Virus record (IMG/VR): IMGVR_UViG_3300010275_000216
Length of the DNA stretch: 46,051 nt
Direction: 5' to 3' (one strand)
Origin: a virus
Lineage: Duplodnaviria > Heunggongvirae > Uroviricota > Caudoviricetes
The notes beneath the pieces were generated by a model that worked only from the letters and a program-made list of their open reading frames with translations, was not told the DNA's origin and did not search any database. Every line of letters begins with the position of its first letter. Within the stretch, counting starts at the first letter, position 1. Shown here one piece after another: positions 1-46,051 of this stretch. The translations under genes and the position numbers were made by a program.

Positions 1-121
1 CCACATAACCTGCACCATAGGTTCCCATTGCCAGAATTAACGCCATTGCCGTTGATGATTCAGGAAAAAATATTTCATGAAACACTAACGCTGCGCCGAG
101 CGAATATAACTGGAAGTCCAT
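1..121 (-). CDS. 5' end of a leftward gene truncated by the window edge; hydrophobic N-terminus (MDFQLYSLGAALVFHEIFFPESS...), probably a host-side membrane protein
   Basis: ATG at about 119-121 on minus strand with in-frame stop two codons upstream; reading frame runs off position 1; not in ORF track because incomplete. Confidence 0.3.
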   Translation of the reverse strand, partial: MDFQLYSLGAALVFHEIFFPESSTAMALILAMGTYGAGYV

Positions 122-724
122 AATTCACAGGTGTTTTTTCCCATCCTGTGGTTTCCTTGGCGTTTTCTAGGTTTTTTCAGATAGTTGCATTTTTTAAAAA
201 GCATCCTAAGTTCGATCTCAGTGTCTATCTGGGGCCTATTTCTGTCCCATATATGCCCCAAAAAGACTCCCCAACAGATAAGTAGTTTTTTCATGGATTT
301 ACGCGTAAAATCAATAACGGCTGGAAATCATTCAATACTCGCACTATCGAAAAATTTACCAGCCAACCGCAGCACGTTCTTGCATAAGGCGTGTCTGCGG
401 TTTTTCAACTATTCAGATACATCACTCCCATCACATTCATTCCTCCGCATCAAAGGCATATAGGCTATATCACCTTGATATTTTTCTTCTTCAGATAAAA
501 ACTGTTATCTATGTATACTTTTAAACCCAATCCGTGTAGAGTCTCTGCATAAGATAGTTTGCAGTTGCCACTTCAGCTTGCGCCATAAACCGCCTGATTT
601 TTGCCGCCACCTGTTAGCATTCCTGTATACCTGAAACGACAATGTTTATCTACGAACTTTAAGAACACCCAGGATAAAAATTGTCAACTATATCATATAT
701 AACACATTACTAATTCGAGGCTAT

Positions 725-838
725 ATGAACAGCATACTGATAATCACTTCGCTCCTTATCATATTCAGCATTTTTAGTCATGCTCTAATAAAATTAGGGA
801 TTGGCATATCCAATAACCCAGACAAAACCGATGTATAA
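725..838 (+). CDS. small hydrophobic 37-aa ORF ([37 protein letters not shown])
   Basis: ATG preceded by GAGG about 6 nt upstream; single predicted transmembrane helix; below ORF-track size cutoff. Confidence 0.25.
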
Positions 839-906
839 GTCAACATATCCTGAATCAGACATACAATATCGCAATGAAAATCAATAATATTTTAAGGAAT
901 ATCTTC

Positions 907-1140
907 ATGAAATCAAAAGACACCCTAAAGTGGTTCCCTGCGCAGCTTCCTGAAGTAAGAATTATCCTAGGGGATGCTGTAGTGGAAGTAGCAAAACAGG
1001 GAAGACCTATCAATACCAGAACATTGCTTGATTACATTGAAGGAAACATAAAGAAAAAGTCATGGCTGGATAACAAAGAATTATTACAAACAGCGATATC
1101 AGTTCTTAAAGACAACAAAAATTTAAATGGTAAAATGTAA
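907..1140 (+). CDS. ydfK: YdfK/YnaE-like prophage cold-shock-associated protein (77 aa from internal ATG)
   Basis: ATG at 907 with AAGGA 9 nt upstream; 77-aa product and position next to pin match the ydfK/ynaE arrangement of Qin/Rac as I recall it. Confidence 0.5.
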   Translation: MKSKDTLKWFPAQLPEVRIILGDAVVEVAKQGRPINTRTLLDYIEGNIKKKSWLDNKELLQTAISVLKDNKNLNGKM

Positions 1141-1458
1141 TATAATAAACTTACTTTTTTATCATTTTTCCACTTTAACAACATTTTGCTCCACTTTTCC
1201 ACGACCAAACAACTTGAAATCTGGTTAAAATAACACGCAACACTATTCTTCTTCCTTGAGTCCGCCCGGAACTCGAAAAACAAACCGAGTTAAGGCCATT
1301 TTTCACAAAATCGATTTTGGATCTCACCAAAATTACGTGGTTGCATACGCATTCGTTTATTTTCGAACGTGTACATACAAATATGTACAAAAATAATCAA
1401 AATTATTTTCTGAGATGCATTATGATATGTACACCAATTTCGTATAGAAGATCTCACT

Positions 1459-2049
1459 ATGTCTCGAATTTATGCTTACTGTCGGGTATCAACTCTGGAA
1501 CAAACAACCAAAAATCAACGTCGGGAAATCGAAAGTGCAGGTTTTAACATCAAATCTCAGCAAATAATTGAAGAACAAATTAGCGGCTCAGCAGCAACCA
1601 GTGAGCGTCCTGGTTTTAACCAGTTGCTTGATCGACTGAAAAGAGGTGATGCATTGATTGTCACAAAACTGGATCGCCTCGGTTGTAATCCAATGGATAT
1701 CAGTAAAACGGTGGAACAACTGACCAAAGCAGGTATCAAAGTGCATTGCTTAGCATTGGGGGGCGTTGACCTGACCAGTCCACCTGGAAAAATGATGATG
1801 CAAGTAATTTCAGCAGTCGCTGAATTTGAGCGAGACCTTTTACTTGAGCGTACTCATTCAGGGATATTAAGAGCACGGGGCGCAGGAAAGCGATTTGGTC
1901 GCCCACCTGTGTTAAATGATGAACAAATACAGAGGGTACTAGAGCAAATTAAGTCAGGTATAAATATAAGTGACATTGCCCAAGAATTCAAAACCTCGCG
2001 GCAAACCATTTTAAGAGCTAAAGCAAAAAATCAGACACCTGATATATAA
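1459..2049 (+). CDS. pin: serine recombinase, DNA invertase (Pin/Hin/Gin family, 196 aa)
   Basis: N-terminal [11 protein letters not shown] catalytic-serine motif, resolvase core, C-terminal HTH; 196 aa as PinQ/PinR; convergent with tfa. Confidence 0.85.
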
Positions 2050-2147
2050 AAATAATCTCGGTGTGAGATTCCTTACGTTTTCCAAGCCCCCCCTTCCTAG
2101 CCTTAAATGGAAAGATACTTCTAATTATAGAATTTATATATCTTACC

Positions 2148-2723
2148 CTACGGTAGGGCTGGCCATTCAATATCCGGTGCAGTTGATGTATCAACACGGT
2201 TCAGCAACACCCGATACTTTTTCCAGGCTTCCAGCAACAAGGTTTCTTTCTCCGTTGCGATCTCCAGATCCACAGCATCCTGAAGCGGCGCTATATGCTC
2301 ACTGGCTACCTGCATCAGGCTGTTTTTTGTTTCTTCCGCCTCCCGGATCCGGAACAGTTTTTCTGCTTCCGTATCCTTCACCCAGGCTGTGCCGTTCCAC
2401 TTCTGAAACTCCCCTTCCGGGGATAACCAGGTGACATTTTCCGGTAATGAGCCGAGTTCAGAAATAAATAACGCGTCGCCGGAAGCCACGTCATAGACCG
2501 TTTTTCCCCGATGGTCTTCAACGAGATGCCACGATGCCTCATCACTGTTGAAAACAGCCACAAAGCCAGCCGGAATATCTGGCGGTGCAATATCGGTACT
2601 GTTTGCAGGCAGACCTGTATGAGGCGGAATATATGCGTCACCTTCACCAATAAATTCATTAGTTCCGGCCAGCAGGTTATAAATTTTTATGGTCCGTGCT
2701 TGTTCACTCATTCTGAATGCCAT
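2148..2723 (-). CDS. tfa: tail fibre assembly protein Tfa
   Basis: N-terminus [38 protein letters not shown] matches my recollection of lambda Tfa along most of its length; start overlaps stf stop. Confidence 0.9.
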
Positions 2724-5674
2724 TATGCGAGCCTCACAATATAGTTAAATGCGATGTTTTTGACGGTGTTTTCCGCGTTACCAGCAGCGTTAACGGTGAT
2801 GGTGTGTCCATGTGAACCAATCGCAACAGAGTGCGTATGAGCACCAATACCGACAGTATGCGCGTGTGCACCCGCAGATGCTGCTGTGCCGGACAGTGAG
2901 TGTGTATGGTTTCCTTCTGAAGATGATTTACCTACCCATTGGGAGGTGCCACTGGTTAATGAGCCACTGATACCAACCTGATTAGTCCCGCTAACTTGAG
3001 TACTCCCTGCCGGAAACATTCCAGTAGGTTGACTCCCGCTATTCGTTCTGGGCCCAGTCTGACTATGTTGGTGGGCCCCAGCTGAACTTGTAGAGCCGCT
3101 CAGACTGTGCGTATGCGCCCCGGTGTTATTCGTGGATTTAGTGCCGTAATCAAACGACGATGTGGTTTTCGTCCCCAAATCCGTACTGGATGCGCTGGCG
3201 CTGTGGGTGTGCGATTTTATGCCGTCCTGTTCCTGAGACAATACGGCCCGACCACTGGCAGGTTTGCCCTTAATCGTCCAGCCACGCATATCAGGGATCA
3301 CGCCTGACGGATAAGCGGCTGCAAGTTTCGGGTATGCAGATTTGTCAAAAGTCTGCCCCTGCATCAGGGCATAACCAGACGGAACGGTATCTGATGGCCA
3401 CGGGATTGGTGCACCGACTGGATAAAACTCTGCAGGAGGATGAGCCGAGGTGTAAAGCTGCGCCCACGGCGACCAGTTTGCGTCGATCGTATCCCGTCGT
3501 GAACGAATAAATGCCGGAGCATGAGCACCGCTTGTACCACTCCAGCCGATGAGTAACTCACCTTCGCCAACGGCTGTCATCCCTTTCAGGTGAATGATAT
3601 TTCCATACGCTGTTGGATATCCGTTGTTATACACCTCGTATAACTCAAGACCTGTTGCCCCCTGCGTATTGTCTGTCAGCGCGGTTACCCGACCTTTTGA
3701 AGCCAGATTAACTGATGATACTGCTGTTCCACCTGACGGTAATGCCCCGATCTCTGATGCCGTTGGCTTATTTCTGGAGTTATAGTCCCTTCGCCAGCCA
3801 GGTGAATAATCTGTTCCGTGATTAATATAGGTAAACTGGGCGTTAGTTGTTCCGCCACCAGTGGAGGTGGTCGGTGTGGTAATGCGGATCGTCATCGCTG
3901 ACTTTATCCCCATTACTTCAATGACGGCTCCTGCGAGATGAATATTACCGCAGCCAGTATCAGTAATGATTTTATTATTGCCATAAGACCAGGAACCCTT
4001 GCACATCCAGTATGGATGGTTAAATGCTCCCTGAGAATCCAGCCACTCGATAAACTGTGCAGTCGTCCAGTTTCCTGTTGTTGTGCTTACTGACCCACCG
4101 AAGGCACGGCAGGCACCAATATTTTTCGTAAAGGTGTCTTTGCCAGGGATATCCGCACCGTTCTGATCTTTCTGCAGACGTTTCTCAGCATTGTCATTGG
4201 CTGCTTTTACTGCCTTTGGCGTTGCCGCCAGCGTTTCAGACGTGCTGTTGGTCGCACTGCTGAGCTGTACTATCCCCTTTTTCGTCGTGCTCGCATCCTC
4301 AAGCGCCACGGCGGATGCAATATCCTCTGCCCGTTTTGCTGCTGTCTCGGCGCGCGTTGCCGCGGATTCCGCCGTACTTTTGCTCTGAGCTGCCGCCGTC
4401 GCACTACCAGCTGCCTCTGTCGCCTTCGTGGATGCCGTCGTGGCGCTGCCTTTCGCTGCTGATGCCTGTCTGGTCGCCTCATCTTTTGAAGCAGACGCAG
4501 ATGATGCCGATGACGCCGCCGAACTGGCGGACGATGCAGCTGCCGTTTTTGAGGATTCTGCACTGGTTTCCGACGCTTTCGCGTTCGTTTCGGATGTCTT
4601 CGCTGCGGATGCAGACCTCGCTGCTGCGCTGGCCTGTTCAGCGGCTTCGCCAGCCTTCGTTGTGGCTGTTGAAGCAGACGATGCGGCACTTTCTGCCGAT
4701 TTTCCGGCGGCAGTGGCTCTGGCTGAGGCCTGCCCGGCACTTGTTGACGCGGCACTGGCAGATGATGCAGCCGCTGTTTTTGAGCCTGCCGCAGCTGAGG
4801 CACTCTGTCCCGCTGCCGTTTCAGAAGACCTGGCGTTCGTCTCGGACGTTTTTGCCGCCTTCGCGGAATTTGCTGCCGCCGTTGCCGAGGAAGCGGAACT
4901 ACTGGCGCTCGAGGATGCGTTCGTTTCTGATGATTTCGCTGCCTCTTTTGAGGCCGCCGCATCCCGGGCTGAGGTGGCAGCTTCTGACGCTTTCGTAGTC
5001 GCGGTGGATGCAGAAGTGGCTGCTGATTGTTGTGACGCTGCGGCATTCGTTTCTGACGTTTTCGCCGCACCGGCACTGGTAGCCGCCGCGCTTTTTGAGG
5101 ACTCTGCAGCGGCAGCACTTTTTTCCGCTTCAGTGGCCTTTGTTGATGCCGTTCCTGCGCTGGAGGACGCTGACTGAGCCGACGAAGCGGCCTGTCCGGC
5201 TGACGTGCTGGCTGCGCGTGCTGAGCCTGCAGCATCAGTCGCATGGGTTGCCGCCTCACTGGCAGATGTGCCGGCATCGCCGGCTGACTTCTTCGCGGCT
5301 GCCGTGTTCTGTGCCACCGCGGACGCGTTACGCGCCACCTCTTCCACCATCAGTTCAAAACGGCGCAGAGCCTCCGGACGGGCATCATCCTCCGTCATGG
5401 CACCGAGAAAATCATTCAGCGTACCGGGTCGGGAATCTTCATACACGGTGATAGTCCCGGCATGTGACGGCGGGAATCCCTCCACCAACAGAATAACGCT
5501 GTACTGACCGTACTCAACGTCCATGCTGTAACGCCCGGCTTCATCCGGATTTTCTGAGGCCAGCGTGTTCACCACCACCGTGTTGCTGTTACGTTTTGCT
5601 TTCAGCTGGATTGTGCAGTTCTGTACCGGTTTTCCTGTGCCGTCTTTCAGTACACCTGAAATCTTTACTGCCAT
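2723..5674 (-). CDS. stf: side tail fibre protein Stf with expanded Ala/Ser-rich central repeats and lambda-like C-terminal receptor-binding region
   Basis: N-terminus [26 protein letters not shown] and C-terminus ...[18 protein letters not shown] as in lambda Stf; ORF-track start at 5680 is GTG, ATG at 5674 preferred; 983 aa versus about 774 in lambda. Confidence 0.9.
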
Positions 5675-5690
5675 ATTCACCCCACAAAAA

Positions 5691-5712
5691 AGCCCGCCTG
5701 AACCGGCGGGCT
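5691..5712 (-). terminator. rho-independent terminator downstream of lom (GC stem AGCCCGCC/GGCGGGCT followed by T6 on minus strand)
   Basis: Inverted repeat with run of A on plus strand immediately 5' of it, about 30 nt after lom stop and 17 nt before stf start. Confidence 0.55.
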
Positions 5713-5738
5713 GTCATAACACTGTGTTACCTGGCTAA

Positions 5739-6338
5739 TCAGAATTTATAACCAACACCAACGATGAACCCGTCAGTGCGCCAGTCGCCACTGCCGGAGC
5801 CTTCATAAGCGACATCAACGGCCACGGATTCGGTCGGGTTAAACTGCACGCCAGCTCCCCACGCCAGAGAGGTGTTACTGTGGCGAGCGTCATCACTTCC
5901 GGTCAGCACATCATGCGTTTTCCCCTTGTTGTCAGTTACGCGGAGATAATCCCCGGAGAAAGTCGACACACGGCTGTAAGCCACACCCGCCATCGCATAC
6001 GCGCTGAACCATTCATTCACGCGCACAGACGGCCCCGCCATCACGCTGAACCAGCGGTTACGAACGGAATCTTCATGCCAGCGGGTATCGCTGTAACGGG
6101 TAAGCTGGCGATTCTTGTCTCCTGCATAGCTGAATGACGTCACCATCCCCAGTGTGTCCGTAAACTCATAACGGTATTTCACGTTAATCCCGTTCAGATC
6201 ATCGCTGCCGGGAACGTTCGTCGAGACATGAAGATACCCCGCGCTCAGCGTGGACTGATGTTCAGACGCCCATGCAGGCGCACCGGATACGGCCAGACAA
6301 ATGGCTGCGGACAAAATGGCTGCATAAAGTTTACGCAT
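5739..6338 (-). CDS. lom: outer membrane protein Lom (Ail/Lom family) with signal peptide
   Basis: Signal peptide [24 protein letters not shown], beta-barrel-like alternation, C-terminal F; lambda position J-lom-stf. Confidence 0.9.
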
Positions 6339-6368
6339 AATTACCTCTCGCTTTTCTGCAATAAAAAA

Positions 6369-6386
6369 GGCGTCATTTCTGACGCC
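6369..6386 (-). terminator. rho-independent terminator between J and lom (GGCGTCA-GAAA-TGACGCC plus T-run on minus strand)
   Basis: Perfect 7-bp stem with 4-nt loop followed by TTTTTTATT on minus strand; lies between J stop (6405) and lom start (6338). Confidence 0.6.
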
Positions 6387-6404
6387 CGTTCTGGGTTATA
6401 AAAT

Positions 6405-9806
<3,402 letters not shown>

Positions 9807-9863
9807 TCACGCTCCATAAACGACAAAACCGCCCGGAGGCGGTTTCACATAAAACGTTTTTCA

Positions 9864-10511
9864 TCAGCGACCAATCACCACAACCTGACCACCATCCCCT
9901 TCGTCTGCCGTGCTGATCTCCTGAGAGACCACCCGCGACCCCACGCGCATTTCACCGTACAGAACGGGCAGAACATTGCCCTGGGCAACCATGTTATCCA
10001 GTGAGGAGAAATAGGTGTTCTGTTTGCCGTTATCTGTACTTGCTGCCGTGGGCGTCCTGGCTTTCGGTGCCAGCATCTGCGCCACTCCGCCCAGGATCAT
10101 ACTGGCCCCTGCCGCATACATGCCCGATACAGCCGCGGCACCCAGCCAGCCCACAGGGTTCCACCATGCCACCGCAATCAGCGCCGCCCCCAGCACCACC
10201 TGAAACACACCGCCACTTTTAGCTCCCGCCAGACGCGGCACGATGTGGATCACGGCACCATTTGCCAGCGGCTCATTAAGACGGGCAGACAATTCGGTTT
10301 CACCTGCATCACGCCCGGCAATGCGTACCTGGTACCAGCCGTCGCTCAGTTTCTGACGAAACGCCGGGATCTGCATGGCCAGCGCCCGGATGGCTTCGGA
10401 CCCCGTTTTCACTCGAAGGTCGATGCGGCGGCCAAATCGTTGTAAATCCCCGTAAAGGCAGATGCGTGCCATGCCCGGTGACGCCAGAGGGAGTGTGTGC
10501 GTCGCTGCCAT
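9864..10511 (-). CDS. I: tail tip assembly protein I
   Basis: Lambda I-like sequence; 5' end overlaps 3' end of K as in lambda. Confidence 0.9.
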   Translation of the reverse strand: MAATHTLPLASPGMARICLYGDLQRFGRRIDLRVKTGSEAIRALAMQIPAFRQKLSDGWYQVRIAGRDAGETELSARLNEPLANGAVIHIVPRLAGAKSGGVFQVVLGAALIAVAWWNPVGWLGAAAVSGMYAAGASMILGGVAQMLAPKARTPTAASTDNGKQNTYFSSLDNMVAQGNVLPVLYGEMRVGSRVVSQEISTADEGDGGQVVVIGR

Positions 10512-11152
10512 TTGTCGGTGTACCTCTCTCGTTTGCTCAGTTGTTCAGGAATATGGTGCAGCAGCTCGCTGTCACCACAGTAAATGGCGGCATGATTCGG
10601 CACCGATGAACCAAAACAGCACAGCAGCACATCGCCCGGCTGCGCCGCTGACAACGGCACCTGATACAGCCCTGTGGCCTCCAGATTATCCAGATAGAGA
10701 TTCTGACCGTTACGCCACCAGTCATCCTCGCGATGAAAATCCGGCATCTCAATCCCCGCCAGATGGTAAGCATCCCGGAACAGCGTGTAACAGTCCGTCA
10801 CCCCGTGCTCAAAGCGCCGACCGGAAAGATGTGGCACACAGCGGAACTTGTGAATCGCCCCCCGGCAAACCAGCCACCACGGCAAATCACTCTGCACCTG
10901 CAGCCGCCGGTCGGTCTCACTCAGCCAGGGCAGACCACCGGGGTGGCTGTGGACCAGCGCCACAATCTCACCCTGCATCTCTGCCCGCAGCCAGTCCTCC
11001 GGCGACATCCGGAAATACTCCTCCGGCTCACCGGAGATATTCACGCAGGGAAAATATCTTTCCCCCTCCGGTGTTCTCACCACGAAGCCGCACGACTCCG
11101 CTGGCGCACATCGCCGGGCGTGCGCCAGAATCGCTGATTCTGTCTCTGTCAT
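10409..11152 (-). CDS. K: tail tip assembly protein K (NlpC/P60 plus JAB/MPN domain)
   Basis: JAMM motif HSHPGG...SETD; ORF-track start at 11161 is GTG overlapping L stop, ATG 9 nt downstream preferred. Confidence 0.85.
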   Translation of the reverse strand: MTETESAILAHARRCAPAESCGFVVRTPEGERYFPCVNISGEPEEYFRMSPEDWLRAEMQGEIVALVHSHPGGLPWLSETDRRLQVQSDLPWWLVCRGAIHKFRCVPHLSGRRFEHGVTDCYTLFRDAYHLAGIEMPDFHREDDWWRNGQNLYLDNLEATGLYQVPLSAAQPGDVLLCCFGSSVPNHAAIYCGDSELLHHIPEQLSKRERYTDKWQRRTHSLWRHRAWHASAFTGIYNDLAAASTFE

Positions 11153-11157
11153 GGGAT

Positions 11158-11856
11158 TCACTGCGAAAGTTTGTTAATGGAAAGGAAGCCGCCAAAGTTG
11201 CCGACGTTATTGCGAAACTTACAGCCGCTCAGGCATTTGCTGCATTTATCCTTCGTGATATCGGACGTCGGCTGATCATATTCATCCGCGACCGCCGGAC
11301 CGTGATAACCGCACTCATCACCGCGATAGGTCCAGGTGCAGGTGTTGGCCAGCATGATACGTCCCGGAAAAACGGCACCGTCCGTTTCCGTCGGCGTGGA
11401 CAGTACAAAAGAGGCACTCACCGCGCTCAGTTCGCTGCACTGCTCGATGCGCCAGCGGCTGATCACCTCCTGCTCCGGATCGGCGTCACTGTTTCCGTTG
11501 ACGAAGTTCACCGCATCCAGAAAACGGGCGTAAACCTTACGCCGGACCACCGTTCCTCCGACCAGACTCTGCAGGTCTTCCGCCATCCCGGTGACCATGC
11601 CGTGCAGGTTAGAAACCGTCAGTGTCGGACGGGCAGCACTGCCCTTGCCGTTCAGTTCAAATCCCGTCCCCTGAATGGGGTATACCTGATACTGCCGCCC
11701 CTGCCAGATAACCGGCTCACCTTTTTCGTTCTGCTCATTACAGAAAAAATAACGTTCACCACCGACCTCTGTCAGATCGATTTCCCAGAGCACCACCGGG
11801 GCTGACTGAGTGAGGCGTGTCGTCTCATGATGTGTTTCCTGTGGAATATCCTGCAT
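11158..11856 (-). CDS. L: minor tail protein L (232 aa)
   Basis: Same length as lambda L; Cys cluster near C-terminus; position M-L-K. Confidence 0.9.
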   Translation of the reverse strand: MQDIPQETHHETTRLTQSAPVVLWEIDLTEVGGERYFFCNEQNEKGEPVIWQGRQYQVYPIQGTGFELNGKGSAARPTLTVSNLHGMVTGMAEDLQSLVGGTVVRRKVYARFLDAVNFVNGNSDADPEQEVISRWRIEQCSELSAVSASFVLSTPTETDGAVFPGRIMLANTCTWTYRGDECGYHGPAVADEYDQPTSDITKDKCSKCLSGCKFRNNVGNFGGFLSINKLSQ

Positions 11857-11865
11857 CAGAGCCTC

Positions 11866-12195
11866 CTATGCCACGACCTGTTCAAAATCTGCCGTTATGG
11901 TTACCCACAGCGCCCCCACGCTTGCCGACCATTTACGACAAACCACCCTGATCGGTTTCCAGTCATAAGGTGGCGTCCACTGAAATGCACGGACGCCACC
12001 GTGCCGTTCCAGAAAGGCTTTTAAAGATGGGTGTTCACATTTACGAACACGTATCGTCACGCTGTAAGTCGACAACTGGTTATTCAGTCCCGCCGCACGA
12101 CGCTGTTCATAACCATCGCCCAGCTTCACTGTCACCACTTTCGGCTCTGATACCACATTCATATCCGGGCGCACTTTCCAGTGAAACGTCTCCAT
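11866..12195 (-). CDS. M: minor tail protein M (109 aa)
   Basis: Same length as lambda M; start overlaps H stop (TAATG). Confidence 0.9.
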   Translation of the reverse strand: METFHWKVRPDMNVVSEPKVVTVKLGDGYEQRRAAGLNNQLSTYSVTIRVRKCEHPSLKAFLERHGGVRAFQWTPPYDWKPIRVVCRKWSASVGALWVTITADFEQVVA

Positions 12196-15100
12196 TACCG
12201 ATATGCTCCACTTAACCGACCACCATCACGGGCCTGCTGTTGCATAAAGTCCGCTGCCGCTTTTTTCCCGAGGTCATAAACCGCCTTCAGGGCAGCCGGA
12301 CCTATCTGCCCGTTCGTGCCATCGTTATTGATCTCGATGTTGTACTGCGGGGAAAACATCGCCATACCTGAACCCCCAATATCCGCCACAACCCCCAGCT
12401 TACCGTCAGCACCACGACGCAATGGCAGAATGGCTTCAGGTCCCGCTTCCCCCATCACACCCGCGCCTTTTGCAAAAGCAAAAAACGTCGGACGGTTAAC
12501 CACCGTGCCACTGTAACGACTCAAATCAGCAGACTGATAAATCCCCCCATTGGCATTCAGGGAAAGGCTGCTGAGATCAAATCCCAGTACACTGCCAATC
12601 CCTTTTATCGATTTCATCATGGTTGCCTGCGCCAGGATTTTCGCCATATCTGACAGCACAGAAGAGGTGAAGGATTTGAAATTGAGTTTGCCGGTAGTGA
12701 CAAAAGTTGCCAGGCCATTTCCCATGTTGCTGAAGGCTGACGAGAACACCTGTTCTGCTGTTTCTGCCGTATTATCTGCATCCACGGTAAAATCCTGAAA
12801 TGCACGCAGGACTCCGTTTTTCCAGTTACCCTGCACAACTTCAAGCTGTTGCCAGTAACGGCGATTCTCATTCAGTTGTCGGTTCAGGCTCTCCGTCAGC
12901 GCCTGCTCGGCCTTTCTGTAGTCATCCGTGTTATATGTCCCTTTCTGCTCACTATCCCGCCTCAACTGCTCCAGCTGTTGCTGGTATTTCTGGCGAAGAC
13001 TCAGTTGTACCTGATATCGCTGTCGCTGCTGATCACCCATACCCACCGTGGCGATATCCAGGTCATGTTGCTGACGCTGAGCGCGCTCTTCTTCAGCCAG
13101 TTGACTGGTCAGCTGAATTGTTTTTTTCTTCAGCTCGTTGAGTGCCGTCTGTTTCTGAAGCTCCTGCTGTTTTACATCCAGCAGCGTCAGTGCCTGAATC
13201 AGTTCCTCTTTACGGGCCAGCACACTCTTTTCATCTGCCGTCAGTTTTTTCCCGTCCAGGTCGCTGATGCGCTGCTGCAGAGCCAGAAGCTGTTTATGCG
13301 CTTCTGTCATCCTTTCCGTGGCAATGCCTGCTGACTGTCTGGCAGCAGCAATCTGTCCTTCCACCTGTGCCTGTTGCTGACTGTACTGCAGCAATAACCG
13401 GGTGGCCTCATCATTACGGGTTTCGCGTGTTTTTTTCTTACCGGATGCCAGGGCTTTCTCGTAACGTTCATTTTCACGTTGTATCGCCGCATCCCTGACA
13501 GCCTGATCGGCGTACTGCATGGCATTAATACGCGCAATTTCACGCTGATGTCGTGCTGCTTCCGTTTCATTCATCCGGTTCAGTGCAGCATTTTCAGCAT
13601 TACGGCGTTTCTGTTGCTCCTGATAATTCCGCTCTGCCTGCTCTTTTGCATCCTGCAAATCCTTCTGGCGTTTTTTCTCCTGAAGATCGTTAAGACGCTG
13701 CTGATCGTATTCAACCTGAGAAGATGATGCCGTCCAGGGGAGTCTTTTCGCCCGCGACACTTTCTCCTGTAAAGCGGCAATCTGTTCATCCAGCGAGTCT
13801 TCACGACCAATATTCATGGCCGCATCCCAGAAACGACTCCACAAATCAGACAGATACTTCAGCGTACTGCCAAGCGCATTGAGGTTATTATCAATATCCG
13901 CAGTACGCCGACCGGTTTCCTCTGCCAGTGCAGACATGGCTATCCGTGCAGCATCACTGGACCGCCCCTGCTCCCCAAGGACGCGTATCTGCTCAAGCTG
14001 AGTGGCAGTAAGAAAATGCAGCTCATTGTCCAGAGCCTTCGCGGCATTTACAGGATCATCCTTCAGCCGCTTAAACTGATTTATGGTATCGCTGACCGAC
14101 TGGCCAACCGATCGCTCCATCTGTGCGGCAGCTCTCGCCACCATACCGATATCGTTTCCACGAAATGCACCACTCCCCACCACCTGAGCCAGCGCACCGG
14201 CTGCAGCATGTTGCGTGATACCATTCCCGGAAATAGCACGACTGAGCGTCCACAGCTGTCCGGCAGTGACTCCGGCATAATGCCCCGTCAGCGACAACTG
14301 GCGGTTAAATTCTTCCCCCTCCTTCTGACCGTCATACCAGGCTTTACCCAGACCATAGACGGCCGCGGCAATACCGCCAATAACCCCGCCTGGCATCATG
14401 CCTTTCGGTGACATCAGTGTGTCTATCCATCCGGCACGGTTAGCCAGCGTTATCCCGGATCCCCTCAGCGCCCCTAAATTGCCGCGGGCCAGTTCACCTA
14501 TCAGAACGCCTATCTCCTGGCGGGCTGCTGCACTTTTCAGACCCAGCGAATGCGTGGCTTTTCCTGCCTGCTCCATTTTGCGGATATACACTTCTGCAGC
14601 ACTGCTTACCCCCAGATGGGCTGCCTTAGCACGAAGCAACTCAGAAGATGAAAGATTCTGGCGGGTTGCCTGCTCTTTAAGCTGACGGATAAACGCCACT
14701 TTCTGTCGGGTAGCCTCTTCCTCAGCCTGTGTAAGAACACGGGTTTTCGCAGTAACCTCAGAAATCAGCGCCAGATAATCCTGCTGACCAATCCCGCCAC
14801 TGTTTCTGGCCTGTCGGATCTGCTGCTGAATACGCTGTAATTCCTGCAGCCCCGCACTGGCCTGTTTCACACTGTCAATCTGACGATAAAACGCAGCAGC
14901 CGCTTTATCCTGAGCCTCCGCCAGAGCCATGGCCTGCGCCTGTTCCTCGCGCATTTTCTGGCTCAGTGCCTCCATGCGCTGGCGGGTTTTCTCCACCTCG
15001 CGGGCCATGCGTTCATGAGCCTGTGCGTTCTTCTCCACCGTCTGCGCATGGACGGATGCGGCTGTTGCAGCCGAAGAAGCTGCCTGCGTTGTCTGCCGGG

Positions 15101-15260
15101 CGGCCTGAGTCTGACGCTCCATAAAACGCTGCATACGGGCAGAAGACCGTTCTGCATCGCTGGCTGCACCATTCAGAAGGTTTTTGATACGGGGAATTTC
15201 ATTTTTAAACTCTGCCGCATCAATCCCCAAATCAATGACCAGGTTGGCTATCTGGTCCAT
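12195..15260 (-). CDS. H: tail tape measure protein H (about 1021 aa)
   Basis: Coiled-coil-rich; C-terminal ...INNDGTNGQIGPAALKAVYD... as in lambda H; ORF-track start 15290 replaced by ATG at 15260 with GGAGG 8 nt upstream. Confidence 0.9.
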   Translation of the reverse strand: MDQIANLVIDLGIDAAEFKNEIPRIKNLLNGAASDAERSSARMQRFMERQTQAARQTTQAASSAATAASVHAQTVEKNAQAHERMAREVEKTRQRMEALSQKMREEQAQAMALAEAQDKAAAAFYRQIDSVKQASAGLQELQRIQQQIRQARNSGGIGQQDYLALISEVTAKTRVLTQAEEEATRQKVAFIRQLKEQATRQNLSSSELLRAKAAHLGVSSAAEVYIRKMEQAGKATHSLGLKSAAARQEIGVLIGELARGNLGALRGSGITLANRAGWIDTLMSPKGMMPGGVIGGIAAAVYGLGKAWYDGQKEGEEFNRQLSLTGHYAGVTAGQLWTLSRAISGNGITQHAAAGALAQVVGSGAFRGNDIGMVARAAAQMERSVGQSVSDTINQFKRLKDDPVNAAKALDNELHFLTATQLEQIRVLGEQGRSSDAARIAMSALAEETGRRTADIDNNLNALGSTLKYLSDLWSRFWDAAMNIGREDSLDEQIAALQEKVSRAKRLPWTASSSQVEYDQQRLNDLQEKKRQKDLQDAKEQAERNYQEQQKRRNAENAALNRMNETEAARHQREIARINAMQYADQAVRDAAIQRENERYEKALASGKKKTRETRNDEATRLLLQYSQQQAQVEGQIAAARQSAGIATERMTEAHKQLLALQQRISDLDGKKLTADEKSVLARKEELIQALTLLDVKQQELQKQTALNELKKKTIQLTSQLAEEERAQRQQHDLDIATVGMGDQQRQRYQVQLSLRQKYQQQLEQLRRDSEQKGTYNTDDYRKAEQALTESLNRQLNENRRYWQQLEVVQGNWKNGVLRAFQDFTVDADNTAETAEQVFSSAFSNMGNGLATFVTTGKLNFKSFTSSVLSDMAKILAQATMMKSIKGIGSVLGFDLSSLSLNANGGIYQSADLSRYSGTVVNRPTFFAFAKGAGVMGEAGPEAILPLRRGADGKLGVVADIGGSGMAMFSPQYNIEINNDGTNGQIGPAALKAVYDLGKKAAADFMQQQARDGGRLSGAYR

Positions 15261-15959
15261 AACGCACACCTCCGGAAATACCTTCCCCAAGATGCATCAG
15301 TTCTTCGTCCGTTCGCTCCGGTATCCCGTTCTCTTCCGGTAAAAGGCTGAAATCAGCCACCGCAGCATCACTGCTGCCGGACACCATTCTCACGATCAAT
15401 GCCTTCAGCGAGGCAAACTGCGCATCCATCCACACATCACTGAAGCTCTGCATCCGGAAATAATCGCCCCACTCACCAAGCTCAGTGGCCGACATTTCCG
15501 ACAGCATCCGCCGCCAGTCTGCCCGCCGGAACTCCCGGGCAAGCCGCATGACAAACTGCATTTCCCGCGTCAGGACTTTTCCGGCGTCAGCGCCTCATGC
15601 TCATCATCCACGGCATTATCAATGGCCCCCATACCGCTCAGCGACAGAACCATCTCCGCCCCCGCACCCAGGGCATCATACGACCATGTTGTAATAACGG
15701 ATGCGCAAAGCGTCTCTACATCCTTAGACTGATCCGCATTCCACAGTGAGCGGGAAACCAGCCAGGCATTGATATCCATCCCCATCCGCAGAAAAGCAAT
15801 CTGTCGTTCAGCCTCCGGCAGTTCTCCCTCCCCGGCATCAAACTTTGCCGTTCGCTGCTGAACAAACGTCAGATATTCAATTCTCTGCAGCCCGGACAGC
15901 TCACTGAGCACCACGGACTGTTTTTCATAATTAAACGTGTCCTGTTTCAGAAACATCAT
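15232..15959 (-). CDS. T: tail assembly chaperone G-T fusion made by programmed -1 ribosomal frameshift
   Basis: T-frame ORF (15232..15561 in track) is in -1 frame relative to G and open across the G stop; slippery heptamer at about 15576-15582. Confidence 0.7.
15570..15959 (-). CDS. G: tail assembly chaperone G
   Basis: MFLK... start as in lambda G; ATGATG preceded by AGGTGGAG; ORF-track start 15998 would overlap V. Confidence 0.85.
   Translation of the reverse strand: MMFLKQDTFNYEKQSVVLSELSGLQRIEYLTFVQQRTAKFDAGEGELPEAERQIAFLRMGMDINAWLVSRSLWNADQSKDVETLCASVITTWSYDALGAGAEMVLSLSGMGAIDNAVDDEHEALTPEKS
15576..15582 (-). other. candidate -1 frameshift slippery site (G GAA AAG in G frame, lambda uses G GGA AAG) near the 3' end of G
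   Basis: Heptamer sits 2 codons before the G stop and the -1 frame is open from here into T. Confidence 0.5.
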
Positions 15960-15978
15960 GTTCTCCACCTGCAAAAAA

Positions 15979-15996
15979 GCCCCGCATAACCGGGGC
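15979..15996 (-). terminator. hairpin GCCCCG-GTTATG-CGGGGC plus T6 between V and G; likely attenuator
   Basis: Strong GC stem followed by TTTTTT on minus strand, then SD and G start. Confidence 0.5.
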
Positions 15997-16016
15997 AAAT
16001 GATGAGTATCGTCCTG

Positions 16017-16760
16017 TTAACCTGCGGCGCTGACAGTCACCGCAGCCACAGCCACAAAATCGCCGTCAGAAGTCATGCCCACAATGCTGACACTGCCCTG
16101 CTTCACGCCTTTCACCGTGGCCACAAGCCCGTTCAGGGTCACCGTGGCAGTCTGTGGATCTGTCGAATGCACACTGATCGCTTTGTCACTGGCTCCGTCA
16201 GGTTTTACTGTAAAGGTCAGCGTGGTGGTTGCTCCCACTTTTACACTGGCAGATGCCGGTGCCACCGTCAGCCCGGTAACGCCCACGGTTTCAGTGCCTT
16301 CTTCTGCCAGATACGGACGCCCCACACCGCTGATTTTCACTGTGCGGGTCATCACGTCTTTTGAGGCAATGGTTTTACCCAGTGAACTCAGCCAGCCACG
16401 GAAAACATCAACAGTACCGTTGGGATATTTGATACGAAACGCGCAGACTTCACCGGAGTCGAACAACTGAACCAGTTTTTTCTGCCCGCTGTCACCCGGA
16501 CGCCAGGCCAGCGTCGCCGAAGTATCACCGACTGATTTCTGCCCCTGGGTTGTCGTTTTCCAGTCTGCATCTTCATCATCGAGATAAGTATCATCTTCTG
16601 CATCAGCGGTCATTTCGCCAGGTTGCAGATCCTTCACCATCGCAAGACGCAGCCAGTCAGTGTCCGACAAAGGGTTCGCAAATGCGTCGCCGTTGCCGGT
16701 ATACATCCAGAACGTCGTCCCCGCACCTTTCGTCTTTGCCAGTGGATTTGGTGTGGCCAT
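16017..16760 (-). CDS. V: major tail protein V with C-terminal Ig-like domain
   Basis: MATPNPLAKTKGAGTT... matches lambda V start; AAGGAGG SD; ORF-track start 16835 is an upstream in-frame extension. Confidence 0.9.
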   Translation of the reverse strand: MATPNPLAKTKGAGTTFWMYTGNGDAFANPLSDTDWLRLAMVKDLQPGEMTADAEDDTYLDDEDADWKTTTQGQKSVGDTSATLAWRPGDSGQKKLVQLFDSGEVCAFRIKYPNGTVDVFRGWLSSLGKTIASKDVMTRTVKISGVGRPYLAEEGTETVGVTGLTVAPASASVKVGATTTLTFTVKPDGASDKAISVHSTDPQTATVTLNGLVATVKGVKQGSVSIVGMTSDGDFVAVAAVTVSAAG

Positions 16761-16770
16761 TGCCACCTCC

Positions 16771-17172
16771 TTAATTCGTGTACGTGATCTGGTACGTGAT
16801 TTCCGCCATCGCCCAGGTGGCCATCTCATTATCACGTTGATAGTTAAAACCGAGTGGGATCAGGGTGTCGATGAGTCCGGAAAGTGCCGGCACATCATTC
16901 AGGGCCGGGAAAATGGTGCTCTCCATCCACATATCCAGCTCTGAATCCGGTGCCTGTGCCCGGATGAAGACAGCAATATGCAGAACAGCCTGCCAGTCAT
17001 CTTCATCCGTCATTTTTCCGGTGTACTGAGCATCACTCAGCCACACCGCCACGGCAGGCAGTTCCTGCGCATCAACAAATGCCGGAAGCCCGTCAAAAAA
17101 CGTGGCGCTGTCTCCACACTGTTCCCGAAGGCGTGCCAGTACGACCTGGCGGATTTGTGTATGTCGGTTCAT
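16771..17172 (-). CDS. U: tail terminator protein U
   Basis: ATFFDG...PAVAV...SELD.WMES motifs as in lambda U; ATG overlaps Z stop (ATGA). Confidence 0.85.
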   Translation of the reverse strand: MNRHTQIRQVVLARLREQCGDSATFFDGLPAFVDAQELPAVAVWLSDAQYTGKMTDEDDWQAVLHIAVFIRAQAPDSELDMWMESTIFPALNDVPALSGLIDTLIPLGFNYQRDNEMATWAMAEITYQITYTN

Positions 17173-17747
17173 CGGGTCAGCCATAACCTCAGTTGTTGTT
17201 TCAGTGCATACCCCAGCTGTTTCGGCATTTCCGCAGCAATGATGCGGTCGCGGGCATCTTCAAATGCCTGTGTCAGCGGTCCGGACAGAGGGATTTTCAC
17301 CACATCAATGGGGTAACGATTTTTGCCATCAATACGCCGCATCACATGCCAGCGACCATTCGCCAGTTGCTGAATAAACGCATCCCGGAAAAGATATTTA
17401 CCCACCTTCAGCACACTGCCACGGTACTGCAGTTTTCCACCACGCCGGGCCAGTCTGACCCGGGCTGTCCCCAGCTTAATGGCGGGCAGATTGCCCCGGT
17501 TAACGCGGATCCTGGCCGTCATTTTTCCTGACGGACTGGCTTTAAACACCCGGACACGCTGACGTACCAGTTTCAGGGGGATCCCTTTCACCTGGTTATC
17601 TCCCGCAACGGTATTCCCGGCAACCTGCCGGGTGGCAACCGAGACCGCTTTCTGTGCCACACGGTTTATCGCCCATGCGCTGGCCTGTGGCACCATACGG
17701 GTATCAAGGCTGTTCAGATTGCGGATGGCATTCTCAAGCCCCTTCAT
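17169..17747 (-). CDS. Z: tail completion protein Z (192 aa)
   Basis: Length and position as lambda Z; MKGLE... N-terminus. Confidence 0.85.
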   Translation of the reverse strand: MKGLENAIRNLNSLDTRMVPQASAWAINRVAQKAVSVATRQVAGNTVAGDNQVKGIPLKLVRQRVRVFKASPSGKMTARIRVNRGNLPAIKLGTARVRLARRGGKLQYRGSVLKVGKYLFRDAFIQQLANGRWHVMRRIDGKNRYPIDVVKIPLSGPLTQAFEDARDRIIAAEMPKQLGYALKQQLRLWLTR

Positions 17748-17758
17748 CCCACACCTCT

Positions 17759-18034
17759 TTACTCAATAAAGATCATTGGCTTACCGTTAAAACGTTCATG
17801 CCGTGTGACCGTCCATTGTTGTCCGTCATAAACAACGCGATCCCCGCGCCGTGGGCGGTATCCCGAAGAAAACACCACCAGAGAGACCGCAGGTCCGGAC
17901 AGAGCATTCAGCTCTGCCAGTGTTTCTCCCGGGATCACAGTCATATCGACATCATTAATCGAGGCTGTCTTTCCCATCTTTCTGACCGTGATCGCATCCA
18001 TACGCGCTGCCAGCCGGGAAAAGGGATCAGACAT
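17759..18034 (-). CDS. head-tail joining protein, FII-like
   Basis: Pattern G.TASI...RRGD...W.V similar to lambda FII; position immediately before Z. Confidence 0.55.
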   Translation of the reverse strand: MSDPFSRLAARMDAITVRKMGKTASINDVDMTVIPGETLAELNALSGPAVSLVVFSSGYRPRRGDRVVYDGQQWTVTRHERFNGKPMIFIE

Positions 18035-18350
18035 TGAGTTTTACCGGCACTTCTTCTGCACTGGTTCCGGCATCTGCCCATACAACCCCGACCAGCGGAT
18101 CAGAGCCGCTGTTAGTCAGCTGAACTTTTCCTGACTTCAGATAAACCTTCTTACCCGTTTTCATGTCATCCGTTTTCAGCTTAGGCAGCATAAACACACC
18201 TTCGGTTATGCCGTCGCCTGTTTCTCCCTGTGGAATATCGGTCAGCGCCACCGCAAAAACATCACCCACCTGCACCAGATCTCCGCTGCTGATGGCTGCA
18301 CTGGCAACAATCGCCACCGTTTTTCCTTCTTCTACAAAATTCTTTGCCAT
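18027..18350 (-). CDS. putative head decoration / DUF2190-like protein (107 aa)
   Basis: ATG at 18350 with GGAGAC SD; Gly-rich small protein directly after the capsid gene; family assignment from memory only. Confidence 0.45.
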   Translation of the reverse strand: MAKNFVEEGKTVAIVASAAISSGDLVQVGDVFAVALTDIPQGETGDGITEGVFMLPKLKTDDMKTGKKVYLKSGKVQLTNSGSDPLVGVVWADAGTSAEEVPVKLNV

Positions 18351-18393
18351 AACTGTCTCCGCACAGCCCCGTTCAGGGGCTGATTTCAGGTAC

Positions 18394-18412
18394 AAAAAAA
18401 GCCCTTACGGGC
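18394..18412 (-). terminator. terminator-like hairpin GCCC-GTAA-GGGC plus T7 after the capsid gene; a second hairpin CAGCCCC-TGAA-CGGGGCTG lies at about 18364-18382
   Basis: Read on minus strand between capsid stop (18437) and next start (18350). Confidence 0.45.
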
Positions 18413-18436
18413 CATCAGAGTTGTTGTCTGCGACGT

Positions 18437-20395
18437 TTACGCCGTACATTTCACCAGGCCGCGGTGATCAACTGGCGCAACACCAGCGTCAATACGCACT
18501 TTCGTTGTCACGCCATCCACACTGAAGCCCTCCATCTGATCAATATATGGCGTATCCACACCGTTGAGATAAGCCACTTCAATCGTATCGGAGCCTTTGG
18601 ACGCAGCCAGGTAGAAGGTGGTCTGGCTGTTATCATCAAGACGAGGCTCTGCAATAACGGTCGCAAAATCTTTCACCGGGTTAATAATACCGGCGTTAAT
18701 GTCAGCCCCCTTGACACTTGAGGAGCGAATGACCTGGTTAGCAACAGACTCCATCGCCGTCGGTACCAGTACGAACGCAGGACGAATATTCAGATGACGC
18801 TCACCCTCTTTCTGAACGCGCATCAACTGGCGGGCTTTATCCAGCGATGCCACGTCCATTGCCGCGCTCTCCAGTACGTTTGCATGTTTCGCTTTATCGA
18901 ACAGACTTACATTATCTGTGGAGATTTTCGGGTTAGACGTCAGAATGGCATAAACCAGATCGGCAATAGTGGATTTCGCCGCACGGCCCAGCTTCATCGG
19001 GACATCGGTCAGCATATTCAGATCATCATTGATAATGGCCTGACGGGTGATACTGAACAGCTCGCCATAGGTCGCCAGTGCAATAGTGGCCTGTTTATCT
19101 CCGGTGGTGACGTATTTATATTCTGCCCCTTCACGCACCTGACGCAGAGCACTGAAGCCCCCCATACCCACACGATGGGCAATTTTAAAATCAGACAACT
19201 GACCTTTCCGCGTCCACTGTTCATAGGTTTCAGGGGCATCTTCCCAGCCCTGCAGAATGGCTTTGTTCGCAACATCCAGCAGAATATTACCGAAGTCAGA
19301 CGTACTGTGTGTGAACGCCGCACCGACCATCTGCATCGGGTTATAACTGGAAACACCAATACCACGTTCAGTCAGTGACATACGGGCATATTCACGCAGG
19401 GTCATCCCGTTGTAGACATTATCACGTTCAGTTTTTTCAAACCCGGCGCGCGCCATCAGCGCCTGGCGGATCCCGTCCCCCACAAAATTACCGTTACCGG
19501 CATAAATATGAGCCGGGGTATTTTTATTGGATGGCGTGGACTCGCGCCCCATCTCGTTCAACAGCTTTTCGCGGGCCTGCTCCAGCGAACATTCAGGATC
19601 GGCAAGACACTGAGCCTGCAACGACTGATAACGCCCGCCAAACATGGCAAACAGATCATTAATACCGTTTACACGCGCTTTTTGCTCTGCCAGGACCTGC
19701 GCACGGATGCTGTTTTCATCCACCACGGGTGCTGCTGCCTGCACTGGCGTCCGGGAGGCTGCAGGTCCATCATCCTGTACGCGTGGAGCACTGTTGCGTG
19801 GCGGAGTAATCATATTTCGAATGGATTCCGGCATCTTTTTAAATTCCTCTGTACGTTTTGACTGAATACATGCCATTGCCTTAACGGCTGGTGTCACCTG
19901 ATCAGCAAATCCCTGTGCCAGACATTCGGCACCGGACATCCAGGTCTCATCCGCCAGCATGGCAGCAATTTCATCGGTGGTTTTCCCGGTTTTCTGTGCA
20001 TAAGCGGGTAACAGAACCGCCTCAACTTTATCGAGCAGGTCGGCATAGGTGCGCATGTCCTCCGCATCACCGCCCGTAAAGCCAAATGGTTTATGAATCA
20101 TCATGAAGGAGTTTTCCGGCATAATGACCGGGTTTCCCACCATCGCAATGACCGACGCCATTGACGCCGCCACACCGTCGACATAAACGGTAATGGACGC
20201 ACCATGTGTTTTCAGTGCATTAAAAATGGCGATGCCTTCAAAGACATCGCCACCCGGTGAATTAATATGGAGATTAATGTGGGTGATATCGCCCAGTGCA
20301 TTCAGATCACTGATAAACTGCTTCGCCGTAACACCCCAGAAACCAATCTCGTCATAAATATAAATATCCGCGTCACTCTGGTGACCTGCCTGCAT
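18437..20395 (-). CDS. prohead protease (ClpP/S14-like) fused to major capsid protein
   Basis: ClpP-like core HINSPGGDV...GVAASMAS in N-terminal third, large C-terminal capsid-like domain; ATG at 20395 is 13 nt after the portal stop, ORF-track start 20656 would overlap portal by about 250 nt. Confidence 0.8.
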   Translation of the reverse strand: MQAGHQSDADIYIYDEIGFWGVTAKQFISDLNALGDITHINLHINSPGGDVFEGIAIFNALKTHGASITVYVDGVAASMASVIAMVGNPVIMPENSFMMIHKPFGFTGGDAEDMRTYADLLDKVEAVLLPAYAQKTGKTTDEIAAMLADETWMSGAECLAQGFADQVTPAVKAMACIQSKRTEEFKKMPESIRNMITPPRNSAPRVQDDGPAASRTPVQAAAPVVDENSIRAQVLAEQKARVNGINDLFAMFGGRYQSLQAQCLADPECSLEQAREKLLNEMGRESTPSNKNTPAHIYAGNGNFVGDGIRQALMARAGFEKTERDNVYNGMTLREYARMSLTERGIGVSSYNPMQMVGAAFTHSTSDFGNILLDVANKAILQGWEDAPETYEQWTRKGQLSDFKIAHRVGMGGFSALRQVREGAEYKYVTTGDKQATIALATYGELFSITRQAIINDDLNMLTDVPMKLGRAAKSTIADLVYAILTSNPKISTDNVSLFDKAKHANVLESAAMDVASLDKARQLMRVQKEGERHLNIRPAFVLVPTAMESVANQVIRSSSVKGADINAGIINPVKDFATVIAEPRLDDNSQTTFYLAASKGSDTIEVAYLNGVDTPYIDQMEGFSVDGVTTKVRIDAGVAPVDHRGLVKCTA

Positions 20396-20408
20396 CCTGA
20401 ACCAGGAA

Positions 20409-21917
20409 TTATTCTTCGGACTGGTCGTCGGTGTGCTGCGGCTCCTGTCGTTTCGTTGCGGCACTGCTGCCTCCTTTATCACTGGCCGGATCGGTATCAA
20501 ATACCAGATCCAGCTTGCGGTTTTCATCAATTTCGGCCTTGCGCCGACGTTTGACATCATCCGGATTACGACCACCTGCACGTACCCAGTCTGATTCTGT
20601 CGCCGCTCCACCACGAATCTGAATTTTCCAGGCCTCAGCCTCCTTAACAGGGTCAATCCACGGCATCACCGGTCCGGAATACACCGCGGTATACAGTGAA
20701 GATCGGTCCAGATCGCGGGGTAGCCTGATAACACCGGATACCACAGCCTGTTTCAGCCAGGCACGGTACATCGGGCGGGTGACGGCACCAATAAACCAGT
20801 CCTGCAGGATCAGGTAGCCATCAGTAGATTCAACCAGCTCCTGACGCTGGGCGCTGTAAGTGCCGTTATAGTTGCGCGCTGTACTGGAAAAACTCAGACG
20901 ACTGCCCGCAGCCACGGCACGCAACTGACCATTACGAAAAGTTTCAAGGTTAGGATTGGGGCGATCCGACTTCACCATTCCGATTTCTTCGCCGGGTTTC
21001 AGATCGTCGTAAATAATGCCTGGCTGAATGGTAAGCTCGCGTTCATTCTCCTTGCTGTCATTACCATCCGTTTCATAGCTCTGTCCGTCGCCTTTCCGGA
21101 TGTACATCCCCAGAGCAGCGGCGATCCTTGCTGCAGTCAGCTCAGAATCTTCATACTCTTTCAGAGCACTGAGGCGGATCAGCACACCGGACAACAAAGA
21201 CGTCCCGCGCATCTGGTGCAGACGGCGAACAAATTTAAGATGCAGCATTCGCTCTGCATCCACTTCTTTGGTTTCCATCTGCCGCCCGGATACGGGACGG
21301 CTTTTATACACCAGATATTTTTCGGGACGCCCCCAGTCATCAACAAACACGCCCTGATTCAGCCTGTTGCTCTCATCACTGGTCATGGGAATAAAGTCCG
21401 GCTCGAGCGCCTCCAGCCAGAAATGAACACCGGCAGAAGGCGTCAGGCTGTTTATGCGCCCGGAAACCATCTGGGCAAACACCTCACCATCGCGCAGCCA
21501 GGTACGCAGCATCAGACGTTCCAGCATCGGACGGGTAAACTGCCCGGTGACCTCCGGACTGACAGACCATTCACTCCATCGGGTACGTATCTCCGCTGCC
21601 AGATCACGGGCAATGGCCCCATTGCGTAATACCGGATGTGGCTCGACAATAATCCCGTTTTTCCCCACCACCCGTTCTTCCAGCTTGTCAAATACACCAA
21701 TGACCAGATCGTGGTTGTTATCAAGGTAACGAGCCTGCTCACGTAACGACACGGCCCCGTACTGGCTTAACTGGTCGGCAGTTCGGTTCTCCCGTCGGGC
21801 TTTGTGTGTTCGCGTCGTTTTTACGGCCTCATAAGCCTGGATCACCGCACGGGAACGCAGCCTTGCCGCTTTCCATCCTGGTGAAAAAACGCCAATCACA
21901 TCATCAAGAATTGCCAT
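20409..21917 (-). CDS. portal protein
   Basis: About 500 aa, acidic C-terminus, position between W-like gene and protease/capsid; ATG at 21917 overlaps W stop. Confidence 0.8.
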   Translation of the reverse strand: MAILDDVIGVFSPGWKAARLRSRAVIQAYEAVKTTRTHKARRENRTADQLSQYGAVSLREQARYLDNNHDLVIGVFDKLEERVVGKNGIIVEPHPVLRNGAIARDLAAEIRTRWSEWSVSPEVTGQFTRPMLERLMLRTWLRDGEVFAQMVSGRINSLTPSAGVHFWLEALEPDFIPMTSDESNRLNQGVFVDDWGRPEKYLVYKSRPVSGRQMETKEVDAERMLHLKFVRRLHQMRGTSLLSGVLIRLSALKEYEDSELTAARIAAALGMYIRKGDGQSYETDGNDSKENERELTIQPGIIYDDLKPGEEIGMVKSDRPNPNLETFRNGQLRAVAAGSRLSFSSTARNYNGTYSAQRQELVESTDGYLILQDWFIGAVTRPMYRAWLKQAVVSGVIRLPRDLDRSSLYTAVYSGPVMPWIDPVKEAEAWKIQIRGGAATESDWVRAGGRNPDDVKRRRKAEIDENRKLDLVFDTDPASDKGGSSAATKRQEPQHTDDQSEE

Positions 21918-22129
21918 CAGAACCTCGCCAGCCGGTACCCGGGATGCCCCCGTCGTCGTGTAATCAGAGCCGCAAGGCGGCGCTCCCACTCCTGCCGCCC
22001 CTGCCGGATCTCAGATAAGTTTTCCATGGTCATCTGCTGACCATTAAAAGTGACGGATTTTCCGTCCAGCACCGCCATTTCAGCTTCCGTATAACGCTGA
22101 ATCATGGCTTCAATATCATTCTGATTCAT
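21917..22129 (-). CDS. W: head-tail connector / head completion protein, W-like
   Basis: C-terminus ...RRRGHPGY resembles lambda W ...RRRGPAGF; ATG overlaps terminase stop with GGAGG SD. Confidence 0.6.
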   Translation of the reverse strand: MNQNDIEAMIQRYTEAEMAVLDGKSVTFNGQQMTMENLSEIRQGRQEWERRLAALITRRRGHPGYRLARF

Positions 22130-24228
22130 AACCATCCTCCGGAAGTCAGCCAGGGGTTAACATCGTCAGTTACTGTTTTCTTCCGTTTTTGTTTTTTAAC
22201 AGGCGTGGGTACCGGTTCCGGTGAGGGTGACGGTTCGGTACTGTCCGGGACACACTCCAGCCAGGTTTCCCGGCTCGCCCACTCCGGTGCATCCGGCCAG
22301 CGGATCTTTTCGTATCCATGCAGAATGACCAGAGCCTCGGCATACACCATCAGGTCAAAAGCTTCGTTGGCACCGCGACCCGGCTTACTCCATTTCCCGT
22401 CACTGCTCCGCTCTTCATACGTCAGTTCGTCGTAAAACCAGCTCCCCAGCCAGTCAGGGAAATGCACATAGCCGGGACCTGGCGAGTCACGCCATAACGC
22501 GTTATTCACCCGGTCTTTCAGGGCATCCGTCTGAAGAAGCCAGAGCGGCACATCACCTGCGGCCTGCGCCCGTCGGCCCGTTCGTCCGGTGTTATCAGGG
22601 AATGTACGGGTGATCAGTTTTGCTCGCCGGATGCTGTCGCCCTTAAACAGGTAAATACGTTTACCAAGGCCATCACGACGGCAACGACGCCAGAATTTAT
22701 AGGCATTATCAGTGACCCCGTCTTCACCGCCGGAGTCCACCGCCATTGCCATCAGTCGCATTTGTTGAGAAGGGTCGGAGGCCAGCGGCCAGCTTTTATG
22801 AAAAACATCCGTCAGCAGGACATCCCAGTCTTCCGGATAGCTGGCCGGATCAATTCGCTGGCTCTCCCCGTCGCTGTCACCGCGCAATGACTGCGTGATG
22901 TTGTAACGATCAATAATCCAGCGTTCGCCACGGCTGCCATAGCCCGTTACCTGAACCACAAAACGGCGATGACGTCCCGCCTGCACATCCACTGTCGCCA
23001 CAAGGAAATTAACGCCATCCGGCACACTGCGGGAAGGAACTGGCTCTGCCCGCTGCTCAAGCAATTCACTTTTTCGTTGCTCCATGCTGGCGCGGGGAAG
23101 ATAAGGTAATCCCCAGTCGGTATTGATAACCGTCTTGAGTGTCTCTTCACTTCCGGTTGTCTCGTATTCCTGTTCTGCAGTAAGCAGTTTGTAAACGAGT
23201 TGCGAGAGTGTCTGATAAGCAGCTGCCGGACCCTCCATCCAGAATGACGCAATACGTGAACGCCGGGGATCACCATAACGACTGCCATCTGCATTGATGG
23301 ATTCACCATCCCGTAACCAGACCCCACGTCCGTTCAGCTCGCGTTTTTGTTCAGGCAAAATCCGTCCTGAACAGGAAGGACACTGAATATAAGCCGCCTC
23401 ACTTGCCAGCACAGGATCGGCAATATCACGGAAACCAGCAACCACATCGCCGCAGGGCTGAAAATACTCACCACAGTGTGGACAGGGCCAGTACCAGCGA
23501 CGGCGATCGCCACGGTTATAGAGCGACAGGATCCCCGTGGTTGGTGGAGCCTCATGCGGTGAAGTCCGTCGCCATTTCACATCCTTCACATCCCTGCCGG
23601 GGGAACTCTCCACCAGCGTCATACCACTGGACATAAATGTGGTGGTACGTTTTGAGGCAAGAGAGAAGGCATCCCCCTCACCATCAATATCTTCCGGAAA
23701 ACGGTCATAATCCGTCAGCGCCACGCATTTATAATCTGATGAAGACATGATATTGACTGACGGCCAGCCGATTTTCAGGTAGTTGCCAGCAAGGAATGTT
23801 CTGTCATAAACGTTGTTGTCATTTTTGTTCGGACTCAGGCGACTGACCACTTCCGGGCTGACGCGAAACGTTCTGGCGAGTCGTTTTTTGGAGTGTTCGC
23901 GGGCTTTTTCCTCCGTCATCTGAATGATCAGCATATCAGCAGGATCGCAAATCACGTTGTAAATCACCCAGCCGTCAATCAGGCCGATAGTCTTGCCGGT
24001 TCGTGCCGGGCCAACAAATATCACTGCGTCGTATTCACGCGAGGCCAGGCAGTTCATAGGCTCAATAACATACGGTGCCACCAGCGGATCCCACGGGACT
24101 GAGTTCCCTGCCCCCATGGGCACCCGCATATACTGAGCAACGGCATCAGCAACCCGCATTCGTCTCGGTGCGCGAAGGATATAACCTGAATCGGTTCGTG
24201 CTGCCTTTGCGGTTTCCTGATTCAGCAT
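22126..24228 (-). CDS. terminase large subunit (700 aa)
   Basis: Size, Walker A-like VGPARTGKT, Zn-finger-like CPHCGEY...CPSC, position downstream of small subunit and cos. Confidence 0.85.
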   Translation of the reverse strand: MLNQETAKAARTDSGYILRAPRRMRVADAVAQYMRVPMGAGNSVPWDPLVAPYVIEPMNCLASREYDAVIFVGPARTGKTIGLIDGWVIYNVICDPADMLIIQMTEEKAREHSKKRLARTFRVSPEVVSRLSPNKNDNNVYDRTFLAGNYLKIGWPSVNIMSSSDYKCVALTDYDRFPEDIDGEGDAFSLASKRTTTFMSSGMTLVESSPGRDVKDVKWRRTSPHEAPPTTGILSLYNRGDRRRWYWPCPHCGEYFQPCGDVVAGFRDIADPVLASEAAYIQCPSCSGRILPEQKRELNGRGVWLRDGESINADGSRYGDPRRSRIASFWMEGPAAAYQTLSQLVYKLLTAEQEYETTGSEETLKTVINTDWGLPYLPRASMEQRKSELLEQRAEPVPSRSVPDGVNFLVATVDVQAGRHRRFVVQVTGYGSRGERWIIDRYNITQSLRGDSDGESQRIDPASYPEDWDVLLTDVFHKSWPLASDPSQQMRLMAMAVDSGGEDGVTDNAYKFWRRCRRDGLGKRIYLFKGDSIRRAKLITRTFPDNTGRTGRRAQAAGDVPLWLLQTDALKDRVNNALWRDSPGPGYVHFPDWLGSWFYDELTYEERSSDGKWSKPGRGANEAFDLMVYAEALVILHGYEKIRWPDAPEWASRETWLECVPDSTEPSPSPEPVPTPVKKQKRKKTVTDDVNPWLTSGGWL

Positions 24229-24722
24229 TACTCCTCCTGCTGTAATTCCTCCTCATCATCCGCACCTGCTTCAGTCACCCGCAGGGCTATCTGATCGCGC
24301 AGATCATCAATAATGGACTGAACACGGCTCACAGCGGCAGGCTGCAGACCGCAGTCACGTTCAAGAATATCCGGTAATGTCTCCAGCACCTGCACGACCG
24401 CTTTTGCCCAGATGGCAAACTCCCGTCTGACATCACTGGCCGGAATGAGTTGTGCCGTTTCCTGTTCGAACTTAAGACGCTCACGTTCAGACTGATACCA
24501 GGCTTTGCGCTCATGTGCGTCCATTTCGCCTTCTGCAACCGGCGGTGGTAATGCCAGAAATGCCGACACAATATCAACCACCCGATAAAGCTTGAGGTTG
24601 CTTTCATGCCCCCCTGCAACGGGTAGATTTTGCAGCCTTGCCGCAGCAGTCTGGCGATGTACACCTGACAGTGCCGCCAATTGACTGATATTCAGCGTCA
24701 GATTTTTTAACTCTCGATCCAT
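24228..24722 (-). CDS. terminase small subunit (Nu1-like, N-terminal HTH)
   Basis: 164 aa, N-terminal ...NISQLAALSGVHRQTA HTH, acidic C-terminus; first gene after cos. Confidence 0.75.
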   Translation of the reverse strand: MDRELKNLTLNISQLAALSGVHRQTAAARLQNLPVAGGHESNLKLYRVVDIVSAFLALPPPVAEGEMDAHERKAWYQSERERLKFEQETAQLIPASDVRREFAIWAKAVVQVLETLPDILERDCGLQPAAVSRVQSIIDDLRDQIALRVTEAGADDEEELQQEE

Positions 24723-24889
24723 ACCCGCTCCAGAATGTTTTAAACATGCATCTTGCGAACGACTTTAGGCAAACGGTGTTAGTGATGAACAAAAAACAAT
24801 CAAAATCGACACCACAAAAATAAAAATACTGTAATATCAATCTATTACAGTAGTGGTGATGACGGATGAAATTTCAAAAACTAGCCTTT

Positions 24890-24915
24890 TTCCGCGACGC
24901 TCCCGCCCCGTGGCA
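24890..24915 (-). other. cos site: cosN-like 12-mer GGGCGGGAGCGT (minus strand, about 24897-24908) in lambda-like context ACG|GGGCGG......|CGCGG
   Basis: Minus-strand sequence CCACGGGGCGGGAGCGTCGCGGAAAAAGG aligns with my recollection of the lambda cos junction ACGGGGCGGCGACCTCGCGGGTTTT; about 175 nt upstream of terminase small subunit. Confidence 0.6.
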
Positions 24916-25088
24916 GGGGCCCCCACCGGGAGGACCCGACAGCCTGACAGCCGTGACGAGCATCTGATACAGCGCTTTACATAATGGCATAGGAATAATT
25001 CAGAAGGACATCACAGCATGCCCACACAAATTAGTGTGAGTGTCCTGTTTCTTCCTACGCACAGGACTGACGAGCATGAGGGGAAAAT

Positions 25089-25256
25089 ATGCGAACCATA
25101 AATGCCTCATCTTCAGCAATGCAGCCGGCATCCGAACAGGACGATATTGTAAATTCACCTAATTACGAGGACATTGCAGTAGTTGAATTGCAGCTCTGTA
25201 TTAGCCTGACAGTGACAGAATGCGATATTGACTCTGTCACAGGTGAAATAGTTTGA
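25089..25256 (+). CDS. small acidic 55-aa ORF (MRTINASSSAMQPASEQDDIVNSPNYEDIAVVELQLCISLTVTECDIDSVTGEIV)
   Basis: Strong SD GAGGGGAAAAT before ATG; below ORF-track cutoff; function unknown. Confidence 0.3.
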   Translation: MRTINASSSAMQPASEQDDIVNSPNYEDIAVVELQLCISLTVTECDIDSVTGEIV

Positions 25257-25276
25257 ATGATTAGCAGTTATGGTGC

Positions 25277-25483
25277 TCAGTCAACCACCAGGGAATAATC
25301 CTTCGAATTCTTATCGTGCTTCACCAACGCTGCCTCAATTGCCCTGAATGCTTCCAGAGACACCTGATGTTCTATACATGCAATTACAACATCCGGGTAA
25401 CTCATAGAAATGGTGCTATTAAGCATATTTTTTACACGAATCAGATCCAACGAGAGTTCATCAGCAGATTGTTCTTTATTCAT
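25277..25483 (-). CDS. small hypothetical protein (68 aa), YnfO-like by position
   Basis: ATG with GGAG SD about 8 nt upstream; placement between cos and ydfO-like gene as in Qin. Confidence 0.45.
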
Positions 25484-25783
25484 TTTGTCGCTCCATGCGT
25501 TTGCTCGTCATCTAGCGGTTAAAATATTACTTCAAATCTTTCTGCATAAAAGAGGAAAAGTATGAAAGTTTGAGTACATCGACCTTACATACATCTGTCG
25601 GTTGCATATCCCTCCTGGATGCCAGCAAGGCTCAACTTTGTTACGCAATCAACACTATTCATTAAAAACAGGCTTAATATTTGACATAAATCATCAACAA
25701 AACACAAAGAGGTCAGACCAGATTGAAACAATAAACACGATAATGCAAACTACGCGCCATCGTATCACATGGAAGGTTTACCA

Positions 25784-26194
25784 ATGGCTCAGGCTGCCAT
25801 TTTTAAAGAAATATTCGATCAAGTGCGTAAAGATTTAAACTGTGAATTATTTTATTCTGAGCTAAAACGTCACAATGTCTCACTTTATATTTACTATTTA
25901 GCCACAGATAATATTCACATTGTGTTAGAAAACGACAACATAGTGTTAGTAAAAGGACTCAAAAAGGTTGTAAATGTTAAATTCTCCAGAAACAAACATC
26001 TTATAGAGACCTCCTATAATAAGTTGAAATCAAAAGAAATCACATTTCAACAATACAGGGAAAATCTTGCTAAAGCAGGAGTTTTCCGATGGGTTACAAA
26101 TATCCAGGAACACCAAAGATATTACTATGCCTTTGATAACTCATTACTATTTACTGAAAGCATCCAGAAAACTACACAGATCTTACCACGCTAA
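25784..26194 (+). CDS. ydfO: DUF1398-family protein, YdfO/YbcV-like (136 aa)
   Basis: ATG at 25784 with GGAAGG SD; AT-rich moron-like gene near the cos/lysis region as in Qin and DLP12. Confidence 0.55.
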
Positions 26195-26296
26195 ACCATA
26201 ACGTCCGGCTTCTCTCACTCCTGAGCCGGACTGCATTGGTTTAATAAAAACCATCAACAATTGTGATTTAGATATTCGGAACCATTCAAATATAAC

Positions 26297-26319
26297 AAAA
26301 CCCCGTAAAAACGGGGTTT
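26297..26319. terminator. bidirectional terminator hairpin AAAACCCCG-TAAAAA-CGGGGTTT between convergent ydfO-like and gnsB-like genes
   Basis: Perfect GC stem flanked by A-run and T-run. Confidence 0.55.
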
Positions 26320-26345
26320 ATGGATAAATTTTATTATTGAATACA

Positions 26346-26519
26346 TCAGATTAAATTAATCTTGACATCATAGCTTTCAAGACCCGTCATTTTTTCCCGT
26401 GCGGTAAACTGAATACTGGTAACTTCTTTCCCGGTCTTTTTCTTAAGTTCAATAATTTTTTTTGTTATATATTCAGAAATATCTGCTTCTGTTTTTGTTT
26501 TTAAGTCTTCAATATTCAT
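26346..26519 (-). CDS. gnsB: GnsA/GnsB-family small protein (57 aa)
   Basis: Translation MNIEDLKTKTEADISEYITKKIIELKKKTGKEVTSIQFTAREKMTGLESYDVKINLI read directly from minus strand; matches GnsB as I recall it; below ORF-track cutoff. Confidence 0.65.
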   Translation of the reverse strand: MNIEDLKTKTEADISEYITKKIIELKKKTGKEVTSIQFTAREKMTGLESYDVKINLI

Positions 26520-26690
26520 CATTTCCTCTTTTAGTCTGTTATGACTTTCCAGTTACACAGTAAGTCGATTATATGGTGCAAACGTGTAAAAGATAAGATG
26601 AAACATCGCAATAATCAACATACGATAGTCTAAATTTTACACAAACAGACAAAGAGAATTTTCCTGAATTATCAATACAATAGCATCAAA

Positions 26691-26921
26691 TCAACTCAAG
26701 AGCCTTATTGCTGCTTCCAGAATTTCTTCTGAAGTAACATGTCGATCCGCGGCTACATAAATGACTTTATGATCTCCGGTCAGAGATGGAAACCCTGCGG
26801 CCATTACAGTAAGGTGTGTTTTTTCGCCATTTGGATATTCACGCATGATGGTGTTAACTCCAGTCATCGCTGGCACTACCACTGCTGGTTCAGAGTTAAA
26901 AAAAACTATGATTTTTTTCAT
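26691..26921 (-). CDS. hypothetical protein (76 aa from internal ATG)
   Basis: ORF-track start 26963 is TTG; first ATG at 26921; weak SD. Confidence 0.35.
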   Translation of the reverse strand: MKKIIVFFNSEPAVVVPAMTGVNTIMREYPNGEKTHLTVMAAGFPSLTGDHKVIYVAADRHVTSEEILEAAIRLLS

Positions 26922-26964
26922 GATGTTACCGTAGTATGTGAGTATCCATCGAATAGACACCAAG

Positions 26965-26985
26965 CAAAAAAGCTCCCGAAGGAGC
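26965..26985 (-). terminator. terminator hairpin (GGCTCC-TTCG-GGAGC plus T6 on minus strand) about 200 nt downstream of cspI
   Basis: Read on minus strand. Confidence 0.45.
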
Positions 26986-27192
26986 CTTCATTTTCACTTT
27001 TTTAAATCCAACGACAGACGGCTGGCATTTAAGTATTGTGAAATATTATCAAATGTAATCATCATTGATTTACAAAAGATACATTTTGCCCCGAAAGGAT
27101 TCATGTCAGAAACATCAAAAGATGATGTTCTATACTGGGAACCATGACAACACGGGCATCTAAAGTGAATATGGTTTGTAATATTGTCTACC

Positions 27193-27405
27193 TCAAAGCG
27201 CCACTACATGAACAGCGGCAGGACCTTTAGGTCCGTTCTCAATACCAAATTCAACTTCCTGATTCTCAGTTAATGTTTTGAAATCGTTGCTCTGAATTGC
27301 TGAGAAATGGACAAACACATCTTTGCTGCCATCTTTCGGCGTGATGAAACCAAAACCTTTTTCAGGGTTAAACCATTTCACTAAACCAGTCATTTTGTTA
27401 GACAT
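27193..27405 (-). CDS. cspI: cold shock protein, CspA family (70 aa), CspI-like
   Basis: [23 protein letters not shown]...[12 protein letters not shown] motifs; long upstream leader as in cold-shock genes. Confidence 0.8.
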
Positions 27406-27765
27406 AATTATTACCTTTTGAAGAAATTAGCCCTTGGGCAGAATGGTCCGAAAAAAAATATCAGAGAGAAAAACCAACAAGGAAATCCCAAGAGGTACAA
27501 ATAATAAAATTATAACAATGACTGCTTCAGATAAATTTGTAACAAACCAGAACACCATTAACGCATGATTAACCACCCATAGCAAGGATTACTTTTGTAA
27601 AGAAAAATACAGCAATGAAAGAATAGCTTTATTTATTAATAAAACGTGTCATTCTGATTAAGACCTTTTCTTACCCTTAAGATTTCAGGAATTTTGGCTC
27701 ATGGAAGAGTCCTTTTTATTTAAATTTTACATTCCGCGATGTAAATGTTCCGATTTAATATTACC

Positions 27766-28789
<1,024 letters not shown>

Positions 28790-28793
<4 letters not shown>

Positions 28794-29101
28794 AGATATT
28801 TATGATGAGGACGCTCGTGCTTATTGGCAGGATTTTCAATCTTAAAGGAGTACTGATGCTGCAGATAAGACTCAACTTTTTCTGACAATTTTTCTGCTAC
28901 TTCCAGGAAGACTTGCCGGACGCTCCTTCTGGCTGCTGCCTCATAAAACTCCAGCGCAGCTCCTTCAACACGGTCCATGGCGACATCCAGGTCAAAAATT
29001 TCACCGTCAAAGCGTTCTTTGTCCTGTAAGGCTACAGTTACCGTAACTTTATTCTCAAAATTACGGACTCCTTTCACAACCAGTTCATAGTCTTGAGTCA
29101 T
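28790..29101 (-). CDS. ydfR: YdfR-like protein (103 aa) between holin and endolysin
   Basis: Same position (holin - ydfR - endolysin) and length as in Qin; overlaps endolysin start (ATGA). Confidence 0.55.
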
Positions 29102-29105
29102 TGGA

Positions 29106-29321
29106 TTACTCTCCTCTCGCAGCCTTACGCCTGTCTTCTTTAATCTTGAAATAAAGATTTGTCAGATACGTCAGCAGGCCAAAAACCAGGCTACCCAGCA
29201 CACCGATTGCAGCCCACTGTGACGGAGTTACTTTATCGAGTAACTGCAATGCCCAGAAACCAGCATTACCCGCCGATGTGCCATAGGCAACACCTGTTGT
29301 TAACTTATCCATTGATTTCAT
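29106..29321 (-). CDS. class II holin / pinholin, S21-like, with dual-start motif MKSMDK
   Basis: [26 protein letters not shown]...[30 protein letters not shown] closely matches phage 21 S as I recall it; GGTGAGG SD; ORF-track start is an upstream extension. Confidence 0.85.
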
Positions 29322-29540
29322 ATCCTCACCCCGATGTACACGGATGGTGCAATATGTTTGAAAAGATCGGAGTCTACGGGGTAGTTTTGACAGCACACGT
29401 TGTTCTCAACGGCGCTAAAAAAACATACACATTAAAAATGTGGGTAATTATTTTGAAAGAAAGTCATATATAAAATAATAATACGAGAAATGTTTTCATA
29501 TTTAGTGTACTGTATACGGCCATTTATACAGGAAAAGCCT

Positions 29541-29711
29541 ATGTCAGAACGTAAAGACTCAAAATCACGCCGTAATTATCTCGTTAAATGTTCCTGCCCA
29601 AACTGCACCCAAGAGTCAGAACACAGTTTTTCAAGAGTACAAAAAGGTGCCCTTTTGATCTGCCCTCATTGCAACAAAGTATTCCAGACAAATCTTAAAG
29701 CTGTAGCCTGA
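29541..29711 (+). CDS. small zinc-ribbon protein (56 aa, CPNC...CPHC)
   Basis: ATG with AGGAAAAG SD; two CxxC pairs. Confidence 0.5.
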   Translation: MSERKDSKSRRNYLVKCSCPNCTQESEHSFSRVQKGALLICPHCNKVFQTNLKAVA

Positions 29712-29775
29712 TTGATTTTATTAGTAACAAGTATTTTTTATATTTTAATAATATATTTAAAGCAGATAATAAAAA

Positions 29776-29791
29776 ACCCGCCTGAGCGGGT
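29776..29791. terminator. bidirectional terminator ACCCGCC-TGA-GCGGGT flanked by A6 and T3
   Basis: Between convergent zinc-ribbon gene and cspB. Confidence 0.55.
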
Positions 29792-30074
29792 TTGAGATTG
29801 TGGTGCTTTTTGTGGGAGTCATCCACTTACGCACTTTGTTTTGCGATGCCAGCAGTTAGCTTCTGCTGTGAAACTATTCATGCAGCAAACCTGCACTTCA
29901 CCACAATGGTTAGCATACTTTTCCTGATTAAGATTTTGCCAAATATGCTGGCCATTGTTTCATGTATTGGACCTCCTTACTTTTTATTAAAGAGATCCAA
30001 TATTCACTACTCTGTCCGTATCTCTACTCAGGCATCAGCCTTCTTCGTTATCGTATACAGACGAGCGATGAATT

Positions 30075-30290
30075 TTAATCAGTAATGATGACATTTACTG
30101 CTGCAGGACCTTTAGCACCACTCTCTATAGAGAAGGTAACCTTTTGACCTTCAAATAAGGTTCGATAATTATCATTCTGAATCGCAGAAAAATGCACAAA
30201 CACATCTTTACTACCATCAACAGGAGAAATAAAGCCGAAACCTTTATCAGCGTTAAACCATTTTACTAAACCAGTCATTTTATTTGACAT
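30075..30290 (-). CDS. cspB: cold shock protein CspB-like (71 aa)
   Basis: [23 protein letters not shown]...; divergent from cspF as in Qin. Confidence 0.8.
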
Positions 30291-30590
30291 TCTACATTCC
30301 TTAACTTGAGCCTTTCGGCATAAATGGTTTGCATAACAGAAACGACTTCGTACTTAATTGGAGAGACTCAAAGAAGGAATAAGTGAATAACACCTGAAAT
30401 GAGAACTGCTTTAGTAAACTACTTCGTATATCGTCTGTTCTTCAAACCGACGCAATCATTAACGCATAGTTGAACATATGAAGCAATGTTTATTTTAGAC
30501 ATCCAGCCATCTTCAACCCCATCAAAAAACTATAGCTTTCTTCAGGAACGTGTGTATAGTGCGCCAAGTTATCAGTATTAAGGAATTTTT

Positions 30591-30803
30591 TTGTCCCGTA
30601 AAATGACAGGGATTGTCAAAACCTTTGACGGCAAAAGCGGCAAGGGTCTTATCACCCCATCCGATGGTCGTATCGATGTCCAGCTTCATGTTTCAGCGCT
30701 CAATCTCCGCGATGCAGAAGAAATTACCACCGGATTACGCGTGGAATTTTGCCGGATAAATGGTCTGCGTGGCCCTTCAGCTGCCAATGTTTACCTTTCA
30801 TGA
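30591..30803 (+). CDS. cspF: cold shock protein CspF-like (70 aa), TTG start
   Basis: [23 protein letters not shown]...; divergent from cspB. Confidence 0.75.
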
Positions 30804-31095
30804 GCTATATTAAAGCTTTAATTTCAGGCCCCATCGGATCACACATGGAGAGTTTTTATGAATAACCCCGTCTGTCTTGATGACTGGTTGATTGGCTTTA
30901 AAAGCTTATGCTGTACTTTGGCCGTAATAGCTCTGCTAATAATATAATAAGCAGACTCATTGTGTTTAGGGACATTGTACTGGAAGAAAACATTTTAAAC
31001 ATCAGGCAAATAACCAAGTCACCAGCTAAATAATAAGTTAACAGACATGAGTCCCGGGATGAGATTCAACATTACCATTGCCCCATTTAAAGCAC

Positions 31096-31119
31096 AAAAC
31101 CCGCTCATCAGCGGGTTTT
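31096..31119 (+). terminator. terminator hairpin AAAACCCGC-TCATCA-GCGGGTTTT about 300 nt downstream of cspF
   Basis: GC stem followed by T-rich tract on plus strand. Confidence 0.5.
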
Positions 31120-31572
31120 CTACTTTTTCTTAACGTCGGGTATACAAAGCCCATCTTTGAAAAAATTTTATCCATATTTTTTGAAAAATGCAAGCATCAC
31201 GTTACCATCTTCATTGAAAAACCTTTATCGTGTTACTTTTATCAATTGCACTTCAGCATAGAGTTATCCCAGACAGCACTTTAAAGACTTCTACATTACA
31301 CACACCTTGTCTCCCCTTCTCGTCATATCTGCAAGACCGATATGCATGACGCAGTACATACGCTGAACTGCTTTATCCATCTGCATATTCTAGTGCTAAA
31401 GCGACTTCAGTAGCAGAAGCAAAATTCTGCTACTGTGCCAAACAGGAGTAAACGTCATTTTATGTAATATTGATTGAGTGGTCATAGTATCACCTCAATA
31501 ACAACTCTCCGCCCTATCATTGAAAGCATATCTGCTATAATTAAAAAACCACTTAACATCAGGACTTCAAAC

Positions 31573-31758
31573 ATGACTTCAAATCAATCTGAAAACGAAA
31601 TAGTTAATACTGTCAAAAAATATGCATCATGTGCTGACGATGCTTTGCAGGGAGGCAAAGAAAACGTTAAAGATAAATTTAGAAATTATCCACTGACTAG
31701 CGTGGTGGTTGCTCTAAGCATAGGGTTAACGCTTGGTTTTATTATTGGCAGAAAATAA
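31573..31758 (+). CDS. small tail-anchored membrane protein, DUF883 (ElaB/YqjD)-like C-terminus
   Basis: C-terminal ...NYPLTSVVVALSIGLTLGFIIGRK resembles the NPW...G..LG.L..R anchor of the ElaB/YqjD family; ATG at 31573. Confidence 0.35.
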   Translation: MTSNQSENEIVNTVKKYASCADDALQGGKENVKDKFRNYPLTSVVVALSIGLTLGFIIGRK

Positions 31759-32918
31759 TCTTAAGCCTCCCATAAGTCGTACACAATCACATCTGCCAAT
31801 TAATGTTCCATTAGTAAAAAACCACCTCCTGTGGAGGTGGTTTAAGGATAGCAACAAAACACAACCTACTTTAAACGGCTATATTCTGCTATATCTAAAT
31901 AATAGGATCTCTTTTATCATCCGGTGAAAAAGGGTTCAATGGTTGCCCCTCATCAGGACGCTCAACGGGCTCATCATCAGGCTTACGGTCATCAAAATCT
32001 GGATGTTCTGACATATTCCACCCTAGTATTTTCATGCAGGAAAGATTATTTACTCTTTCCGGTTGTCTTTTTTATTATCCTTACCCTTACTATCCTCATT
32101 GTTTTTATTCCTGTCATGAGATTTTTCATTTGAATCACTTACATATAATGTATTCATGGGGACTCCAGTTTTTTAACAGCACAATGCTGTATCTGTAATT
32201 ATAGATGCAATTAATCATTATGATATGTATGTTTCATGCACAAATCAGAAACGCATCTAGTGCTTTAATTAATATGGATTTTATTGCTGTAGATTTACAA
32301 AAATTTTCATAATTAACCAGCAATATAAGACAAATATCTCATAACATGAGGAAAATCAAGCTCATTTAAAGCAATTTATAATTTTCATCCTACTGTTTTC
32401 CCTGCACTGCCAACACAAGTTTCATCGCAACACTCTGACAAGACACCTATAAAATCAGTTTCGTTATCACCTTAATTTTCTTCATGGGTAACAAACCGGT
32501 AATACATCGATAGCCAGATTTCCGGCGTAAGCCATTTATTTGCAGCCTGATTGATGCGCGTTACTGTTACCTCTTCCCTGCATCAGGATGGCTTCTCCAG
32601 ATGATATGGTTAATCACACTGGAACATTCACGCATAACCGTTTCCTTCATATCCTGCCGTTTTAGCATGTCTTTTCCCCTTCTTGTTAATATCAATAACT
32701 AACACAAATCTAAAAAAGCCAGCAATGTAAAAAAACTGCATTCACGGCAACCATAATGGTTACCGTTCTGCACAAAGTTTATGTCCACAAAAAAACCACT
32801 CTGCGCGGCTTATTGATATTTTCCACAGGTATGCATATAAGGCTCATCATTGGAAAACTCTTTGCACGTTTCCTTAGAAAATACAATCGTTATGTCGCCA
32901 TCGTTCGGTGAAAATCAT

Positions 32919-33671
32919 TTATCTCGTCACTTTTCTTAATTGCACCTCAGCATATGCTTCTTCCTGCCAGCACTTTGTAACCAGTTTATCAATGACATCT
33001 GCATATCCTTTGTACCACTGATAATCCGTCAGGTCTGGTACCAGCTTCTGGACATGACACCGCGCCAGTGTCGTTGGTAAACGACTAAACCGGTTTCCAT
33101 TGCAACGCCCACAAACCTTATAAACAGGCGTGCTATGAAGCCGGGTTCTTTTTTCATCCAGGACAATACCTTTCCCCTTACACCCTCTGCACGCTGTGCT
33201 GACTTCTCCCTTACCATGGCAATGCTGACATAGTTCCTTCACCCACTCTTCCTTGATAACAGATTCCCCACTTCTGGAGTGTTTCACCACTTCGCGCAAT
33301 ACATTATGAAATCCAGTACCAGCACAATACTCACAGCGAGCCTTACTTGCCGCAGACCTGGAATAATCAGCAAAGGCAAAATTCACAAGGTAAGGGATGA
33401 TCTGTAACCGGATTTCTTCACTCAATTTGTTCAATGTCGGATTATCCATTGCCATCGCGTAATTGAGCAGACCTTCAATCGCAAACTGAGGATCCTGAAC
33501 ACCAACTTTTGCCAGGAATAAGGCAAAACCAAGCGGAGCTTTCGACTGCACCATCCCCTGCGCAGCCATCACATCTGTTATTGTTAAACCACCCGAGCCT
33601 GTCGCCGGTGCGTCATCACTCAATTTTGGAGATTTTGGGGAGTAATATTTTGGTAAAGCTTCAAGGTTCAT
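32919..33671 (-). CDS. quuQ: late-gene antitermination protein Q (250 aa)
   Basis: Length as QuuQ; multiple CxxC zinc-binding motifs; position upstream of lysis region. Confidence 0.75.
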   Translation of the reverse strand: MNLEALPKYYSPKSPKLSDDAPATGSGGLTITDVMAAQGMVQSKAPLGFALFLAKVGVQDPQFAIEGLLNYAMAMDNPTLNKLSEEIRLQIIPYLVNFAFADYSRSAASKARCEYCAGTGFHNVLREVVKHSRSGESVIKEEWVKELCQHCHGKGEVSTACRGCKGKGIVLDEKRTRLHSTPVYKVCGRCNGNRFSRLPTTLARCHVQKLVPDLTDYQWYKGYADVIDKLVTKCWQEEAYAEVQLRKVTR

Positions 33672-33684
33672 GCTCGTTCTCCAC

Positions 33685-34734
33685 TTACGCCAGTACGCCT
33701 ATTGCCAGCGCACGATCGATAAAACGAAATATCAGCTCCAGTTGGGAGCCATACTTCTCTTCAAATGCCACGGTATTCGCATGCAGCTCGTCGTGATGCT
33801 TTCTGCACAAAGGCAACACAAAGAGATCATGTGCTTTGGTTCCCATTCCGCCCTGCCCGTGACCAATCAGATGATGCGGATCGTCGGCTGGCATACCGCA
33901 GCAAGCACACGGCTGTGTCTTAACCCAGCGTGTGTATTTCTCCTTAACCCAACGGTGACGTTTAGGCAGCTTCATGAAAGATTCCGGAGACTCTGGATCA
34001 ACGGTGATGCTTACCACCGTCTTTTCCTGTGATGGGTTTTGTTGCTGGTGGGCGTGAGGCAACGGTGCAAGATTTTTTGTGCGCTGTTTCAATATGCTGG
34101 TGGCGGTCTGCTCTCCCGGTACGATGTCGCTTTCGCGGTACACCGAGCAGTTTTTTTCCGCTGGTAATCCCAGCGAGCGACGTAATACCGCTTCCGGTAG
34201 CGCGTCCGCCACCTGATTGCGGACCGCCCACCAGGATAATTCAGCCAGAGATAATTCACGCTCCTGCGTACCGCTTATTGCGTGACCGATGACGTCAATC
34301 ATCCATGCTGACAGGTTTTGATGAGCAAGTTGCTCGAGTGATTCGGATGTCTGGTCACGCAGCTGGTTGTCGCAGTGCCAGCACAACACCATTGCGCCGG
34401 TACCATAACGGTGAATAACGGTTTCACTGTGATGATAATCGCCGTGTGGCCACTGGCAGGATTTAATATGGCGCAACAGCCAGTCAGACAATGCACCAGC
34501 ACCACCAGCAGCACGAATTACCCGTGCGTTACTGAAAAACGGCAGCAATGTTTTGTCTTCCACCAGCGGCTGGCGAACGGCAGGAACGACCCCGGACGGC
34601 AGATTACGCATGCTTTTCGGTTCCGGCTCCACCAGTACCCGGGTATTGTGGAATACCGGCATGGATTCACGGCCCGGCTTAACGACCACCAGCCCGAGTT
34701 CCGGTACCAGAACAGGTCGAAGTAATACCCGCAC
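33685..34734 (-). CDS. ydfU: DUF968-family protein YdfU-like (349 aa), GTG start
   Basis: Same length and position (just before Q) as ydfU of Qin; C-terminal Cys/His-rich motif CACCG...HHLIGHG...CRKHHDELH. Confidence 0.6.
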   Translation of the reverse strand: MRVLLRPVLVPELGLVVVKPGRESMPVFHNTRVLVEPEPKSMRNLPSGVVPAVRQPLVEDKTLLPFFSNARVIRAAGGAGALSDWLLRHIKSCQWPHGDYHHSETVIHRYGTGAMVLCWHCDNQLRDQTSESLEQLAHQNLSAWMIDVIGHAISGTQERELSLAELSWWAVRNQVADALPEAVLRRSLGLPAEKNCSVYRESDIVPGEQTATSILKQRTKNLAPLPHAHQQQNPSQEKTVVSITVDPESPESFMKLPKRHRWVKEKYTRWVKTQPCACCGMPADDPHHLIGHGQGGMGTKAHDLFVLPLCRKHHDELHANTVAFEEKYGSQLELIFRFIDRALAIGVLA

Positions 34735-34735
34735 G

Positions 34736-35014
34736 TTACCTCCAGATGCGTTGCTGGAATGTACGGGACGGACGCGGTGGGCGTTCGGAGTAAGGCAATC
34801 TGACTGAGATTATCCAGTGACGGTAGTCGAGACTAAGGGCTTTCTTAACCTCGTATCCGCGCCTGCGGTAACACTGAATTATCCATTCAGCCTGCTCTTC
34901 AGTGCATGGAGGGTGCTGGAACCATTCAGACTTGAATGCGTGAGAATACCGCTCGTGCGTGCAGGCAAGAACGGGCGAATTATCAGAATTGTAATATTTT
35001 ACGTTGCGTGCCAT
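34736..35014 (-). CDS. hypothetical protein (92 aa)
   Basis: ATG with GGAG SD; stop abuts ydfU start. Confidence 0.45.
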   Translation of the reverse strand: MARNVKYYNSDNSPVLACTHERYSHAFKSEWFQHPPCTEEQAEWIIQCYRRRGYEVKKALSLDYRHWIISVRLPYSERPPRPSRTFQQRIWR

Positions 35015-35080
35015 CGGTTTTCTCCGGTGGCACGGTGTTACTCAGCGGGAGTTCAGCCCCGCGCAAGATTGTAGATGAGT

Positions 35081-35332
35081 TTATTCTTCTGCAAAAGCTG
35101 AAAAGCCTGCTTTTATTCCGATCTCTTTCAGTGCCTGTAATGAAGTGACAAACTCACCTTCGCGCAAGATAAATCCGTCTGTCACTCGACCATCCACAAA
35201 ATTAATTAACGCAGCCCCATTCTTTCGCAAACACATAATGCGGTAATGACTAACAAGATTTCCATTTTCAACGCACACAGCATAGAGGCCATCTTCACAA
35301 AAAATTTTACGCAGTTCTTCGATGTTCATCAT
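35081..35332 (-). CDS. hypothetical protein (83 aa), Rem-like by length and position
   Basis: ATGATG start with GGAAGGA SD; located between hok and ydfU where rem lies in Qin. Confidence 0.4.
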   Translation of the reverse strand: MMNIEELRKIFCEDGLYAVCVENGNLVSHYRIMCLRKNGAALINFVDGRVTDGFILREGEFVTSLQALKEIGIKAGFSAFAEE

Positions 35333-35462
35333 CAGAATCCTTCCGGATAATTAGCTCTCCCCTTTAAGGGACCATCCCTCTTATCCCTGCGCGCTACTTA
35401 AGTATTTTTGATTCTATTCCGGCACCGTCCAGAACTTCAAACGCGTTGAAAATAAAAACAAA

Positions 35463-35480
35463 AACCCGCCGAAGCGGGTT
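35463..35480 (-). terminator. terminator AACCCGC-TTCG-GCGGGTT plus T-run downstream of hok
   Basis: Read on minus strand about 70 nt after hok stop; a second hairpin GGCGAGGGA-TTTC-TCCCTCGCC at about 35520-35543 directly follows the stop. Confidence 0.55.
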
Positions 35481-35548
35481 AAGTGCGGGTGCGTTGAGGA
35501 TGCCTGCCACATCAGAGGTGGCGAGGGATTTCTCCCTCGCCGGGTCTC

Positions 35549-35704
35549 TTACTCCTCAGGTTCGTAAGCTGTGAAGACAGCGACCTCCGTCTGGCCGGTT
35601 CGGATTCGTACCTCGCAGAGGTCTTTCCTCGTTACCAGTGCCGTCACTATGACGGTTAAACAAATGACGATCAGGGCGATTAACATCGCCTTTTGCTGCT
35701 TCAT
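35549..35704 (-). CDS. hokD: Hok-family type I toxin (51 aa), HokD/RelF-like
   Basis: MKQQKAMLIALIVICLTVIVTALVTRKDLCEVRIRTGQTEVAVFTAYEPEE; AGGAG SD. Confidence 0.85.
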   Translation of the reverse strand: MKQQKAMLIALIVICLTVIVTALVTRKDLCEVRIRTGQTEVAVFTAYEPEE

Positions 35705-35900
35705 AGCCTGCTTCTCCTTGCCTTTCGGCACGTAAGAGGCTAACCTACATGTGTCTAGCATGAAATTGGCCTCAGATTAATGTTAAGCGTCTTGCAGGAC
35801 GCGTAATGTTAACTGGGGCTTTTCTCTATCTGCCGTTGGTGTTCATGCCCGAGGCAGATAGCCTCAAGCACCCGCAGCCATTCTACTTAACTACCGTTAC
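35705..35900. promoter_or_regulatory. hok leader region: in-frame 19-codon upstream extension (mok-like) and candidate antisense Sok-type RNA on plus strand
   Basis: ORF-track 70-aa form starts at ATG 35761; plus-strand promoter-like TTGCCT-17-TAACCT at about 35717-35745 oriented antisense to hok; inference only. Confidence 0.3.
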
Positions 35901-36319
35901 CTCGCCAATATGAAATCAATCAGTAAGGTGATCCATAAGAACAATAACAAGACAATAAATTGCCATTACAGCCACAATAGCCAGCGTGCATTTGAGAACC
36001 AGCACATAAATCTCCTGCTCTTGACGTATACAGGCACTGATAAATATGTGTCTTCGTGCTCGTTACTTCAATACGTAAGCGTCAGTTGCGCGTAATCAAA
36101 TCAGACAACCGACTTTAAACCAGGGACAAACAGCAGGTAAAATAATCAAACGTTATTTTAAGCCATATCATGGCTTCAAGATTTCCTCTAATTTCAACAA
36201 GATGAGCAGGTCATTGCTTGCACTGATGACCTGCTCATTAATCATGATTATTTGAAAATTAAGGTAGGCGTACTATATATAGAAACACTGCTACGCTCCG
36301 TTGTTGGCATAATATAAAA

Positions 36320-37006
36320 TCATTCCTGCCCTTCTTTACCGTAGTGGAGTTGACCAATTTTGATTAGAGGGCGTCCCTGAGATTTGCGGTGTAGATTGGT
36401 ATCGCGCAGTGAATACACGCAGCCACAATATTCCTGCTGATAGAATTGTTCGCGCTTGCTGATTTCAATCATGCGGGAAGAGCCGCCCTGCTTTCGCCAG
36501 TTATAATCCCAGTACACCATGCCCGGATAATACGCGACGGCTCGCCGTCCACAGTCGTTAACCTGCTGCATATTTTTCCAGCGTGAAATGCCCAGTGAGC
36601 TACTGATCACACTGAAACCATTTTCAGCGGCATACAGCGCAGTCCGCTCAAAACGCATGTCAAAACACATGGTACAACGGATCCCTCGTTCAGGCTCCCA
36701 TTCCATTCCTTTGGCTCGCTCAAACCAGTTGTCTGTGTCGTAATCAGCATCAATAAATGGCACGCCGTGTTGTTTAGCAAAGCGAATATTCTCATCCTTA
36801 CGAATTAAATACTCTTTCTGAGGATGAATGTTCGGGTTGTAGAAAAAGATGGTGTAGTCGATTCCCGAGGCCTGAAGCGCCTCCATCACTTCACCGGAAC
36901 ATGGAGCACAGCAAGAGTGCAGTAATAGTTTTTTTGCCCCGTTTGGGAGCTCCAATTTGGGGCGTTTGAAATCAGCAACAGTCATAAATGTGTTTATGAG
37001 GTTCAT
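36320..37006 (-). CDS. queH: QueH-like epoxyqueuosine reductase (DUF208)
   Basis: N-terminal [13 protein letters not shown], later CTMCFDMRF and QEYCGC motifs typical of DUF208/QueH; start uncertain (ATG 37006 or 36985, ORF-track GTG 37099), no clear SD. Confidence 0.55.
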
Positions 37007-37038
37007 GAAAATAGCAAAAAGTGTAGCATCAGAACGGG

Positions 37039-37341
37039 CTATCGGAAACAGATGTCTAAATCTGGTAATGTCTGCTTTTGATGCAAAGCAGACAACCACG
37101 GCAGCGCACGAAAATCAGCGATAATGTCGGGATTAATAATCGGGTGACGTCCATCACATAGCGAATGTTCCTCTTTCCTGATATCGCTAAATATCGACCA
37201 TTCGTCATTCTTATCGAACCAGAGCATGCGACTGCCACAGCACATGTCGAGAATGGTAGCCGATGTACTCACAGCATCACCTCCCGATAATTCCCCTGAT
37301 AAAACGTCAGAACACGCTGCATAACTTCGCTCTTCCGGCAC
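37039..37341 (-). CDS. doubtful ORF (100 aa, GTG start) overlapping neighbours in other frames; possibly remnant of a frameshifted gene
   Basis: No SD at any candidate start; overlaps 3' end of the 140-aa gene and 5' region of the QueH-like ORF. Confidence 0.2.
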
Positions 37342-37691
37342 TCGCGACAGATTATGTTTAGACGACTGTCGTAGCGGCGTATTTCTCCATCAGGTAATGA
37401 CCAGATAAGGTCCGGATCAACCACAGCAGGTTTCTTCACCTTTGCCCTCGAGAGTTTTTTGCGGGCGTTTTGCCAGTCCTTACGCGCCTGTTCAGACGGG
37501 AATAACCCGTAGCCGGAGTTGTATACATCGCCACTGGCTACCAGCTCTCTGGCAAGAACGCTCATCAGATATCTAGTCGCACCTGTTTTAGCTTCCAGTT
37601 GCCGTAACGTCTCACGACCGCTCTGGCGCACGAGTTCCACCACCTGCCCTTTAATTTTTTCCCGCTCTTCTTGTGTAAAAACTTTTGCCAC
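37269..37691 (-). CDS. hypothetical early-region protein (140 aa), GTG start
   Basis: GTG preceded by strong SD AAGGGGGA; follows replication gene. Confidence 0.5.
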   Translation of the reverse strand: MAKVFTQEEREKIKGQVVELVRQSGRETLRQLEAKTGATRYLMSVLARELVASGDVYNSGYGLFPSEQARKDWQNARKKLSRAKVKKPAVVDPDLIWSLPDGEIRRYDSRLNIICRECRKSEVMQRVLTFYQGNYREVML

Positions 37692-37731
37692 AAGTCCCCC
37701 TTAAAATTACCTCATGACCTGAAATCAACAT

Positions 37732-38697
37732 TTATCCTCTGAAACCAGGCGGAATTTCTGTATCCGGTTCAGAAATATGATTAACACAACGCTGTACAGG
37801 TGAACGTCCCAGGCGGATGACCAGTTCGTCCCATTTTTCGCGGAGCTTTGACGGGCTCATGATGTTTTTTACCCAGAATGGATCTCGCTGAACCCGACCA
37901 AACATTTCGCAAATTTGTCTGTGGCTTCTGCCATCCAGCATCCGCATTGTGCGCACGTCATTGGCCCAGGCAGTCCAGTTAGGCTCTTTTGGTCGCATGA
38001 TCTCGCCATCATCACTGGCTGCCTGTTCGTAGAGACCCACGATCCGCCCCCAGATCCACTGCGCACACGCCAAATCCTCCCTGCTACCCCACTGGCTTTT
38101 TTTCGCACTAAACACAACCGCGTCGGAGTTCCGGGTTAAAAAATCCTGTTCAGTCGTCTGCGGGTCCGGTTGCGAAGCTTCCGGACGAAAAGTGTTTTTA
38201 TTCTCTGTAGTAATCTCTGTTGTATTCTCTGTAAGATCATCAGGCCATTTTGACCCGATGACATTGGATCGTTTTGAACCAATGGAGCGTTTCATTTTGA
38301 CCTCTTCCATCGTGTCATTTTGACCTGATGGAGCGGCGCATTTTGAACCGATGGATTCGCTCAATTTGCCATCATCTAAAAGCTCGCTCTCGTAGTTGAT
38401 CGTGTAGAAATTGGTCATATCGCGCTTTGATTTATTGAGCTTTTCACAACGCAAAAGCCCCAGCTTTTTCAGACTTGCAAACGCGCGCTTTAACGTTGAC
38501 TCTGACCAGAATGGGAACTGTTCCAGCCATTGTTCCGTTGTGTTGTAAATCCAGCGAACACCATCACATTCCATGCCGGAATTGGTATCTCTCAACCAGT
38601 AATGCAACTGCTGCAACACAATGGCTTCATTTAAGCCAATCTTCATCGCAAGCTGTGTGTTTATAACCAGTGGGCGTTCAGCAAAAAGAAGGCTCAT
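37732..38697 (-). CDS. putative phage replication initiation / replisome organizer protein (O-like, about 321 aa)
   Basis: N-terminal winged-helix-like region, position downstream of cro-like/cII-like genes; ORF-track TTG start replaced by ATG 38697. Confidence 0.5.
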   Translation of the reverse strand: MSLLFAERPLVINTQLAMKIGLNEAIVLQQLHYWLRDTNSGMECDGVRWIYNTTEQWLEQFPFWSESTLKRAFASLKKLGLLRCEKLNKSKRDMTNFYTINYESELLDDGKLSESIGSKCAAPSGQNDTMEEVKMKRSIGSKRSNVIGSKWPDDLTENTTEITTENKNTFRPEASQPDPQTTEQDFLTRNSDAVVFSAKKSQWGSREDLACAQWIWGRIVGLYEQAASDDGEIMRPKEPNWTAWANDVRTMRMLDGRSHRQICEMFGRVQRDPFWVKNIMSPSKLREKWDELVIRLGRSPVQRCVNHISEPDTEIPPGFRG

Positions 38698-39199
38698 AAT
38701 TCCATCCAGCTTTTTGTTGGTATTGCTGTCGATACGCAAGTTTGAAAGCAATTGCTTTTTCTATAAGTTCGTCAGTTTCACGATCCACTACGGCAGGATC
38801 AGCAAAAAGCAGTCCGGACTCCACCACATCGCCATATTCTTTGTTTAACCCGGCGATCATGTACGTGATGCTTTTTCCGTCACTAATTTCACGATACAAC
38901 CTGAAATCATTAATCCGGATAGCCTCCATAATTGCAGGCACTAGCGCCGTGAACTTTTCACGCTTATCCCTGGTGTCGATAGCCTTCCAGCGTTCGAATA
39001 TCTTCACTCGATTAACGCCAAGCGCTCGCTGATCAACCGCGCCACCTTCATCTGTGACACGCTGAACATCGATGTTCGGGCGCTCTTTCAAAGCCCAGAA
39101 TGCTTCAGTGATTAATATCGTCGCCTGCTCCTGTGTCATTCCTGGTCGACATATCCAGGCATCCAGAGCCTCACGAGCCTGTTCAGGAGTGATTTTCAT
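38678..39199 (-). CDS. early regulatory protein (173 aa), YdaT/cII-position
   Basis: Immediately follows cro-like gene with overlap; family assignment uncertain. Confidence 0.4.
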   Translation of the reverse strand: MKITPEQAREALDAWICRPGMTQEQATILITEAFWALKERPNIDVQRVTDEGGAVDQRALGVNRVKIFERWKAIDTRDKREKFTALVPAIMEAIRINDFRLYREISDGKSITYMIAGLNKEYGDVVESGLLFADPAVVDRETDELIEKAIAFKLAYRQQYQQKAGWNYEPSFC

Positions 39200-39410
39200 T
39201 GTTCAACCGCCCCGCCCGCTTCGTCTTACGATATTCGTCATAAACCTTGGGATCATACTGAAGCTCGCCGCCAGATGCCTCCTGTAGACGCATCGCGCGA
39301 CCTTCAGGAACCAGCTCTTGCCATTGAGAAACAGCAGATGGGTCAACGCCAGCAGCTTTCGCTACTTTGGCTTTCGTACCGTAAAAATTAATTACGTCTG
39401 ATTTAAACAT
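39183..39410 (-). CDS. dicC: Cro-like HTH regulator, DicC/YdaS family (75 aa)
   Basis: FYGTKAKVAKAAGVDPSAVSQW...SGGELQYDPKVY HTH; ATG 39410 with GGAGGTG SD; divergent from dicA-like repressor. Confidence 0.7.
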   Translation of the reverse strand: MFKSDVINFYGTKAKVAKAAGVDPSAVSQWQELVPEGRAMRLQEASGGELQYDPKVYDEYRKTKRAGRLNNENHS

Positions 39411-39419
39411 CGCACCTCC

Positions 39420-39440
39420 AATATTGAGTTTTCTCAATAC
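39420..39440. promoter_or_regulatory. operator-like inverted repeat TATTGAG-TTTT-CTCAATA in the dicC-dicA intergenic region
   Basis: Perfect 7-bp inverted repeat between divergent repressor and cro-like genes. Confidence 0.55.
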
Positions 39441-39487
39441 TAATCACTCAAGGAATCTCAAGTCAAGGGTTATTAAGATATCTAAAT

Positions 39488-39895
39488 ATGAACGAGAAAA
39501 CTTTAGGTCAACGCATTAGAGAAAGACGTAAGCAGGTAGGCTTAAGTCAAAACGGTTTAAGCAAAGCTGCTGGCGTATCTGGCTCATCAATTTCATTATG
39601 GGAAAGTGACCATACAGCCCCGCGCGGGCAAAATTTGCATCGCCTCGCCGAGGTATTACAATGTTCACCAACCTGGATACTGTTTGGCGACGAGGACAAA
39701 ACACCAGCTCCCCCTGTTTCACTCGATAGTGCCTTAGACTTATCGGAAGATGAGTTAGAGATGCTGCGTTTGTATCGTGCACTTCCTAAATCAGAGCAAC
39801 AAGCACAACTCAGCGAACTCCGCGCCCGCGTTGAGAATTTTAATCGCCTGTTCACCGAGCTATTAGAGGCTCGCAAACGCAACAAGCATCAATAA
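39488..39895 (+). CDS. dicA: prophage repressor DicA (XRE-family HTH, 135 aa)
   Basis: 135 aa; ...QVGLSQNGLSKAAGVSGSSISLWE... HTH and ...LQCSPTWILFGDEDK... segment as DicA. Confidence 0.85.
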   Translation: MNEKTLGQRIRERRKQVGLSQNGLSKAAGVSGSSISLWESDHTAPRGQNLHRLAEVLQCSPTWILFGDEDKTPAPPVSLDSALDLSEDELEMLRLYRALPKSEQQAQLSELRARVENFNRLFTELLEARKRNKHQ

Positions 39896-39956
39896 TCATC
39901 CCTTCACAAAATTTTAAAGCCTTACATTTCAATGTATTGGCTTTATCTTGCGTCAA

Positions 39957-39973
39957 TACTTGAGTTTTCTCAT
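39957..39973. promoter_or_regulatory. second copy of the operator core TTGAGTTTTCTCA, upstream of ydfA; partial inverted copy TGAGAAAACT at about 39997-40006
   Basis: 13-mer identical to the core of the 39420-39440 site. Confidence 0.45.
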
Positions 39974-40087
39974 CAAAAAACCTTGACGAAAAATAATGAG
40001 AAAACTAAATTACCTCCATCAAGACACCGCACGGTGTTCTCAGCAAACAGTTCCGCTACCCCGGCGTTAAGGGGAAATGAGGTCAGC

Positions 40088-40243
40088 ATGGATACTATCG
40101 ATCTTGGCAACAACGAATCTCTGGTATGTGGCGTGTTCCCCAACCAGGACGGCACGTTCACCGCGATGACGTATACCAAAAGCAAAACGTTTAAAACCGA
40201 AAATGGTGCCCGTCGCTGGCTGGAAAGAAACTCAGGTGAGTGA
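40088..40243 (+). CDS. ydfA: YdfA-like small protein (51 aa)
   Basis: MDTIDLGNNESLVCGVFPNQDGTFTAMTYTKSKTFKTENGARRWLERNSGE; ATG with GAGG SD. Confidence 0.7.
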   Translation: MDTIDLGNNESLVCGVFPNQDGTFTAMTYTKSKTFKTENGARRWLERNSGE

Positions 40244-40244
40244 T

Positions 40245-40820
40245 ATGGATTTCGACACAATCATGGAAAAGGCTTACGAAGAATACTTCGAAGGCCTTGC
40301 CGAAGGCGAAGAAGCTCTCAGCTTCAGTGAGTTTAAACAGGCACTCAGAATAAGAATGTGCTCTCACAATGACGCAGAGCACAAATATGAGAAGCAAAAT
40401 CAGACCGCAGAAAATTTTGTTCTGGAACCCGGAGAAACGCTTTTCAAAATTCCCGTTACGTGCCCCATTTGCGGTTTTACATCAGAAGAACTTGACGACT
40501 CCTGTAACAATCAGGAAACAACCAAGTATGTCGAAGATGATACCGAGTGCGCACGAAGAACGATTATATCCACGAGTCCAAACTCCAGGACCAATAAATC
40601 TCACTTTGAGAGGGTGATTAATCCACTCCCCCAAACCAATAAAAAAGATGCCGGAGGACAAAAAACCCAATGGAACAACGGGATATCTGTCAAAAAAAGA
40701 CGTTCCATTAAAGACAAACAACGCAGCGCCAACAACTGTAAGCGCTTTATTCCAGTAATCAATTTTCATGTTCTTAAGCGGATTTATTGGTGGTTGCGAC
40801 ATTGCTTAATGAATCCTTAA
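40245..40820 (+). CDS. YdfB/YdfC-region protein as a single 191-aa ORF
   Basis: Starts MDFDTIMEKAYEEYFEGLAEGEE (ydfB-like) and continues uninterrupted; contains CPICGF. Confidence 0.5.
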   Translation: MDFDTIMEKAYEEYFEGLAEGEEALSFSEFKQALRIRMCSHNDAEHKYEKQNQTAENFVLEPGETLFKIPVTCPICGFTSEELDDSCNNQETTKYVEDDTECARRTIISTSPNSRTNKSHFERVINPLPQTNKKDAGGQKTQWNNGISVKKRRSIKDKQRSANNCKRFIPVINFHVLKRIYWWLRHCLMNP

Positions 40821-41079
40821 AACTGTGGTGATTTTAAGGATACCACCTCGCCTGACGTGGTTAAAAGCAGGCACACAACACGAAAGCGCACGGCGAAGTT
40901 CGTCTCACTGTACGGTGTCGTTAAATTTAATTCGACCGTGCGCTTCCGGTTGTGGCAACCCGCGAAATGGCGCGGCGGTAAGTATGGCGGGGTTATTCCT
41001 TCCCCGTAGAGGACACCGAGTTGTCAGGTTGACCATACGCTTAAGTGACAACCCCGCTGCAACGCCCTCTGTTATCAAT

Positions 41080-41137
41080 TTTCTGGTGACGTTTGGCGGT
41101 ATCAGTTTTACTCCGTGACTGCTCTGCCGCCGTTTTT
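41080..41137 (+). ncRNA. dicF: DicF small RNA (ftsZ-targeting sRNA of the dicB operon) with terminator U-tract
   Basis: TTTCTGGTGACGTTTGGCGGTATCAGTTTTACTCCGTGACTGCTCTGCCGCCGTTTTT matches the DicF sequence as I recall it over 52 of 53 nt; correct operon position between ydfBC and dicB. Confidence 0.8.
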
Positions 41138-41306
41138 AAAGTGAGTTTTGTGATGCGGTGAATGCGGCTAAGCGCACGCGGAACAGTTAAAACCAAAAAC
41201 AGTGTTATGGGTGGATTCTCTGTATCCGGCGTTAATTGTTAACTGGTTAACGTCACCTGGAGGCACCAGGCACTGCATCACAAAATTCATTGTTGAGGAC
41301 GCGATA

Positions 41307-41495
41307 ATGAAAACGTTATTACCAAACGTTAATACGTCTGAAGGTTGTTTTGAAATTGGTGTCACTATCAGTAACCCTGTATTTACTGAAGATGCCATTA
41401 ACAAGAGAAAACAAGAACGGGAGCTATTAAATAAAATATGCATTGTTTCAATGCTGGCTCGTTTACGTCTGATGCCAAAAGGATGTGCACAATGA
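41307..41495 (+). CDS. dicB: cell division inhibitor DicB (62 aa)
   Basis: MKTLLPNVNTSEGCFEIGVTISNPVFTEDAINKRKQERELLNKICIVSMLARLRLMPKGCAQ. Confidence 0.85.
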   Translation: MKTLLPNVNTSEGCFEIGVTISNPVFTEDAINKRKQERELLNKICIVSMLARLRLMPKGCAQ

Positions 41496-41683
41496 ATTCA
41501 GCATTTGCGCTTGTTCTGACAGTTTTTCTTGTTTCCGGAGAGCCAGTTGATATTGCAGTCAGTGTTCACAGGACAATGCAGGAGTGTATGACTGCAGCAA
41601 CCGAACAGAAAATTCCCGGTAACTGTTACCCGGTCGATAAAGTTATTCACCAGGATAATATCGAAATCCCGGCAGGTCTTTAA
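41492..41683 (+). CDS. ydfD: YdfD-like small membrane/lysis protein (63 aa)
   Basis: MNSAFALVLTVFLVSGEPVDIAVSVHRTMQECMTAATEQKIPGNCYPVDKVIHQDNIEIPAGL; start overlaps dicB stop. Confidence 0.75.
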   Translation: MNSAFALVLTVFLVSGEPVDIAVSVHRTMQECMTAATEQKIPGNCYPVDKVIHQDNIEIPAGL

Positions 41684-41776
41684 AACAGTTCCGTAATAAA
41701 TATCCGGTTTCATTCTTATATGCCAGCAATAGCAGGGATTTGTTCATCCTTAAATCTGTCATGAGGTTAAAACAAA

Positions 41777-44248
41777 ATGAGTAAAGTCTTTATTTGCGCC
41801 GCTATTCCTGACGAACTGGCAACAAGGGAAGAAGGCGCTGTGGCTGTAGCCACAGCCATTGAAGCTGGCGACGAACGCCGTGCTCGAGCAAAATTTCACT
41901 GGCAGTTCCTGGAACATTATCCGGCTGCTCAGGACTGCGCTTATAAATTTATTGTCTGCGAGGATAAACCTGGCATACCCCGCCCTGCCCTCGATTCATG
42001 GGATGCTGAATATATGCAGGAAAACCGCTGGGATGAGGAGTCTGCTTCTTTTGTCCCGGTTGAGACTGAATCCGATCCGATGAACGTCACTTTTGACAAG
42101 CTGGCCCCTGAAGTACAGAACGCTGTCATGGTTAAGTTCGACACATGTGAAAACATCACCGTTGATATGGTTATTAGCGCACAGGAATTGTTGCAGGAAG
42201 ACATGGCAACATTCGACGGACATATCGTTGAAGCGTTGATGAAAATGCCAGAAGTTAACGCCATGTATCCGGAGCTTAAGTTGCACGCCATTGGGTGGGT
42301 TAAGCATAAATGTATTCCTGGTGCTAAATGGCCCGAAATTCAGGCAGAGATGCGCATCTGGAAAAAACGTCGCGAAGGTGAACGCAAGGAAACCGGAAAA
42401 TACACGTCTGTTGTTGATCTCGCCCGCGCCAGAGCCAATCAACAGTACACTGAAAATTCAACAGGAAAAATCAGCCCGGTCATTGCTGCCATTCATCGCG
42501 AATACAAGCAGACATGGAAAACACTGGATGACGAACTGGCCTACGCTCTCTGGCCTGGTGATGTGGATGCCGGAAACATTGACGGCAGCATCCATCGCTG
42601 GGCAAAAAAAGAAGTTATCGACAACGACCGCGAAGACTGGAAGCGTATCTCGGCATCAATGCGCAAACAGCCTGATGCCCTTCGCTACGACCGCCAGACT
42701 ATTTTTGGCCTTGTCCGTGAGCGTCCGATCGACATTCACAAAGATCCCATAGCACTGAACAAATATATCTGCGAATACCTGACGACAAAGGGCGTGTTTG
42801 AGAATGAAGAAACAGACCTGGGCACTGTTGATGTTCTCCAGTCATCAGAAACACAAACTGATGCAGTGGAAACTGAGGTATCTGATATCCCAAAAAATGA
42901 AACCGCGCCGGAAGCTGAACCATCTGTAGAGCGTGAGGGGCCGTTCTATTTCCTCTTCGCAGATAAGGACGGAGAAAAATACGGTCGCGCAAACAAACTT
43001 TCTGGTCTGGATAAGGCACTGGCTGCTGGCGCCACTGAAATCACAAAAGAAGAATATTTTGCCCGAAAAAATGGCACATACACGGGCTTACCGCAAAATG
43101 TAGATACCGCTGAAGATTCAGAACAACCAGAGCCGATAAAAGTTACCGCTGACGAAGTAAACAAAATTATGCAGGCAGCCAATATCAGCCAGCCTGACGC
43201 CGATAAGTTGCTTGCTGCATCACGTGGTGAATTTGTTGAAGGGATTAGTGACCCGAATGATCCGAAATGGGTTAAGGGGATCCAGACCCGCGATTCTGTG
43301 AACCAGAACCAGCATGAATCGGAACGGAACTACCAAAAAGCGGAACAAAACAGCACAAATGCGTTACAAAACGAGCCAGAAACGAAACAGCCTGAACCAG
43401 TGGCGCAACAGGAAGTGGAAAAAGTCTGCACCGCCTGCGGTCAGACCGGCGGCGGCAACTGCCCTGATTGTGGCGCGGTGATGGGCGACGCAACATACCA
43501 AGAAACATTCGATGAAGAGTATCAGGTTGAAGTTCAGGAAGATGATCCGGAGGAAATGGAAGGCGCTGAACATCCACACAAGGAGAACACTGGCGGCAAT
43601 CAGCATCACAATAGCGATAATGAAACTGGCGAGACGGCAGATCACTCAATTAAGGTGAACGGTCATCACGAAATCACATCCACCAGCAGGACGTGTGACC
43701 ATCTAATGATCGACCTTGAAACCATGGGAAAAAATCCTGATGCCCCGATCATCTCAATAGGTGCAATATTTTTCGATCCGCAAACCGGAGATATGGGACC
43801 GGAATTTAGTAAGACTATCGATCTGGAAACTGCTGGCGGAGTCATTGATCGGGACACCATTAAATGGTGGCTTAAGCAATCACGCGAAGCGCAATCTGCC
43901 ATTATGACCGATGAAATCCCGTTAGATGATGCACTGTTACAATTGCGGGAATTTATCGACGAAAACTCCGGTGAATTTTTTGTTCAGGTTTGGGGAAATG
44001 GAGCCAACTTCGACAACACGATTTTGCGCCGTTCATACGAACGGCAGGGGATCCCCTGCCCGTGGCGTTACTACAACGATCGCGATGTACGCACAATCGT
44101 TGAGCTGGGGAAAGCCATAGACTTCGATGCCAGAACGGCTATTCCATTCGAAGGTGAGCGCCATAATGCACTTGATGACGCCCGTTACCAGGCAAAATAC
44201 GTTTCAGTTATCTGGCAAAAACTGATCCCGAGTCAGGCTGATTCTTAA
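41777..44248 (+). CDS. large early protein (823 aa): YdfE-like N-terminal region, central zinc ribbon, C-terminal DnaQ-like DEDDh 3'-5' exonuclease domain
   Basis: C-terminal motifs MIDLETMG (Exo I), WGNGANFDNTIL (Exo II), HNALDDARY (Exo III); CTACGQTGGGNCPDCG zinc ribbon; position after ydfD. Confidence 0.7.
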   Translation: MSKVFICAAIPDELATREEGAVAVATAIEAGDERRARAKFHWQFLEHYPAAQDCAYKFIVCEDKPGIPRPALDSWDAEYMQENRWDEESASFVPVETESDPMNVTFDKLAPEVQNAVMVKFDTCENITVDMVISAQELLQEDMATFDGHIVEALMKMPEVNAMYPELKLHAIGWVKHKCIPGAKWPEIQAEMRIWKKRREGERKETGKYTSVVDLARARANQQYTENSTGKISPVIAAIHREYKQTWKTLDDELAYALWPGDVDAGNIDGSIHRWAKKEVIDNDREDWKRISASMRKQPDALRYDRQTIFGLVRERPIDIHKDPIALNKYICEYLTTKGVFENEETDLGTVDVLQSSETQTDAVETEVSDIPKNETAPEAEPSVEREGPFYFLFADKDGEKYGRANKLSGLDKALAAGATEITKEEYFARKNGTYTGLPQNVDTAEDSEQPEPIKVTADEVNKIMQAANISQPDADKLLAASRGEFVEGISDPNDPKWVKGIQTRDSVNQNQHESERNYQKAEQNSTNALQNEPETKQPEPVAQQEVEKVCTACGQTGGGNCPDCGAVMGDATYQETFDEEYQVEVQEDDPEEMEGAEHPHKENTGGNQHHNSDNETGETADHSIKVNGHHEITSTSRTCDHLMIDLETMGKNPDAPIISIGAIFFDPQTGDMGPEFSKTIDLETAGGVIDRDTIKWWLKQSREAQSAIMTDEIPLDDALLQLREFIDENSGEFFVQVWGNGANFDNTILRRSYERQGIPCPWRYYNDRDVRTIVELGKAIDFDARTAIPFEGERHNALDDARYQAKYVSVIWQKLIPSQADS

Positions 44249-44320
44249 TGTTCAACTGTCGCCGGTTGTGACTGGTATTCTGCAACCGGCGCTCGTCTGA
44301 TGTAAGAGATAAAGAAATCG

Positions 44321-44572
44321 ATGAGCGAAGTAATCATGATTGTCTCTCCCGGCAAATGGGTATCCGAAGAGCAGTTAATTGCGCTGAAAGGAATAAAAAA
44401 AGGTACGTTAAAAAAGGCCCGGGAAAAATCGTTTATGGAAGGAAGGGAATATAAGCATGTCGCTCATGACGGTATGCCATGGGATAACAGTCCATGCTTT
44501 TACAACCTGGAAGAAATTGATCGCTGGATTGAGCGCCAGGCATCAGCGAGACCAAGACGTCATCTTACTTGA
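44321..44572 (+). CDS. xis: putative excisionase / DNA-binding protein (83 aa)
   Basis: Small gene immediately upstream of and co-oriented with integrase. Confidence 0.5.
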   Translation: MSEVIMIVSPGKWVSEEQLIALKGIKKGTLKKAREKSFMEGREYKHVAHDGMPWDNSPCFYNLEEIDRWIERQASARPRRHLT

Positions 44573-44606
44573 CTAAAAGCCACACTAACTAATGAGAGAA
44601 GTTGAA

Positions 44607-45887
44607 ATGAAATATCCGACAGGCGTGGAAAACCATGGAGGGAAATTACGTATCTGGTTTGTTTATAAAGGCGTAAGAGTCAGGGAAAATCTGGGGGTTC
44701 CTGACACAGCAAAAAACAGGCGCGTTGCAGGTGAACTACGCTCCTCTGTTTGTTACGCAATAAAAACTGGTGTTTTCGACTATGCAAAACAGTTTCCCTC
44801 CTCACGCAATCTGGAAAAATTTGGTGAGGCCCGACAAGATTTAACCATAAAAGAACTGGCTGAAAAATTTCTGGCACTGAAAGAAACTGAAGTCGCCAAA
44901 ACATCACTCAACACATACCGTGCCGTCATCAAAAATATCCTGAGCATAATCGGTGAAAAAAATCTTGCCTCATCGATTAATAAAGAAAAATTACTGGAGG
45001 TTCGTAAAGAGCTACTGACTGGATACCAGATCCCCAAAAGTAACTATATTGTTACACAACCAGGGAGATCGGCTGTAACTGTAAATAATTACATGACAAA
45101 TCTTAACGCCGTGTTCCAGTTTGGTGTTGATAACGGTTACCTGCCAGATAATCCGTTTAAGGGGATCTCGCCATTAAAGGAATCAAGAACCATTCCGGAT
45201 CCTCTTTCGCGGGAGGAATTTATCCGTCTTATCGATGCGTGCAGAAATCAGCAAGCAAAAAATTTATGGTGTGTTTCTGTTTATACTGGCGTTCGCCCTG
45301 GTGAGCTGTGTGCACTTGGATGGGAGGACATAGATCTGAAAAATGGAACAATGATGATCAGGAGAAATTTAGCAAAAGACCGTTTCACGGTACCAAAAAC
45401 ACAGGCGGGAACCAATCGGGTCATTCATCTTATTAAGCCAGCAATCGACGCTCTCCGGAGTCAGATGACATTAACGAGACTGAGCAAAGAGCATATCATT
45501 GATGTTCACCTCAGAGAGTATGGCAGAACAGAAAAACAAAAATGCACCTTTGTTTTTCAACCTGAAGTGTCAGCGAGAGTAAAAAATTATGGTGACCATT
45601 TTACCGTTGACTCAATAAGGCAGATGTGGGACGCAGCGATAAAACGTGCCGGACTCCGCCATCGAAAATCATATCAGTCGAGACATACTTATGCCTGCTG
45701 GTCGCTGACAGCTGGTGCTAACCCGGCATTTATAGCAAACCAGATGGGCCATGCAGATGCGCAAATGGTATTTCAGGTATACGGAAAATGGATGTCTGAA
45801 AACAATAATGCACAGGTAGCTTTGTTAAATACACAGTTAAGCGAGTTTGCCCCAACCATGCCCCATAACGAAGCAATGAAAAATTAA
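44607..45887 (+). CDS. int: tyrosine recombinase / phage integrase
   Basis: C-terminal catalytic region with R...HxxR...Y (SRHTYACW, GHAD...VYGKW); ATG 44607 with GAGAGAAG SD; outermost gene, transcribed toward window end. Confidence 0.85.
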   Translation: MKYPTGVENHGGKLRIWFVYKGVRVRENLGVPDTAKNRRVAGELRSSVCYAIKTGVFDYAKQFPSSRNLEKFGEARQDLTIKELAEKFLALKETEVAKTSLNTYRAVIKNILSIIGEKNLASSINKEKLLEVRKELLTGYQIPKSNYIVTQPGRSAVTVNNYMTNLNAVFQFGVDNGYLPDNPFKGISPLKESRTIPDPLSREEFIRLIDACRNQQAKNLWCVSVYTGVRPGELCALGWEDIDLKNGTMMIRRNLAKDRFTVPKTQAGTNRVIHLIKPAIDALRSQMTLTRLSKEHIIDVHLREYGRTEKQKCTFVFQPEVSARVKNYGDHFTVDSIRQMWDAAIKRAGLRHRKSYQSRHTYACWSLTAGANPAFIANQMGHADAQMVFQVYGKWMSENNNAQVALLNTQLSEFAPTMPHNEAMKN

Positions 45888-46051
45888 TTTAATATTTATC
45901 AAATAGTTGACACGTATGACTCTTGAAATCCATAAATTCAAGCGCAGTGCCCAACCATCCCGATACTGCTGCTTTCACCAAATCCTTAGTACTTCTTTCG
46001 TGTTTTTCTATTGTCATAATGGTTATCTCTAAAAAAGAGGTAAGATGCGTA

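Follow-up and report, generated by a model that had tools for sequence, protein, structure and literature searches.

What does it mean when three open reading frames (ORFs), each in a different frame, overlap one another immediately upstream of the conserved part of a QueH gene? The question was raised by a stretch of viral DNA of 46,051 nucleotides (hereafter, the window), in which a reading made from the sequence alone had noticed such a cluster and had suggested that it was a gene disrupted by a genuine indel, a gene split by a sequencing frameshift, or a case of programmed recoding. A six-frame ORF listing of the window confirmed all three ORFs on the minus strand: one of 140 aa (37269-37691) with a GTG start and a strong Shine-Dalgarno (SD) sequence (taaGGGGGactt-GTG), one of 100 aa (37039-37341) whose GTG start at 37341 has no SD, and one of 259 aa (36320-37099), which is the longest-ORF call for the QueH frame, open back to 37099. 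They overlap by 73 nt and 61 nt and lie in three different frames, and the description given by the sequence-only reading was therefore correct; however, the window has 97 ORFs of at least 90 aa, and by the same longest-ORF rule these form 28 same-strand pairs with an overlap of 20 nt or more, so the overlap is not unusual in itself. Both overlaps arise because each ORF was drawn back to the farthest upstream start codon available, and with the starts that are supported below (GTG 37272 and ATG 36985) they are replaced by a 4-nt GTGA stop/start overlap between the first two genes and a 53-nt gap before QueH. In addition, the three ORFs belong to three mutually unrelated families: DUF977 (the 140-aa ORF), class I methyltransferases (the 100-aa ORF) and QueH (the 259-aa ORF).

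The first of these, the DUF977/LygF gene (37269-37691, minus strand), is intact. LygF is the name given to the DUF977 gene in GenBank phage records, and in the window it encodes 140 aa from a GTG start with the SD AAGGGGG at 37696-37702. Its product matches Pfam PF06163 over the full length of the profile and well above the curated cut-off (101.6 bits against 22.1; protein residues 1-135 on profile positions 1-133 of 134), and it also matches the PHROG family phrog_142, “Ren-like exclusion protein”, at E = 7e-47. The same coordinates were assigned by PGAP to the CDS WP_001151183.1 in the identical genome NZ_CP019455, and DUF977 genes matching the window DNA are present in 4055 of 5426 complete E. 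coli genomes. On the function of DUF977, nothing relevant was found in the searchable literature.

The second ORF proved to be the front end of a methyltransferase gene. Its frame begins at a GTG (37272-37270) that overlaps the TGA of DUF977 as GTGA, the start and stop sharing 4 nt (the minus strand around this point reads ...cgGGAGGtgatgctGTGAgt...), and is preceded by its own SD, GGAGG, 7 nt upstream. From there it runs on the minus strand for 77 codons (37039-37272), of which only 37106-37272 is derived from a methyltransferase, accounting for the N-terminal ~56-58 residues. Over the remainder, 37039-37105, the orphaned frame reads on through ~20 codons of the QueH leader (the last 19-21 residues of the product) and then meets a TAG at 37039-37041. 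The 23 codons of upstream extension (37273-37341, minus strand) that bring the ORF to 100 aa are spurious, being the 3'-terminal part of DUF977 read in a different frame; in E. coli strain A37 this frame has a stop codon shortly before the conserved GTG, and therefore the 23 extra codons are not conserved coding sequence.

Comparisons of the remnant with phage protein families consistently ended at the same place. It matches positions 3-61 of the 117 in phrog_11564 (“DNA methyltransferase”, E = 3e-28) and positions 50-108 of the 229 in phrog_954 (also “DNA methyltransferase”), of which the A37 enzyme covers 50-205. Many phage methyltransferases match the remnant by tblastn, always via its residues ~1-60 only. 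A motif-I-like segment, ILDMCCGS, at residues 7-14 is identical in the enzymes of A37, ATCC 8739 and the Klebsiella phage, and the remnant thus retains the SAM-binding N-terminal segment (ILDxCCGS). Motif IV (DPPH) is absent, as the alignment stops at residue 56-62, before the VVFDPPH of the homologues. The remnant had no match in Pfam, and NCBIfam produced none for any of the five proteins scanned.

What has been lost is evident from the intact homologues, which are 153-161 aa in length with the DPPH at about residue 70-80 (E. coli A37; Klebsiella phage ST13-OXA48phi12.4), the VVFDPPH lying ~15-20 residues past the end of their similarity to the window, and which match PF08241 (Methyltransf_11) through residues 96-117, a stretch missing from the remnant. 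A37 (WP_240728603 / WP_240728814) and ST13-OXA48phi12.4 (QBQ71947) have the same gene order and the same GGAGG...GTGA coupling as the window, and the GGAGGTGATGCTGTGA signal also precedes the intact 161-aa methyltransferase of A37, directly after DUF977. The N-terminal 56-58 residues of the remnant are ~70-80% identical to the enzymes of this pair, two 10-residue stretches included, whereas residues ~59-161, with the DPPH and the C-terminal segment that matches Methyltransf_11, are missing from the window and a QueH cassette stands there instead. The lost part is not to be found elsewhere in the window: when the methyltransferases of ATCC 8739 (118 aa) and the Klebsiella phage (160 aa) were used as tblastn queries against all six frames of the whole 46 kb, only their residues 1-62 aligned, every other match had E of at least 0.86, and neither the methyltransferase C-terminus nor the DPPH segment was present in any frame. 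Since the remnant has neither motif IV nor a complete methyltransferase domain (~153-161 aa), it is to be regarded as a pseudogene and not as a member enzyme, and very probably it is non-functional.

One of the queries merits an observation of its own. The 118-aa “class I SAM-dependent methyltransferase” of ATCC 8739 (L005 2311-2667) and PhiR42_1 (L002 2811-3167) is annotated as intact, yet it is truncated at its C-terminus, stopping after ...GVLIF where the 153-161-aa forms go on with KWNET.... As this methyltransferase is also C-terminally truncated, decay of the gene is recurrent, and the event in the window may therefore not be unique.

The point at which the methyltransferase gives way to the QueH cassette could be located from both sides. 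Homology at the DNA level to the methyltransferase-carrying loci of ATCC 8739 and PhiR42_1 extends from 37760 down to 37106 and then ends; homology to QueH loci that have no methyltransferase begins at 37108 (L004 and L010) or 37100 (L009) and runs through QueH, the prophages compared on this side being TKEC21-59, 50EVA and O157:H7 Z563 (starts at 37108, 37108 and 37100, respectively). As read from these alignments, the reciprocal blastn breakpoints define a recombination joint at 37100-37108, between the 5' fragment of the methyltransferase gene and the leader of the QueH cassette, and the aligned parental sequences have a short, imperfect microhomology there (GCGCTGCCGT vs GAGCTAGCGTGG). In other prophage backgrounds, QueH follows directly after DUF977 with no remnant between them.

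The third ORF contains an intact gene for QueH (epoxyqueuosine reductase). Its product matches Pfam PF02677 at 219.5 bits (cut-off 23.5) over positions 1-174 of the 175 in the profile, and aligns to the QueH of Thermotoga maritima (PDB 7LC5; DUF208), with which it shares the CC, CxxC and CxC motifs of the solved enzyme (HSCCAPC, RCTMC and YCGCV). The cysteines equivalent to those of 7LC5 are presumably metal ligands.

The sequence-only reading had considered the true start of QueH to be uncertain, but sequence comparisons place it at ATG 36985, for a 221-aa product (36320-36985, minus strand). A genuine N-terminal extension from GTG 37099 or ATG 37006, which would overlap or abut the remnant, has in its favor that the frame is open back to 37099 and that the annotation of the isolated phage HannyBb (PP925841) takes the counterpart of ATG 37006 as the start codon. 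Against this, homology to both the Pfam QueH profile and 7LC5 begins only at residue 58 of the 259-aa ORF, and a chromosomal homolog from Acinetobacter, 78% identical, has its first Met aligned with 36985 and an in-frame stop upstream. The pattern of change in related alleles is also that of a non-coding sequence: relative to L004, there are 21 synonymous and 8 non-synonymous changes in the body of QueH, whereas the seven codons at 36986-37006 have 0 synonymous and 4 non-synonymous changes, and a 4-nt indel at 37033-37036 breaks the extension frame. Further, L011 has ATT in place of the upstream ATG and an in-frame TAA 3 codons before the conserved ATG, and PGAP called QueH as a 666-nt gene in every record examined. 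An extended QueH is accordingly a highly improbable alternative to the start at ATG 36985.

With the indel in L004, the ATT and TAA in L011 and the codon changes all telling against translation, the “5' extension” (36986-37099, minus strand) is therefore a non-coding leader of the QueH gene. Within it, at 37020-37028, is TGCTACACT, which resembles an extended -10 promoter motif and is common to five QueH leaders. A consensus promoter and terminator scan of 35400-37800 returned nothing in the QueH leader, with counts not above those of shuffled sequence, and for that reason TGCTACACT is proposed as a candidate cassette promoter only, a possibility suggested by the motif. The leader also has a hairpin at 37070-37093, and a function for it was considered and rejected: the fold is modest (z = -2.4) and it is not conserved, L009 having a degenerate form of it and L011 none.

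A sequencing or assembly indel that split one longer gene into three frames would have been the most mundane explanation for the locus, and the raw look of three overlapping frames is consistent with it, as are two T6 homopolymers, yet both of these lie inside the intact DUF977 gene. The joint itself, however, recurs. With a 236-nt probe across it, the joint was found at at least 99% identity in 71 of the 5426 complete E. coli genomes, strains B and C among them, and HannyBb is 99.3% identical to the window over 1.5 kb with zero differences in 36639-37552. Substitutions among the 71 joint-carrying genomes number 1-2 in ~1.4 kb, and within the remnant the only difference between the window and E. 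coli B or LR-31 is one synonymous change, with no indels. That independent complete genomes and an isolated phage carry the same joint excludes a sequencing artefact. Moreover, the three ORFs represent three unrelated families, DUF977 and QueH each span their Pfam models end to end, and the C-terminus of the methyltransferase is in no frame of the window, hence there is nothing to repair. The chance that an indel error created the arrangement is, in our estimation, negligible.

The arrangement is, in fact, already known from existing annotation. The listed records of joint-carrying genomes each annotate a “methyltransferase” at the joint, and in the three records examined in detail PGAP had flagged it as a pseudogene, “methyltransferase, incomplete, missing C-terminus”. 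In NZ_CP019455, which is 100% identical, the PGAP pseudogene corresponds to 37087-37272 of the window, its first base being that of GTG 37272. The RefSeq/PGAP loci of E. coli FHI_NMBU_03 (BXO92_RS21605-21615) and E. coli B (PCK13_RS07960-07970), identical or at least 99% identical to the window, have the same three calls: a DUF977 family protein, a methyltransferase pseudogene missing its C-terminus, and epoxyqueuosine reductase QueH. The HannyBb annotation (L001 3068-3754, 3787-3993) differs from these in that the remnant is started at an internal ATG with its truncation unmarked, and QueH, as a “hypothetical protein”, starts 21 nt upstream of the conserved ATG. The PGAP records, HannyBb and the 71 genomes thus provide what the sequence-only reading had itself set against a single disrupted gene, namely related prophages in which all three ORFs stand apart with their boundaries preserved. 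Its suggestion of a degraded gene was right for the 100-aa ORF and wrong as to an indel or frameshift as the cause, as the 3' end was replaced by the QueH cassette and no C-terminus survives in any frame.

Programmed frameshifting or other recoding, with DUF977 fused to the 100-aa ORF or the latter to QueH, was suggested by the overlaps on one strand (73 and 61 nt) between frames that are shifted, but it fared no better. No in-frame heptamer of the form X_XXY_YYZ occurs in either the DUF977 CDS or the 100-aa ORF, and the overlap frame is not open in relatives: the frame of the 23 overlapping codons has the stop in A37, and the QueH extension has the 4-nt indel in L004 and, in L011, the in-frame TAA and the ATT for the upstream ATG; thus neither hallmark of a programmed -1 frameshift was found. 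DUF977 is full length, and translation of the remnant has signals of its own, an SD and a GTG that is coupled to the DUF977 stop as in A37. Furthermore, the downstream partner in a fusion with DUF977 would be a truncated enzyme, and such a fusion would gain no activity. We consider recoding at this locus to have next to no likelihood.

A less easily dismissed idea is that the 77-aa product has been neo-functionalized as a small protein, e.g., a SAM-binding or regulatory fragment, and is kept as useful. The good SD, the GTG start, the translational coupling and the retained ILDMCCGS indicate that a 77-aa peptide may be translated, and the remnant is carried by a viable phage as well as by 71 genomes. 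Nevertheless, the product has no Pfam match, motif IV and two-thirds of the Rossmann fold are missing, and its last 19-21 residues are translated QueH-cassette leader. There are also ~300 other genomes with DUF977 and QueH that do without the remnant (368 genomes cover at least 80% of a 1511-nt query, as against the 71 with the joint), and the conservation within the 71 reflects recent common descent, given how few substitutions separate them. Within the remnant there is just one of these substitutions, the synonymous I51I, in genomes too similar for a test of selection. A retained function is thus very unlikely.

The explanation that we favor, and regard as very likely correct, is ordinary prophage mosaicism: an intact DUF977 gene and an intact QueH gene flank the front end of a methyltransferase gene, the rear of which was replaced by a recombined QueH cassette. 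None of the tests made produced evidence contradicting this explanation. The setting is the early-right operon of a Qin/Rac-type lambdoid prophage, with the joint a product of mosaicism, and the gene order on the minus strand is an O-like replication gene with iterons, DUF977/LygF, a cargo slot and hokD/sok. In the ancestor that we infer, a small class I SAM-dependent (phage DNA) methyltransferase of ~161 aa came next after DUF977 and was coupled to it via the GTGA and the GGAGG SD, a layout that survives unbroken in E. coli A37 and in about 850 further complete genomes (the methyltransferase stands alone after DUF977 in ~854 complete E. coli genomes). A partner prophage with a QueH cassette in the same slot would then have recombined with it at the microhomology inside the methyltransferase gene, at 37100-37108, so that methyltransferase codons ~1-56 were retained and everything from just before the DPPH onward was exchanged for the QueH leader and gene. 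The outcome is the 77-codon orphan ORF, which seems to have 100 codons only when it is extended to an unrelated upstream GTG. The direction of this exchange, with the methyltransferase as ancestral and QueH as incoming, is suggested by the truncation of the methyltransferase rather than by a phylogeny.

The slot after DUF977 (~36000-37270 in the window, compared with L004, L007, L009, L010 and L011) is a cargo and defense hot spot whose contents differ by prophage. Among the contents seen were an intact methyltransferase alone; QueH with a KwaB-like (Kiwa) gene; QueH with a Dcm methylase and an NgoMIV-family restriction enzyme; and QueH with TehB. Alternative cargo in a single slot, with sharp breakpoints, is also a feature of the “moron” and module-exchange mosaicism of lambdoid phages (from the replication genes to Q, the nin-like region). 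Where the window departs from the usual lambdoid exchange is that its joint is inside a coding sequence and has left a pseudogene stub, instead of being at a gene boundary.

Several other features in the neighborhood were recorded. At 35549-35873 (minus strand) is a hokD/mok-type toxin gene (Pfam HOK_GEF, 81.6 bits) overlapping a sok antitoxin RNA (Rfam RF01794, at 115 bits where the gathering score is 59), which together are a type I toxin-antitoxin system. Upstream of DUF977, inside the O-like replication gene (37732-38697), at least 5 repeat units with a period of ~23 nt and the core (C/T)(A/G)TTTTGA(A/C)C...GATG occupy 38238-38376 and are probably origin iterons. A weak Rfam match to the isrK sRNA at 35459-35540 (minus strand; 25.7 bits, E = 0.014, the gathering score being 50) may be due to chance, and a terminator-like hairpin is located within it, at 35463-35480.

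The recurrence of QueH extends well beyond the joint. QueH DNA at least 90% identical to that of the window is present in 995 of the 5426 complete E. coli genomes (~18%), including strains B and C, as well as in HannyBb, and in every locus examined the gene is just after that for DUF977. The searchable literature yielded no account of a QueH borne by a phage or prophage in E. coli, and a survey of 7-deazaguanine genes in phages had noted no homologs of QueA, QueG or QueH in the viruses analyzed (Hutinet et al. 2019; PMC6884629). The phage QueH has in common with its T. maritima counterpart a full-length Pfam match and the cysteine motifs; it differs in being the cargo of temperate phages and prophages, recognized here from its sequence, in a host that already has QueG. 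The QueG of E. coli is B12-dependent, and E. coli cannot make B12 de novo. The QueH cassette might be a phage “moron” that gives lysogens a cobalamin-independent conversion of epoxyqueuosine to queuosine in tRNA, a tentative proposal to which we would assign somewhat less than an even chance.

What, then, does this locus have to say more broadly? For genome scans, it shows cleanly that adjacent genes can pass for one frameshifted gene when every ORF is extended to its longest form. For the window itself, the boundaries are now fixed, with the QueH start at 36985, the start of the remnant at 37272 and the joint at 37100-37108, and re-sequencing is unnecessary. The pseudogene stub marks a joint of module exchange in a lambdoid prophage and has little wider biological weight. 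The more notable item is the widespread prophage QueH beside the remnant, which is the one lead worth keeping: if the cassette does act as proposed, it would be a case of lysogenic conversion of tRNA modification, in which a B12-independent QueH could alter the queuosine status of tRNA in lysogens.

Follow-up and report, generated by a model that had tools for sequence, protein, structure and literature searches.

Introduction

The locus analysed here is closest to the DicA/DicC switch of Qin, a prophage of Escherichia coli K-12. The literature on Qin includes Bejar et al. (1986, 1988), Yun et al. (2012; PMC3441716) and Ragunathan et al. (2023; PMC10448788). Operators have been stated for the dicA-dicC and the dicA-dicBp intergenic regions of Qin, with reference to Bejar et al. 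(1988) and Yun et al. (2012), three of them being assigned to each control region by sequence inspection (PMC10448788). K-12 DicA binds the operator Oc in vivo and represses dicC. Single-base mutations of Oc abolish the binding, and no binding of DicA was found at Om or Oa (PMC3441716). The sites at dicBp are described as predicted operators, Oc being the only site shown to bind DicA in vivo (PMC10448788). Deletion of dicA derepresses dicBp 22-fold (PMC3441716, PMC10448788). The repression of dicBp by DicA is relieved by Rem (PMC10448788).

Two further systems are relevant. In the C2 repressor of phage P22, Val33 and Gln37 read the TTAA half-site (PMC5175364), and the centre of the P22 operator acts through indirect readout, according to the title of Watkins et al. 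(2008) as cited in the same paper. The temperate phage mEp460_ev081, described as functional, has dicAC, dicBF and rem (PMC10448788).

In this study we analysed a stretch of viral DNA of 46,051 bp (hereafter the window). Its switch region is 99.3% identical to phage HannyBb and 98.3% identical to mEp460_ev081.

Results

Genes and proteins of the locus

The genes considered below are as follows.

39183 to 39410, minus strand: dicC-like (Cro-like) gene, 75 aa; Pfam P22_Cro, E 6e-17; NCBIfam NF007282 DicC, 167.6 bits (cutoff 130)
39488 to 39895, plus strand: dicA-like repressor gene, 135 aa; Pfam HTH_3, E 2e-15; NCBIfam NF007257 DicA, 239.4 bits (cutoff 101), full length 1-135
40088 to 40243, plus strand: ydfA (DUF1391; Pfam, E 3e-29), first gene of the presumably repressed operon
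41081 to 41132, plus strand: DicF small RNA; Rfam RF00039, 72.5 bits (gathering score 48)
41307 to 41495, plus strand: dicB cell-division inhibitor, 62/62 residues identical to K-12 DicB
about 35084 to 35335, minus strand: rem homologue (83 aa aligned to K-12 Rem by tblastn, 96% identical), which may encode the antirepressor acting on the DicA-like repressor

The dicC-like gene is divergent from dicA, and its edge lies 78 bp from the dicA ATG. The operon downstream of dicA also contains ydfD. The N-terminal domain of the DicA-like repressor matched P22 C2 (PDB 1ADR) with an E value of 8e-16, gapless and collinear over residues 1-72. A Pfam search of the 135-aa repressor returned HTH domains only, with no Peptidase_S24 or LexA-like autocleavage domain. 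From these comparisons the repressor is predicted to act like C2 at the DNA, but it does not belong to the autocleavable class of P22 C2 and lambda CI. The locus thus holds the features of a Qin-type DicA/DicC switch, that is, a repressor of the DicA family, a divergent DicC, an Oc-type operator, sites at the dicB operon, and a non-cleavable repressor together with Rem.

The strong conservation of Rem is accompanied by only 56% identity between the DicA-like repressor and K-12 DicA. The C-terminal half of the repressor (LQCSPTW..FGDEDK, ALPxSEQ, RARVxNFNxLF) is conserved across immunity types. Taken together, these observations suggest that Rem targets the conserved C-terminal part of the repressor, and Rem could then act across immunity types. 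A scan for LexA boxes (CTG-N10-CAG) gave scattered matches, mostly inside long ORFs, and none upstream of rem, so that SOS control is unsupported.

A separate observation concerns ydfB. A 205-aa ORF (40203-40820) starts upstream of the ydfB start, takes in the N-terminal part of YdfB and then runs on, at the place of ydfB and ydfC in K-12, into unrelated sequence that has a CxxC motif. The gene is annotated here as a truncated pseudogene in RefSeq, and the long ORF as a hypothetical protein in the HannyBb record.

A palindromic motif at three places

A perfect 7-4-7 palindrome, TATTGAGTTTTCTCAATA (TATTGAG-TTTT-CTCAATA), was read at 39422-39439. It lies between the start of the minus-strand dicC-like gene (39410) and the dicA ATG (39488), which bears out the original prediction of a perfect inverted repeat between these divergent genes. 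The 13-mer core TTGAGTTTTCTCA occurs exactly at 39424-39436 and again at 39960-39972, after dicA and upstream of ydfA, as had also been predicted. A third copy, TGAGAAAACTAAA on the plus strand (39997-40009), is inverted and carries one mismatch. The partial inverted copy expected 30 nt beyond the second one does exist, and only the distance was approximate. The second and third copies start 37 nt apart, with a gap of 24 nt and 36 bp from centre to centre.

The original prediction had also called for a scan of the whole window. At no more than one mismatch the 13-mer was found three times in the window against 0.09 expected, and 0 of 100 shuffled sequences reached three matches. The pattern TGAG-W4-CTMA was found at the same three places and at no others in the window (0.20 expected). 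When the spacer was left free, the enrichment disappeared: TTGAG-N4-CTCA with one mismatch was found 11 times in the window, with 10 expected. The A/T spacer therefore belongs to the signal. The scan with the loose pattern gave no evidence of further operators elsewhere in the window, for example near rem.

Proposed operators and predicted promoters

The elements of the two control regions are listed below. Palindromic sites are given without strand.

39422 to 39439: operator 1 (equivalent of Qin Oc), the perfect palindrome, which aligns with K-12 Oc TTGTTAGTCATAACTAACAA
39437 to 39466, minus strand: predicted sigma-70 promoter of the dicC-like gene; -35 TTGACT (39466-39461), 18-nt spacer, -10 TAGTAT (39442-39437); 9/12 in a consensus scan
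39446 to 39463: degenerate middle site (Om-like), a weak candidate; right half CTCAAGT good, beside the -35; left half ACTCAAG poor
39471 to 39488: Oa-like palindrome TATTAAG-ATAT-CTAAATA from a repeat search, ending at the dicA start codon
39915 to 39945, plus strand: hairpin resembling a terminator, 3' of dicA and with a T-rich run behind it; RNA fold -11.3 kcal/mol, z -4.26, 0/200 shuffles as stable
39957 to 39974: operator 2 (promoter-distal), TACTTGAG-TTTT-CTCATCA, just 5' of the -35; counterpart of K-12 ATGTTAGCTATAGCATACAA
39983 to 40011, plus strand: predicted ydfA-DicF-dicB promoter (dicBp equivalent); -35 TTGACG (39983-39988), 17-nt spacer, -10 TAAATT (40006-40011); 9/12 in a consensus scan
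39994 to 40011: operator 3 (promoter-proximal), TAATGAG-AAAA-CTAAATT; left half intact, right half identical with the -10 hexamer

At the predicted dicC promoter, operator 1 overlaps both the -10 and the expected start. The -35 of this promoter (AGTCAA on the plus strand) is nearly invariant across the family. The right half of the Om-like site follows the immunity type, being CTCA here, CTAA in types C and D and GTTA in type F. In type F the middle site is a full palindrome.

Each half of the Oa-like palindrome differs from operator 1 at the type-specific base. The palindrome is invariant between the E. coli and Buttiauxella type-A loci and is conserved among type-A and A2 loci, without the TTGAG half-site of this allele. 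It may be a weak site or one preferred by DicC. The sequence TATTAAGATATCTAAATA (window 39471-39490) shares 13 of 18 positions, the ATAT centre included, with the consensus operator of P22. This palindrome directly adjoins the dicA ATG, before which no Shine-Dalgarno sequence can be seen, and the dicA mRNA may therefore be leaderless, like that of lambda cI from PRM. A simple terminator scan of 39150-40300 made no call, although the hairpin after dicA folds significantly.

The predicted promoter upstream of ydfA aligns with K-12 dicBp (TTGACC-17-TAATCT). Operators 2 and 3, both imperfect palindromes, bracket its -35, and operator 3 overlaps its -10. In every immunity type examined the right half of operator 3 coincides with the -10. 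The third copy of the motif is therefore only partial because its promoter-side half is constrained to be the -10 hexamer. The 4-bp A/T centre (TTTT/AAAA) is conserved in the sites here. The dicC-dicA interval holds one perfect and two degenerate sites with centres 24 and 25 bp apart, and the region upstream of ydfA two recognisable sites with the 36-bp spacing given above. A third operator 5' of operator 2 was considered and rejected, there being only an isolated half-site-like GTCAATA (39952-39958).

Comparison across immunity types

For comparison we used 18 loci of 8 immunity types, taken from E. coli genomes and from contigs with one genome per species. They cover seven genera (Escherichia, Citrobacter, Enterobacter, Buttiauxella, Superficieibacter, Rahnella and Symbiopectobacterium) and were aligned on the conserved promoter landmarks. 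In every type the Oc position was taken by a palindrome, and two related sites stood on either side of the -35 of the downstream promoter, the half-sites changing in step. The operator forms at the Oc position and downstream include TTGAG-N4-CTCAA in this type, to which a Buttiauxella locus with 74% protein identity also belongs, TGTTAG-N6-CTAACA in the K-12, C and E types, CCTTAG-N6-CTAAGG in the D type and TAAC-N4-GTTA in the F type.

In K-12 Qin, for instance, Oc stands beside dicC, and upstream of ydfA operator ATGTTAGCTATAGCATACAA is followed by the -35 TTGACC and then by ATGTTAGTCATGGCTAATCT. The co-variation of the two regions was analysed by permutation with one representative per type, using a score for 20-mers centred on the palindrome, in which the central 4 bp do not count. 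The cognate pairing of Oc with the downstream region scored 181, a value reached by 2 of 40,320 permutations. A comparison of the two intergenic regions by their best 14-mer was dropped as too noisy in A+T-rich DNA (background 10-12/14). In the type-A relatives from E. coli O103 and Buttiauxella the operator cores are kept, and the surrounding intergenic DNA has diverged. The HTH region of DicC shares the cassette described below and co-varies too, so that the comparison alone does not separate DicA sites from DicC sites.

The operator was also followed in IMG/VR, which contained 120 exact matches to a 16-mer. Seventy-eight of them adjoin a DicA homologue, 77 of these at an offset of -65 or -64 from the dicA ATG, and 74 of the 78 DicA-bearing contigs carry two more sites after dicA. 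The remaining 42 matches come from unrelated contigs, mostly of low GC, and look accidental, the collection being very large.

Two groups of loci deserve a remark. The contigs L008 and L009, from MAGs labelled 'Bacillota bacterium' and 'Veillonella parvula', have a dicA 100% identical to that of the window and the same operators. Both are most likely E. coli prophage contigs that were binned wrongly. Frameshifts or stops break dicA in three chromosomes of E. coli and Shigella flexneri (L026-L028), which keep the Oc-like palindrome upstream of it. These loci could be decayed switches or assembly errors.

An exchangeable cassette and a conserved leader

Comparison of the locus with K-12, type C and type D showed 93-100% identity in the left flank, 10-80% inside 39300-40018, and 97-100% from 40019 onward. 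Since the collapse of identity is confined to this interval, the exchanged part carries the HTH part of dicC, dicA and both operator sets.

39300 to 40018, no strand: immunity cassette of about 720 bp (dicC HTH part, operators, dicA, dicBp operators)

Both boundaries are sharp. The left one falls within dicC, between the variable HTH part and a near-invariant C-terminal part (LVPEGRAMRLQEASGGELQYDPKVYDEYRK...). The N-terminal HTH part of DicC thus varies by immunity type, and its C-terminal part is conserved. The right boundary falls directly after the -10 of the dicBp-type promoter.

The leader between this promoter and ydfA (40019-40087) is a feature of its own, with 97-100% identity across heteroimmune types. 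It contains a perfect palindrome, ACACCG-CA-CGGTGT (40024-40037), and, just 3' of a boxA-like GTTCCGCTA (40050-40058), a hairpin CCCC-GGCGTTAA-GGGG (40059-40074). The stem in other genera is CCCTG/CAGGG, GCC/GGC or GCCT/AGGC, or the whole hairpin gives way to one with a lambda boxB-like GAAAGA loop. From its sequence the leader looks like a nutL-type antitermination site. No obvious N-like gene was seen, and a search of 36000-46051 with Rfam at gathering thresholds, in which DicF was the sole match, placed no RNA family over the leader.

Recognition helix and operator specificity

The recognition helix of the repressor reads SGSSISLWES here and SHVSVSQWER in K-12 DicA. Residues 32, 33 and 37 are Gly, Ser and Leu here, Asn, Val and Gln in P22 C2, and His, Val and Gln in K-12 DicA. 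The K-12, C and D types share His, Val and Gln at these positions and have TTAG half-sites. Types C (L004/L015) and D (L006/L017) also agree fully in the DicA recognition helix, AHVTISQWER, and in the DicC HTH segment, AAGVRLASVAAW. At the outer operator bases they part, with TGTTAG in C and CCTTAG in D, and this difference tracks changes in helix 2 and in the N-terminal arm of DicA. Since this pair shares helix 3 and differs in the operators, there should be determinants of specificity outside helix 3.

One may go further and regard the DicA family as a natural series from which the specificity of the P22 C2-type domain can be read. Ser33 and Leu37 would then dictate TTGAG rather than TTAAG or TTAG, the outer bases would depend on helix 2 and the N-terminal arm, and the Oa-like palindrome (39471-39488) would possibly be preferred by DicC or another factor. 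We consider this extension conceivable and rather doubtful.

Discussion

We propose, with a probability of roughly 0.85, that the three copies of the motif are operators of a Qin/mEp460-type lambdoid prophage immunity switch, at both promoters of which the DicA-like repressor would act. As far as sequence comparison goes, the original prediction of a single repressor for both the cro-like and the dicB-operon promoter is supported by the overlap of the sites with both predicted promoters, the co-variation, the shared cassette and the K-12 precedent.

The switch may be pictured as follows. A dimer of the DicA-like repressor would most likely occupy 18-bp sites of the form T-A-W-T-G-A-G / W4 / C-T-M-A-W-T-A. 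At operator 1, over the -10 and start of dicC, it would block the dicC (cro-like) promoter, and by analogy with K-12 its presence there may also stimulate transcription of dicA (PMC3441716). Occupation of operators 2 and 3 would exclude RNA polymerase, and ydfA, DicF, dicB and ydfD would be silent in the lysogen. The Cro-like DicC probably binds the same sites in the opposite sense and would flip the switch. Because the repressor is without an autocleavage domain, the expected route of release is not RecA-dependent cleavage but the Rem antirepressor or flipping or noise of the switch (PMC10448788).

Would the sites, on the other hand, serve the Cro-like DicC only, with the DicA-like repressor recognising something else? 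Cro and the repressor share their operators in lambdoid phages. The HTH segment of DicC is also type-specific and lies within the same cassette. In addition, overexpression of DicC represses dicA in O157:H7, a result cited in PMC10448788. K-12 DicA, however, binds the positionally homologous Oc, and single-base changes there abolish the binding (PMC3441716). The 7-4-7 geometry, moreover, fits the operator of P22 C2, of which the N-terminal domain of DicA is a close homologue (PMC5175364). Types C and D, with the same DicC HTH segment, have different outer operator bases, which go with helix 2 and the N-terminal arm of DicA, and the repressor, not DicC alone, should therefore read the sites. 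It thus seems improbable that DicC is the only reader.

Two other readings would dispense with the phage regulators. The repeat might be a coincidence of chance or composition in A+T-rich intergenic DNA, or a recombination scar, without any regulatory role. In its favour are the high background of the 14-mer comparison and the 42 unrelated, mostly low-GC viral contigs with the exact 16-mer. This reading, already disfavoured by three sites in the window where 0.09 are expected, would have to explain positions that are fixed relative to the promoters across genera, sequences that change together in 8 types, and cores that are kept amid diverged flanks. We give it almost no credence. A host nucleoid protein such as H-NS might instead bind the sites and silence the promoters in place of the phage repressor, given that the regions are A+T-rich and that Cnu/H-NS affects the binding of DicA at the dicA-dicC region of K-12 (PMC3441716). 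A factor common to all E. coli, however, would need no type-specific palindromes co-varying with the repressor allele, and the palindromic 7-4-7 form is typical of dimeric HTH repressors. Silencing by such a host protein alone is very unlikely. We hence retain the reading of the sites as operators of the DicA-like repressor.

The idea of a repressor acting at two promoters is not new, since Bejar et al. had suggested the layout for Qin in 1988 (cited in PMC10448788). The present locus is best explained by the model published for Qin, with a heteroimmune allele in place of the K-12 one and no new mechanism. What is specific to the present case is the operator sequence of the mEp460/HannyBb immunity type, a description of which was not found in the searchable literature. 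The allele is present, with a coverage of at least 80% of the queried 1.15 kb, in about 800 of 5,426 complete E. coli genomes. For one immunity type of a widespread E. coli prophage family, the sequence of the operators and the layout of the promoters are now given. They predict which prophages are heteroimmune and how the toxic division inhibitors dicB and DicF would be kept silent in those strains. In addition, the co-varying series of proteins and operators could be used to study or to engineer the specificity of C2-type HTH domains.

Comparison with known systems

The repressors of the Gifsy type resemble the one described here in being short and non-cleavable and in having an antirepressor gene, here rem, on the same element (PMC10448788). 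They differ from it in that no LexA-type control of rem was found here in the CTG-N10-CAG scan of its upstream region. The likeness to the OR/OL system of lambda CI and Cro is one of architecture. In both cases repressor and cro genes diverge from shared operators, a second operator set stands at the leftward early promoter, the switch is bistable or would be so, and an exchangeable imm cassette is bounded by both operator sets. The DNA specificity, in contrast, is unrelated, the interval between the divergent genes has here one strong and two degenerate sites, and induction, which is by RecA in lambda, is proposed to be by an antirepressor here.

In P22 C2 the N-terminal domain is homologous and the operators are likewise 18-bp two-fold sites with 7-bp arms and a 4-bp A/T centre. 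The P22 consensus operator ATTTAAGATATCTTAAAT reads ATTTAAG-ATAT-CTTAAAT, as compared with TATTGAG-TTTT-CTCAATA here (PMC5175364; PDB 1ADR, 2R1J). The half-site is thus TTAAG in P22 and TTGAG here, and residues 33/37 are Val/Gln in P22 and Ser/Leu here. C2 is a protein of 216 aa with a C-terminal LexA-like autocleavage domain, which the 135-aa repressor lacks, and the left-hand promoter of P22 has three adjacent operators, whereas there are two, 36 bp apart, at the corresponding promoter here.

Qin of K-12 is the nearest of these systems. The gene order (dicC, dicA, ydfA, (ydfB), DicF, dicB, ydfD), the 135-aa repressor without a cleavage domain, the operator beside the dicC start over the dicC promoter, the two sites at the -35 and -10 upstream of ydfA and the presence of a Rem homologue are alike. 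Identity is 100% for DicB and 93-100% in the flanks. The difference lies in the repressor, with its 56% identity, and in its operator, TTGTTAG-N6-CTAACAA in K-12 and TATTGAG-N4-CTCAATA here. Since both the recognition helix and the operator differ, heteroimmunity with K-12 Qin is predicted. While Qin is a cryptic remnant, the switch described here belongs to a full-length phage genome of about 45 kb.

What the first reader, a model, noticed from the sequence alone, without database searches (positions are those of the whole stretch)
39932..41700. Complete dicB operon with DicF sRNA under a DicA/DicC-type switch
The DicF sequence is recognisable almost nucleotide for nucleotide, flanked by ydfA, a fused ydfB/C-like ORF, dicB and ydfD. 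DicB and DicF inhibit cell division and have been reported to protect against some phages by affecting inner-membrane receptor proteins. The ydfB/C region is one continuous 191-aa ORF here, which is worth comparing with the split annotation in the reference prophage.
Basis: partly seen in the sequence, partly recalled or inferred. Interest (0 to 1): 0.45.

Follow-up and report, generated by a model that had tools for sequence, protein, structure and literature searches.

The report
dicBF operon hiding an antisense gene
This is an intact copy of the well-known prophage dicBF cell-division-inhibitor operon (DicF RNA 52/53 identical to K-12). The supposed 'fused ydfB/ydfC' reading frame is the first 34 codons of ydfB joined to a cassette that replaced ydfC, and that cassette carries an unannotated, conserved small membrane-protein gene on the opposite strand.

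Summary
The operon call is right and already known. DicF lies at 41080-41132 (Rfam 72.5 bits; 52/53 nt identical to K-12; the one change is the last base). ydfA, dicB and ydfD are 98-100% identical to Qin. DicA- and DicC-family regulators lie upstream, with their own operator sequence (a different immunity type).

The 'ydfB/C fusion' reading is wrong. Homology to K-12 stops after ydfB codon 34 (40346) and resumes near 40880-40930. YdfC is absent. The ~540-nt replacement occurs in 806 of 5,426 complete E. coli genomes, and RefSeq leaves it unannotated.

On the minus strand it holds a 106-aa gene (40482-40802). The protein has three membrane helices (AlphaFold pLDDT 92.8), dN/dS of 0.09-0.20, and at least 156 family clusters, often in prophage immunity regions. 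It has no Pfam, NCBIfam or PADLOC match. It sits where other alleles of this slot, and phage lambda, carry sieB, also antisense to the early-left operon.

The 191-aa plus ORF is its codon-aligned antisense frame. Its product is predicted disordered, and dN/dS is about 1 inside the overlap. Even so, it has no stop codon in seven lineages, and it has a conserved N-terminal peptide (IP..CPxCGF) just outside the overlap. It may therefore be a genuine antisense overlapping gene.

The parts
39183..39410 (-). dicC-like (Cro-type) regulator, 75 aa
   Evidence: NCBIfam NF007282 DicC 167.6 bits, cutoff 130. Pfam P22_Cro. 54/76 identical to K-12 DicC; the C-terminal 45 aa are identical and the HTH part diverges.
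39488..39895 (+). dicA-like repressor, 135 aa, different immunity type from K-12
   Evidence: NCBIfam NF007257 DicA 239.4 bits, cutoff 101. Pfam HTH_3. 73/127 identical to K-12 DicA.
39424..39436 (.). operator copy TTGAGTTTTCTCA in the dicA/dicC intergenic region
   Evidence: Exact 13-nt repeat with 39960-39972, and inverted copy at 39996-40012. This sequence differs from the K-12 region.
39957..40012 (+). dicB-operon promoter (TTGACG-17-TAAATT, 39983-40011) bracketed by two operator copies
   Evidence: Promoter scan. Repeats D2 and I2. Homology to the K-12 leader begins just downstream, near 40023.
40088..40243 (+). ydfA (DUF1391)
   Evidence: PF07151, E 2.6e-29. 50/51 identical to K-12.
40245..40346 (+). 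ydfB remnant, first 34 of 42 codons
   Evidence: 34/34 identical to K-12 YdfB, then homology ends. PGAP annotates the same 102 nt as a ydfB pseudogene missing its C-terminus.
40346..40890 (.). replacement cassette occupying the ydfB-3'/ydfC slot
   Evidence: No alignment to Qin. Window 40340-40840 is present at 99% identity or more in 783 genomes and matches in 806 of 5,426 complete E. coli genomes. It is also in Escherichia phage HannyBb.
40245..40820 (+). 191-codon plus ORF: ydfB codons 1-34 fused in frame to the cassette's own ORF (internal ATG at 40356). From 40482 it is the codon-aligned antisense frame of the minus-strand gene.
   Evidence: ORF list. Matches phrog_35040. No stop across the antisense gene in 7 lineages. 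dN/dS 0.5-1.5 in the overlap. AlphaFold pLDDT 43.8.
40431..40481 (+). conserved peptide core of the plus ORF (GE..F.IP..CPxCGF), outside the overlap
   Evidence: Across 5 lineages, substitutions by plus-frame codon position are 49/48/95. The Pro codon appears as CCC, CCG, CCT and CCA. pN/pS is 0.38 in this frame, the lowest of the six frames.
40482..40802 (-). 106-aa three-helix membrane protein gene, unannotated in RefSeq
   Evidence: Full-length homologues at 38-57% identity. 156 clusters at E<=1e-3. dN/dS 0.09-0.20. AlphaFold pLDDT 92.8 with helices 17-32, 42-62 and 85-105 plus a beta hairpin. Lies next to and convergent with the repressor gene in other prophages.
40837..40873 (.). conserved element with two interleaved inverted repeats (CCAC/GTGG and GCCTG/CAGGC). 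On the minus strand it reads TTAACC-16-TGgTATCCT, a possible promoter of the 106-aa gene.
   Evidence: Conserved upstream of the gene in all enterobacterial lineages. Also in more than 100 lambdoid contigs without the gene. No Rfam match.
40932..41079 (+). DicF precursor region, nearly identical to K-12
   Evidence: Alignment. [quoted passage not shown]
41080..41132 (+). DicF sRNA with terminator stem and T-run
   Evidence: Rfam 72.5 bits. 52/53 identical to K-12.
41307..41495 (+). dicB
   Evidence: PF05358, E 1.9e-40. NF049927 132.8 bits, cutoff 100. 62/62 identical to K-12.
41492..41683 (+). ydfD (DUF1482)
   Evidence: PF07358, E 2.1e-26. 62/63 identical to K-12.

Best explanation
The region is the early-left (PL-type) operon of a Qin-like lambdoid prophage that looks complete (tail, head, lysis, Q and integrase genes are all in the window). 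Shown: a DicA-family repressor and a DicC-family Cro-type protein, with their own operator sequence, flank a promoter at 39983-40011. That promoter reads through ydfA, a ydfB remnant, a ~540-nt cassette, the DicF precursor, dicB and ydfD. DicF and DicB are essentially identical to K-12. From K-12 work they should therefore block FtsZ synthesis and ring placement and inhibit ManYZ once the repressor is lifted. Because K-12 DicF is processed from the dicBp transcript, with no internal promoter, DicF here depends on transcription crossing the cassette (inferred). Shown: the '191-aa ydfB/C ORF' is a chimera of 34 ydfB codons joined in frame to the cassette. Shown: the cassette's well-supported gene is on the minus strand, a 106-aa three-helix membrane protein under strong purifying selection. 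It belongs to a widespread unnamed family that sits beside prophage repressor genes. Inferred: it is transcribed towards the repressor gene, against the repressed early operon, and so is expressed in the lysogen. This is the arrangement of sieB in lambda and in another allele of this same slot. I therefore think its most likely role is a prophage-expressed membrane function such as superinfection exclusion or abortive infection, shut off by convergent transcription on induction. Partly shown: the plus-strand ORF is translated. Its first ~35 cassette-encoded residues are conserved at the protein level, and stop codons have been excluded from the 107 antisense codons. Its sequence inside the overlap is not otherwise constrained.
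For: Operon identity. Operators and promoter. Prophage context collinear with a Qin-locus prophage (integrase, excisionase, terminase, portal). DicF processed from the dicBp transcript only: PMC10448788. Cassette boundaries and frequency. Minus gene: homologues and alignment. Differences by codon position pile up at minus-frame position 3, for example 26/18/51. dN/dS is 0.09-0.20 against 0.5-1.5 for the plus frame. Two close pairs (L003/L005, L006/L008) differ only by changes synonymous in the minus frame; a third, L006/L009, also has one first-position difference, yet all three encode identical proteins. Structure pLDDT 92.8. Position next to and convergent with cI-like repressors in Yersinia, Escherichia and metagenomic prophages. 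Family relatives outside the enterobacteria lack any antisense ORF, so the minus-strand protein stands on its own. Positional analogy: sieB (PF14163) lies on the minus strand of the same slot in strain FDAARGOS_1283, and lambda sieB lies antisense within the PL operon. Plus ORF: zero stops in 7 lineages, although minus-frame synonymous sites are saturated between clades (pS 0.68-0.83). The probability of no antisense stop in all three saturated lineages is about 0.003 with the prophage's own codon usage and about 1e-10 with the usage of AT-rich family relatives. Those relatives carry 5-17 antisense stops. Conserved N-terminal peptide with synonymous wobble changes. Shine-Dalgarno plus ATG in three independent contexts.
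Against: No expression data for either strand were available. The minus-gene promoter is only a conserved TTAACC-16-TGgTATCCT match that the consensus scan did not call. The same element occurs in many phages lacking the gene. The exclusion function rests on position alone: there is no similarity to SieB (hhalign probability 0.3%), no PADLOC hit, and fold searches were uninformative. Against the plus ORF being functional: dN/dS is about 1 in the overlap; AlphaFold gives pLDDT 43.8; one lineage (L119) has TGA in place of the Gly of CPVCGF; frameshifted versions exist in databases; 36 polymorphic sites among 25 near-identical haplotypes show no bias; and no independent family was found for the N-terminal peptide.
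Confidence: 0.75

Rival explanations
1. One reading: the 191-aa plus ORF is one real protein formed by fusion of YdfB and YdfC, and the minus-strand ORF is a chance shadow.
For: The ORF is continuous. It is called as a 205- or 191-aa hypothetical protein in many records and forms phrog_35040. In lineage L117 the frame runs on into a real ydfC, giving 271 aa.
Against: No YdfC similarity in the window ORF. Substitutions in the overlap fit the minus frame: dN/dS 0.09-0.20 against 0.5-1.5. The minus protein has about 150 distant full-length relatives whose antisense frames are full of stops. It folds at pLDDT 92.8, while the plus product gives 43.8.
Confidence: 0.03
2. Only the minus-strand gene is real. 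The plus ORF is a non-functional shadow that stays open because the codon-aligned antisense frame only needs TTA, CTA and TCA codons to be absent, and the upstream 'peptide' conservation reflects a nucleotide-level signal such as the 3' end of the minus-strand mRNA.
For: dN/dS about 1 and predicted disorder. Nonsense and frameshift variants exist. With the prophage's codon usage each lineage has a 12-17% chance of no antisense stop. High-GC relatives also have open antisense frames.
Against: All three synonymously saturated clades, and all seven lineages, lack stops. The joint probability is 0.003 or less. These genes use almost no CTG, so TTA would be expected. In the 17 codons outside the overlap, pN/pS is lowest in the plus frame (0.38), and the four Pro codons interchange. 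That stretch shows no stable RNA fold (z +1.86). Independent Shine-Dalgarno plus ATG starts lie 28-30 codons upstream of CPxCGF in three contexts.
Confidence: 0.3
3. The plus frame is kept open only so that ribosomes follow RNA polymerase through the antisense cassette. This would protect the dicBp transcript from Rho-dependent termination, so that DicF and DicB can be made. The peptide itself would have no function.
For: DicF and dicB have no promoter of their own in K-12 (PMC10448788). This operon shows no N or nut system in the window. The overlap sequence is unconstrained apart from stops.
Against: In the allele that carries sieB antisense in the same slot of the same kind of operon, all three plus frames have 6-12 stops. 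Read-through translation is therefore not a general requirement. This idea does not explain the protein-level conservation of IP..CPxCGF. A long untranslated stretch precedes dicF anyway.
Confidence: 0.15

Closest known systems
dicBF operon of the Qin cryptic prophage, E. coli K-12 (ydfABC-dicF-dicB-ydfD under DicA/DicC)
   Same: Same gene order and leader. DicF 52/53, DicB 62/62, YdfD 62/63 and YdfA 50/51 identical. DicA/DicC family regulators with three operator copies. Same chromosomal neighbourhood in near-identical strains (rspB, ynfA).
   Different: The immunity region differs: DicA 57% and DicC 71% identical, with other operators. ydfB is truncated at codon 34 and ydfC is absent, replaced by a ~540-nt cassette with a minus-strand gene. 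The prophage here looks complete rather than cryptic.
sieB of phage lambda and P22 (superinfection exclusion/abortive infection gene embedded antisense in the early-left operon)
   Same: A membrane protein gene inside the PL-type operon on the opposite strand, close to the repressor, so that it can be expressed while PL is repressed. Another E. coli allele of this very slot carries sieB in the same orientation.
   Different: No sequence or profile similarity. 106 aa rather than 156 (L122 allele) to 184 aa (lambda). sieB has no open antisense frame. The function of the 106-aa protein is untested.
olg1/gene 10 of Pseudomonas phage Fc02 (PMC9936078)
   Same: In the lysis-lysogeny region, a lysogen-expressed gene overlaps in antisense a gene of the early lytic operon. 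Both were reported to exclude superinfecting phages.
   Different: Unrelated phage type (Mu-like) and unrelated sequences. That case has RNA-seq and phenotypes; this one has only comparative evidence.
Antisense overlapping genes reported in E. coli O157:H7 (for example ano and asa; PMC5960689, PMC6294744, PMC9927249)
   Same: A long ORF embedded antisense to another gene, with its own Shine-Dalgarno sequence (for the papers).
   Different: Those rest mainly on RNA-seq and ribosome profiling in one strain. Here the evidence is stop-codon exclusion across lineages with saturated synonymous sites, plus a conserved non-overlapping N-terminus, with no expression data.

Membership tests
DicF sRNA (Rfam RF00039) | Covariance-model score above the curated gathering threshold | tested here: met
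   72.5 bits against 48, full model 1-52, E 3.5e-14.
DicF sRNA (Rfam RF00039) | Both target-pairing regions (5' and 3' parts of the 53-nt RNA) unchanged | tested here: met
   Only nt 53 differs from K-12, C>G, after the terminator stem.
DicF sRNA (Rfam RF00039) | Lies in the untranslated stretch upstream of dicB, within the transcript from dicBp, with the conserved precursor region | tested here: met
   40932-41306 is nearly identical to K-12.
DicF sRNA (Rfam RF00039) | 53-nt species produced by RNase E cleavage and termination; binds Hfq | not testable with these tools
   Needs a Northern blot or co-immunoprecipitation.
Qin-type dicBF operon | ydfA, dicB and ydfD present and intact | tested here: met
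   PF07151, PF05358 with NF049927, and PF07358; 98-100% identical to K-12.
Qin-type dicBF operon | Intact ydfB (42 aa) | tested here: not met
   Only codons 1-34 are present. PGAP calls it a pseudogene.
Qin-type dicBF operon | ydfC (72 aa) present | tested here: not met
   No similarity at the protein level or the DNA level.
Qin-type dicBF operon | DicA repressor and DicC divergently transcribed upstream, with shared operators at both promoters | tested here: met
   NF007257 at 239 bits and NF007282 at 168 bits. 13-nt operator repeats.
SieB superinfection exclusion protein (PF14163) | Sequence or profile similarity to SieB | tested here: not met
   No Pfam hit for the 106-aa protein. hhalign probability 0.3% against the SieB of L122.
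SieB superinfection exclusion protein (PF14163) | Membrane protein gene antisense within the early-left operon near the repressor | tested here: met
   This supports 'placed like sieB', not family membership.
SieB superinfection exclusion protein (PF14163) | Aborts or excludes superinfecting phages | not testable with these tools
   Needs plaque assays.
Antisense overlapping protein-coding gene pair | Both frames stay open in lineages whose synonymous sites are saturated | tested here: met
   7 of 7 lineages. pS 0.68-0.83 between clades. P 0.003 to 1e-10.
Antisense overlapping protein-coding gene pair | Purifying selection on the amino-acid sequence of both products within the overlap | tested here: not met
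   Minus frame dN/dS 0.09-0.20; plus frame 0.5-1.5.
Antisense overlapping protein-coding gene pair | Purifying selection on the plus ORF outside the overlap | tested here: met
   17 codons: pN/pS 0.38, differences by codon position 49/48/95. The stretch is short.
Antisense overlapping protein-coding gene pair | Transcription and translation of both strands | not testable with these tools
   No RNA-seq, ribosome profiling or proteomic data were accessible.

The most novel reading that the evidence does not exclude
The cassette is a true two-strand coding module that moves among enterobacterial lambdoid prophages. One strand encodes a lysogeny-expressed three-helix membrane protein. The other encodes an early-operon protein whose conserved CPxCGF head is followed by a 107-codon tail read entirely from the antisense of the membrane-protein gene and kept free of stops by selection. 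The two would be expressed in alternation, lysogen versus induction, and might act together, for example as an exclusion function and its control.
Probability: 0.4. Interest if true: 0.65.

Novelty: new variant of a known kind. Interest (0 to 1): 0.42.

Why it matters
The dicBF operon itself adds nothing new. It matches in 4,762 of 5,426 complete E. coli genomes, and dicF-dicB-ydfD occurs in 38 deposited phage genomes.

The value lies in the correction.
- A ~540-nt stretch carried by about 15% of complete E. coli genomes is left blank by RefSeq, or is filled with a mechanical 191- or 205-aa ORF in phage annotations.
- It actually holds a well-folded, widely distributed membrane protein gene of unknown function.
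- That gene sits in the classical 'sieB position' of lambdoid prophages. It is therefore a candidate prophage-encoded exclusion or defence factor absent from defence databases.

The locus also offers a cleaner test case for the disputed question of antisense overlapping genes in bacteria:
- the antisense frame has resisted stop codons in lineages whose synonymous sites are saturated;
- relatives outside the clade, and the sieB allele in the same slot, serve as built-in negative controls;
- an isolated phage with the cassette (HannyBb) is available for experiments.

Tried and rejected
- ydfB-ydfC fusion: rejected, because there is no YdfC similarity.
- Homology to SieB: rejected.
- Independent family for the CPxCGF peptide: a profile search found none. 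The 38-aa hit P0221 comes from a contig whose fragmented gene calls look error-ridden. Two CPICGF-containing zinc-ribbon proteins scored at chance level.
- Canonical zinc ribbon in the plus ORF: no second conserved Cys/His pair.
- N-like antiterminator role for the plus ORF: considered because it is the first early-left ORF in several prophages and is predicted disordered. It has no arginine-rich motif and no sequence constraint in most of its length.
- Population-level test on 25 near-identical haplotypes: too few polymorphic sites (36) and no pattern.
- RNA structure for the conserved 40837-40873 element: no Rfam hit, no significant fold, and no covariation among more than 100 instances.
- Intrinsic terminator for the minus gene: only a weak hairpin at about 40346-40395 (z -2.3).
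- Rho-shielding as the sole reason for the open frame: weakened by the sieB control.
Full report
**What is at the coordinates**

Rfam places DicF at 41081-41132 on the plus strand, scoring 72.5 bits against a gathering score of 48. The 53-nt K-12 sequence aligns at 41080-41132 with a single difference, nt 53 C>G, beyond the terminator stem. Both pairing regions are therefore intact.

The flanking genes and their identity to Qin of K-12 are:
- ydfA (40088-40243): 50/51
- dicB (41307-41495): 62/62
- ydfD (41492-41683): 62/63

Each hits its expected Pfam or NCBIfam model. The ~150 nt upstream of dicF, which form the 190-nt precursor in K-12, are nearly identical too.

Upstream lie a 135-aa protein that scores 239 bits on NCBIfam DicA (cutoff 101) and a divergent 75-aa protein that scores 168 bits on DicC (cutoff 130). 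They are only 57% and 71% identical to the K-12 proteins, and the differences fall in the DNA-binding parts.

The 13-nt sequence TTGAGTTTTCTCA occurs once between dicA and dicC. It occurs twice more, once inverted, around a TTGACG-17-TAAATT promoter at 39983-40011. Homology to the K-12 leader starts just downstream of this promoter. This is a DicA/DicC switch of a different immunity type.

The window is collinear with a prophage at the Qin locus of other E. coli strains that retains terminase, portal, capsid, lysis, Q, excisionase and integrase genes. dicF-dicB-ydfD is also present in 38 deposited phage genomes, one of which (Tritos) annotates DicF. All of this is known biology (PMC5069750, PMC6832061, PMC10448788).

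**The 'fused ydfB/C' ORF**

A 191-codon ORF does run from 40245 to 40820. Only its first 34 residues are YdfB (34/34). The rest has no similarity to YdfC. The DNA alignment with Qin breaks at 40346 and resumes only around 40880-40930.

The intervening segment is common: 806 of 5,426 complete E. coli genomes carry it, 783 of them at 99% identity or more. In RefSeq these loci show ydfB as a truncated pseudogene followed by ~960 nt with no annotated CDS. Phage HannyBb annotates the maximal 205-aa ORF, and PHROGs holds it as phrog_35040.

**The gene on the other strand**

The minus strand has a 106-aa ORF at 40482-40802. It is a real gene, on five grounds.

1. It has full-length homologues at 38-57% identity, including one in Yersinia. 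An exhaustive search finds 156 clusters at E<=1e-3, nearly all of 100-115 aa. A species-level scan finds it in Pseudomonas, Shewanella, Marinobacter, Herminiimonas, Arcobacter, Desulfobacteraceae and others.
2. Relatives outside the enterobacteria with comparable G+C carry 5-17 stop codons in the antisense frame. The family therefore does not depend on the plus ORF.
3. Between enterobacterial lineages, differences concentrate at the third position of the minus frame, for example 26/18/51. dN/dS is 0.09-0.20 in the minus frame and 0.5-1.5 in the plus frame.
4. AlphaFold models it at pLDDT 92.8 as three long helices plus a beta hairpin. The plus ORF product gives pLDDT 43.8.
5. In other prophages the gene lies beside the cI-like repressor gene, convergent with it and opposed to the early-left operon. 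More distant relatives lie next to recombinases, BRO/KilA-N-like genes, primases and repressor-like genes, as judged from ORF translations.

No library names the protein, and fold searches were uninformative.

**How it most likely works**

The position is telling. In strain FDAARGOS_1283 the same slot, after ydfA-ydfB, holds sieB (PF14163) on the minus strand. In lambda, sieB likewise lies antisense inside the PL operon next to N.

A gene so placed can be transcribed in the lysogen, while the early operon is repressed. It is opposed by convergent transcription after induction. I therefore infer that the 106-aa protein is a lysogen-expressed membrane function of the exclusion or abortive-infection kind. 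This inference rests on position only. The protein is not a SieB homologue (hhalign probability 0.3%).

A conserved TTAACC-16-TGgTATCCT sequence and an AAGGA Shine-Dalgarno precede the gene in all enterobacterial lineages. The same ~35-nt element also occurs in many phages that lack the gene, so its role is unsettled.

**The plus ORF is not simply a shadow**

It is the codon-aligned antisense frame, so a stop arises only where the minus gene uses TTA, CTA or TCA. None occurs in any of seven lineages. This holds although minus-frame synonymous sites are saturated between the three main clades (pS 0.68-0.83) and although these genes hardly use CTG.

The probability of no antisense stop in all three saturated lineages depends on the null model:
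- about 0.003 with the prophage's own codon usage;
- about 1e-10 with the usage of AT-rich family relatives.

The 17 codons just outside the overlap encode GE..F.IP..CPxCGF in every lineage. Differences there fall 49/48/95 by plus-frame codon position, and the Pro codon appears as CCC, CCG, CCT and CCA. pN/pS is 0.38, the lowest of the six frames.

In three other contexts the ORF starts 28-30 codons before CPxC, behind a Shine-Dalgarno sequence. In L117 and L118 that sequence is the ydfA ribosome-binding site itself. In several prophages it is the first ORF of the early-left transcript.

Several results point the other way:
- its sequence inside the overlap is unconstrained;
- it is predicted disordered;
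- one lineage has a TGA inside CPVCGF;
- frameshifted copies exist;
- no independent family exists for the peptide.

One possible reason for the open frame is that ribosomes must follow RNA polymerase through the cassette so that DicF and DicB are made. These have no promoter of their own (PMC10448788). The sieB allele weakens this idea, because all three of its plus frames have 6-12 stops.

I put the chance that the plus ORF is a translated, selected gene at roughly 0.4-0.55.

**Comparison and verdict**

The operon is a member of the known dicBF kind, with two defining genes altered: ydfB truncated and ydfC absent. The cassette is, to my knowledge and in the papers searched, undescribed. Its closest analogues are lambda and P22 sieB for placement, and the Fc02 olg1/gene 10 pair for an antisense overlap at a lysis-lysogeny region (PMC9936078).

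Its one 'worth comparing' point is wrong as stated, yet it leads to the only part of the locus that is new.

Noticed in passing
window 40837-40873 (extends to about 40890): A ~35-nt element, GGATACCACCTCGCCTGACGTGGTTAAAAGCAGGC, with two interleaved inverted repeats (CCAC/GTGG and GCCTG/CAGGC, capable of forming a pseudoknot). It occurs in more than 100 IMG/VR lambdoid contigs and in phages mEp460, Evi, PPompW, phiES15 and Kp4866-6, usually just upstream of a gene start in the early-left operon. Only 11 of 116 instances adjoin the 106-aa gene. It has no Rfam match and showed no covariation.
   Followed up: partly
L122 1325-1795 (E. coli FDAARGOS_1283) and L123 1049-1583 (strain EC24): The slot between ydfA/ydfB and dicF/dicB is a variable site. 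One allele carries sieB on the minus strand with kil downstream. Another carries a 121-aa plus ORF overlapping a 66-aa minus ORF. Neither of the latter two has a Pfam match.
   Followed up: partly
L117 1794-2528: In a Rac-like prophage with kilR, the cassette replaces ydfA-ydfB instead of ydfC. Its plus ORF starts at the ydfA ribosome-binding site and runs in frame through the antisense gene into an intact ydfC, giving a 245-aa frame from that start (271 aa as called by the gene predictor).
   Followed up: partly
L119, about 6 nt upstream of the 106-aa gene's stop codon (plus orientation): A natural variant with TGA replacing the Gly codon of CPVCGF. This truncates the plus ORF to 32 aa and leaves the minus gene intact.
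   Followed up: no
window 41130-41339: A sub-threshold but full-length Rfam match to the sRNA family STnc100 (34.1 bits, gathering score 47, E 2.5e-5). It covers the spacer between dicF and dicB and the first codons of dicB.
   Followed up: no
phage records OV696610 (Tritos), PP925841 (HannyBb), PV340562, LR597641 and others: dicF-dicB-ydfD is present in 38 deposited phage genomes. The 2016 DicF paper (PMC5069750) had found no DicB or DicF in the phage databases of that time.
   Followed up: partly
window 2182-2380, 27166-27551, 30028-30451, 35699-35873 (all minus strand): Other Rfam matches in the prophage: IS009, two cspA-type thermoregulator leaders (cold-shock gene copies in the lysis region) and a sok antitoxin RNA of a hok/sok module.
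   Followed up: no
L100, L101, L102 (Arcobacter sp. MAG NZ_CP182343): Three identical copies of a 106-aa family member in one genome, each in the same ~8-kb context beside a cI-like HTH gene. This suggests a multi-copy prophage or transposable phage.
   Followed up: no
window 35081-35332 (approximate, by collinearity with L115): A rem homologue (the antirepressor of K-12 DicA) appears to be present. Whether it acts on this DicA of a different immunity type is unknown.
   Followed up: no
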